Source of the DNA: Klebsormidium nitens
Taxonomy: Eukaryota > Plantae > Klebsormidiophyceae
Assembly: GCA_000708835.1 (NCBI GenBank)
Contig: DF237334.1
Coordinates: forward strand, 25,316 to 89,315
Length of the DNA: 64,000 nt
Direction: 5' to 3'
Shown: piece after piece, positions 1 through 64,000 of the stretch
Layout: the number at the start of each line of letters is the position of its first letter
Numbering within the stretch: the first letter of the stretch is position 1
Notes under the pieces: model-generated
Databases searched by the model: none
Seen by the model: only the letters and a program-made list of their open reading frames with translations
What the model was told of the DNA's origin: nothing
Program-made: the position numbers and the translations under genes

Positions 1-1076
1 GCGGTGCAAGGATCGCCAGCTGGAGGTGTTGGGGAAAATCAGAGAAGGAGCGAGATCCCCCAGCCATACGTTTCAGGGCGGGGGGAACGTCCATTGGAGG
101 GAACAGGGTGGGAACTAGGGCCCTGAATATTGCTGCGCACAGGATCACAAGTCTTTGAAGCCAAGCTGTGAGAGCCTGTCTGCAGGTCTGAGATGTTGTG
201 AGCGATGCTTGCATGAGTGTGGCCTGCTCAGGCCAGGTGTGTTCACATCTGGCACAGTCAAGCTGTGTTTACAAGCGGGCCGGAAAATGCTGGTCATGCA
301 GTCCAGTGCTTTGCTTCTGCTAGGTTTCTGACCAACTGACAACGGGAAGGATTCGAGCTATGACTTGCTTGACCAACTCTGTTTCTTTCTGAAGGCCAAC
401 CCAGTCTGCAAGTTGCACCACTTCAATTGTCTCAGCCGGATCAAGAGTGCAGAAGCCTGAACAAAGACGCCATAAAAGTGCTTGACCTTTCCGTTCGTCA
501 CCTTCTGACGCCAATGTCACTGAAGCGCCGCAGTACTATTGGGGCGCTCAGCAGCAAAGACCCACTGGACGATAAAACGTTCTTCTCGCTATCACATGCT
601 GATCAACTTGTGCATGGGGGTTGCGCATAAATTGGGGGATCCCGTTCAATGTCCTCCCGGTCTTCACTATCATCCGGGCCGCCTGAGCCGTTCGATGGAG
701 GCTGTACAGTCCTCAAGGCCGTAGATTTGGCAGAAACCTTGGCATCGCAGTGAAACCTGTGAGGAGCGCTTAAAAAGTTGTAGTGTTAAAGCATTCTTGG
801 AAGGTACGTCACGTGTTGATAAATAGGTCTTTCTGGCCGCTTCTAATCTCAGCGTGGCGTCAGGGTTGACACCATCCTGTCAAAAGGCACCATCAGCTGT
901 GCGAAGAATGTATCACTGACTGAGGCGCGCTTGTTGAATGGGTGCACTTCAAAACGGTTCCTGAACTCAGGCAGCGAAGGGTTCCAATCACTGCTACGGT
1001 ATCTCTCTCAAGAAGTGCGATCGGGTCAGCAAGTGCCCTCACTGTTCAGCAGGCTGAGCCTTATTCTATTGGCGTC

Positions 1077-4000
1077 ATGGCTGCGCCGCCCCATGTCGCT
1101 GGACTCTTCATCTATCCTGTCAAGTCGTGCCGAGGCATTGCCCTGCAGAGGGCCCACATCACAGAGTATGGTGAGCAACAGATGGGGATCACTCTTTCTC
1201 TCTTTTCAAATACCTCCGATGGCATTCTTTCGGGCAGCTACAGTTGTTGAGTTGAATCTAGAGTGAAAGTGTAACCCGTGTTGCTTGGCACTTGCATCTG
1301 TTAATTGGGACACTGTTTGATTGCTTGGGGTTATTTGTTGCTAGCTTTTAATGAATTCCCGTTGAGCACACTGAAGAGGGCATGATTGTGTAAAGCTGGT
1401 CGGCAGCCGGTGTCAGAAAGCCACCGCTCCCTTTCCCCTCGCGGCGGAGCTCAACCATCTGTTTCTCACAACTTGCCTTCAGCTCCAACAGGAAGCGCTC
1501 CCATCGTTGCATGACTGCCCGGCCAGAGAGCACCCACTTATGCCCACTTCTGTACGTTTAAATTCATCACACTGGACAAGACAAACAGTCAGAGTTCCGC
1601 CCCCGCATCTACAGTTTCGCTCTCAACTGGTGGTGGATGTTAGACAATTACGAGGGCGGCTTGCTGACTCTCATTTCTAAGTGACCTTTCCCCCAAGCAC
1701 CCACGCCCTTCCTGAACATGCAATGCTCAAATTTTCAGACACACACATAGACACACAAACAGTCGGACTTCTGCTCCGGCGTCTGCAGGCTTTGCTTTGA
1801 CCGGTTGTCGATGATCGTCAAAGACAAGGGCCGGTTGCTGACTGTCACTGTCAAGTGACCCTTCCGCGAAAGCTCCCACACCTTCCTGAACATGCATTGC
1901 TCTGTCCTAAGAGACAAAACCAGTTAACTTCTGCTCCGGCGTCTGCAGGCTTTGCTTTTGACCGCTGGTGGATGGTCGTCAATGACAAGGGCCGCATGCT
2001 GACGCAGCGCCAGGCGCCCAAGCTGGCTCTCGTGGAGACGGCCCTTCCCCCAGAGGCTATCGAGGAGGGGGCCTGGAAGCCGCTGCCCCCCGACGCCGCA
2101 CTCAGTAAGAAAACCTCTTTCACTGCTTTTTCTTTCTTCATCACTTTGGTCTGTTTTTAACATCTCTATTCTGTGAACCAAGCCCACACTTGGTGAGGAA
2201 ACCTCGCTTATCTTTTCGTGTCTTGTCTCCTTTGATTTCTACTTCTTGTTTCTATCCTGCCGCTAGACGCCGCACGCTGTGACAAGACCTTCCGTTTGCA
2301 ATGCCGTTTTGTCATTCATTTCCTGTTTCCTTCGTTTTCCTTTGTGAGAAAAATGCGTAAGTGCACTCAGGACTGCAGATTGGCACAAGCGACGACGCAT
2401 TTGCATAGAACCCATAATGCAATTAGAGGGTCATGATTGGAACAAAATTGCCCCCTTACAGAGTGGCTGTAACCGACCGCTAGCAAATTTCCACTTGGTG
2501 CTTCTCCTTGTGACAAGCTGCTCCCGTTGCTCTCCACAGGCCTGAAAGCCCCTGGAATGGGACCCCTCCAAATCTCCCTCGCCACGCTTAACAGTGGGGG
2601 TGGCTTCTTATCCCGGGTGTTTGGAACCTCAACCCTGCCGAGGTTAGTGGAAGCCTCAGTGTGGGAGTGGGCGGGGCAGGCACTAGACGAGGGGGACGAC
2701 GCAGCGGCGTGGTTCTCCGACTACCTCGACCGGCCGTGCAGGCTGGTGCGATTTGCGCCAGGTGCGTGGCTTTTCTGACGAGCTTTTGCGTTTCCCAAGA
2801 CATGATCGAACAATCATGTCCCCTTATAAAGCTCGGAACTTTGGATTGTTTGTAAGTCTTGTAGGATATGAGAAACGGAAGGTTGTCGAGAGGCATTGAG
2901 CCGCGCAAAGGCTTCCAGTTTTGACATTCTTGCAGTCTTCCAGGCCCCTGTCTTTTGTAAATGGCGAAGTGGTCGCTTCCTTCCTTGACCTTAGACGCGC
3001 TCTGCTGACGAAACACGTTAGATATCTGAACGTTGTTGTGAATGGAAGAAAAGTAAACACTTTGTCTTCGCCAAAATACGAACGCCTTCTTGACTACATA
3101 AGCACTCACGTCTCCAACGTTTTTCAATATACGAAGAAGAATGGAGCGGGATCAGCAATTTCAGGAGCCTGAGCTTGCCGGTCGACCAGACTCGTGGGTG
3201 TTCACAGATTGTGTGTCAAGCCAGATTGTTTTTCTAGCTTTGACACTTTCGTACGATTGTGCACATACTAGACTTTCTTCGAACTCGCTGCTTGTCGTGA
3301 AGATTCCTTTTACCGTATCCTCTAAAAACCGCTCAATCAGCTCAGGTTTTGAGAAAACCGTACGCCACAGGATACGAGTTACTGGAATCTGCAATCTCTT
3401 TTTGCACCGTACTGTAAGTGCCTTCGTTGTGAAGACATCAGAGTCAGTCACTCTGCTTTGTTGCAGATGTGAACAAGAGGGACGTCGATCCAACTTATGC
3501 AAGTGGCTATACCACCCAGTTCACGGACGGGTTCCCATACCTGGTAGCATCGGAGGTGAGCCCACAATGCAACGCCTGCGAAAGCAGAAAAGACTGTTTC
3601 GATTGCAGCCGAAATCCAACTTCGAGAAATGCATGAATGTTGAATCATGCTCACAAAAGCTAGAACAGGGAGACCGGACGACTTCGAAGATCAGCGGCTA
3701 CAAGTTCACCTCATTGCATCTGTCATCTAGAAGTAAGAAAGCGAAGCCTTCAGAAAGTGGCGCCCTTGTCTCGAAGAGAAGTTGCCAGCCGGAGCGCGAA
3801 TTAGAAGGGCGCAGAAGGCCGTTTTATCCTTTTTCTGATCAAGAAGCGACTGACTCCATGTGAACGTTTTTCTCAAAGTTGCTCGAATCCACATCAGGAA
3901 GTACTTCCGCGCAAACCCCAGATTCTGCTCTCCGCTGGCGAATGATTAGTACACACGATCCAGTTTGACCTGCCGGTTCTGGTGGGCGTACAGCCAGCAT

Positions 4001-6676
4001 CACACCGAAACGAGAAGCTAGAAGAGGGCATCATTTGTGCGATTCCCACCTCTTCGTCAGGTTTCGTTGCCACCGCCTCACTTTGCGTCATGGTGCTGTG
4101 CAGCCATCGCTCGCCGCTTTGAACGCAAGTCTGGAACAACCGCTGCCCATGAACCGCTTTCGACCAAAGTGAGTCCGCTCTCAGAAACACTCATTTTTTG
4201 AATTTGGGCTTTTTACTGAACACCGAGACGGACACATCCGAAGCCTTGAGCGGTGATCGCTCCTTTGCTTTGCGATCTGGTGTGCCTGTACGGTTGTCTC
4301 GGGGCATTTGCCCCTCACTTAAAAACGGTGGTCCAGCTTTTCTGTGTTCGAAACGTGTCCCGGGCATCGGTGGCGCTTACTCGTTCGGCCTTCTAAAAAC
4401 GCGTATTCGGGCTTGAACGGAAGGAGGGAGAACATGGACTCCCGAGCCGATGTTATAGACCCCTCTTAGCCATAACTTTCTAGGATCGACGGTCTAGGAT
4501 GAGTGTATGTACTAAGTGCGACCGTCGATCGAAGGGGTTATAGTCGGAAGGGGGTAACGTAGGGAGTCCGTCGGGAGTCCCTGTCCGCCTTCCATCCGTT
4601 CTGACAGCACTCGAGCAGTCGGCTCGGTCGAGCTGCCTCACCTTGAAGCAAGAAAATGATGTTCCTAGAAACTGATGCGGATTTCCTCATTAGTCACCAA
4701 TTTCTTCGCCTGCGGCTCACGTTCGTTTTTGATTATCCGTGATGTTGCCTGAGTATCGTAGCCGCTCCACTGTTGTACCACCCCTCTCGCTACGATCCTT
4801 TCTTCAGCATCGTGGTGGACGGTTGCCAGCCGTTCGATGAGGACACGTGGGCGACGGTGAGCGTCCGGAGCCCGGGGGGAGGGACCGGGGTCACGTTCCG
4901 GGGCGTCAAGCCGTGCAGCCGGTGCAAGGTGACCACCACCGACCAGGCCACCGCAGAAGTCGGCAAGGAGCCGCTAGTGGTGAGCTAGGGTTCGCTGTTC
5001 CACCGGTTTGTTTTCTTTTGTTTTGTTCTGTTTCGTTTTGTTGCGATTTGTTCGCTGTTCCATCGGATTTGTTTCTCATGTTTAGTTCGTTTCCTTTTGC
5101 TCCGTTTTGCTTTTGTACTGTTTTGTTTCCACCAACCCGTCAAAGGCGTCGTGTCCGGCCATTTTGTCCGGGGTCGTCAGAAAGGAGCCTTCCACACAAT
5201 CGGACGCGGCGGCGAACGAATTTCTAATCTTTCAGAAGGCAACTTTGATCTTGCTGTCGCTGCTGCCCCTGGGTTTCCTCGCTCTCGGGTGGATTCCAAC
5301 GAGTTCCGCGCTTTTCGTTTCCCTTTCTTTCTCTCTCCTGTTTCCTTATTCTTACCTGATCTGGCGCTCCACTTGGGTGCGATTTGGTTATGATCTGTTT
5401 TGCCCTCGTATTATGTAAATGGACCTCGTGCCCTTCTCGTAGGAGTTCACCTGTAAAGCGTGGGAGGAACTCTCCTTGTTGTGTTTGCATCCGGTTCTCC
5501 TCTCATATCTGTGTGCTTTTTCCAGGTCAATCATCTTCTTCGTGAGCGCTCACCCCGGTTTCAGTGCTTCGCGTCTTGGTCTGTTTGCAGTCGGCCGAGA
5601 GCATTGTGTCGTTATATCTGCTTTTTAGAAATTGCGGTATCACGCTACGTGTTCTTTACCTGTACCGAACACGGTTCAAACCCATTGCCTTTGGAATTCC
5701 GATAGAAGATAGAGACTCCGGGTGCCGGGAGTGCTTCGAGCATGCTCTTCGTATCCTGAAATCGCGCAATTCGATTGAAGCGCTGCCAACACAAACCATC
5801 ATTCTTTCTTCCTCGTAATTTGTCCACCCTCGCTTCTTGTTCAATACTCCCTCGCGGCAAGGCGGGGGAAGTTTCTTGTCTGAAAATCTGTGCAGAAGAC
5901 ATCCTCATCCTTAACGAAATCTCATGCCTGAAATTTGCATTGGTTGGCCTTTACGTAAAGACAATAGTACCCGTCTCCAGCAGCCAGTTCGTCGCTTTGC
6001 GAGTTTGAAGTCCTGTAACCCAAGCCTTCGGAAACAGCTGGACACAGGAGCAGTCCAGGTGGTCTCGGCGCTCGCTCTGCTGACGAGCTTGCAGCATATG
6101 CTTTTTCTCGGCCGGGGCGTTCGCACAACCGCTGCTAAACCTTTTTTCTTCCGGGGCTCTTCTCTCCGCAGACTTTGGGAAAGATTCGGCACGGAAAGCA
6201 GTTGGAGCTTCCTCGACCGTTACAAGGAGGCGTAAGTCACCGAATTACTGCATGCTCCTCCTCAGATTCCTTTTGACGCTTTTTTGACTTTCCTCATGTT
6301 CAAGCTCCATGAGTGTGCAAGTCGTTTCGTTCCCTTCGCATGGTCAGGGAAAATGAAGAAGCGCACAGCTTACAAACGCTGCATCCCGGCCGGGTTTTGC
6401 TTTTGAATTATGCTACTCACTGCGGTGCTTCCTCGATCCTACAGAATGTTTGATCAGCCCTTGTTTTCTGTAGACAAAAGTAAAAACCGCCCGTCACAAT
6501 CTGAAAAGCACCTTTGTGAATACCAGGTTTACTTTGGGATGAACATGGTCGCCGATGCACTTACTTCCGGGCAAAGCAGCGCCACTGTCGGCGTTGGCGA
6601 CGTGGCGGAAGTAGTGACTCAGCTCCCAGTGGGCGTGCACATGGCCCAAATCCATTCAGCGGCGGCAGCTAGCTAG
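1077..6676 (+). CDS. MOSC-domain protein (mARC / molybdenum cofactor sulfurase C-terminal family), 8 exons, about 335 aa
   Basis: Exons 1077-1170, 1949-2104, 2540-2761, 3467-3555, 4104-4168, 4808-4979, 6172-6231, 6527-6676. All introns are GT-AG with compatible phases; total 1008 nt. Motifs: LFIYPVKSCRGI, FDRWWMVV, FTDGFPYL, LPMNRFRPNIVVDGCQPFDEDTW, KPCSRCKVTT (Mo-ligand Cys region), VYFGMN. Confidence 0.93.
1575..2020 (+). repeat. Three tandem 160-175 bp copies of the intron-1 acceptor plus 5' half of MOSC exon 2 (two decayed, one functional)
   Basis: AG acceptors at 1613-1614, 1787-1788 and 1947-1948. Copy B cttctgctccggcgtctgcaggctttgctttgaccgg versus functional cttctgctccggcgtctgcaggctttgcttttgaccgc. 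Confidence 0.9.
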
Positions 6677-8666
6677 AGCCAGCTCTGGTAGGCCCGTAAT
6701 GGCTTTCGTCTCAGATTATTCTGTTCGTGCACATATGTAATTATAGCTTGAGTCTTGACGAAGATACCAAGGACAGCTTTGTATTGTTCGTACATATCCA
6801 GGTGTTGAAACCGCTCGCCGTAAGCAGCGCCAGAAGTTGCTTCCTAGGTCTACATGTTGACTTTCTTCAAGCGGGACAGGGAATGTGGGATTGCGCCATG
6901 GCTAGTCAGTTTGCATATGTAGGATATGTGCACCCTGATTGCAAGTATGCTAGAAAGCTAGTACGATTCAACTCTCCAAGGAGATTATTGTGTAGATATA
7001 TGGACAATACGATCACCGTCCGGGGTCCGAGCATATATTTGCCATCGTTAGATTGTGTGTGAACTGGATATTGAACTGGTGGCCCTTGCCATTACGAGGA
7101 TGTGAAGGATCACGCCTACATGCAACGAACGGGTAAGTCGACACCGGCGGCACATATGAAATTGTGTGGTTGTCGAGTTCTCTTCTCAGAAATTTTGGTG
7201 CGTGCAAGAGCAAGTTAAGAATTGTACGTGCGTTCGTACGCTTGAAGTACGAAATGACTGGGGTCTTAGCCGGGCGAACGATTCGGAACAATCAAGTGCA
7301 CGTACGTTCGCAATTACCTCGATCCTGTACGGCAACTCAAGTGTTCCTTTCGTTGGAACAAAACCCAAACTAGTTGCATGACTGTTGGCATACATATCTG
7401 CACAATGACTAGTTCCAAATTCGATGATGTTTAATCGTACCCGGCCCTTTGACCCTTCAAGTCTGAGTAAGTCTCAACAACTTGGGCCGCTATAAGTTAG
7501 ATTATATAGTCCACATTCGTGCAATTCAACCGCGAAGACCGCAAGAGAAACGAGCGGGGGGGCCTCGGGGGGGCGGCAGCCCCTTGATATATTAGGTGCA
7601 AAAGCTGTCGATCAACTGCACACGAGAGAAGGAAGCAACATGTGGAACTTGTCAAAGACAACTTCAAGCACTCGCTTCGTACTCCCTCCTGGGAGCACTG
7701 CCGCTGTAACACCGAGTTCGCTTGGCGAACACCAATTTTATAAGAAAATGGTCATTATTCCACCGGTGTAGTAGGGACTAGGTAGGTAGGTATCCTACGG
7801 ATAAGTCCTACACCTAACTTATCAGAAGTACCTAGGCAGGTACCAAGATTCGTCATCTTGAGCTGTCATGACAGCTCATCCTCACGGTGCCAGTACCTAT
7901 TGCCTACCTAGTGACTCGGATCGGCTAGAGGCTATAAATGTACCTGCTGGAGTCTGGAGGCGACTGTTCGAACAGTACCGGTACACCGGTAGGTACCTAC
8001 CTAGATGAATGCACAGATTCCTGTTACCTGTACCTATACACTGCAGCAGACGCTGACGTGACGGAATCAGACGGCGGATACGACACGAAGGATATACGTA
8101 CGGCAGATTGCATACCTCGCATTTCAACCGGTACATAACACACGCAATGATTTGCTGTCGTACCGACTTCCTTGTACCTACTGGAAACAGAAACACCCGT
8201 GGGCCGTACACCGGTACGCACCCTAAGAGGTACCTACCGTAGGTACTAGGTACGTAGGACTTTGGCAACTCTCGTGTGACCAAAGTGTGACCCAACCACC
8301 TAACCACCTTACCGCCTCCCGGTTCGACCCCACCCGTCTCCCGGGCGCCTATCTACGGTATGCCTAGCTGCCAGAATTGAGTCGACGCTCGTAACCCGGC
8401 TCGGGGTCCCGGCCGCCGTCCTCGTCGCCATGGGGTCGGCCAACCCAGCCTCAGAGGTTTTTGCATGAGGAAACAATTTTAAGAATGGTACCTATTGAAC
8501 TTTGAAGCTATGGCCCGCCGACAAGTCGTTGACAAAAGTTCCATGCGCCGTCGGTACCAATTTTGTGGTGCGGGGTATCGTACCCTGGAGGTACTTGGTC
8601 GAGAAGTCTGACGCCCATGTTCTCTGTCAGGCACGGGTGACGGAAGAGGCAAGTACTAAGGTCTAA

Positions 8667-9055
8667 GGGTGTCGTTCCACTAGCGGCCGGCAGAACATTT
8701 TAAATTCTGTGATTGGCTGAATATTGCTCTACCGTCGGTCAACTACCGGAGTTCCGGGCAAATAAATGCCACGTCGGCGGCACAACTTTTATTAAAACTC
8801 GACCCGACAATTTGATGGGTCGAGTTTTAAATAAAAGTTGTGCCGGGACGTGGCACCGAGTCTGCGAATCGCATGCCGCCACGTTGGATTCTGCATTCAA
8901 TGCTCTATTTTTTGGCGCAAACTCTGCCGGTCAGCTGTTCCACTAGCTGCCGGAAATTGGAAATATATCAGACTTCCGGGCAAATTCCGGCTGCTTTAGA
9001 ACCACATACTTTATTGATTTTTGCACCTGTGCAGGCCGCTAGTGGAACGACACCC
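8667..9055. mobile_element. MITE, PIF/Harbinger (Tourist-like), 389 bp
   Basis: Perfect 22-bp terminal inverted repeats gggtgtcgttccactagcggcc (8667-8688) and ggccgctagtggaacgacaccc (9034-9055). TAA target-site duplication at 8664-8666 and 9056-9058. No coding capacity. Confidence 0.88.
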
Positions 9056-11320
9056 TAAAATTATACCTTTTAATAATACCCTGAATATTGGCTCACGGCC
9101 CACGGGCCGCACCAAGCCAGGTACCGTCGCTACCCTGACCGGGGCCGCCACACACTAGGTACAATCGGCCGGGACGATGGGAGACGCAGGTCGGGAGTCG
9201 GGACCGGTGATACACGGTCGGTACTCCCGAGTCAAGACTCCCAGAACAAGCAGTGCACATTGCTGCGTGCACCCGGCTGCTCTGTCGGAGTCTGTCCCAG
9301 GCATGTGCCCTGTGCGGCTGCACAACTGCACACTGCACACTGCACACACGTACCTACTGCAGAGTGGCGGACTCTGGAGGCTTTTAGGCGCGATCCAGCC
9401 ACCGGAGATCTCTCGACTCCTGATCGAGCTGCAGCCGCAGGTGTCCTTGTCCTGCCTAGAAATCCGGCGAAAGGCCAGCTGAGAGGTAGCGAGCCGATTT
9501 GCTAAGGCCCGTAAGGGGTTCATGCAGGGCTCCAGCTGGAGCTTCAAGTTCAGGGCTTCCACCACCGTCGAATGCTGGCCCTCGTGTGGTTGCCGGGGCG
9601 ATCAGCGATGACCTATCTGCAAGGCGCTTCGTAGGAGGGAAATCCTGCAAGAGGCAGCCAGCTCAGTAGCGGTGTTCCTCGCCAATGCACAAAGATCAGA
9701 GGAAGGGGCTGGGGTATTGAGAGGTGGTTGACATTCGTTGCAATGGCCTGGTGATTGAAAAGGGGGTTTCCCGGCAGAAAATTGAGATCCAGGAATGGCG
9801 CAACGTCTCCTGAGGGCCTTGTCTCCTTTCAGGAGGAGGTCTGCTGCGCAGGTGAGACTGTCAGATCTGGCTGCCAGTTGGCGTCATTCATACTGGCGAG
9901 AGATCTGCTCTCTTAGCTTGACATTGTCCTTCCTCACACGATTTTGCACATAATGCGGGCTGCCCTGTGCGTCAACTCCTTCTTATGAACGGGTTTTGAG
10001 CGTCAAGTAGTCTTCTGCATTGACAATGTGGGGGCGCATTCACAGAGCGAGCCATCTCTGTGGCAGCCGCAACTCGTTGCATTTGTCGGCTTGTTTTTCT
10101 GGGAACGGTCCCTGACGTCCGGACAAGTCCAGACTTATTCATGGCGCCCTTCGGAACGAATCCCGTACTTCAGAGTTGGGTCGTACTTGTAATGGCGCCA
10201 TGCTTAACCAATCTCAAACGTTACATGCCCGGGATTTGGCGCGCAGGGTTTTGTTGATAGAGCTCAAAAAACAGGCAGGTTTTGTTCAAGGCGCCTTGAT
10301 TTCAAGTCCTGAAACGTGCGCTCTCAGGTGCCATCTCTTCACGTTGCTGCTGCTTGTCCGTGACTCCAGTCTGAGAACATTTGATGGAAACTCTGTCTGG
10401 ATATGACTGCTTTCATCCTACCATTATCTGTTTGCTACTGTTGTTTGTTGTCCTGCGATCGAGGAGCAGTTTAAGCAAGCACTCTGGGACACTGATTGTG
10501 CAACATCTGAAAAGCAGACGTAATTTGCACATTCTGATCTGGTGAAGCACGCATTGAGCACTCCGAATTCTGGCAGAGCTCAAGTTGGTGAAATCCTTTT
10601 AAGAAGTTGCAGTCGCTATATCAGTTGCCACGTTGCGCAGCTGGCCTCCTCAATAGACCGGGCACGAGCATGCGATTCCAAGTAGAAGAGAATTACTGGA
10701 ACCGCCTTTATTGCCACATTGTTGGTTCATCCTTGTTGAAGTCTCTTCAATGCCACACTTTAGCAACGGCGCCTAGAAAACTGGGAGCGAGGGACATGAG
10801 AACTTGGTCCTAGTCACTCAGAGTACTAGTGGAGTTGCGACTTCTTCATCAGGCCTGATTTGCGTGCACTGATCCACACAAAGGAAAGAGCACCTTTTCT
10901 GGTCTGCTCGCTGGCTGCGATCGATCCACCAACTTTGACCGCTTGGTGCTAAGGTTTCAGCTCAAGCATCAGTGAGGTCTCTCTGTGGCTCCTTTTGCAG
11001 TTTGCTGACTGCATTGCACTTTGTTGGCATCATTTGCTTTGGCCCACACGTTGGAAGCAACCCCTCAATAAGCTAAGAACGGATGTGAGATGCTATCGGG
11101 CGTGGTCCAAGTGCAACATGAGATATGAGAACATTCGCCCACATTCCCAAGGGCACAAGCAGACAGGATCTGACACTTTTGTAGCAGCGGGAAAGCATGT
11201 ACCTCTCTGCGCATTACATAGTCCGTAAACTTGCCTGACGGCATTGTTGCATATTTCAAGCGATCCAGGGCTCCGCTTATCGACATTGCTCAGATTATTC
11301 GCCCTCTTTACCTGTTGCAG

Positions 11321-14300
11321 AAAGCGCAGGAGGCCAAGGAGGAAGAAGAACGCAAGGCGCAGCTTCTGAAGGACAAGGAGGACTTGGAAGCGGGGGGTCC
11401 ATTCTCGCGTGCTAGGACAGACGAGGAGCGGAAGTTGCAGGCGGCCCGGCGGAAGGAACACGAGGTTGCGAGGGCGCAGCTGTTTGCGGGGAGGGAGGAG
11501 GCCCCCATAAAAGCAAATGGAATCCACGAAGGGGAAGGCAGGAATGGCGAGGAGTCGCGGACAGTTGGGAGTTCGCCGAGCAGAGCTAGAGGGGTGGGGC
11601 CGCCTGGCAAGTTCAGGGACGGCGGGCCGCGGGAGAATGGTGCGCTTCGGCAGGAGAATGGGACGGGGCGGTTCCGGTTTGAGAATGGTGATGCTGAAAG
11701 GGCGCAGATGAAGGTGAGGGGCTTTGGAATGCGTGCATCCGTTCCTTTGTCTGATTATAAGTGGGGGAGGAATCTGGAAGCTCAACAATCTGTGGGCGCG
11801 TGAGAAGAGGAAGTCAAGATCAGACACGAGCTTTCTCGGGCAGAGATGCAGGTACTCTGTTTTGGCGCCTCGCCAGGTCGGGTCACGCTTGATTGAAAGG
11901 CTGCCTGCTGTCTGGCTGGCGAGATAAGTCCATTCATGAGAAGCAGCCCTCTGCTTACTGTCAGCAAGATAGTCTGCAGGTCGCAACATGGGTGCTTGCT
12001 GTAGGGCCCATTTGCTTTAGGGTGCGCGTAGACCGAAATGCTGCAAAAAGCTTTTCCAGATTTTTTTGCCAATCGGAAGGCTTTCAAGATCCACGTGGGA
12101 ACCCAAGGTATGTACCAGAGGAGCTGTATGGGTTGAAAAGTACCCTACCTTCTACCTGTCGGTACTGCAAAGGCAACAGGGGAGGCCAAGTAGGTTATCG
12201 GTCCACGCGCAACCTTACCTGTTGGAATCGCGCACACAACAAGGACAGAGCAGGAACAAGCCCGACAGAATGTTGTCTTCATTGCAGCAGTGAACAGGAC
12301 TCATTGCTCCTGAACGACAAGCATTTGCTTCCTATTCGGCTAGGGGGGTTTACATAGGGGGGTCTTCCCTGATTCCCCTGCCTCTTACTCTTTCCACCCC
12401 CCCAAGGTCTTAGTCTTTCTCCCCCCCCACACGTTTGCAGGAGTCACCAGGCAACTTCTCCCCCGTAAGCCCTCTGACGGCTGCCGCCAGCAGCAGCAGC
12501 AGCAGCCCCTCCTTACAGGGGGTCCCGATGAACGGCACGTCCTCCCCCCTCTCAGACCGAGCGTCGCCCCCCCAGGGGGGCAAACCCAAGCCCTCAGAGG
12601 GCAGCTTCAGCTCCCCCCTGTCTGGAAACCCGCTCCTGTCAACCCTCTCGGAGCTGTCGAAAAACTCGGTACAGCCGACGTCCACTGCGCAAGATGCGGG
12701 GGAGACAAAACGGCCGCTCGCGAGGCCGCTGAACATCAGCTTTATGGGCAGTTATAACAGGGAGAGGGCAGAGAGCGACGAGCTGAAAGAAGGGGCGAGG
12801 GCGGCGTCGCCACGCCCCCGGGGGGGGGCAGATCCGGATGTCCAGAAAGAGCTCGTGAAGACGCCGGCGCGTGAGGAGGTTAAGCAAACCAGCACACAGG
12901 TCAAGCAGCACACCGCAGAGGTTAAGCAAACCAGTCTGGAGGTTAAGATTCCTGAGCCGGTGGAAGAGCCAGAGGGGCCGACGGCGGCCTCGCCGTTCCG
13001 CCTCACGACCAGCCCGATCTACATGCCCCCAGAACCGAAGGTGCGGCGACCGCTGCCCCCCCGGGAGGAACACGAGGACGAGATTCCGTGGGCAAAGGAC
13101 AGCATGATGCGGCGGGGGGGTTGGGCGAGCATGATCATGGATGAGAGTACGTACAACCTGCCGCGCATCGCCGTACGGGTTTCGTCGCCGGATACGGGGC
13201 TGGGGGGGGGGCGGTGTCCCCCCGGTTTGCGTCCCCGGGGGTCTCTCCAAGGTACCCGAACGGCAGCCGCAGCCCCCGACACGCGGCGCCGACGCGCGCG
13301 GTCAGGGGGCTGAAAACGCCGGAGAAGCAGCCCCCCAAAACGAGGTCGCCGGGCAGCTTCTCGGCCCCCCTGGTGCGAACGGAGCCGCCAGGGGGCCGCA
13401 GCCCTAAGCAGGGGTTCATGAGGGGGACAGCGAGCAGCAAGGTGAAGACAGCGAATGCAAAGGAGGGGGGGAGAATCAGGACCAGTAGTACCCCCCGGAA
13501 AAAGATTCTACCGCCAGTGGAGGCCAAAAGAGACGACGCTTTTGCTGGTGAGGGTGGGAATATGTCGGAATTACGTTCTGAGTTTGTATTTGTTTGCTTT
13601 CGACTTTGTGCTTGTTTGCATTTACCCATTGGCTGACTGATTGATAGACTGTTTTGACTCAACTAACTAAATTGGAATGATCAAGATCGTGTTCATGTTC
13701 TGAGAAAGTGACAGCTGGCGGCTGAAGTTGGCATTTTTAAAGGCCTTTCTGTCATCCAGATTCGGAACAGACCCTGTGAGCCCTGTACACCAAGAGCTGC
13801 CAGACCCTGGTATTCTTGCTTTCTTTTTGGATTGTTCGTGTTGAGGAAAGCCGTTGTCTCTGCTTGGTTGTTGACTTGACAAGTTGTGCAGAACTCTATC
13901 ATGTTTGGTGTGAGCATACCCAAAAGAAGCGCCTCTTCAAGAAAAGCATAACACATGTAAAGGTGTTCAATGTCGGAGTGATAAGGGTTTGTGAGGACAA
14001 AGCTTTTACTGGTCCTCTTTCATTTGACAGGCTCTATCAGTCTTGCCGTTAGTCATTGAAGAAGCAGGACAGACACATGCTGGAAGTGACCTCGATTTAG
14101 TCTGCCTTCTGACGGTTAGGCTGGCCGTCATCCGACTAAGACACAATCACCAAATGCGAGGTTGTACTAAAGCCCTACCGCCCATCAACGAACAATTTCT
14201 GATCTTCACTTCCCCGACTGTTCAGGCGACAAGCTGTTGGACTTTGGCGCCAGCTTCAGCCCCGCAGAGCGCGGCTCGGAGTTGTTCCTCCGCAAAGCCA

Positions 14301-17300
14301 AGCAGCCCGTCTCCGGCGGGAGAGCCTTTGGCGCTGGAGATCGCCATAACCGTCTTCATCGCAGCGCCAGCTTCCCCGCTGTCGGGGTCACTCCCTCCGA
14401 GATGGCCGAACTCGCAGCGCTCAAAGCGCAGCTCTCAGCCGCGCTCCACATCCCCTCCCCCTCGGCTGCCCGCAGGAAGGACCCCCCGCCTGAAAGCCAA
14501 GCCGCAATACCCGAAACCCTGCTGAAGAGCCCGCTGAAGAGCCCGCTGAAGGGCCCCCAAAAGAGCTTGCTTGTGAAAACAAAGAGCGTTGGGGGGGTGC
14601 CGGAGGTTGATCTTTCCGGGGGGGTAGAGGAGCCCCCAGCTGTCCCAGCAGATGTGCCCCTGGCGGCAGAAGCTGCCTTCTCCGCACCTCTCAAGAGCCC
14701 CAAGTCGCCTTTAAAGGCGCTCTCCGGCGGGGCAGTTGCACAGCCTACCAAGTCCCCCGCCGAGAAGCCGCGCACCGCCTCACCCCGGCGCTCGAGCTCG
14801 CCTCTGCGGAAGCCCGTCGCCTCTCCCAAGGCTGCCTCGCCGAAGGGCCCTGTTCCGACCAAGGACGCGCCTTCCCCCACCTCGGCGCGGAGCACTTCGG
14901 GTCAAACAGGCTCCCCGAGCCCCAGCCCCAAGTCGCCCAGTGTGAAAAAGCCCCCACCCGCCCCCAGGAACAAACCCGTCTTGGAAGTCGACGTCCCCGC
15001 TCGCCCGAGCCTGGTGACCTCACTCCTCGCGAGCCCCGGAAGGGGATCCCCCCGTAGCAGCCCCTCTTCTCTTCACTCCCCCGCGTCCAGCCCCTCTAGG
15101 AGCCCCCTCCGCGCGAGGCGCGCCTCTTCCCCCTCGGGGGCGTCTTCGCTGATGTCACCCACGGCGGCGAGCCTCAACAAGGCAATCCCCGGGAGCCCCC
15201 AGGCGCGATCCCCGAGCCCCAGCCGACTCTCGCGGTCGCAGTCCGTTGGAGGCGACGAGAAAACGCCGTCCCCCCGAATGTCAGCCGTGCGGAGCAACTC
15301 GCTTCCGGTGAATCTCGACAGACTACCGGGGTTGGGCAAGACCCGGCGGGCGTCGAGCCCGACGCCCGGCGTGCGGGCGGGCACGCAAGGGGGCTCGGAA
15401 AAGCGCGTGGGGAGCCCCGGGCGGGCGAAGCTGAAGCCGGCGGTGCCGAAACGGGAGGTGACGAAGAGGGAACTAGGCACGAGGAGACTGTCGGACGTGT
15501 CGTCTGGGTCGAGCGAGGAGTTGGTCGATTTGGGAGAGCCGACGTCGCTTCTGCCCGACGATCTTGCGCCGTCTGAGGAGGGGTCACAGTCCGTGAGTGA
15601 GCTGGTTTCTTCCCAGGGAGGAAGCGGCGAGGTGCCAGCAGAAGAGGCCCTGTCTGATAAGGCTGCAGACAAGGATGCTGACATAATCAGCGACGGGAAG
15701 GATGATGTCAGAAGCAACTGGAAGGCTGACGTCAGCAAAGACGGAGCTAAGCTGGTTGCGGAGGCTGAGGGCAAGGTGGCGGTTCCTGAAGCAGTGGATG
15801 AGGCGGGTCAAGAAGCAGCAAATGATACGCCGACTAGAGAAATTGAACAGATTGGGAGTGGTGGAGAGGGAAACGGTGAAGTTATTAAGGCGGTTCGGGA
15901 GGACGATCAAGAATCCAAGAAGGGCGGGGTGCAGCAAATGGTCGCTTCCGTGAACGCAACCTCCGCTAAATCGAACGAGGCCGCTACTTTCGCTTTTGCC
16001 AAGCACGCTGACGTCATCAAGGTGCAGGAGGTGGAGACCGAGACGCAGGTCGAGTTTGGCGCGGGGGAGTTCCCCTCAGCTGCTAGCCGCGGGCTCATTC
16101 TCGAGGACGACTCGCTGGAGATGCTCCCGGGGGCGCCTCTCGTGGCCGCCAATCGCGTCACCAATCCAGAGGGGGGGGCAGCTTCAGCTGGGACTCCTAG
16201 TGTGCACGGAGGGGGGGAAACGAAACATGGCTCGCTTTCGGAGCCCAGTGCTGAGGTCCAGAGGAAACAAGTGGTGTCGATCAGCGAGAAAGAGCGGCGC
16301 CGGGCCGAGGTCGCGAACCTGCTGGCGGCGTTACAGGAGCGGGAGGAGATCGACTACATTGCGCGCCTCGTGCGCAGGGCGCAGCGCGAGAAGGCGCAGC
16401 TCTCGCGGCCGGCCAGGCCCGAGGACGACCCCCCCAGCGTGACGAGCAGCCTCGACAGCCTGGGGTCGGCCGGGGCGCATTTCGAAAAGGGGGGGGAGCC
16501 CGATGGGGAGAGCGTTCAGAAGGCGGGCGAAGTACATAGGACGAGCGCGGAGAAAGCGCCTGAGGCCCCCAGGAAGAGCTCTGAGGAGGGCACGAAGGTC
16601 TCTACTGCGGAGAAGTTCGACGACATCAGCCCCCCGGAAGCTGAGGGTCCGGCGGGGCTTGCGGGGTGGAGCAAGATTTTGGGTGCGAGCGAGGGGGGCG
16701 AGACGGCGGTGTGGGTGGATGCGGGAGCAAGGGTTTTGGAACCCCCTGAAGAGAAAGCCACGGACGCAGTGCTACAGGCAGTGGAGACGGTTGTCTCTTC
16801 CAAGGGGGTGCCTGAGGAGCCAGAGCGGAGGGTGGTGCAAAGCCGGGCCGAGGTGGGGGTTGTGCAGGGAGAGGAAACCGCAGTTTCCGTTAGCAAGATG
16901 GAGGTGGCTCCCATGGCTGGTGTTCGGGACCGAGGATTGGAGAGCTCGTCCCCTACGGTCGACGCGAAGGTGAGCGATCGCCTTGGTGATTGATTCCGAT
17001 CGGTGGCATACAATAGGATCCTGTTCTTGCCTTCCCTTGTTCAACAACTCAGTGATTTGATTCATTTTGTTGGCGTTCTGTCGGGCCCTGCTTTTGCCCC
17101 TCCCACTGTTCATTCATCCCCTGTCTGTGACGGTTGGGACAACATGTTCTCAATTTGACCTCCTTAGCAGCAGTGCAGGCATTGCCGCAAAATGCTGTGA
17201 AACGCAGATTTGACTGGGGCGAACTTGGAGAAACCGAAAGGCACACCTGGACTTTCAGCAGCTTCATTTCTGGAAGATGCAACAGATCTTATTGGTGCAA

Positions 17301-18716
17301 ACCCTTTGGTTACAGGAGCCACCCCGGCGCAAGGAAAGCGCCACCATCAGCATGCCCGAGAAACCCGCTAGGGGTGCGGCCGAGGGGCCCGAGACCGGGC
17401 TGTGGGACACCCACCCCAGCCCGACGTCTCCGCTGGACTTCCTGGACGAGATGCAGGGTGAGCCGTCCAAACCTTTCAAATTTTGTGGTCGCCGTCTAGC
17501 TTACGGTAAATGACTTTCCACTTGTAATGAAAGTGGCTCGGAAAGTGGCTAGGATCGTCCAAACCAGTCGTCAGTCGTCAAGAGCCGTCCGAACCAAGTG
17601 TTGTGCCGGATGGCTCTGCAAATGCTGTGTCAACCCGTCCACAATGGTCTCTAACCGTCCACAGTTGAAGGGCCTGTTAGCCGTTCTGCCCGCGAGCTCA
17701 CTGCTTCGCTGTTCTTCATCATCAACCTGGCTTTCGAGTTGGCAACACAGCCCACGCCTGAGGTCAAGGCTTCGCCGACCTCCTCTGTTCTGGTGCGTTC
17801 CGTCCGTCCGTTGGCTTCTTCGACCCTTGTCTCAATTTCGTAACTGACTCACCTCATTCGTCCTCCTGCAGACACCCCCGGACCAGTCGCTAAACCGACT
17901 TCCCACGAGAAGTCGCGCTTCCGAAAGGCGCCGAGACCCGACCTAAGGAACCCTGTGGTTTACGTCGAGACCGCGCTCGCACATGCGGGGCTCACGGCGC
18001 CCGAGCCGCACCCGCTGCCCGAGTGGTTTAGCCAAACCGAGGTCCTTAACCCGGCGCTCTTCCAGGAGCTGGAGCGCCAGGTCGACGCGGACCTCCTCCC
18101 GTCCGGTGGCCACCGCAAGGGCGCCACGTGGCGCCTCTCGCTCGACTCGACCGCGCTGCGCGACGCGTACTCGCGGCCGCACACCCCCCGCAAGGAGGGC
18201 TACCCGGACCGCCGGATGCTGTTCGACCGCATGGACGAGGTGCTGGGGGAGCTGCTCGCGCCGCACCGCGGCCCCCCCCTCGGGAAGCGGCGGCTGCGGC
18301 CGTTGCGGCGCCCGGGCCGGCGGCGCGCGCGGCGGCGGCGCGAGTGCGACGGACGACGGACCCCGGCCGGGTCCGGACCGGTCGGCGNNNNNNNNNNNNN
18401 NNNNNNNCGGTCGGCGGCGCGGCCCGGGGCGGACGCTCGTCGCGGCGTGGTCGCGACGTGCGACGACGACGCCCCCGGCCCGGGGGGTGACCCCGGGTTT
18501 GACGCGTGCTCCCCGCAGGGGGTGGAGGAGTTGCTGCAGAAGTGCCTCCCCCAGGCGCAGCGCAAGTGGGACAACTTTGAGGTGGAGGAGGCGGAGGTGG
18601 GGGTGGAAGTGGAGGTGGGCATCCTGGACGATCTCATCGGCGAGGCGGTGCAGGGGTTCATTGCGATGGAGCAACAGAGGGGGGGCCGGCGGCGGGTCCA
18701 CCCGGTCGCTTCTTGA
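11321..18716 (+). CDS. TRM / LONGIFOLIA-like protein with C-terminal DUF4378; at least about 1740 aa; 5' end not resolved
   Basis: Exons 11321-11713, 12441-13547 (needs +1 G in the G10 run at 13202-13211), 14226-16969, 17316-17457, 17872-18716 (contains a 20-N gap). Motifs: HPSPTSPLD (cf. TRM QPSPVSVLD), YVETALAHAG..W...LNPALFQELE, DRRMLFDRMDEVL, EAEVGVEVEVGILDDLIGEAV (M2-like). Long Ser/Pro/Lys/Arg-rich and acidic disordered regions. Confidence 0.8.
18388..18407. other. Assembly gap (20 N) inside the last TRM exon
   Basis: Run of N; both flanks carry cggtcggcg. Confidence 0.99.
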
Positions 18717-19952
18717 AGCGCGTCGGGGGGGGGGTACTCAGACGAGAATTTGGAGGGAGGCGGGGTCGCTGAGTGTTTGAGTGGTTGAAAGGTGGTGGGA
18801 GTCCCACTTCGGGGGCGGAACATCAGTCGCGCGAAGTAGGGGATGGAGGAGGATTGCAATCTGGGCGGGCGTTGGGGGGGTTTACCGTACCAGAAGCTCT
18901 TGACGGACGGCTTGCATGTGTTGACCACGAGCGATGCATCGCGTGTTGTTTGCTGACTATTTATGCTGTTGGGAACGGTAGGAAGTTGTGCCCATTGAGG
19001 CGCACCTCTAAGTAGCTGGGCCCTCTTTTGAAGCAAAGAGCCTGCTGTGGGCAGGAGTGCCGGCCCTGACTAATCGTGGTGACCCGGGCAAGGGTGCTAA
19101 CCCGTTAGCTTGAAACAGGGACAGGGTGTTTGCCGTTTCTGCTTGGACAGACCGCCTTTGGACTTTAAGGCTCGGACCGACGAGTTGAACCTTATTACCT
19201 AAGTAAGACTTGGGCCGAAAGAAACGTCGAGTTGGGCTGCTTGCGGCTTAGTGCTGCCTTGATTGGAGATGATGTACCATAGAGCTAAGCTAGAAGAAAG
19301 TGCGACCACTGGCAAGTTGCACAGGTTCTCTCACCGGCTTGCTTTACTTTATCGTTTAGGAATCGCGTCAAACAATTCAGGGTAGGGCCTTTCGTTTACC
19401 TAGCATAGGATCGTCGTAGGTTTATTGTTTGATTGATGACTTTCTTCTACTCTTGTATTGTACCGTATACGTTGTAGTGCCTTACGATTGAAAGAATCTG
19501 TGTTGTATAGTACATGATAGCTCGGATTTCTTTCGATTCCAATGATGATGGGCGGCCCTAATCACATGTGCATTACTGTTTGTATTGCAAGCCTGAAGAA
19601 GCTATACCAAGGACGCTCGTCGGATGTGTTAGTATCTTGGTTAGAAGCTTGATCCATCCAACTAATCGAAGGTAGCTTGCAAGCATGACTACCTTACATT
19701 TGTGCGCCCGGTCAATTCTGAGTTCAGCAAAGCGGGTGTATACCTCGGTTCCGATCGATCGAGGATGACCATGTCCAGGCAGTGACCAGCACTTGCACCG
19801 TTGCGGTGGCTGTGATTGCATGATTGAGTAGACGGTTGTTGTTGACCTGTTCGACATGCCTTCAAGTTCGCTTTATGGAATGCTTACACAGGTATAGCTA
19901 GATCGCTCGGCCCGGCCCATGACTGAATGAACGATAAATGAACTTTTTCATA

Positions 19953-20500
19953 TATTTGTTATTTGTTATTGTTTGATTAGCGTCGGTTCGGAGCCGTGAT
20001 CGGCTAAGTCGACGATTGTCCTATTACGCTAGCTCGCTTATCTAAAGCAAGATGCACGAATTTACCTACCACATCTGTGTCCTGCAAGTTAAGAAAAGCT
20101 TTCAAGTCTCTATTTCGTCTGTCCTCGAATAGAAACTGAAAGGTCGTTCGAATGTCACTATAACCCGAGCAATCATATACAAAATGACTCTCCGTCTCTA
20201 TTGCTCCCGACTTACAGACCTGGCAATGTCGCTCATCGCGAGCAATCCCTTGCCAACTCCCTGATTCAATAGCGAGCTTGTGTGCTCCCACTCTGAATTT
20301 GGCTAGGGTTGCAAAGTGCGCGGAGACGCCTATTTGATCTAATGAAAGGCTCAAAGGAGTAGCCGATCTTGACTTCACCAAAGTACGTGCAGAACTTTCG
20401 GCCATAACCCTCCCTCGGGTCCTGCATATATGCCATCTCAGACCTCTCTTGAAGCAAAGCTAAGTCCAGAACACCTGTACTTTCGTTTGCTGACACATGC
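19953..20500 (-). mobile_element. 3' fragment of a non-LTR retrotransposon (LINE ORF2 C-terminal CCHC region plus repeat tail)
   Basis: Minus-strand translation LAKFRVGAHKLAIESGSWQGIARDERHCQVCKSGAIETESHFVYDCSGYSDIR is the typical post-RT C-x2-C...H-x4-C zinc finger of LINE ORF2. A frameshift near 20315 separates it from upstream KFCTYFG..; stop at 20004-20006; a short (AATAAC/AAATAAC)-like tail follows on the minus strand near 19955-19978. Confidence 0.75.
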
Positions 20501-23500
20501 GCAAGCATGATCTTTGATGGCAAGCACCGCGCGCTCGATGGACTCTGTCTTTGTACAATTTGCAACTTGGTCACTGCCAAGTATAAGCGGCCCGGGGTTG
20601 AATGGAAGATGGCGCCACTTTGTTTGGGATCGTCCAGCTTGTTCCGACGTGGGCCGCCGCCCGTCATTGTGTATATGTCCGTTGGCGCGGGCGGCTTGTC
20701 CGGTTGCAAACTCTGACGTGAGATTCCCGGAGCCTGCCTGAGCCTGCCGCCGATAGCGACTTATAGTTAGCTCACCTAAAACCTCACGAAACCCTCCACG
20801 CGAAGAGCGGCCGCGGTTTAAGGAATTGGATCGAAATCCAATTCGGCCAGCTGCATCTAGCAGCTTAGTATTGCCATCAAATCCAGGGGGTCACCTGCGA
20901 AAAGGAGCTGAACCATGGAACGACCGGGTCCAAACCTGAAAAGTGGATGCTTTATGAGCACTGGCAGGTAAGCCCCGATCGGATTTCCGGAGGAAGGAAG
21001 CACTTGTCATTGAACAAACGCTTGAACAGAGTCTGCGGGGCAGATGTCTTTGTCGGTTAGAGCTTCGTGACAGATTAACTTGCGGGCATTCTGACTCTTT
21101 CATGCATCAGCCCTGCCCCGATTAGCTTTCGTACCTTTGCCATGACTGCACTCTTCATCGTTGTGAGCTAACACTTTCGCAACTCTGTGTACGTGAATTT
21201 GCAGTGTATACAATCATCTGTTAGTTGTCCAGCGTTGCAAGCTTGTGCTCAATCTTCTGATTTGCTGGTCACGTCGCACATGAGCGTTTGCGATGCATGC
21301 TCAATAAAACGCACGCTTGTTCGCGGAAGAAGAGAACGTGAAAGAACAAGCTCGAATGTGAAGAAGTCTGAGACTCAAGAGACATTCTCCAAGCAGCAAT
21401 GTGCAATTATTCGCAATGGTCGGAGGCGGTCCGTCAATGCATCTACAGGAAGAACACTTTGAGACCGACATGTTCCTTACTTGTTATTGCAGCCTACTCC
21501 AGACCTCTTGGACTCTTCTTTCTTTCCAATAGTCAGTAGATTGTTGAAGCTGCGCCGTGGCCAGACTGCTAGCTTAGAGGAGAAAACGTCCGTCTGGTTC
21601 CTTCTTGAAGCAAAATAGATATTGCACCAGCCTGTACCGTGACTCGACCTGTCGACGATTGACTGCCTGACTGTCGTTTGCAATTTTGCAGGGGTGATGT
21701 AGGGAAGTTTTTGACAAATGTTCGCTGCAATTTGCTGTTGGCGCTGACTGTGGCCCTCAAAGATGCTCGCCCATACTTTGCTGATGGTCTGTATATTCGA
21801 GAAGAACAGGCGGCTGGAAGTGAGGACGGGTTCGTAGGGAACTCTCCATTGCTGTTGCATTCACTTCTCCATTTCAATACAAAAGTTGTGGCAGTACTGT
21901 GAGACTTTGAGCCCAGATTTTCGGGGCACCCTAGAGTTTGAAGCTCTGAAGATATGTCCTTTTTGAATAATCCGAGGTCGGATTTGTACAAGCCCTCGAG
22001 TCACTTCTTGGATCGCGTCGGTGGCTGACTCTTCAACAACCTGATTAAGTACTGAGTACTGAGTGGCCAACTGCCATCTGCTTAATGATGCTCGATGTAC
22101 TGCTCTTGAGCTAAGTAAGTATTAACACGATCAGCTCCCTGCAGACGTGGGCATGTTAGTCGTCCGTACATGCATGTGGAAAGGCCAGGGAATACTAACG
22201 ACCGCTTTCCTTTGTGGGGAGGAGAGACGTGTGGAAGAAGTCGCTGCCAAGTTGGAGCTGGACAGGAAGGTGGCAGTCCTCGTTGTCCCTCTCGCAGAGA
22301 CACGCTTCCTTGTGAAGTCGATTGGAGATTGCACCGCCTCATGGGGGAACGGTTGACAGGTAACATTTCTTCATTGGATTGTCTCGATCAGGCTGATGAA
22401 GAATGGACTTTTCCAAGTTGGTGTATAAACGAGAGACCTGTTCAATGTCGCTTTGGTTGCAACTGATTCATGGATCAGTCGCAGCAACAATCGACTGTGT
22501 TCGCTTAAGGTTCAGGTTAAATCCAGAAAACGAACGAGGCTCTTCGTCAGTTTCGTCTTCAACCTAGCATGGCGCACAAGAGAGGACTATGCCGCCGTTG
22601 CAGCCCCTTAAACAACTCGAAGTTGTCTATCTTTTTTACGGATACTCATTTTGGATTGCTATGAGGGCAACGTTTCATGTATATTTTGCAGGAGATGGGT
22701 GCCAATGATCCTCATACCGTCAGCTTCTCGCTTTCTGTTGTGTAGCCCGAAGCACCTAGACAGGGGACCGTAACACTGAAATTGGACAAACTTGACAATT
22801 GAATAGGTTAGCTGAGCAAAGTAAAGAGTAGAACAGCCCATTGGGGAGTAGGCACTGCCAGCTTGATGATTCGACTTCATGAGTGAACTACGAGTATACC
22901 TTGCCAGTGACGTCCGTCAGTCCGTGCCACTTAATGCAGTGCCCTCGAGCTGCCACCCCGGCGGCCCAATACTAGAACCCTTGATCAGATGAACTTGTCG
23001 TAGCATGTTTCATCTGATCATCTGATGCATAAGTAAGAATTTTGACTCCTTGAATCGGTGTGACATCATTCGACTATTCGACCCTTCGAGTATTGTACCA
23101 CTATACGGAACACACTCCTTCGATTGTGCGGCTCCTGCAGCCAGCTTGTATCCTTGTAGCAGATGAGCATATATCAATCAAATGTATTATTTCGTCTCTC
23201 GTAAACGGTTGAGCGCAGAACGAGACGCTAGTTTGTTCTTCAAGGCCCCTTGCCAAGATGTATTTGGTGTTTTATTGTTGAGTCGGGCGCGCGCGCAATC
23301 GACGCCGGGGCCGCCACTAGGATTAAAGCCTTAAATTTGAAGAGTCTTAGCAGCAGACAGCAAGCAGACAGCAGCTCGACCGCATTACTCGAGTGGAATC
23401 TCGAAAGAGCTCGCGACGCAGTGGATTTTGGGAGTTTGCATGGATCTCGTCATTCATGCACTAAATAGGGCACCAATACGGGACCATTAGTTCCTGAATG

Positions 23501-24296
23501 CTGCGTTTGCTGTGTCCGCGTGGGATTCCGGTCTTCCTTTCAAGGGATGATTCCGGTGGCAAACTTGTGGCCGGAGCGTGCGGAACGATTGTTGAGCGGC
23601 GACCACTACGAACACTGCGAAGTGCATAGCTAGCACTCGGGGTCGCCAAGGACACACAAATTTGGAGGATGAACATGGGCTTCAGCCTTCAAGTTCATGT
23701 TTCAATGCACAGCTAGCTCTGTGGACGGGCATGGCATATTAAAACGCAGCAACGGGGCAACCTTGGAAAAGCTAGGGAGAGCTCATGAGCCGAACCTTCT
23801 TTCTTTAGTGCAGTGAGCCAGGGGGGTTTTGACAAAGCATTCACAATCACGATCTTTTACACATTAGCCCTGCCCCCGCTTGATAAACGACTTTTGCGTG
23901 TGCTTCCCTTGTACATGCACAGCTCTGTCCCGATCCGCACAGTACAGGCAGCGGAGCCGGTTAAGTGTGCATGCGAAGGGTGCGTCAGCTTCAGAAAGAC
24001 CTTGCTCCAGCAGTGGCAAGCGTACATGAAACCCTAGAAGTGAAGCTCAACCATGAGGCGTTAGATCCGGCCACCATGTGCATTCTGAAACCCTTCAAAA
24101 AAGCCAAGCGAATAGGCAGGCAGAACTTGATCAAATTGGTTTATAACAGGCAGGGCTCTCCCAGCCTCTCTGATTTAAAGAGTGGTCGCAGCACCTGTAG
24201 TTGGGAGTAAGCACCACCTTGAGTGACCTTTGCGGATAGTCACCGTCTGCATTTCCTCTGCAGACCGCCTCTTCCAAACTTCCTGCTCACCTCAAG

Positions 24297-27200
24297 ATGT
24301 CAGCATCGGATGACTCCCCAGGGATTGAGCCGGTAAGCAATGGTGCATTTCAACATTGAGTTGATGCCTGTTCTGCAGCACAATGTGTTCTGATGCGATA
24401 TTGCCTGGTAGCAGAAGCAGTTGCCTAAAAGGTTTGATTTCCCTCAAGATTGCTATAATGGCGGCCAGATCTTGCATAAGTACTTTTCCCTGTGCCTCTG
24501 CCTTCTATCAATTGTTTCTGAAAGGATTTATATGCGGAGGGAGGATTCCGCTACCGGATTGTGCCGCACCAGCCACATTGCATTCCTCCCTATGCTTACC
24601 ACGTAGGCCTGTCATTAGCACGGGAGCCGGTTCGCTCAGAAGCCCTCCTTCTGGCGATCAGAGCTTGCACGTTCATACAAAGCCTAGGAATCTCTTCAGG
24701 GTGGTCGAGCAGATGGGAGCGCCCTGACGCAATAAATGCACATATTGATACGTTTTGAGTTATTCATTAACCTGATGTTCAGGAATCCTGTACTGTGCTC
24801 ATGACTGGTGGTTTACAGCCACCAAACATGTCACAACGCCGCTAGTCTATAGCAAGGTCAAATCGCTTCAATCGATTTGGCCCTTCTCTATATGCACGAT
24901 GGATGTGGCCAGACAATTGCAAGTTTGTAAATCTATACTCTACAATTATCAGCGGGGGAAAAGGACGGACTGGATTTGATTGTCGTTTCAGATGCAGGAA
25001 GAAGAGAAAGTTTCGCCAGAGCTGATGAAAGCGCTCCATGGGACGGGGCCCAAGCTGACGTTCTGGCCGCTTGTCGCGCTCATCTACTTTGAGGTGAGGA
25101 GCACAGTGCAGCATACTTTTCTGTGGCCAGCGTCGCGACTAAGGAAGTGGAGCTACAACAGCCCGTTCACAAGGTTTGCAGCCGAGAGGTCCGCCTGAGA
25201 CTTGTAGCTCACAGCGATTTGCCTCTTGTGAACATGCCGGTTGACCAAGTTATTTGGCAATTGTGATGGTTGCCAAGGTGCTTCTATAGAAAAAGTAGCT
25301 GCTTCTTGAGAACGATCGCTCCAGAGATTGGCAACTTGCGTTGTTCTCAAATCTCGATAATTATTCTATGAAAGCGTTTTCTTAAGGAGTGGCTGCTGGC
25401 CGAGCATCGTTGTGCCCCTTTCGACTGGGCCACTCTACGGATCTGGACGAATCATTGCGCAAAAGGCAACACTGCTTCCTTCCGAGAATCCTGATTCTTC
25501 CAGGTCGCCGGATATGGCGGAATGGCAAGCATTGGGCGTGGTCCGAACTGCAATTGCCTCAATCGTGCCAGCCTCTTCAAGCGCTGGCCTGCACCATCAT
25601 TGACAATAACGTGGGGCCTTTCTGTCGCTAAGAGTACTCGACTTTTCGAACCAGGTTTCGGGGGGTCCTTACGGGGTGGAGGATGTGGTCGGAGCTGGGG
25701 GCCCGCTCCTAGCCATCCTAGGCTTCCTCGTCTTTCCGCTCGTAAGTGTTCCCACATCGGTTACTGTCCAAATAGTGACCCGTCGTCATCTTACCCAGGC
25801 TGTAGGTCCATCGATATCAGAGCCTGGCTTTCATCATACGACCACAAGCTCAACATGTACTAAGAAACCACATCAGAAACTGTTGTCCGGCAGACTCTGA
25901 TGGGACTAATATTCCGGAATCGTCCCTAAGCATAGGGAGAGCTCCCCTCTTGCGCAGCTTTCTTGTCCGCAGCAGCCGCTCACAAGCTCTCTCCCGCAGG
26001 TCTGGAGCGTTCCAGAGGCTCTGGTGACGGCAGAGCTTGCCACGGCCTTCCCGGAGAACGGCGGCTACGTGGTCTGGGTGACCGCCGCGTTCGGGGAGTT
26101 CTGGGGGTTCCAGGTACGGCCCGCTTCCGATGCTTCGCCTCGTTCCGCTTTTTGATTTTCCAAGTCTACTCCACTTATCCACTTCGCTGGCGTCCGTTTC
26201 CGTCGTGACCCCTGCAACACTTCCACGAGGCCAAGCATGGACATCGCTTCGAAGTACATGTCTCTGTAGGCGAGAAGAAACCGCCCTTTTGAGCACACGA
26301 ACATCTCGTGGGGGCGGCGCCGTTGTGGTACGCTATCAAGCCCCGAATTCCGATGCAATCACCCTAGCAATGGGGGGAAAAGGACAGAAGCCTGGGACAA
26401 GTGTGCACGCCAGGGAAACGGGGGCCATTCATGATTTCCGCTGACTGATTTGAACCCGCCACTTGTCCTTGCGTGCAGCAAGGGTGGTGGAAGTGGCTGA
26501 GCGGCGTGATCGACAACTCGCTGTATGCGGTCCTCTTCTTGGACTATACCAAGTCGGTCGTCCCTGCACTTGGGGGGGGCTTTGGCCGGGTCGTCAGTCT
26601 GAACGTCATCGTGTTTGTAAGTCCGCTTGTCCCTCGCGTTTTCTCTCCCTAGCAACACACCTTTGCGCGTGGGTGGTGTCACTCTGGAGTTGCGAGGTGC
26701 ATGTTCTTATTGCGTGCTTTAGCCATGTAGTGCCAACGCGTAAGGTACCTAGGGGAGCTCGAAGTCCCTCCGCCGATGCCTGCCTCTCAGTTACTGGAAA
26801 GATTATCAATGAGATAAGATCCCACTTCTTCTCTATTCACCCCGCTGGCCCTTGTGTCGGCGGCTGAACATATCAAAAAGCAGCCCACCTATGAAAGCGG
26901 CCCGGATTTAGCGGAGTTCCGCCTTTCCTGCCTGCCACTTGCAAACCCCGTCACTCAATCACTCTGTTCTCAAACGAGCCCCTGTATCTGTCTGCCATCT
27001 GCCGACTTCATAAGCTTTCAAACGAACCCCATGAATATGCCTGCAACCTCTTTATCAGCTCTGAGAACCCCATAGTTTTTTTAACTTATCCCAGCTATTT
27101 CCTGCCTGCCAGCTGCTAACCTACCTTAACTACCGCGGCCTGACCATTGTCGGTTCTACTGCGGTCGCCCTCGGCATCTTCGGCTTTCTCCCGTTCATCG

Positions 27201-30200
27201 CCCTCGCTCTAGTTGCCATCCCGAGGATTCGGCCTAGTCGGTGGTGAGCACCCCCGCTGATCCTATCTCGACGTTCGATGTCAAACGTCCTTCGACAAGG
27301 GGGTATGCAGTCAGATTGCAGTTCTTCGTTGGTGGATGCAACAATTATCTATCCCTTTGCTCCTTGCTGTCGCTTTGGTTTTACAAGACGCGCACTAAAG
27401 CTTTGCTTTTGCCGTGGAACTTCCTGTTGTTGCAAGAAACGCGTGCATGACACGAAGCATGTCCTCGACGGTCCGAAATCCGTTGGCTCAGTCGAGTCCA
27501 TTCGCGGCTTGCTCGCGGTCGATGGGGTTCAGATACGGCACTTTGTTTCGACGGAACTAACTAAAGTCGTTGATTCTGAAGCTGCTCTAGTAACTTGAGG
27601 AGTTCCTGTAAAGTCGGAACGGTCCAAATGCCAACCCATCACGAATGTTAACAATCTCGACCTTGTTAAAACACACAACTGAGGTGACTCCAGCACCTCG
27701 TCTCGGCTGAGTAGAATCTTACCAGGAATGATTTGCTGACCAATAACGGTTGCTTTTGCTTCTGTTTGCAGGTTCGAGTACCCCCGAAGCCAAGTTTCCT
27801 GGCGGGGTTACATGAACAGCATCTTCTGGAACCTCAATTATTGGGACAGCGTCAGGTGAGCTGAGCTTTCGTTCGCAGGGCTTGGCAGGCCCCTCCAAGC
27901 CACGAGATTCGTTTTCCCTATACGCTTTCCGTAGAATTCTTGAGCTCACAAACACTTCGACGCCCCTCGTTGTTCTAAACACGTAGCGCAGTGCATAAGA
28001 AGCGGGCTGCTCCTCGTTGATATTGAACAGGACCGCAAAGCTCATATTGTGTCACGGCTCTCAAATCCAACTTCTAAAAGACAACCGTAGACCCGATTGA
28101 ACCCAAACCTCAAACCCCAACCCTCAGACCCGGATATAATCGTCAGACCCAGACTTTTGAATCAAACTCCGAATTCCATCTCAAACCTCAGACCCGAAAA
28201 CGAGATCCAAACCCAGTCCTCAAACCAACCCCAAATCTCAGACCGTAAACCCACCCCGTGCAGCACGCTGGCCGGCGAGGTCGAGAAGCCGCGGCGGGTC
28301 CTCCCGCGCGCGCTCTTCGTGGCGGTCGTGCTCGTCGTCACGAGCTACCTGCTTCCGCTCATGGTGGGCACCGGCGCCGCCCCGGTGATCCTGGAGCAGT
28401 GGCACGACGGGCACTTTGCGCAGGTCGCGTACTCGCTCGGGGGGCCAGTGCTGCGCTGGTGGCTCGTCTTTGCTGCCGCGTCGTCCAACATCGGGATGTT
28501 TGAGGCGGAGATGAGCAGGTGAGGGGGTCGCTGGGTTGAGTGCGGTCCGTGTTGCTGGATCGAGTTTTGTGGATCTGAATGGGGGAGGATGAAGTTGAAG
28601 GCTCGAGGCAGTGTCAAGAGGTGGGCATGGGAGGATGGGAATGACTGCTTAGATGGCCGGATTCGTTTGGTGGAAGCATGAGCTGGAATGCGATACTCGA
28701 TCATTCGGGCTGGATACGAATTGCTGAACGTACCTCCTAGAGTGAGGAGCTGAATGTATCCAAGTGGAGCGTTCGGCTGGGCTCGGTGATAAAACGGGTG
28801 TTACTGTACGTCCATGTTCGCTCCTGATTGGCATCAGCCTGGGTTGGGAGCACAATGCAAGGGCTCCGCGGATGTGAACTGCTCGCTTGTTCGCTTGTTC
28901 GCTGCTGGTTAAATATCCCGTTTGACTTTCACTTCAGCGCCGCACCGAGCTTCTCCTTCGGCTGCCATGCATTTCAAGGCCGTGTCCCTTCAAAACTCGG
29001 GCTTGAAGCAACTCATGCGCCTCGACCCTGGGCCCCCCACAAACGACACAACGAAACGCCCCTGAAGACGTATATAAGCGATGATCCATGACCAAGTCCC
29101 TCAAGCCTGCAACGTGCACCTCGTCATGAAGTCTCGCCGAGAAGGGTCGGAGAAGTAACGGTCAGACGGAACACAAGGTTATAGACGGGGTCGGCGAATT
29201 TGAAGAGCCCGTACCTCGGCACAGACGTACCACTCGATCCTTCTTCTCTGCAGCGACTCGTTCCAGCTGCTGGGCATGAGCGAGCGCGGCATGCTGCCCG
29301 AGTTCTTCGCGATCCGCAGCCGCCACGGCACCCCGACGGCCGCCATCCTCTTCTCCGCCAGCGGCGTCCTCCTCCTCTCGTGGATGAACTTCTCGCAGGT
29401 GACCGCTCGCGCTTTCGCTTGTTTGCAATCTAAGAAGCCGGGTCCGCCGGATGTCTGAGAACCGGGTGACTTTGAGAATCGTATCAGCGTTTGTGTCGGC
29501 GTTTCGGTATCAGCTATCACTTGGAAAGCGTTCGAGGCGTTTGGCAGACTGACTAACTTCTAGAGTAATCATTATCGTCTGTGACCGCTCTTTGCTTCGA
29601 AATTGAAGTCTTTGGCAGGCCAAGCGAATGTTTTGTTTCTGACGCAGGCCAAGTGAACGGTTTGTTTCTGACGAGATCGAACACTCGCATGGGAGATTGG
29701 CGTTGCCGGTTCGAGTAGCACTTCGGGAACTAGACTGTGAACCTTCTCATCTCAAAAGTCGGTTAGAAAGAAGCTGGCGGGCGTTGCAGCCTTGTATTTT
29801 GGAGTAGCAAACACGTTTCCGGGCTTCGACAGCTGGATTGGAGGGGCTATTGGGCGAGTCAGTCAGCGAATGTTAAAGCAATTCTCGGTTCCTTCTCTCT
29901 TTGACCGCAGTCCTTGTGCGCTCTCCAGCTTCTGCTTCAGTGCGCTCGTCCTTCAACAGATTCCAATTCGGATTCAGCTTGCTTAATCGTCTTTGAGTCT
30001 CATCCAGTCCATCTTCAAGTTTTCCTAACTGCTGCAATAGTGTCCCTTAGATGCTGTTTTGAATGTACCGCTTCGGTTCTTCCAAAAGCATCCCCCACAC
30101 GACCCGTATGTGACCCTACTACTCCAAATCTGGTGGCTTTCTATCTTACATGCTCTCAATTCGCACCGGCCTTTCCAGATCGTGGAGCTGTTGAACTTCC

Positions 30201-31511
30201 TCTACTGCCTGGGGATGGTGCTCGAGTTTGCGGCCTTTATCTGGCTCCGAATAAAGGAACCCGACCTGGAGCGGCCTTACATGTAACGCCTCTGCTCACT
30301 CGATCTCTCTAAACCAGAGAGTTTTCTCTTTCTTGCTTGTGCTGTTCTCTTCTGCCGGTTGCCGTGTCTGTGTCGAACAGCTTCATTGCATATCTTTCTG
30401 ATCGTCGTCGGGTTTATTTTAAAACTATCGAGGCTCTCCAGAAACGGCAACCACGTCTCCAGGCCGTTGGTCGACCTCTCTGAAGTGTTAAGCCTGCAGT
30501 ATGTCCAGTCAAAGATAAACGCAACCGCAGAGTCTACTTCTACCACGCGTCGCAAGAAGAAAGAGAATGCCTACGTAGCCCTGTGAGGAGCTTAGAAACC
30601 ACGAAAATGTGTTATACCTACAGTAGGTCCAGTCGAAAATCAAACGTTGATCAGTGCACTTGTGCTGTGGACACGTGTGAAAGTACGTTGAAAAATATTC
30701 GCTTGCGTTGTATGCGACTGAGCCACCCCGTCCACCGTCAGGGTTCCGCTCAACACCACGGGGGTGATCATAATGTCCGCCATTCCGGTGTCCGTGCTCA
30801 TCTGGGTCATGAGCCTCGCCTCCTACTATACCGTGGCCATCAGGTGAGGTCCCCCTCCGAACAACGAATGCGTTGACCTCAGTGGTTGGATAAGACGGCT
30901 TTGGCCTCAAAGACCGTTGATGTTATCTAGCCAATCGGACCGAGCTCGGATCATTAGGATCACACAAAAAGCGGGAAGACAAGAGCGACTGCAAAACCTC
31001 GTTGCTCTGGAAGCTCCCCGTGATGTCGCTGGCTTGAAAGTATGACCTAACGTCAAGCAAGTCCTTACGCCGTTGCTGCGCGTGTTCTTGTTGCTCGGCC
31101 GCACCGGCTGCCTTTGCGCTCTTTTAAAAGTCGCCTTTGCCTGTATGCGGGCGACTTGTCGCCTCATAAGCCGCTAGCTTATTTGAAGGAGTCATAAGCC
31201 AGTCATAAGTCATAAGTTCTGGCCCAGAAGCCAGAACTACGCCACCTATACAACTCCTTCATGAGCGCTCCTCTATCCCTTGTTTTCGCAGCCTGGTGGC
31301 TAGCGTGATCGGATTTGGGCTCCACCCACTGCTCGTTCTAGCAAAAAGGCACCGGTGGTGCAAGTTTTTGGTCGATCCGGGCCTTCCGGATCTAGATCAC
31401 TTGGAGCACGAACATGTAGCAACCCCGGGAGATAGCTCCGAAGATAGTGGGCCCAGTCGAGGCGAGGATGCTCGACCAATGCTGAGCGATCCGAGAGGAT
31501 CTGAAGGTTGA
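24297..31511 (+). CDS. Polyamine uptake transporter (PUT/RMV1/LAT family, APC superfamily), 12 exons, about 505 aa
   Basis: Exons 24297-24332 (tentative [12 protein letters not shown]), 24992-25093, 25655-25741, 26000-26113, 26479-26616, 27113-27243, 27772-27855, 28264-28518, 29254-29398, 30179-30282, 30742-30843, 31292-31511; phases consistent, 1518 nt. Motifs: [105 protein letters not shown]...PDLERPY. Confidence 0.93.
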
Positions 31512-32469
31512 ATCAATTGGACAGGGACTCGTCGGAAGCTTCGTAATGCTTTTGCACCTTCGACACTGTAATCCGTGTTAGCACACCTACTACTGCCCCA
31601 ACGGTTTCTGCACGGGATGGAATGCGCTTGCAGTTCTACAACGGACTCAATCAACGGTCACAATGTTCCAATTTTGACCGGCCGATCCGCCCTGCACCAA
31701 GTTTCCTAGTGTCGACATCACATGGGGATTCGCGTATGTGGCCGGCTTAGTAGCCCTGTCATTGATTCTGCATCGACTGCATGTGTATCCCTGTGCACAT
31801 GCATTCTTAAGGTCTACGATCTCTAGCAACGGCCGACCCCACATGTGCACTTACTCTGTGGTGATCGTGAACATCAGTGACATGTATAAGAGCCGCTAAT
31901 GGATGTTGCTGCCATTGGCACACGCCCCGTCCAAGCCGGTACCATGCCAGCCTATACACACCGCGCATGATGCAGCTTACTGCAAGTAGGCTAGGACCGG
32001 TTGCATTCAATCCGTTCAAATGAGTAGATTGCAATTCACATGTCGGTCAGTGTCAACAATGCCATGACGGTCGCGGGGACTGAAACTGAAAACATGATGA
32101 CGTACTCAAGGATTCGCAGATATGCAGTCCGGACTCCGGACCAAATTCGGTGGAAAATAGGATGAGCTGAAGATGGATTAAGGCGCAACTCTTTTATAAG
32201 CAATATAATCCCGCATTAAACCAGAATTCACAGAAAAATAACCTTGTCTATGTCATCAGTCAGCTTGCAATCTATGGTTATCATGGTCACATTTTGCATG
32301 TCCTCCCTATAATTTTATCTCCTTGTTGCCGTCCATCTTTCGCTCAACTCAGAAGCTACAGCCCATTGTAGAAGTTTTGGTATGCGCCAGCAATATCAAC
32401 CTACCTACGCATCGCATTCTTGTCTTATTTCCGCAGCATAGCAGCTGCTGAAAAAATGTTTAATGTGAA

Positions 32470-38401
<5,932 letters not shown>

Positions 38402-41400
38402 TGCGAATTGTTCTGGCGATGCTCCCAAAGAGGTGGATTCCCACAGTTGAAGCGCTTTTCGAGAGGTGATGACAGATTTAGGAGCTGATCAGAACGTCGA
38501 ATGCCAGCCGTCTGCTGTGTTCTGGACTCTGCAGAGCCAAGTTTTCCTTGTATTACTAGGGGTGACGGTGACGGATTTTAATTCCGCGGGGGGTCGGATT
38601 CGGTAGGCAAGTTTCGATGTCGCCTGCTGAAATAGACCCCCGGCAACCCGTAAATCGATCATAAGAATATTCAAAACCTGCCGTGGTCGCCGCGAACCCC
38701 AGCCAAATTGAAGTGCTCGGGGTGTGATCCTCGAAAGCCACTTCGGACCGTCCGATTTTCAGCGGGCCACGCGGACGCCGAGTCCGAGGCTGGGCCCGAG
38801 TGAAAGCCGTCCGCAAGGGAGGAGGAAGGCAGCTGCTGGAGCTCAGCAGAAGGGCTCTTCCGCAAGCTCATGACCAGAATGGCTGCCCTCCTAGCTGCCT
38901 CCCAGCGCCCCATAGAGCTTCCCTCGAGCTTCTCTCAAGCTCGGACATGTTCAAGGGATGTTTCTAGCCTTGTAGAATTGCATCCAGGGCAATCTTGCAG
39001 GCAAATGCTTCAGACAAACAGGAGAGCGCCTCTGGCTGGCAGCCATGGCGGCGGTCTCCGAGCTTCCCCTTCCTGTCCCAAGACTCTTTTGACACTCTGA
39101 AAGTTCCTAAGTGCTGGACATGGTTCTTGCAAGGTTTGCTGGCATTCACGAGTGTCAGAATGTCTTGGGCGACCAGGTAGTCGACTCCATTTCCATGGTG
39201 GACACCCGTCGCCAGCACCTTCAGTCTGCTGACCTTTTAGATCTCATGACAGAGTCCCTTTCGACGCTTCTCCATGCCGAGGAAGGTAGATAATGGTAAT
39301 TAAAGACAATGTCTCCAAGGAGTTACATCCAATGGGTGTCAAACATGGAAGCTGAAGCTCTAAGCAAGTATGCCTGGTTAGGAAGCCATTGCTAGATAAG
39401 GAAGCACGACTGCCTTCCTCAACCTAGCCTCAACCAGCAACTTGACCTTCTTCCTCTTTCAGCCACGTAAGCGTTACGACTGTAACGCCCCGGGCACTCG
39501 CATCACAGCCTTAATTCAAGCTTTGCCCCTGAATATCGAAATATGTTGGCAGAATCGCAAGAAATTTTTGCCTGGGGCGCAATTATCGCCGGGGTGTTGC
39601 GCTAGAGTGAGAATCTACGCACCCGTAGACTCGGTCAACCCCCCGAAATTATTCCGTCATCCCTAGTATTACACTGACAGTGTCAGTGTACAGTCAAGTA
39701 AGTACCTAGCTTGCTTGCAGCAGCGAGTGCTTTAGGGCGATGCCCTCTCCGGCCAGCAGATTCTGCATGCATTCAACTGTAGGATAGCTCTCAGCGAGAA
39801 TGGTTGTAGGAACGTTTCCCGGTTTAGCAAGCCATTACCGTAATCTCCGACACGTGTGCGAGATCCAATGGATCCTGCGGAGTCGCAGGGCAAATCAGAA
39901 TCTCGGAAACAAGGCCACCCAATCATTGCCACCAGGGCGTCACGGTTGACCGGTACCTAATTGAGACGGTTCGGCCGTTGCAACTTTCGATTGTAATAAT
40001 AGATTATAGTAGCCTGTAGGTATCCCAAATTGCCTCGGATATTGTTCAGCCGGGCGCGCTGGGCTGATACGCGCCGCCCATGGCAGCTCTTCGTGACTGC
40101 CGGCCGGGCCACGTAGGTACGTCGCCGCCACTGGTTGAGGTCGTGGAAACATACCACCAGGTGAAGCCGGGACCGTCTAATGTATCTACCGGCTGACATC
40201 GAGCGCCGGCCGCGGGGTGCCTTGTTGACCCGACCGGTTGAACCCGGCCGCTGTTGGCCCCGGGCTCGGATTTCGGCATGGTTGGTCAATGGTATCATGC
40301 TGGTTGCCAGCTTATGCAATTGTTCTCCAAGCACTGCTGTGGACGCCGCCCTGGGGGTGATCTCGACCGTACGGCAAACATGGCTTGCGAGCGTGCAAGC
40401 TCCCACGTAGCAAACCGCAAGATGAGAACACATGAATCCTAACTGTCAGGTAATCCGACGGATGAGGTTGGCGAATAGCCGCCAAGGACTGCCCACCATC
40501 CGTGGATTCCGTACCATCCGCCATTATTGCACCCCCCCAAACAGCCTGACCCTCAGGAGTGAGTCGGGCCCCCGGGCCCCCACCTCCGCAAATGTGGGTA
40601 CCAGGATATTACCTACACCGGTGGAATTTTGGGTATCCCACCTACAGTATTCGACTGACCGGTTGTATGCCAACATGCATGAGGAATCAAGATAAACCTG
40701 GGTTAAAACCTGAACTAACCTGGGGTATCATTCACAGCTTTAATGGTAGTTATACGATGTGTTATGATACTGTAACCCTCCGCCGTACCATCGAGCCGTC
40801 CATTACCCCGTCTCTCGTATCATCGAGGGCGTACAGAAGGTAGTTGTGACTTCGTGGTTTGTGCTCCATCTGTACTGTGCGGCGTGCGGGTCTAGGTATC
40901 AAAGCTGACCGTCCTCTAAGATTTTGAATGTATCTCCATGAGCTGGCTGCTGTTGCCGTCGGCGTCGGTGTTCACCCGTGACCGGCGCCGACTGGAAATG
41001 ATCGTGATTCGTTCTGAAAAGTGACCCAGCCGGGGCCAGCAACTGCCCAAGCTCACCTCTTGCAATTGGCGTGCTGCGCTAGTGACCCAGATATCGCATG
41101 ATGCCATTCATGGCCATGGCTTTTCCCTCAGGCATGCTCTTCAAGTCCTTTAGTCACCGAACTTATGGTGTACAGCATTTAGCATCACTAGCCGCCAGAA
41201 GAGTTGTGCTTTTGAGTTTCAGTTGGCACTTAGAGAACATCTAGCGTTGCTGGATACACCCGCGAAGCACTTACGAGCGTGGACCTCAGGAGATCCCAAG
41301 AGGGAATAAGCTGGGAGGAGCTGGTACATGTTGAAAATGCTGAAAGGAACTATGACATGTTGACTGAATGCCGTCTTGAACTGCTGGGCGTTCTGCTAAA

Positions 41401-41493
41401 CTGATTGAGGGTTTTAAGAGAGGTTCTGAACATGGCTGATTGAAGGAGCGCCCAAACGCCTCGGCCCTCGAAGGAAATCGCAGGGTTGTCACA

Positions 41494-44400
41494 ATGGCGG
41501 CGCAAGTTAGTCACAGATGGACTCTGTTCTGGGCGCTGCTGCTCGGTGCCTTAGTAAATGTGGTGCGGGCAGAGACGAACAGGAAGCTGCTGGGCGCTGC
41601 AGGGGTCGCGGCGGACACCTGTCATTGCGAGAAGGTGAGGAGTGCAATGATCATGCAGCGACCCTGGCAAATCTCTCCCAGCTTGAAGGCACAGGCTGAT
41701 GGAGAGCTCTTAAGAGAAGCGACCCAAGTTTCCACAATAGCTGACCCGGGACGCGCTCAACAGAGCATTCTCGAGTTCATTCTGAGGTCCATCAGCTACG
41801 ATTGAAATGTCTCGGATGTCAGGTGTGTGGCGCCATGGCAAAACGTTGAGAAGCAGCACCTGCTTCAAACCTTCCTTACGGACAGATAGTTTGAGGATGT
41901 AGGGCTTGTTTACCATCTTTACGCCGATCAGCTGGTTCGAACTCCTGACATCAGAACGTCCACCCAAGATTCTGCTGAAGCTACACTTGTAAGATCAGGT
42001 GTATTTCAAGGCGTTGTTGTTGGCGGCCAGTGATTGTCTAGCAGTCCGCTGACAAACTCTGGGGCTCAAGAGGCGTGGCCTTGACACATATATTGCCGCT
42101 GCACTGCCCATCGGATGCGCCCCTTGGTCTACCAGAGTTTCTGGTTGTTCCCTCATTGAGACGTGCTCTCCATTTGATCAATGGGCAAAGCCCACCTTTC
42201 GAACAGCCATTAGGGTTCTGGATTCATGAATCTGTCCGTCATGAGGTCACTAGCAGGCGGTTACTGGCAGAGAGGCTTGTCACATGGCATTAGCTTACAT
42301 GACTTTGTTATTGGAAGGCAAGGGTTCGACGCTTGTGCAAGCGTAGAACTCAAGAGTTTGGTGGTCTCGATGTAGGAAACAAGTTTTTAGGAGGAATGGG
42401 GTTCTTGTCGCTTGCTTCTCAAGGCAAGCAGGGTGCCTCTGTGCAGAGTCTTTCTTGGCCGCCCTTGCAATGTTGCTTCTGGCCGTATGTGTCGCACCTC
42501 TGGATGTAGACACTGGGGTGTCATCTGCGTTCCAATGCCCTCCACATATTCAGAGAGCCGTTTGGATGCAAAAGGCTAGTGGATTCATCATCTTGCTGGT
42601 GAAGGGTAAAGTTGCATTCACCTGGGACTTCCTGGCGTTTCTTTGTTTTGAGCGATGTGCAGGCTTGTCTGCTCGGTGTTCGACGCTTTTTTACAAAGTC
42701 AGTTCATTGTTGATTTGGAAGAACACCGTCTCTTTGAACTTGCTTTTCTGGGAAGTGAAGTCATTTGAGATTGAGAGCCGCAAGACTGTGGGAAGGACCG
42801 GAGTTTGTTTCTCTGAAGGGAAGCTTGCTGCCAGGATGGGGCAGCATTCCCTTTTTGATTCCCCTTCGTGTTGTGCGTTTTGGTAGTTTATGCGGAGGTG
42901 GTGGTGCATTGTTTCAGAGGATTTCAATTTCAGAGGCCCAGTGTTTGGTTCAAAAAGGTGCCCTTGAATGCAGCGCCACTGTTTTCGGCCCAGTTGTTTA
43001 CCCTGGGCTCCAGCAATTTAGGTCAGCTCGAGGTGACGCTTACTCCTATTCAGTGCGTCCACTGCCGGTATTTAAATTGCCCCGTGTCTGAGAGAAGTGG
43101 CTTTGTCAGGCTGCTCTCCGGCACAGGCTCTGCATACGTTTTAGATTAATCTTGGTGAAGACGACAAGGGGTTGGTACATCAACAGGCTCGCCCTGTATG
43201 CTCTCTTTTGTGCTGAGCAACGCTTTCCTGCTAGGCAAGGCTTCCTGCACATACCAGCCTTAAATCATCTAACTTTTGCACAGTCTAGCTGGGTAATCCG
43301 AAGATCCTAACGGATTCGACCCATGATACAAAACTGAGGGGAGAAAGAACTGCCCTGCCTCTGCAGCGCCCAATGTCATCTGCTCGTGTTGGTTCCATAG
43401 CTACATTGCTTTCTGGCGCCCTTACTCTCCGACCCCTGGTCTGTGCAATCCCAAACCCCCTTATAAGCATACCCGGGGTTTGAAAATGTTCCAAGTCTCC
43501 GTTCCTTACGACCTTTTGCCTCTGTCCAAGCCCTATCCTTATGCCCCTCGCTTCTCAAAGCTTATCCCCTCAAACGAATCCCCTCTCCACATTACGCAGG
43601 TGTACTGGGCCATCGACGACAGCTTTGCCAGGTGGCAGCTCGTGAGCGACTTCTTCATCGCCGTGGCCTACTTCTCGATCCCGGTGGAGCTCATCTACTT
43701 CGTGCACAAGAGCCAGGTGTTCCCGTTCAAGTGGATCCTCTGGCAGTTCGGCGCGTTCATCATCCTGTGCGGCCTCACTCATCGTGAGTCGTTACTTTAG
43801 GTGCTTTAGGGTCTTGCATTATGTGGACCGGGGCTCTTGAGGGCTGGGAATTCAAAGGGACCTTTGAGGGAGTCCTCCATCAGCCTCGGCATATTTGCCG
43901 AGCTAGAGCCCCAGGGCAAACCTATGGGGGACGTTTTGCAAAAGTTCGCGGTTGTACGAGCTTTTGGGGCGTGGTCTTTCAGCACACAAGGAGGTTCGGG
44001 GCAGCACCTGGCGAGTCCAGTACTTCCCATCCCAGCACCTTAGCGCTTGACGCTTTGGAGTTGAAAGAAGCGCCTTCTTCATCCACTGCGGCCCCCTTCA
44101 CCATGTCAGGGCAGTAGTCTTAGAGTAGCTTAGGCCTCGTTTTGTGGGTCCTACGTGTCAGTGTCTCAGTCTTATTTTCATAAGCGGAGGCTAAATCAAT
44201 CGATTAGAGGAGCGGACATGCTGAAGGCCTAGTTTTTGAGCAACGCAAGCCCCTTCCTGCAACAATCAGGCACTGACGCCGAACGAGCAACGCCGATGCG
44301 ACGGGGAAGCGGGCCGTGCAACATACCAAACCCGAATCTTCTTCGACTGCAGTCATTGCAATGTTCTGCTACGGTCCCCACAGCTACACCATCATGCTGG

Positions 44401-47400
44401 TTCAGACGACCGCGAAGGCGCTCACCGCTTTCGTGTCGTGCGCCACGGGCGTGACGCTCATATACGTCATCCCGGAGCTGCTGTCACTGAAAGTGCGCGA
44501 GCTGTTTCTGCGGACGAAGGCCGCCGAGTTGGACCGCGAGATGGGCATCATTCGGACGCAGGAGGAGGCGAACCGGAGCGTGCGCATGCTGACGCACGAG
44601 ATCAGGTGGGGGGGTGACACGTGGCTGCAATTGTGTCGATTGTGCAGGGAGGGACAGACGTAGTTTGCCCGAATTGGAGGAGGTCTTATTGATGGATCTC
44701 TGCCAGAGGCCGAAAAAGAGCGCGGTCATGGTTTGCAAGGTTGTCAGAGGAAATGTATTCGTTCATAGCAAGGTGCGAAAGGGCTTTAGATAGGATTCTC
44801 GACGAATTTGGAGTGGGGCATTCGGGGTTGCAAATTCGAACACTGTAACGGACGGCTGTATCTAGGCACTTCAATTCTAGACATTCGAAGGTTCTGCAGA
44901 GGACAGCTTCTCAGTACTCGTTAGCTTAAGGTACCATCTTTCGCCCGTCGTGTGCAAAGTATTTTCTCGCCCCTACACGATTCAACTTTCTCCATTATCG
45001 ATGGGCGTCTCGCCCCTACACGATTCAACTTTCTCCATTATCGTTGGGCCTGCTCGGCCTACACGGCATTCTCAAAGGAACTGCGGGAACGTCCTTGTAG
45101 ACGATTGCTTGAGAAGAGGGGAACGACCCCAGATTCAATGTAAACGAAGGTGATCATAAGATCTTCACCGAACTTTCGGCTCTTTTCTCCCAGGTCGACC
45201 CTGGACCGGCACACCATTCTGCGCACCACTCTAGTTGAGCTGGCGCGCACGCTGGGCCTGGAGAACTGCACCATCTGGATGCCCAGCTGCAACGGCCGCA
45301 TGCTGGAGCTCACGCACGAGCTCGAGCGCCGCCTCGTGAACGTGCCCACTCTAGTTTCCGTCACCGACCCCACGGTCCTGCAGGTGGTCAACACGCGGAG
45401 CGCGATCACGGTGCCGGCGAGCAGCGCGATCGGGGTGGCGAGCAGCAGGAAGGGCGTGCAGGGACAGGTGAGGGGCTGGAGACACTGCGGGAGTGGAGTG
45501 GCGGTCAGCGAAGCTTGAAACGGGCACACAAGTGGATGGATGGGGTCTGATCCAATAGGCGAGCTTCAGTTGGATCCGTTCTGGGTAGCGAAGATGTAGC
45601 ATATGGGGCACCGAGTCTTGATTGAAGTGGGTTGCCAAGCCGAAGCTCCAACTTTCACGTTCTGGGTAATAATTGGACCAGCGGTCGATGGCTGGTGATT
45701 GCGTACTTCGATTTTGATTAAATCGAAGTAGTCCTGGTGGCCCAAGGACTACTTTGGGCCACCGCTACGTGTTTGCCCATGCAGCAGAGCAAAATACGGT
45801 GCAAGATGCGCGCGCTCAATGTGAACATATAATCCCGTCGGGCAACAATTTCTGCTACAGCGGGGTCGGCTGCGTCCCACTCACGCCGCCATCAGCCATC
45901 GCTTTCTCTATCCATCAACGTTGACTTCCTGACGGAGGCCCCTCCTCTTGTCTCGCCGTCCGTCCTGGCCATCGTTGACAACTGTCAAGCTCATTCTTCT
46001 AACCGTTCCACTTTCCGCAGGACCTTGCCCCTGTTGCCGCCGTGCGCCTCCCCCTCCTCGAACTCGCCCACTTCAACGGCGAGGGACACTTCGCAGCCCA
46101 AGAAGAATCCTTCGCGCTCATGGTGCTGGTCCTCCCGAGCACGAGCGCCCGCGTGTGGCGACCACACGAACTAGAGATGGTGGAGTGTGTCGCCGACCAG
46201 GTGGCCGTCGCGCTGAGCCACGCGGCCGTGCTCGAGGAGAGCCAGCGAGCGCGGCAGAAGCTGGTGGAGCAGAACGCGGCGCTAGATGCGGCGCGGCGGG
46301 AGGCGGAGTCGGCGATCCGGGCGCGGAACGACTTTCTGGCGGTGGGTGTTTAGTTCGAGTTTGCATTGCTGGCTTCCAGCCACGGCTGAGATCTACAAAT
46401 CAGAATCTGATTGAATCCATTTGCGGACACGGTCGTTGATAAAATGGCGTCCTGACTGTTTGTAGGAGGTGCAAAGGAGAGCTGCCCTTGCACATCGGAC
46501 AGTGGGGGTATCAAAGTGTTGTTGCCTCGCTCGGTCGCCCTCCCTCCGTTTGTAGATTTTGAGCCGGATGATTGGCGAGCGTGTTTGTTACTCCGTCTAG
46601 ATCCTGTTGGGCTGTATGACCGGGAGTCTGGATTGTTTGTCAGCCCAGCGCTTTTCCCTGGGACTTATCTCTATCATGGCCGTCTTCAGCACAGATACCA
46701 TTCTTCAGGATTGGCGAGTTCCGACACTTTGCAACCCATTTTTCCTCCCAGGTGATGAACCACGAGATGCGCACGCCGATGCACGCGGTGATCGCGCTCT
46801 CGTCGCTGCTGAACGAGACGGAGCTGAGCGAGGAGCAGCGCAGCATGGTGGACACCGTCGTCAAGAGCGGCACCGTCCTCTCCACGCTCATCAACGATGT
46901 CCTCGACTTCTCGCGCCTCGAGGACGGCAGGTGCGCGCGCGCTCTCCAGCGGCTCTTTCTGTTGGGCTGTTTTCTTGCTCTTGGTGAAGGATAAGTCGCC
47001 TCGAAGACCGGCACTTGCGCCGCCTTTCTGGCGGCCCCTTGTTTGTTGAGCTCTTTACTGCTCTTTGTTCGGTTGTCCCGCCTCGAGGGCGGCAGGTGCG
47101 CGCTCGCTTTTTGGTTGGGCTGATTCCTTCCTGGCGCCAGAGCTAGCAGTCTCGAGGCCCGCAACTGCGCGATTGCGCTGCTTTTGGGCTGGCTCCTAAC
47201 CAAAAAGTTTAGCACGCACGGCCTTTGCGGAACCAGAATTGAAGGAGTCCTGGCGCGCAACCCGTCGACACATAGAGTAAGTCGCAAATAATCCCCAACT
47301 TTACTCGCTTTGCAGTCTGGCCCTCGACCCTCGGCCGTTTGAGCTGCACACCGTGTTGCGAGAGGCGGAAAACTTAGCGGGCCCGATGGCGCGAGCGAAG

Positions 47401-50400
47401 AACCTCAACCTGAGCGTGCACATAGACAAGGACGTGCCGGCATGCGTGGTGGGTGATGACAAGCGGCTGCTGCAGACGCTGCTCAACCTAGTTGGGAACG
47501 GGGTGAGTGAAACGGATTGGATTTGAGAGTGTTCAAACCATCTGATCACAGCTATAGGAACATTGGGTCAATGATAAGCGGCCGCTCCAGACGCTGCTCG
47601 ACCTAGTTGGGAACGGGGTGAGTACGACGGGTTCTCCTACGAGTGCTTTGACCATCCGAACAGACAGAAAGGACTGTTGGGACAATGAATGATAAGGGGG
47701 TGCTGCAGATGTCTCTCATCCTGGTTGGAAACGGGGCGCGTACGGCGCGTTCACCTAGGTCTCCAAGAAGGCCGGTGAGGATATCAAGAGTTGGGTCAAC
47801 TTCAAAGAAATCTTCCGATGATGTGTGGTTGACCTTTTCCTCGTTTCACTTGGTCCCCTTTCCACAGCTTTTGATGAGAACGTACCGTGAAGTGGCCTCC
47901 GCTGAAGCCCGTCCTTTGGTCGATTTGACCAGGCGGCCCTGACTAGTTCCTCAACCGCTCGCTGGGTCTACGGAGAAGGGCTCCGTGCGCTCGAACGTCT
48001 CGGTGGAACACCCTGGGCGGAACCCGCCCCAGTAAGAACTTGGCGAATCTGCCCTAAGTTGCCCTCAACTGTATCCAACCGCAGGTCAAAACCACTGAAA
48101 AGGGCTAAGTGCGCTCAGATGCCTCGGTAGAACGTCCTGGGCAAGAAGCCGACCCACATTGTCAATCTGACGATACGTTCCTCAACTGCAGGTTAAGTTC
48201 ACGGAGAAGGGTTCGGTGCGTTTAAGTATCTCGGTGGAACGACCCGGGCGGAAACGGGATTTAATGGTCAATCTGACAAATTTAACCGAAGTCGCCCTCA
48301 AAACCCGTTCCTTAACTGCAGGTCAAATTTACGGAAAAGGGTTCGGTGCGTCTAAGCGTCTCGGTAGAGCGCCCCGGGCGAAAACCGGACCCGGGGGAGC
48401 CCGCATGGCAACCACGGCACGAGGGGGGCAGCATTTACGTACGCATAAGCGTGCAGGATACGGGGCTGGGGATCCGGCCATCGGATATCCCCAAGCTCTT
48501 CAAAAAGTTCGTGCAAGCGGATAGTACCACGACGCGCAACTACGGGGGCACGGGGCTGGGGCTCGCGATTTGTCAGAAGTTTGTCGAGGTACGTGCTTCG
48601 TTGACGACAGGTCTTGTTTGAGTTGTTGGCACTTGTCAAGTCGGCGCGAGGTTCTCAGCTGTCCGTGATGCTCGCTAGGGGGGTCTGTCGGGCTTCTCTT
48701 GGTCATACTAAGCCTTGGGCTTTGTCTTTCCTTACTGCGACAGTGTCAACTCCTTACATGTCCTGAATTAGATGCAAGTCTGTTCTTGGTTTCCCTCGTT
48801 TCGGCAAATTTCTTTTTCTGTACGCCTCATGTTGCTTCTGAAACCCTCTTTGCTTTGAAGAAGCCACATTTTCGGCCGGATAAACGCCTCCCGTCATACA
48901 TCGCTTCCACATGTTGCAAGGGCATGTGTCACGGCTCCATATCCTATCACCTGCATCTATTCGACCCAGCGATCCTGTCGTTTTCCCAGTTGATGCAAGG
49001 CCAGATATGGATACGGAGCGACGGCATCGGAAAGGGCGCCACGACGACCATGGTTGTGCGCCTCGGGTTGCAGCCGCTAAGTCCGCTGGTGGCCAACACT
49101 AGTGGGGAGCGCGCGAGCACGACCGCACACGAGGCGGCCGCGCTGGTCGGGTTGCGGGTGAGCGCTCTCAAAATATCCGAGGCCGCGGGACGGACGCTCC
49201 GGAAAAGTTTCGCGACAGACAAGCAAGTCAAAACCGCGCAGAATTTCGAACCCACGTCGGGGTTCGTGGATTAGTCATCTTCTGTACTCCTGGCAAAGCG
49301 TAGTTTATCTTCGAGGCAACGATCTTCACATGTGACACTGACCCTTGCTGCGAGGTCGTGGTAGTAGACGAGATAATGTCAATTGGCATTGTGACAAAGC
49401 GACTGCCAAAAATGCCTCACAAGTCTATAAGCAAAGACTACTTCATGCCCTGGCAGTCCGCCCCAAGTCACAAACGCGCTCCTGTCGCTGCAGGAATTGG
49501 TAACGGACGACAAGTCCAAGCACCGCAGCATTTCGAAGCCGCTGCTGCACAACCCTTGTCCCGACTTGTTCTAAGAGCAGACTCTTCATTATCCGGCCAC
49601 TGTCCCTGTCAGAATCACGAATCAGACCCGCGACTTCTTCGCAGATACTGGTGACGGACGACAACTCGGTGAACCGCATCGTGACGCGGCGGCTGCTGGA
49701 CAAGCTAGGGTGCAAGACGACGCTGGCGGAATCCGGCGAGCGGTGCCTCACGGAACTGGCCAAGCCGGGGGCGGACTTCCAGATCCTGTTCCTAGACCTG
49801 TGCATGCCAATCATGGACGGCTACACGGTGGGCGCACTCCCCTCGCTCCAAATGACATCTGATGTTTCCTTCTAACCTGAATGTTCGGAGCCTACTTTCT
49901 TGAGGCACTTCGTCTCTGTTCTCCGCATGCAATCCACATTGCCTTTTTTCAGTGTGCGGGTTTCCGGAACGTTTGTCGTTCTTCCGGAACGGGTGAGCCG
50001 AATCTTTGCGAGCTTTAAACGGTGACTATCCGCTCTTTTGGCGATATCTGATCGCGTCCAACTAAGCGAACGCTTGACTTTCATCAACCGATTGAATTCA
50101 AAATAGTCCTCAAACTTCGCAGGAATGGGTGCGGCCTGGCAGTCGCAAAGCCTTATCAAAGGCAACCTGTGTTTCCTATATCCGTTAATTGGCTGTCTCT
50201 ACGCTCATGCATCTCCGTAGGTCAATGAGCGGATACGCGAGCGCTACCCGCCCGGCAAGCGGCCGCTCATCATAGCGCTGACGGCCAACACGGACAAGAA
50301 GACGCGCGACCAATGCCTGCACCAGGGGATGGACGGAATCGTCCTCAAGCCCATCACGCTCAATGAGTTGCGTGACGTCATGTGCGCTCTGTTTGCGAAC

Positions 50401-50454
50401 TCCGCGGGTTTCACGCGGTTACCGGCCGAAGGGTACGGGTTCAAGAACATTTAG
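41494..50454 (+). CDS. ETR: Ethylene receptor (ethylene-binding TM domain, GAF, His kinase, receiver), 11 exons, about 796 aa
   Basis: Exons 41494-41634, 43600-43783, 44353-44605, 45194-45467, 46021-46341, 46752-46930, 47316-47502, 48322-48588, 48990-49157, 49645-49827, 50221-50454; 2391 nt, phases consistent. Motifs: [13 protein letters not shown] and [12 protein letters not shown] (Cu/ethylene-binding D, Y, C, H), [14 protein letters not shown] (H box), [14 protein letters not shown] (N), VQDTGLGI (G1), LFKKFVQAD (F), [10 protein letters not shown] (G2), [12 protein letters not shown] (receiver Asp), IIALTAN, KPI. Confidence 0.95.
44965..45050 (+). repeat. 43-bp tandem duplication in ethylene-receptor intron 3
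   Basis: tctcgcccctacacgattcaactttctccattatcg occurs at 44965 and at 45008. Confidence 0.9.
46913..47135 (+). repeat. Three copies (about 83 bp) spanning the ETR exon-6 donor
   Basis: cgcctcgaggacggcag|gtgcgc (functional donor 46931), tcgcctcgaagaccggcacttgcg (about 46997), cgcctcgagggcggcag|gtgcgc (donor 47096). Confidence 0.8.
47458..47745 (+). repeat. Three copies (about 116 bp) spanning the ETR exon-7 donor
   Basis: gacaagcggctgctgcagacgctgctcaacctagttgggaacggg|gtgagt (donor 47503), gataagcggccgctccagacgctgctcgacctagttgggaacggg|gtgagt (donor 47618), gataagggggtgctgcagatgtctctcatcctggttggaaacggggcgcg (47691). Confidence 0.9.
47945..48385 (+). repeat. Four copies (about 107-130 bp) spanning the ETR exon-8 acceptor
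   Basis: Units encoding or decayed from [21 protein letters not shown] start at about 47960, 48085, 48192 and 48322. The last three are preceded by YGCAG acceptors. Confidence 0.9.
49345..49710 (+). repeat. Three copies spanning the ETR exon-10 acceptor
   Basis: Translations [19 protein letters not shown] (49355), [20 protein letters not shown] (49494, after ctgcag) and functional [20 protein letters not shown] (49645). Confidence 0.75.
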
Positions 50455-52022
50455 TGGGGACAGTCAAAACGCATGGTTGGAAAACGCGGATCAAACACAC
50501 ATTTACTGGTACGGTCGTTGCTTCCGTGCAAAGTTCGTGCGGGTGCATCAACCGATCAGAGAAGGAATAAGAGGGTGTGAGCAACACGATTCCGGTGTGC
50601 GTTCTCCAATTGTTTTCTTCAGTCAAGTGGCCGCCGGCGCGCGCGCCTTGCTTAGAACTCGCGGCGGCGCTCGCCGCTAGGTGTTTTCTTGTTTCGAGGA
50701 CTGAGGGTAGGCGGGTGTGGGAGTGCGGGGCTCGAAAGTTGGGTGGAAGTGTTGTGAATTCGAAGCATGCAAAGAACCGTAGAAGTCGGATACGAGTCAC
50801 GTGATCAGCCTTCAAACGTAGAAGCGACGAGCATATAGAGGATATTTGGCACAAAGACACGCTTGGATCCAAACAACTGCGACGTCGAACAGATTGGCTG
50901 GAACATTAAGCTAGAGCTAGGCATACGAGATCCTCGGATCCGAACACAGCGTATGACTACGCTCTTGTGTCAAGCTCCAAAGGCGACGAGACTTTTGCTA
51001 GTTGTACACAGAGATTGACTGTAGAATACGGTAATTGATTTGTCATGCGCAGGAGATTAGCTAGTCAAGATAGTCAGGCGGCATAATACTCTGAAAGGCC
51101 TTCGTCTCAACATCGGAGTCAAGATGTGATAGACGTGACCGGTGCGTGCGACTTGACGAAAGACTCGTTCTGCAATCGCCTAGTAGGATGAAGATGCGAA
51201 CTTAGCTGCCAGGAAACGAGTGTAAAGACTACTGGATTGGCGCATTTTCAAGAAGTCACATGCTGGCGCGTGTGCTGGCATGATTTCTCTATGACAGCTT
51301 CGATCATTTAAGGATGCTTAGTGTGCATTCTGCACCTGCTGGGCTGGCTGGCATCGGCTGCATGATCATGATCATGGGCTAGCTATGCTTGTTCTTAGTT
51401 CATTCATTGAAATGGCACGGATCTTCAATATCGAGCTAGCCGCCGATCTGCAATTTAAGTTGCAACCGTTGGACCGTCGCGGTCACGTGCATGGAAACAT
51501 CAATGGCAAGTCGCGATCACATCATGGTTTATCATCTGTCACTGCATCATGCATGTCGTACCTTACTGGCTATGTGGGATCCGTCTATAACCAACACCGT
51601 ACAGACGACTTTGTCGGCTCCGTCCTGAAGCCCTTGCAGAAAATTATGAAGTTGCAAGACAGCAAACTTTTGGAAGTGCACCTCTTCCGAGCTTCGTCCA
51701 AGAGCTCAGCTAGCAACTTGGCATGCACGGAGGCACTGCAATCTTAGCTTGCGAGCTTGGTCGCAAATCGCCGCAATTTGCTGCAAATCATAACCTGGCC
51801 CGAACTCGCTCAGCAACTCAGGCGGCAACCTTCATGTTTGCTTGATAATCTCATTCTGCTCGGCCAGCTTTTGCTTAAGCATTTAGGTACACAAGCTCGT
51901 AAAGAATTAGACGCATCTGTTATTCCTCGATTGTCCCAGCCTTCACTCGGACTCGATGATTTCCGTTTGCTCGGCCAGCTTATGCGTGTTGGTTATGTAC
52001 ACTGGCTCGTGAAGGACCAGAC

Positions 52023-54463
52023 TCATCTGTTGCTCCTCAACCGCCAATCGTCGTCTATTAACGTTTCCAGAAGCGACGTGCCGGTCACCAGCTTCGTCGT
52101 AGCGACCAAGAAGTCGTGTTTTGAATCCTCCTGCAAAAGGAATGAACTCGGGTCGGTTTCTAAAAGTGAGCCTCATGACGAACTGCGAAATGAATTACCC
52201 CCTCAAAGAATGATGGAGACAAGCAAATGTCACCCCTTGACATCTTGGCATGTTCGACACTACGTATGCAGTTCAATTGAGGACTCTTTGACGCATTCAC
52301 AAAGCAGCATCTTCCGCAAAGCGGGCGAGCAATCAGTGCACATGCGGTCTAACAAGATGACCAGAGCTCCTGCGACATTCCACGACTTCACTGCTCGCCA
52401 GTGCCTGAACACGGATCCCAAGATTGTCCAATTCTGAAGCAATCTCATGCTCAGCAAACGGTGCGCTGCTAAAAGGCCGTTGCTCGCAAATCCGACCGCT
52501 CACCTGTCCGCTCAGAAAGCGCAGCACGGAGGTCTCCGCTGACGTCACCCCGCCCAAGAAGACCACGAGCACGAGCGACCGCTGACCGTCGGGCCTGCAC
52601 GGCGAAGAGAAAGAGATCCGCTCCTAGTCCTTATTTAGAGAGGCCAGATGGCAGTGTGTCTGAAGACGCACCCGCTGGGAGGATTCATTGAAGAAGCAGA
52701 AAGCCAAGCGTGCGGCATACAGCGTCTCGCACTGCAAAGCGCGGTTTTCAGGCTGGGAGGCGCGTTATCTTAAGTCGCTGTGGTCGAGAGATCGCCCGGG
52801 GCCCGTTTGGGGAGCTCGGTTCGATCGTTCTGACGTGGACCAGTGGGGTGCCGCCACGTGGCATTAATGAGAGGGGCCGTAGCTCACCTGTCTCCGCTGA
52901 CGCTCTGGCCTTCGTGCTCCACCGGCGTTCCGTCTGCGTCTAGCGCCTGAAGGAAAGGCAAACAGGTGTGAGGGACTATCAGCATTATATACGTTGCGCT
53001 GCAAAGACCGAGCAGAGCTCAATATTGTTCTATTGTGCCCACCAAGGTCGTTGGACGTTACAAGCGTTTTGCAGAATGCCAGAGCCTCCTCAGCCTTTCC
53101 TAAGTACCAGGACGCAAAGCTTGACTGAACGAACGCAAGCCTCGCTGATCCGAGCACCCTCCTGCAGCATTCATCTCTCCTAGATACTCTCTTCTACTCA
53201 AACATCCTCCTCCGGTCTCCTCTCTCTCGCTCTCTCGTTTTCGCGTCACTTTTGCAACTGGGATCTGCAACTCTCCGTCCGAAGCCCACCAGCATAAATC
53301 AGCCGAAACTAGCGCGGGTTCGAGCAACCTACCTGTATCTTTTCGAAGTGTGGCCCGGGTAACGATCTGAGGAGCTCATCCATACTTTTCCTGTGACGGG
53401 CGACGCGCTTTTAGTTGATACGGACAACGAACCCTTCGCTTGCCCTTTTAGGCTGAAAGGAGCCCGTCAATGATACATCAGGTGACCTTACAGACGCTCG
53501 CAGGGCGGCAATCGGAGAAAATGCTCTAGCGCTCAAGAGCCTAGTAGGTAGTGCTGGGATGGTCACAGAAAGGCCAGCGATGCGGGTTCTGGGTGTCAGA
53601 CCTGACGTTCCAGGAGCTTTTGAATCTGAAGGAGGGAGAAAGCGGGCAGTCGATAGCTCACCACCTATCTTGTAGCGCCTGTTGGATGAGCCGTATGCTG
53701 AGGGGCGCGTACCCCGAAAACGTGTACGAAATGTCCGTGGGACTGCAAAGCCTCAGCGAACCTATTACTCCGACAGGTCCAAGTTGACATGAAGCGTTGT
53801 ATGTGCTGGAAACTCACGAAAGAGCGCATCAGGAAAAGAACTCGTTGCTGACGCTTTCTAAATGGAAGTGGAATGTTGGTAAAATCACCTTGATCGGTCA
53901 AAACTTGTCTTCTTGCACTGTGCATGCCAAGTTCAACAGGATAAACACAGAAGGTAGTGCAGCATTATAACATGGTCCACATCTGATCGTTTCGGACGCA
54001 ATCGCAAAATCCTTACTTGGAATCGTCCTGGCCCTCGACCACCAATTTCAGAGTGCGCCGAACGGCGGGGTAGGTGTTCGATCCATCCTGCACAACGGAA
54101 CACGGGACGGAAGGACTGAGCTGATGACTCAAAGACGCAATTCGGCGACAGCTTCCGTCTCAAGATATGCAGAGCGGTCGCCTCTACCCTTCGCTGGCTG
54201 CACCTTGAGGATAGCCCGACCTCGACAAAGAGTTGATAGGAGATGGCAAAACGCACCAGCTGTCAGCGCATGTGGTGAGGCGACTCTATGTCACTCTCTG
54301 TTTCAGCTTTGGAGACTCAGAATCCCTACAAGACTCGAAGTCCTTCATCTCAATAAGCAAGATCTGCCCTTCTTTACTTAGCCAGCTGTGGGCTCACATG
54401 TCTTCGCAGCAGGCCCGCCTTTTCCAGGTTGTTCAAGGTGAAAGTGTACTCGAAGCCGTGACT
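52023..54463 (-). CDS. VPS33: 3' seven exons (178 codons) of a VPS33-like Sec1/Munc18 gene; 5' part not found in the window (partial gene or pseudogene)
   Basis: Exons (minus) 54463-54398, 54087-54017, 53742-53662, 53390-53333, 52946-52888, 52594-52504, 52130-52023, all GT-AG and in phase. Spliced product: SHGFEYTFTLNNLEKAGLLRRH-DGSNTYPAVRRTLKLVVEGQDDSNPTDISYTFSGYAPLSIRLIQQALQDRWKSMDELLRSLPGPHFEKIQ...DGQRSLVLVVFLGGVTSAETSVLRFLSGQEDSKHDFLVATTKLVTGTSLLETL. This matches the plant VPS33 C-terminus as I recall it (GYAPLSIRL, LPGPH, LVVFIGGVTFAEISALR, VATTK). Confidence 0.85.
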
Positions 54464-54544
54464 CTGCAGGCGATACTGCAGTGTACTCGAAGCCGTAGCT
54501 CTGCAGGCAATCGGTCTGGCGAACCGTCGGATCCGGACCCCACT

Positions 54545-55335
54545 TCCGATGTGTGGCCGTCCGCGGGCCCCATCTCTGGTACTTGGCCGCCCGTGGCCCC
54601 CTTGTCCGATGCGCAGCCGTAGGTGGCCCCCATGTCTTGTACGCTGCTGGCTGTGGTCCCCCGGTCCAGTGCGTGGCCGTCCGCAACCCCCCTTCCTGAT
54701 GACCCATTCCGGGCTGTGCGGCCGTCCGCAGCTCCCCCTTTTGCTATGCAGCCTTACGCGGCCCCCATGCCAAATGCGCAGCCGTCTGTAGGCCTCCCTC
54801 TCCGATGCACGGCCGTCCGCATCCCCCCTCTCGGAAGACCGCTGTCCGCTGCCACTTCTCCCGGTGCGCCGCCGTCCGTGGCCTCTCCTTCCAGTGCACA
54901 GTTGTCCGCAACTCCTTCTTCGGATGCGCGGTCGCTCGTGGCCGCGTTTGGTGCGTCCCTGTCCGCGGCTCCACCGTCTGGTGCACACGGCTGTCTGCAT
55001 ATGCCCCTGCCTGCGCGCCACCGGTCCGCCGCTCCCCTGTCCGTTGTAAAGCTGTCCGCGGGATGCCCCCGCTGACACGTCGCTGTCCGCAATCCGGTGC
55101 ACGGCTGTCCGCGAATGCCCCCGCTGGCGCGTTTCTGTCCGCAACTCCCTCGTCCAATGTGGGGCTGCTCGCGGACGCCCCCGCCGGTGCGTAGCTATCC
55201 GCAAATCCCCCGTCCGCTCCGCGGCTGTCCGCGGACGTCCTCTCCGGTGCGGGGTTGCCCGCGGCTCCCCTGCCCGGGGCTCGGCGGTCCGCGGACGCCC
55301 ACGGTGTCCGGCTGGCTGCAGCTCCCTCGTCCGGT
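54545..55335. repeat. GC-rich minisatellite, about 30-bp degenerate unit, roughly 25-27 copies
   Basis: Recurrent ggtgc(a/g)cggctgtccgc..cccc..cc units, e.g. ggtgcacggctgtccgcgaatgcccccgct and ggcgcgtttctgtccgcaactccctcgtcc. Confidence 0.85.
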
Positions 55336-55980
55336 GCTCGGCTCTCAACAACCATCCCCGCGCCAACTGCCCAAGTTTTCCTTCACTATCAAATGCACCC
55401 CTCCTTCCGCCCTTGCCAAAGTGTAACCCCCTAAATCTTCCTGTCCCACGGTCTTGCGGGTTTGCCAACGGAACTCTTGACGCACCCCCCTTCCCAACAC
55501 GACCAAACCCCCCCGCCGCCCCCCGCCCGGCAGAGCCACCAACCCCCCCCCAACTTCTAAAACCACCTGCACAGAATTCAGCAACTCACTCCAAGATGCA
55601 GATTTTCGGGCCGAATGCTGATAGGAGGCCGTTTATTTGTGGAAATTGGATCCTGCTATTGACGAACCTCTCTAATGCATAACACCTAACAGCAAACGTG
55701 AGGCAGCTGGCAGTCCAAAATGGCGGTCCGCCTCAGACCTTATTCAAGCGCACTATTCGAGAACAAGTTTGTTGGTTGGTGATGTAACTTACTCGACATG
55801 TGCACACGTGTCATTCGAATCCTTGTTACAATCTGCTAAATATCCAGAAGAACCTAGAACTTTTAGAAACAAAATCAAACAGTTTTAGCATGCCGTTCTG
55901 AAGGGGAAAAAATGTTTTCCGAAAAGGTGAATGGTCCTGTCCCTCAAGAAGACCACGTCAAACCGCTCACCTCAACAGTC

Positions 55981-58662
55981 TCATTGAATGCCCGCCTTCT
56001 TAAGCTTTTCAAGCAGCTCGTCCCGTTCTCGATTCAGCCGCTCGTCATCTTCTTCATCTCCTCCTTGAGGCGCAACTTCTCGTGGTCGATATTGTCCATC
56101 TTGTCCACCACCTCCCCAGCCCGCGAGTGGTGATACACGTGAAACAGCCGGGAGATGTCTTCCCACGCCTAGCATAATAGGTAGGAAAAAACGTTTCTGG
56201 ATCCGACGACGTGGGAAACTCAAGAGTAAGTCTCGTTTCTAGCACGCCTCTTCTACATGGACGTGGAGAGAAATATATGTCAAAACACAACAAGGACACG
56301 AACCAGCACAAACGTTGTCCCGCCCCTGACCCACTCGTTCATAAGTATGCTAGCTGTGCTTAAATTGTTTACAACGTTGATTGTGGTCTGCCAATGAGTT
56401 TCCACTAGTGCAATGCCCAAGAGTCACGGGCGAGGTCATGTTCACACATGGATAAGGTCACATGCTGACAGAACATCATGCACTCTTATCAACGAAATCC
56501 GTCAATTGCGAGCTGTGTCTATCTTATCTGAGGTTATTTGAACGACGTATATTACAGGATTCTACCAGATTCTTACCATTCAGCACGCCGGTCCGCAACA
56601 GGCCTCGTCCATAGGAAGTTGTTGAACAAAAGATACTGCTCACCTTACGTGGCTCCTTTTGCATGGACGGGATAAGGAGGTAGCAGACATGGCTCATCAG
56701 CTCCCGCGCATCCGAGTGCATCTCCTTCGTCTTGAGGTCGTACAATTGGTACGGTCCGGCAGTCGCAACCTCCACCTTCCAGGCCCCTTGTGCGTCCTTC
56801 TCGACCAAGGTGAAATTGACGATGAACCACAATTTGAAGTTGCTGAGAATACCAAAGGCCGACACCCCTTCATGTTGTCTCGCAACCTGGCGACGTGCTC
56901 GATGATCGCACACATCTGCAAACAAAACAACGGATCCATCATTCACGATAGCACATGCCATGAATCCACCGGATGCACCTTAGATACACGATCTAAGGTT
57001 GCAACCATCCTAGGGGCTCTTGATGCTCAACATTTCAATATCTATAATGGATCCTAGCAGGCTGAGCAACATACAAGCCTTTCTGAATCAAGCACTACAA
57101 CAAGCCTGTCCCCACTATGAACAAGCCTTTCAGAAGCAAGCGGTAGAAGGATTGTGCTCTAAAATTTGAAGATAACATACAGGACAGAATCCAGAAACAA
57201 ACGGTACAGTAGATGTGTTTGAAGCGAGCGGTAAGAAAGAACTACTATGTATGGAAGAACCGCGTCCCGAACTTTAAAGGTGCCTGGACTAAGAAATAGC
57301 AAAGATGCAAGAGCACTCACCTCGGCGACGAGTTGTGGCAGCGCCTTGAGGAAGTCCCTGTCAGAGAGCTTGGCCTGAAGCACACCTAGGAGCGCCATGA
57401 CCGGAAGGACAGTGAGGAATGTAAGCTCCACTGGGCCATGGCTCATCGACCCACTCAACCACCCTTCAAACCAGAGCTTCAGCACCCTCTCCTCCTCTAC
57501 CCTTTCCTCCTCTGCCACACGCTCAGTTTCAGAGCGTCCTTCCATGGGCTCAGCCGCAATGTTCTCTTCAAGTCCCTCCCCCTCTCCTTCATCCCCCTCC
57601 TCAGCATTCCCCCCTTCTGCTCCCTCCTCAGCATCTTCCTCATAGGCTGTTACAGCGCGCTTTTGTACTCATTTTCGACTTGCTCTTCGACCGCTTGGGC
57701 AGTAGTTTCTGCTGTAGCCGATGCCAGCCGGAGCCTTCTCTCTCGATCACAGGCCATTAGAGGCTCGAAGAAGTTTAGGAAAAGGTAATAGAGCTCCTTC
57801 TCAGCCTTCCCAGGAATAAAGCTTAAGGATATCGCCTTCTCAACGCTCGGCCAGACAATCTCTCTTAGCAGAAATTCGAGAGTGTCATCCTGAAGGGGCT
57901 CACACGACAGCACGCCAACATTTGTTGGCAAAGGAGACAGCACGGACGTTGTGGTCTGGCCGGCCATCAAGGCCCTTATGGCTGTCAATGGCTGCTCCTC
58001 TCGCACGTCGTAGTGGGTCAACCGCAAAACCGTCAACAGCCAGCTCACTATGTCTCCGAGTTCTACACCATAGTGGCGGCGGATAGCCTCGGCAGTAACC
58101 GAGCTGTGGCCGACCGTCTTCCCCATCCCCCGGCACAAATGCAGCAACTGACTGAAGATATCCTTCAAGATCCGACGGGGACCGGCGCTACTCAAGCATT
58201 GCTCAAAAATGGCCTTTGAAGGGCTGTCCGGGGTCCTGGGCGACCTACAGGCAAGGAGTAAGACGGGGAGTCGATCTTGTGGCCAATCGTGGGCGGATCA
58301 GCCTCCCCGAAAGAAAGCCGGCGAGGAAGAACAGGGACTTGTTGTTCGAACCCATCACCTATCGTCTCCAACAGCCCCCTGAATTGGCCAAGGAGCTTCG
58401 ACATGGCGTCATCGCCCTTCAGGACTGAGAGAACGCTAGGATCCCCATCAATGGCATTTCTTACTAGTAGATCCGCCAGCCGATCTACTTGCTCTTGCTC
58501 ATCCTTCTCCTTCCTCGCTGCAGCTCTCTCAGCAGCCTTTGCTGCTTTAAGTGCTGCTTCTTCAGGACCGATGGCCTTTGGGCAAGCCAACTTGTTGTGC
58601 CCCGTCGCACCGCAGCTACTACAGGTTGGAGCTTTCCTTTTGCTTCCACTTGAAGCCTTCAT
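55981..58662 (-). pseudogene. Frameshifted gene: N-terminal CCHC zinc knuckle, acidic tract and putative PD-(D/E)xK nuclease-fold (Crinkler REase-like) domain
   Basis: CSSCGATGHNKLAC at the start. Coding segments 58662-57321 (with +1 shifts near 58205-58245 and 57661-57664), intron 57320-56916 (gag|gtgagt ... tttgcag|atg), exon 56915-56649 (+1 shift at C4 56865-56868), donor gtaagg, and a terminal coiled-coil-like exon about 56150-55981. Reconstructed core: LWFEGWLSGSMSHGPVELTF...LGVLQAK..DFLKALPQLVAEMCAII...VSAFGILSNFKLWFIVNF. The fold assignment rests on my motif recognition only. Confidence 0.55.
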
Positions 58663-58973
58663 CCCGCCAAACAGCTACGGTACTGCCCTTGGTTATCTTG
58701 TTCGTTCCTTTTTCATGGAGTCAGACGCCTGTGATTCGTGAAGAAAGCTCCCGCACAGTCCACAAATTGAATGAGCCTGAGCAACTGGCAACTGCCATGG
58801 CAAAAGCTGTCTCAGACTCTCCTTGGGGCATACAGTTCGCCATCGTTGATTTGGGCCGCGTGTCAAAGACACCACGTGTCGATCTTAGACCGGGGTCCGA
58901 GTCGCCGGAATTAGGATTTGATGCAACGTCATTTGCTCGTATTGTATGACTACCGTAGTCCAAGGTAATGATT

Positions 58974-59329
58974 NNNNNNNNNNNNNNNNNNNNNNNNNNN
59001 NNNNNNNNNNNNNNNNNNNNNNNNNNNNNNNNNNNNNNNNNNNNNNNNNNNNNNNNNNNNNNNNNNNNNNNNNNNNNNNNNNNNNNNNNNNNNNNNNNNN
59101 NNNNNNNNNNNNNNNNNNNNNNNNNNNNNNNNNNNNNNNNNNNNNNNNNNNNNNNNNNNNNNNNNNNNNNNNNNNNNNNNNNNNNNNNNNNNNNNNNNNN
59201 NNNNNNNNNNNNNNNNNNNNNNNNNNNNNNNNNNNNNNNNNNNNNNNNNNNNNNNNNNNNNNNNNNNNNNNNNNNNNNNNNNNNNNNNNNNNNNNNNNNN
59301 NNNNNNNNNNNNNNNNNNNNNNNNNNNNN
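58974..59329. other. Scaffold gap (356 N)
   Basis: Run of N separating the zinc-knuckle gene from the retroelement. Confidence 0.99.
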
Positions 59330-59435
59330 AGAATTTGTAGATTCTCAGAGCGCGCAGCGCGCTGAGAATCGCGGCGCGAACCGCGTTAGAAATTTGCAAT
59401 CATTTCCCGCGCCGCGCCGACGCCGCGCAGCGGCG

Positions 59436-59442
59436 TATAAAA
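59436..59442 (+). promoter_or_regulatory. Candidate TATA box of the retroelement, downstream of a GC hairpin at 59341-59369
   Basis: TATAAAA following a GC-rich stretch, about 240 bp upstream of the gag ATG. Confidence 0.4.
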
Positions 59443-59680
59443 GAGCAGCTTGCTGCTCTTTTGTTTCATTCTGCTTCTCGTAACCACAGCAAACGCTCTC
59501 GTACTCCGCTTTAAACTTCTTCCTTTCTTCCTTCTCTTTCCTTTTGCTTCTCTCCGTTTGGATCCAGTAGATTCTTCCTGAGATTTGCTTGTCAAACCAC
59601 TGTCGCAATGGTGGGAGTAGATCTGAACCAAGGGGCTCCACTGCACAACTTCTTCGACGAACAAGCTGCAGACCCCGTGC

Positions 59681-60691
59681 ATGCTCGCGAGGATCGTGCA
59701 TGGGAGAATGCAAATTTCAACTAGAAACTTCGATCGGAATGTCTTCGCGAACTTGCCAGGCCAAGGTGTCCCTCCTGTGAATCCATTTGCTTTCTGGAAC
59801 AATCTCTTCAATGCACAGGCTCCTCAGCAGGCTGCTTTCCCTGGTGTCTTTGGAAATGCTTTTGCGCAACAGGCTCCTCAGGCTCAACATGCACCCCAGG
59901 CTCAACATGCACCTCAAGCGCAACAGGAAGCTCATCAAGTTCCGCCTCAGCAGGCTCCTCTTCAGCAAGACGCCCTGCAGCCAGGCAATCCCCTGAATGA
60001 CATGTTCAATGTCTTCACATCTGTTGTTCGTGACCTGAAGTCTGAGCTCAGCAGCATCAAGGACAAGATCGAGGACTCTGTGCATGACGCCATTTCTGGA
60101 AGCTTCGAGCACAAGAAGAGGAAGGCGGACAAGTTCAAGAACGAAGCCGCCAAGAAGAACTACATCCCCCTCGAAGAGACGCACATCCGCTTCTCTGCTG
60201 TGAAGGAGACTGTCTCGGAGGCCAAGGAGTCTAGGATTGGCATGGCGCCTGAGCAGCTGGAGAAGATGGACGAGATCCTTGACGAAGGTTTGTCTATTCT
60301 TCAGGATCGCATGCGTTTCTATGAGGTTGCAGAGGCTGAGACCTGGGATGTTGCCAAGAAGATTGATGAGCATGATTTCATTCTCGACCTTCCTGAAGAT
60401 GTGAAGTCCAAGCTCAAGCGCGCCAAGAAGGAGGTCAAGGCTGAGACCAAGGACAAGTCTGCGCTGAAGAAGAAGAGCTCTTTTGGTTTCCGCAAGTTCC
60501 GCAGCAAGAAGGGTGGTTTCCAGAAGGGTTTTCAAGGTGGTTTCCAGCAGGGTGGTTTCCAGCAGCATGGTCAGGGTGGAGGTCTGCGTGGTCCATGCTT
60601 CTCTTGCGGCCAGTATGGCCATCTCAATGCAGAGTGTCCGAATAAGGCAGCACAGGTTTTGCAGGCAGGCAGAGTAAATGCAGGACACTGA
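59681..60691 (+). CDS. Gag-like ORF1 (336 aa) of the YR retrotransposon
   Basis: Q/A/P-rich repeats (QAPQAQHAPQAQHAPQAQ), helical charged core, GGFQ repeats, and C-terminal zinc knuckle CFSCGQYGHLNAEC. The exact start codon is uncertain. Confidence 0.85.
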   Translation: MLARIVHGRMQISTRNFDRNVFANLPGQGVPPVNPFAFWNNLFNAQAPQQAAFPGVFGNAFAQQAPQAQHAPQAQHAPQAQQEAHQVPPQQAPLQQDALQPGNPLNDMFNVFTSVVRDLKSELSSIKDKIEDSVHDAISGSFEHKKRKADKFKNEAAKKNYIPLEETHIRFSAVKETVSEAKESRIGMAPEQLEKMDEILDEGLSILQDRMRFYEVAEAETWDVAKKIDEHDFILDLPEDVKSKLKRAKKEVKAETKDKSALKKKSSFGFRKFRSKKGGFQKGFQGGFQQGGFQQHGQGGGLRGPCFSCGQYGHLNAECPNKAAQVLQAGRVNAGH

Positions 60692-60905
60692 CATTTTCTG
60701 TAAGGAACATGCGCAGGAGCGCTTTCAGCTTGCGAGCTGCCTGGTCCTATAAACCAGAGAGGAACTCATTGTTCCTTTGGTTCGGGTGAACCTTTGCCTT
60801 TGCGATAAGGCCTGTTCCTTTGTCACATCTCTGCAGTTGATGCTATCGTTGTGTTGTACTTTCCTCCATGCATTCCTGGTGTTCCACTTTGTCCACCTTT
60901 TTTGA

Positions 60906-63900
60906 AGGTCTTTTGAATTCTCAGCATATCCACTGCTTATTCCTGTTCTCTTTCCTGCAGCTGAGTTGGAGTCTTTACACCTGCTGGCTGACCTCACTGA
61001 GGCAGCCGAATTTGAAGGTTTTCGTCGTGCTGCCAAGCCTTCTTCTTCGACCTCCTCTGGCCAACCTTCTGCTCCCAAGTCTGAACCCTGGCTTCGCAAC
61101 CGCCTACGTCAGCACATCGCTTTCTGGCGCACTTTTTGTACTTCTGCCTTCATTCTCAGCATCCTCACGTCTGGCTATCAGCTCCCCTGGTCCGCAAACC
61201 CTCCGGTTGGCCCGAGGCTCTTCTCGAATTACCCTTCTGCCTTCGAGTATCCTGAGTATCCTGCTGTCGCCTCTCTTGTTGCTTCTGGAGCAGCTCTTCA
61301 GGTCCAGAATAGGCCTTTCATTGTGAGTCCTCTTGGCGTCGTCCCCAAAGCTGTAGACAAACTCCGCCTGATCTTAGATCTTCGCTATGTTAACAGCTTT
61401 CTGCGCGTGGATAAATTCAAGTATGAATCAATTCGCGAAGTCAGCTCACTTTGCAAGCTTAGGGACTATCTCTTCAGCGTTGATATTAAATCAGGCTACC
61501 ATCACGTGGATATCCATCAGGATTTCTGGCAATTTCTTGGTTTTGAGTGGGAAGGACAGTACTATGTCTTCTGCCAGCTTCCGTTCGGCTTAGCAACCGC
61601 CTGTTTTGTTTTCACAAAGCTTATCAAACAGCTAGTGCAGCGTTGGCGCAGCTTAGGTATTCGCTGCATTCCCTACATAGATGACTTTCTCTTCATTCCA
61701 AGCTCTGCAGCTGAATTTGCTCAGGTTAAAGCTCAGGTCTTAGGCGACTTCGCTCAGGCAGGTTTCGTTCTCTCTACTGAGAAGTGTCAGCTTCAGCTTA
61801 GCCACGTGGTGAAGTTTTTAGGGTTTGTGATTGATATGCTCAGTGGCGTCTTCCGCTTGACTGCTCTTCAGAAGACCAAGCTTCAGGATGCTATCTCCTC
61901 CGCGCGCTCTTCACCTCAGCGTGTCCCTGCTAAGCTGCTCGCTCGTATCACTGGCCTTCTCGCGTCTATGAAGCTGGTCACCGGCTCAGTCTCTGGCCTG
62001 TTTACTCGCTACCTGCATCGAGCTCTGAACACCCGCTCTTCCTGGCGCTCGACTGTTTCCCTAGACGCTGCTGCTCTCTCCAAGCTTTCCTTCTGGACCT
62101 CATCTCTTGACCAATTCTCTGCGCGCCCTATTTGGCGGCAATTCTCCCTCGTCCTAGTTCTCCAGTATGACGCGGGTGCGAACGGCTGGGGAGGACACGT
62201 GGTCATCAGCGGTCAGCAGCATTTTGCTCATGGTGCTTGGGCTCCGGACGAGGTCCACGGCTGCCGTTCTTCGACGTGGCGCGAGCTCCAAGGTCTTCAC
62301 CGTCTTCTGCGTTCTGTTGGTCATCTTCTTCGCGGGCATCGGGTGATCGCGCGCGGTGACGCTCAGAACGTGTTCTGGATTCTCGACAGGGGTGGCTCTC
62401 GGCTAGAGCATCTTCAGGAAATCTGCCTCGACATTTTCTGGCTGTGCCATAGTCTTCACATCGACCTGACTCCGGACTGGGTTCCTCGCGCCCAGAATGA
62501 ACTTGCTGACTACTTGTCGAAGCTTGTCGATTACGACGACTTTGGTCTTCAGCCTGCGGCTTTCTCTCATTTGCTTCAGCAGCTAGGCCCTTTCGACATA
62601 GACTGCTTCGCTAGCGAGCATAACGCCTTGCTCCCCGCTTTCTTCTCAGAGCTTTGGACGCCGCGCGCGCACGCGGCGAACGCTTTCGCTCAACCCTGGT
62701 CAGGTTTTCGCTGCTATTGCTTCCCGCCGCCCAAGCTCATTCCCCGCGTACTCCAGCACGCTTTAGAGTCTTGCACCGACATTGTTTTGGTCGTCCTGGA
62801 TTGGCCCGGTCAGTTCTGGTGGCCACTCCTGCGTTCCGGTTCCGGTTGGGCTCCGTTTGTCCGGCGTTCCGTCCGCTTTCCTATGGGACCGGCTACGCTC
62901 CGTCGCGGTTCCGCTACTTCCTTCTTCGGCCACGGCTTTCCCCTCTGCGACGTTTTCGCTCTGGACATCCCCGTTTCCGGTAAGATATTCCGTTCCGTTC
63001 TGATTCTTTTCTTCTCTTCTGCAGACGTCTTCGGTCAGCACGCTTGGTCTCTCGAAGACGCTGGCCTTCCGGCCGATGATCCTGTTCTCTCGACTCTCCT
63101 GTCCGAACTGCGCGCGCGCGCGTCACAATCTCGCGCGGAGGGCACAGTTTCGACGTACAGCGGCCATTGGAAACGTTTCAAAACTTTCTGCCAAGCCCGG
63201 GGTGTTCCTTTTCTTCCTGCCTCTCCGCTGACGGTCGCCCTCTACTTCACGTTTTTGCTGCGCTCTGCCAAGACTCCGAGTCCTATCCTTTCGTGTTCTG
63301 GCGCCATCTTCTTTCATCATTCGATTGCGGGTCTTCCCTCTCCCACTCAGCATCCGATGGTCGCGATGGCGCGCCAGATTGCGCGCCGCACTCTCACCAA
63401 GGGCAAGAATCAGAAAACTGAGCCGCTCCTGGCGTCCCACATCTTCCAGCTTTTTGACACGTGGCTCCTGTCTCCCGGCGCTGACCTGGTCTCGGCAATG
63501 AAGCTGGCTGCTATCTCTCTGTGCTACGCTGGTTTCTTCCGTTTTTCCGATCTTATGACCGTTCAGTGGCAGGAGATTCGCTTTGAGTCTTCGCATATGG
63601 AGTGCTTCTTGGAGAAATCCAAGACGGATCAATTTCGCGAGGGCCGCTGGGTCCTGATTTCCCGGGTGGGAGGCGAAAGATGCATCGTTCAGTTGGTTGA
63701 ACGTCTGATCCACTTTGGCGGCTATGCCTCTGTCGGGCCGGGTGGCCTTATCCGCAACATTGTCTCTACTCCTGTTGGACAGCGGGTCTGCAGCAGCGTC
63801 CCCTGCTACAGCACGGTGAACGCGTGGTTCAAGGAGGCCGCCCAGCTTCTCGGCCTGGATCCTGACCAGTACGCCACGCACTCGGGGCGCCGCGGGGGCG

Positions 63901-64000
63901 CGACGCGCGCGGCGAACGTCGACGTTCCTGACCGTCTGTTCAAGGAGCACGGTGGCTGGCGCTCCGAGCGCGCGAAGGACGGCTATGTGGTGACGCGCCT
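60906..64000 (+). CDS. Single ORF of more than 1030 codons: reverse transcriptase, RNase H, Dam-like methyltransferase and tyrosine recombinase (3' incomplete)
   Basis: I translated it codon by codon and found no stop from 60906 to the edge (it is absent from the ORF track, presumably because no stop is reached). RT: SPLGVVPK..KLRLILDLRYVN, VDIKSGYHH, LPFGLATA, YIDD, KFLG. RH: YDAGANGWGG, WRELQG, RGDAQNV, NELADYLSK. MT: IDCFASEHN, YCFPPP. YR: AGFFRFSDL, KSKTDQFREG, HSGRRGGAT, HGGWRSE, DGY (Tyr codon 63984-63986). Confidence 0.92.

Follow-up and report, generated by a model that had tools for sequence, protein, structure and literature searches.

PAT-like elements of the DIRS order, among them Pat1 of Panagrellus, SpPat1, TOC3 of Chlamydomonas and kangaroo of Volvox, carry gag, RT-RNase H-methyltransferase (MT) and tyrosine recombinase (YR) frames on one strand and have neither a protease nor a DDE integrase. 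They are described as having three ORFs that often overlap, with splicing not mentioned in these accounts (PMC3266345, PMC9210276, PMC4157794). DIRS1-like elements such as DIRS-1 of Dictyostelium combine an RT-RH-MT pol with a Cre-like YR. Their YR ORF overlaps pol, and their inverted terminal repeats are accompanied by an internal complementary region (PMC3266345). Copies of the VIPER-like element TATE in Bodo saltans hold RT and YR in one uninterrupted ORF (PMC6681497). In retroviral env expression (avian leukosis virus) and in the LTR retrotransposons copia, BARE, Ogre and Cer1, the unspliced RNA is both genome and gag message, and downstream proteins are made from spliced RNAs. The donor used for avian leukosis virus env lies inside gag, so that the downstream protein begins with gag codons, and Ogre has an intron within its coding region. 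Splicing has been described for BARE (PMC3735527) and Cer1 (PMC10309623).

The window analysed here is a 64,000-nt stretch of Klebsormidium nitens DNA that reaches the end of scaffold DF237334.1, and the features considered are collected in Table 1. A six-frame scan found a single stop-free stretch of 1031 codons at 60906-63998 (+), which stays open through the window's final complete codon and is terminated by the scaffold end. In order, it encodes RT (with a YIDD motif), RNase H, an MT-like region of DIRS type and a tyrosine recombinase resembling Cre. Its first Met comes only at aa ~310. Two Pfam matches lay above cutoff, RVT_1 (aa 147-309, E 6e-18) and Phage_integrase (aa 864-1022, 28.5 bits vs a cutoff of 27.1); the matches to RVT_3/RNase H at aa 450-539 (E 0.018) and to Dam at aa 552-625 (20.7 bits vs a cutoff of 28.1) lay below cutoff, and both domain types are recorded for many relatives too. 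No protease (RVP) or DDE integrase (rve) family matched the frame in Pfam. The alignment of the YR part with Cre recombinase spans both domains; R, K, HxxR, W and Y of the YR part are all present, the Tyr at the spacing after W expected for Cre Y324. A sequence-only reading of this DNA, which had described RT(YIDD)-RNase H-MT-YR in one stop-free frame with a complete YR catalytic set and no visible protease, was right on each point, with the RNase H and Dam matches being sub-cutoff. Since YR after the acceptor measures 355-359 aa in intact relatives and 324 aa here, about 32 C-terminal residues are missing from the window.

Table 1. Features of the element in the window; a slash marks a proposed exon boundary.
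Feature	Position	Strand	Basis or remarks
gag-like ORF	59681..60691	+	336 aa; ORF list, translation; coiled-coil-like middle, Gly-rich tail
Candidate phase-1 5' splice site in gag	60285..60293	+	GAAG/GTTTGT at gag motif L-D-E-G, GT 60288; putative
CCHC zinc knuckle of gag-like ORF	60596-60637	+	translation
3' splice-site-like signal before pol	60925..60959	+	CTGCTTAT, pyrimidine tract, CTGCAG/CT; exon start 60960, phase 1
pol exon (proposed)	60960..62979	+	Pfam, motif coordinates, identity to relatives
RT	61344-61832	+	RVT_1 (Pfam)
YIDD motif of RT	61674-61685	+	motif coordinates
RNase H	about 62163-62522	+	D/E/D/D motifs at 62163-62516
DIRS-type MT-like region	about 62559-62975	+	FDIDCFA ... 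FPPP
Intron-like spacer MT/YR	62980-63024	+	45 nt; G/GTAAGA, CTGAT, pyrimidine tract, CTGCAG/AC
YR exon (proposed), Cre-like tyrosine recombinase	63025..63998	+	Pfam, Cre alignment; 3' end cut by scaffold
YR catalytic R (FFRFSDL)	63534-63554	+	matches Cre R173
YR catalytic K (EKSKTD)	63612-63629	+	matches Cre K201
YR HxxR (HSGRRG)	63879-63896	+	matches Cre H289/R292
YR W (HGGW)	63948-63965	+	matches Cre W315
YR Y (DGY)	63978-63992	+	9 residues after W; printed Cre alignment stops just before

Judged by its sequence, the window holds the 5' four-fifths of a DIRS-order retrotransposon of K. nitens that is probably PAT-like. The element combines a Ty3/gypsy-like RT and RNase H, a YR without DDE integrase or protease, and an upstream gag, and its description as DIRS-like holds at the level of the order (gag + RT-RNase H-MT + YR). 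The pol region shares 53-70% identity with pol ORFs of K. nitens and with others that are Klebsormidium-like, gag ORFs homologous to that of the window also lie upstream of pol in the relatives L002, L004, L005, L006, L011 and L012, and in its zinc knuckle Gag agrees with Pat1-like forms (PMC4157794). From its motifs, the region after RNase H is an MT-like domain whose methyltransferase activity is only putative: it contains both shared motifs, F-x-[VIL]-D-x-F-A and x-P-P-x, and many relatives have PF05869 here, and a PDB sequence search with this region gave no meaningful match. The presence of this domain sets the element apart from Ngaro and VIPER, which have no MT domain.

Split direct repeats of the form A1...B1A2-X-B2 occur in the four complete relatives (L004, L005, L007, L008), indicating that the family is PAT-like rather than DIRS1-like. 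In L007 (scaffold DF238374.1), A1 (1-226) equals A2 (5870-6095) and B1 (5759-5869) equals B2 (6633-6743), each pair being 100% identical. The relatives differ from described PAT-like elements in the unique stretch of about 540-1240 nt between A2 and B2. Unlike DIRS1-like elements, none of the four has inverted repeats, and the arrangement of inverted terminal repeats with an internal complementary region is absent from them. The 3' end of the window copy is off the scaffold, its own repeats lie outside the available sequence, and a 356-N gap (58974-59329) lies just upstream of gag. Word-index protein searches, run with the whole frame, with the half that holds MT and YR, and with a 161-aa piece of the junction, found no second copy of the window's family above 70% identity apart from the window's own gene model.

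Eleven related elements, found in K. nitens and in further assemblies, were read at the MT-YR junction, among them L002 on DF237379.1 and L003 on DF237043.1. Between the two domains the window has a 45-nt spacer that contains no stop and whose length is divisible by 3. It looks like an intron by its GT...AG ends, donor consensus (GTAAGA, score 8.7), branch-like motif, pyrimidine tract, conserved position and frame-free length. Protein conservation runs right up to the donor and resumes at the acceptor, and the translation of the spacer, GKIFRSVLILFFSSA, matches no relative. With the spacer removed, the junction residues would be LDIPVS-DVFGQ; with the spacer retained, the peptide would contain GKIFRSVLILFF. 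Homologous spacers of 37-67 nt were present in all 11 relatives; a length of 37-45 nt is very short for an intron in a streptophyte.

The sequence-only reading had named a stop or frameshift between MT and YR in other copies as the observation that would count against it, and such interruptions, in the spacer or directly before it, were found in 10 of the 11 relatives, two young families included. L002 and L005 have two stops, and L003, L006 and L007 a frame change; between L004 and L007, which are 98-99% identical, a 1-nt difference in the spacer alters the relative frame. The spacer of L010 is open in frame, yet this copy is decayed and has lost the donor and so is not informative. Among composition-kept shuffles of the 45-nt, 3n spacer, 91% were stop-free, so an unbroken frame across MT-YR is not above chance expectation. 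These observations suggest that the MT-YR frame runs through a conserved intron-like spacer and not a coding linker. They also suggest that a genomic one-frame MT-YR fusion is peculiar to the window copy among the elements read, L010 being open but decayed and no second copy of the window's family having been found in the protein searches. Among the ORF-called proteins of a 5.8-billion-cluster database, no contiguous MT+YR ORF belonged to this group.

A GT donor at the end of MT was present in 11 of 12 loci, missing only in the decayed L010, with scores of 5.3-10.4. Within clade I, the window's clade in the tree, this donor is in phase 1 in five of six families, and because the YR acceptor is also in phase 1, removal of the mini-intron would join MT to YR in frame in the window's clade. 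Clade II members L002, L003 and L008 have a stop before the donor. In L004/L007 the donor is in phase 2, so that the spliced form would reach a TGA and the unspliced form a TAA. The donor is out of phase, or preceded by a stop, in four families. A degenerate pattern for the spliced, intron-less junction, run against JGI metagenome contigs, returned three unrelated chance matches only.

Splice-site-like signals also lie before pol and before YR. The GCAG/ of the pol acceptor sits 11 nt before a conserved (E/D)S(L/I/M)H motif in all 11 loci, the sequence upstream of it is pyrimidine-rich and unconserved, and seven of nine tabulated loci have no in-frame Met ahead of the motif. Before YR, GCAG/ falls at the same codon and in phase 1 in 11 of 12 loci, and the first Met of the YR frame lies 74-114 aa downstream of the acceptor in intact relatives. 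At both acceptors the Ala codon is invariably GCA. Frameshift or read-through from gag into pol is excluded, as each frame contains 2-3 stops between 60692 and 60959.

On the gag side, AAG/GT was found at the L-D-E-G codon in eight of nine families (AAG/GCAAG in L005); of all Gly codons in these elements, GGT makes up only 38%. Further phase-1 GTs lie at 60537 and 60570 in the Gly-rich tail, and any GGT glycine codon supplies a phase-1 GT, so the L-D-E-G site is one candidate donor among several. K. nitens gene models treat these elements inconsistently: P0001, P0003 and P0010 take the pol acceptor, and the models choose Gly-rich-tail GTs as gag donor, different in each copy. The models were rejected as intron evidence, the MT-YR donor of L002 and L003 being put within conserved coding sequence, and the window's own model was rejected likewise, having spliced out the RT core with its active site.

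We consider it likely that this is a PAT-like DIRS-order element encoded as three exons of one gene with a retained 45-nt mini-intron, and that its open frame is accidental and not a lineage-wide fusion. From the frame, domains, conserved signals with their phases, and stops in relatives, we infer the use of these signals and the choice of donor. Exon 1 would be the start of gag, with the sole ATG, exon 2 pol and exon 3 YR; a conserved 3' splice site in phase 1 would mark the start of pol and likewise of YR, both of them ATG-less. The retained mini-intron would be 62980-63024, which in the window copy is by chance 3n and stop-free, so that genomic DNA reads as a single frame. Unspliced RNA would yield Gag and also serve as template. 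A phase-1 gag donor, perhaps in the L-D-E-G codon (60287/60288), would be spliced to the pol acceptor (60959/60960) to give Gag'-Pol or to the YR acceptor (63024/63025) to give Gag'-YR, and in the window's clade removal of the mini-intron (62979/63025) would extend Pol into YR in frame, giving RT-RH-MT-YR.

For Klebsormidium PAT-like elements in general, we give about even chances to a scheme in which a single transcript, spliced alternatively from one phase-1 gag donor to two phase-matched acceptors, would yield Gag, Gag'-YR, and a Gag'-Pol that may or may not include YR. Such a scheme would resemble the retroviral and LTR-retrotransposon systems, which belong to another order and have a DDE integrase and LTRs, with splicing in the window element deduced from sequence alone. 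Compared with described PAT-like elements, the window's group differs in having pol and YR frames without start codons behind conserved splice acceptors, and an apparent mini-intron between MT and YR.

A true genomic fusion would instead make the 45 nt a linker and the RT-RH-MT-YR polyprotein, translated from unspliced RNA, the selected mode of expression. The 1031 open codons and the intact, conserved flanks of the spacer fit this reading, and one-ORF layouts exist elsewhere in the order, in TATE of Bodo saltans (PMC6681497) and in P0099, an ORF-called DNMT-RT-RH-YR protein with RT and YR in a single ORF. Both are distant lineages in which no intron-like spacer was seen; P0099, probably a dinoflagellate DIRS with a C5-MT, matched the window frame weakly (E 6e-11, 25% identity). 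A linker is hard to square with full splice signals, a translation unmatched in relatives, the interruption of 10 of 11 relatives at this point and an open frame that is expected of a pyrimidine-rich 3n spacer, and the frame as a whole has no start codon and itself lies behind a splice acceptor. We regard a selected fusion as quite improbable. Read-through from MT to YR as a general mechanism was rejected on the two stops in L002 and L005 and the frame change in L003, L006 and L007. The sequence-only proposal that this lineage may make one polyprotein is partly supported: as a genomic fusion it is improbable, given those 10 interrupted relatives, but a polyprotein may be reached through splicing, for which five of six clade I families are in phase.

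Splicing may also never join the two parts. In that case pol and YR would always be separate proteins, YR would come only from a message joining the gag exon to the YR exon, the mini-intron would be too short to splice and the open frame would be inconsequential. The L004/L007 family looks active, because its repeats are 100% identical and its ORFs intact, yet its phase-2 donor ends in a stop either way; clade II families carry stops ahead of the donor, and YR without an ATG keeps its own phase-1 acceptor in 11 of 12 loci. Since the young L004/L007 family cannot make an MT-YR fusion, such a product is probably dispensable. If the MT-end donor were never used, there would be no easy explanation for its retention in 11 of 12 loci and for its phase agreement with YR in five of the six clade I families, and we consider strict separation unlikely. 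A decayed or mis-assembled copy, with the open frame created by a collapsed or chimeric assembly at the scaffold end, would agree with the position at that end, with the 356-N gap just upstream of gag and with the failure to find a second family copy in the databases searched. With gag, pol and YR intact and every catalytic motif present, and given that a chimera would rarely leave 1031 codons open, this explanation is scarcely credible. The three-exon reading with a retained mini-intron remains the one we favor.

Taken literally, a fused polyprotein gene would carry little weight alone, and the locus indicates that a retained 3n intron can give a eukaryotic transposon the look of an "intact fused ORF". 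How the downstream, often AUG-less or overlapping, frames of DIRS-order elements are translated is an unsettled question, to which these algal elements offer a testable answer in retrovirus-like alternative splicing. If true, the three-exon scheme would give the DIRS order its first described case of expression based on splicing, and would account for the translation of pol and YR frames that lack an AUG.

A six-frame scan reported a single stop-free stretch in the window, 60906-63998(+), of 1031 codons, and motif coordinates place YIDD, four RNase H acidic motifs and the MT motifs within it. Alignment to Cre recombinase covers both Cre domains with the frame's last 324 residues and pairs Cre R173, K201, H289/R292 and W315 with the frame's R, K, HxxR and W. 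The printed alignment ends just before the frame's Y, which lies 9 residues past W, presumably the position of Cre Y324. Neither a protease nor a DDE integrase gave a Pfam match in the frame. With the Pfam domains tabulated below, these results bear out the sequence-only reading's RT (YIDD), RNase H, MT-like and YR catalytic set in one stop-free frame with no protease. Dam-type enzymes carry (D/N)PPY where relatives have VPPV, VPPI or CPPI and the window has FPPP (62721-62732); this MT-labelled domain may be inactive as an adenine methyltransferase. Between 60500 and 64000 the coding strand has far more T than A (AT skew -0.25 to -0.37), and long spurious ORFs overlap the frame's region at 60868-61326 (+) and 63123-63950 (-).

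Similarity between the frame and a K. nitens relative, protein record P0003, is unbroken save for ~40 residues between MT and YR. At 62980-63024 the spacer opens with a consensus 5' splice site and closes with a CAG acceptor, with a branch-like motif (CTGAT) and a pyrimidine tract between them. We read this junction in 11 relatives, on K. nitens scaffolds (L002, L003, L007, L008, L009), an ENA assembly contig (L004), Logan contigs (L006, L011) and JGI contigs (L005, L010, L012). Homologous spacers of 37-67 nt, each starting at a GT donor, recur across them except in L010, and the AG acceptor falls at the identical YR codon in all elements but L009. Protein conservation reaches the donor on one side and resumes at the acceptor on the other, and the spacer evolves without frame constraint, since a one-T difference between L004 and L007, which are 98-99% identical overall, changes the frame of YR relative to MT. 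By this comparison, the spacer is non-coding in the family.

Features of the window element and its relatives (^ marks a predicted splice junction; aa, residues of the 60906-63998 frame)
Feature	Location	Strand	Details
RVT_1	aa 147-309	+	Pfam, E 6e-18
RVT_3 (RNase H)	aa 450-539	+	Pfam, E 0.018, sub-threshold
Dam	aa 552-625	+	Pfam, 20.7 bits vs cutoff 28.1, sub-threshold
Phage_integrase	aa 864-1022	+	Pfam, 28.5 bits vs cutoff 27.1
gag-like ORF	59681-60691	+	CCHC knuckle at 60596-60637
pol acceptor	ends 60959	+	CTGCTTATTCCTGTTCTCTTTCCTGCAG^CT GAG, immediately ahead of first conserved pol residues
Intron-like spacer, window (clade I)	62980-63024	+	45 nt; ...TCC G^GTAAGATATTCCGTTCCGTTCTGATTCTTTTCTTCTCTTCTGCAG^AC GTC...; open, same frame in genomic DNA
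Spacer, L005 (clade I)	8050-8091		42 nt; two in-frame stops
Spacer, L011 (clade I by similarity)	~3596-3637		42 nt; one stop
Spacer, L012 (clade I)	~3357-3395		39 nt; one stop
Spacer, L006 (clade I)			37 nt; frame change plus stop
Spacer, L004 / L007 (clade I)			44 / 43 nt; TAA arises inside GGTAAG
Spacer, L002, L003, L008 (clade II)			55-67 nt; stop codon just ahead of donor
Spacer, L009 (clade II)			64 nt; frame change; acceptor AG = TG
Spacer, L010 (not placed in clade)			not defined; open; copy decayed, donor lost
L007 repeats	A1 1-226, B1 5759-5869, A2 5870-6095, B2 6633-6743		coding region between A1 and B1

The window's spacer is open because its length is a multiple of three and it is pyrimidine-rich; composition-preserving shuffles with fixed ends were stop-free in 91% of cases. 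No ORF-called protein of this group in a large protein database joined MT and YR, which occur together only in K. nitens gene models, themselves spliced predictions. The MT-YR "fusion" is best described as read-through of a predicted mini-intron in one copy, and its proposed extension to the whole lineage fails on the stops and frame changes at the junction in other copies, L010 being open but decayed. Of the five in-phase mini-introns, four have lengths divisible by three (45, 42, 42 and 39 nt), and three of these four carry in-frame stops, two within the branch-like motif (CTGAT, CTAAA). Such stops may be a safeguard against translating a retained intron, in a sample of only four.

No Met occurs within the first ~310 residues of the long frame. 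Frameshifting or read-through from gag into pol was ruled out, as every frame holds 2-3 stops in 60692-60959, after the gag stop (60689-60691). At all 11 loci spanning the pol start, GCAG lies 11 nt ahead of an (E/D)S(L/I/M)H motif, preceded by unconserved, pyrimidine-rich sequence that includes TACTAAC in L006. Both the pol and YR acceptors are phase 1, the G of CAG being the first codon base, and the "Ala" codon preceding them is invariably GCA, which suggests that the nucleotides, and not the amino acid, are under constraint. In YR the first Met comes 74-114 residues past the acceptor. The missing ATG, the blocked gag read-through, the conserved phase-1 acceptors and the invariant GCA together argue that pol and YR are both exons joined to an ATG-supplying upstream exon.

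These acceptors require a phase-1 donor inside gag. In 8 of 9 families the codons for the gag motif L-D-E/Q-G read (G/C)AA G^GT, with GAA G^GCAAG in L005; GGT accounts for just 38% of these elements' Gly codons, and the boundary between 60287 and 60288 is a fair candidate donor. Since every GGT Gly codon yields a phase-1 GT, several of them in the Gly-rich tail, and K. nitens gene models differ in the donor chosen, this boundary is one candidate among several.

The pol tree resolved two clades, I (window, L005, L006, the two-assembly family L004/L007, and protein P0008 from locus L012) and II (L002, L003, L008, L009); L011 (66.7% identity) lies outside the tree and was assigned to clade I by similarity only. 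Five elements (window, L005, L006, L011 and L012) have an MT-end donor in phase 1, so that removal of their mini-intron would fuse MT and YR in one frame. The L004/L007 donor is phase 2 owing to a 2-nt difference, and the unspliced reading stops at TAA and the spliced one at a new TGA; yet the ORFs of this family are intact in two assemblies, and its terminal repeats are 100% identical. Three of the four clade II families have a stop ahead of the donor. The window's clade could make an RT-RH-MT-YR fusion protein, though such a product is evidently dispensable, because L004/L007 and most of clade II cannot form it. The single polyprotein of the sequence-only reading thus survives as a possible product of splicing, not as a necessity. 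A message joining the gag exon to the YR exon would serve all families.

The L007 scaffold (DF238374.1, 1-6743) is exactly one element, in which A1/A2 and B1/B2 are each 100% identical and a unique 537-nt stretch (1.2 kb in L005) separates A2 from B2. L004, L005 and L008 are organised likewise, and none of the four elements showed inverted repeats. The short repeats TTCCG/GTTCC are common in non-coding parts of L008 and L009. The PAT-like group, unlike the DIRS1-like one, is defined by an MT domain combined with split direct repeats (PMC3266345, PMC4157794, PMC6681497). By the split repeats of its relatives, the window element is probably a PAT-like DIRS-order retrotransposon, its own repeats being expected in an N gap and past the scaffold end; the DIRS-like label originally given holds for the order but not for a DIRS1-like affinity. 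The unique stretch between A2 and B2 departs from the textbook B1A2B2 layout.

The window's gene model, P0001, runs to base 89,315 of NCBI GCA_000708835.1 scaffold DF237334.1 (89,315 bp), so the window ends with the scaffold, and the element's 3' end is absent from it. Of two N runs in the window, one of 356 N (58974-59329) immediately precedes the element, directly 5' of gag at the expected site of repeat A1. This gap and the scaffold end inside YR suggest that assembly was interrupted by a repeated element; protein database searches found no second copy of the window's own family. The P0001 model begins at an internal Met of gag and removes frame residues 141-273, including YIDD (window 61326-61726; L001, the window locus, 11325-11726), both of which are annotation artefacts. 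Sister-copy models place the MT-YR intron donor within conserved coding sequence.

Elements of the DIRS order are described with three ORFs, often overlapping (PMC3266345, PMC9210276), single-ORF TATE copies occur in Bodo saltans (PMC6681497), and green algae are listed, without detail, as carrying PAT-like elements (PMC8226300). One ORF-called ENA protein, P0099 (1351 aa), holds a C5-cytosine methylase (DNMT), RT, RNase H and tyrosine recombinase in one uninterrupted ORF; it resembles SymbioDIRS-Dnmt3 elements, although these are reported with a separate YR ORF (PMC5890265). Neither K. nitens YR elements nor splicing in the DIRS order turned up in the literature reached, which did not include key reviews. 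The spacer is kept in 12 of 12 loci and the pre-pol sequence in 11 of 11 spanning the pol start, which fits an unspliced template RNA. Ogre and ALV are examples of splicing-based expression. Retroviruses and certain LTR elements are well-documented users of this strategy (PMC3735527, PMC10309623). The conserved, phase-matched splice signals suggest that this element uses retrovirus-like spliced expression.
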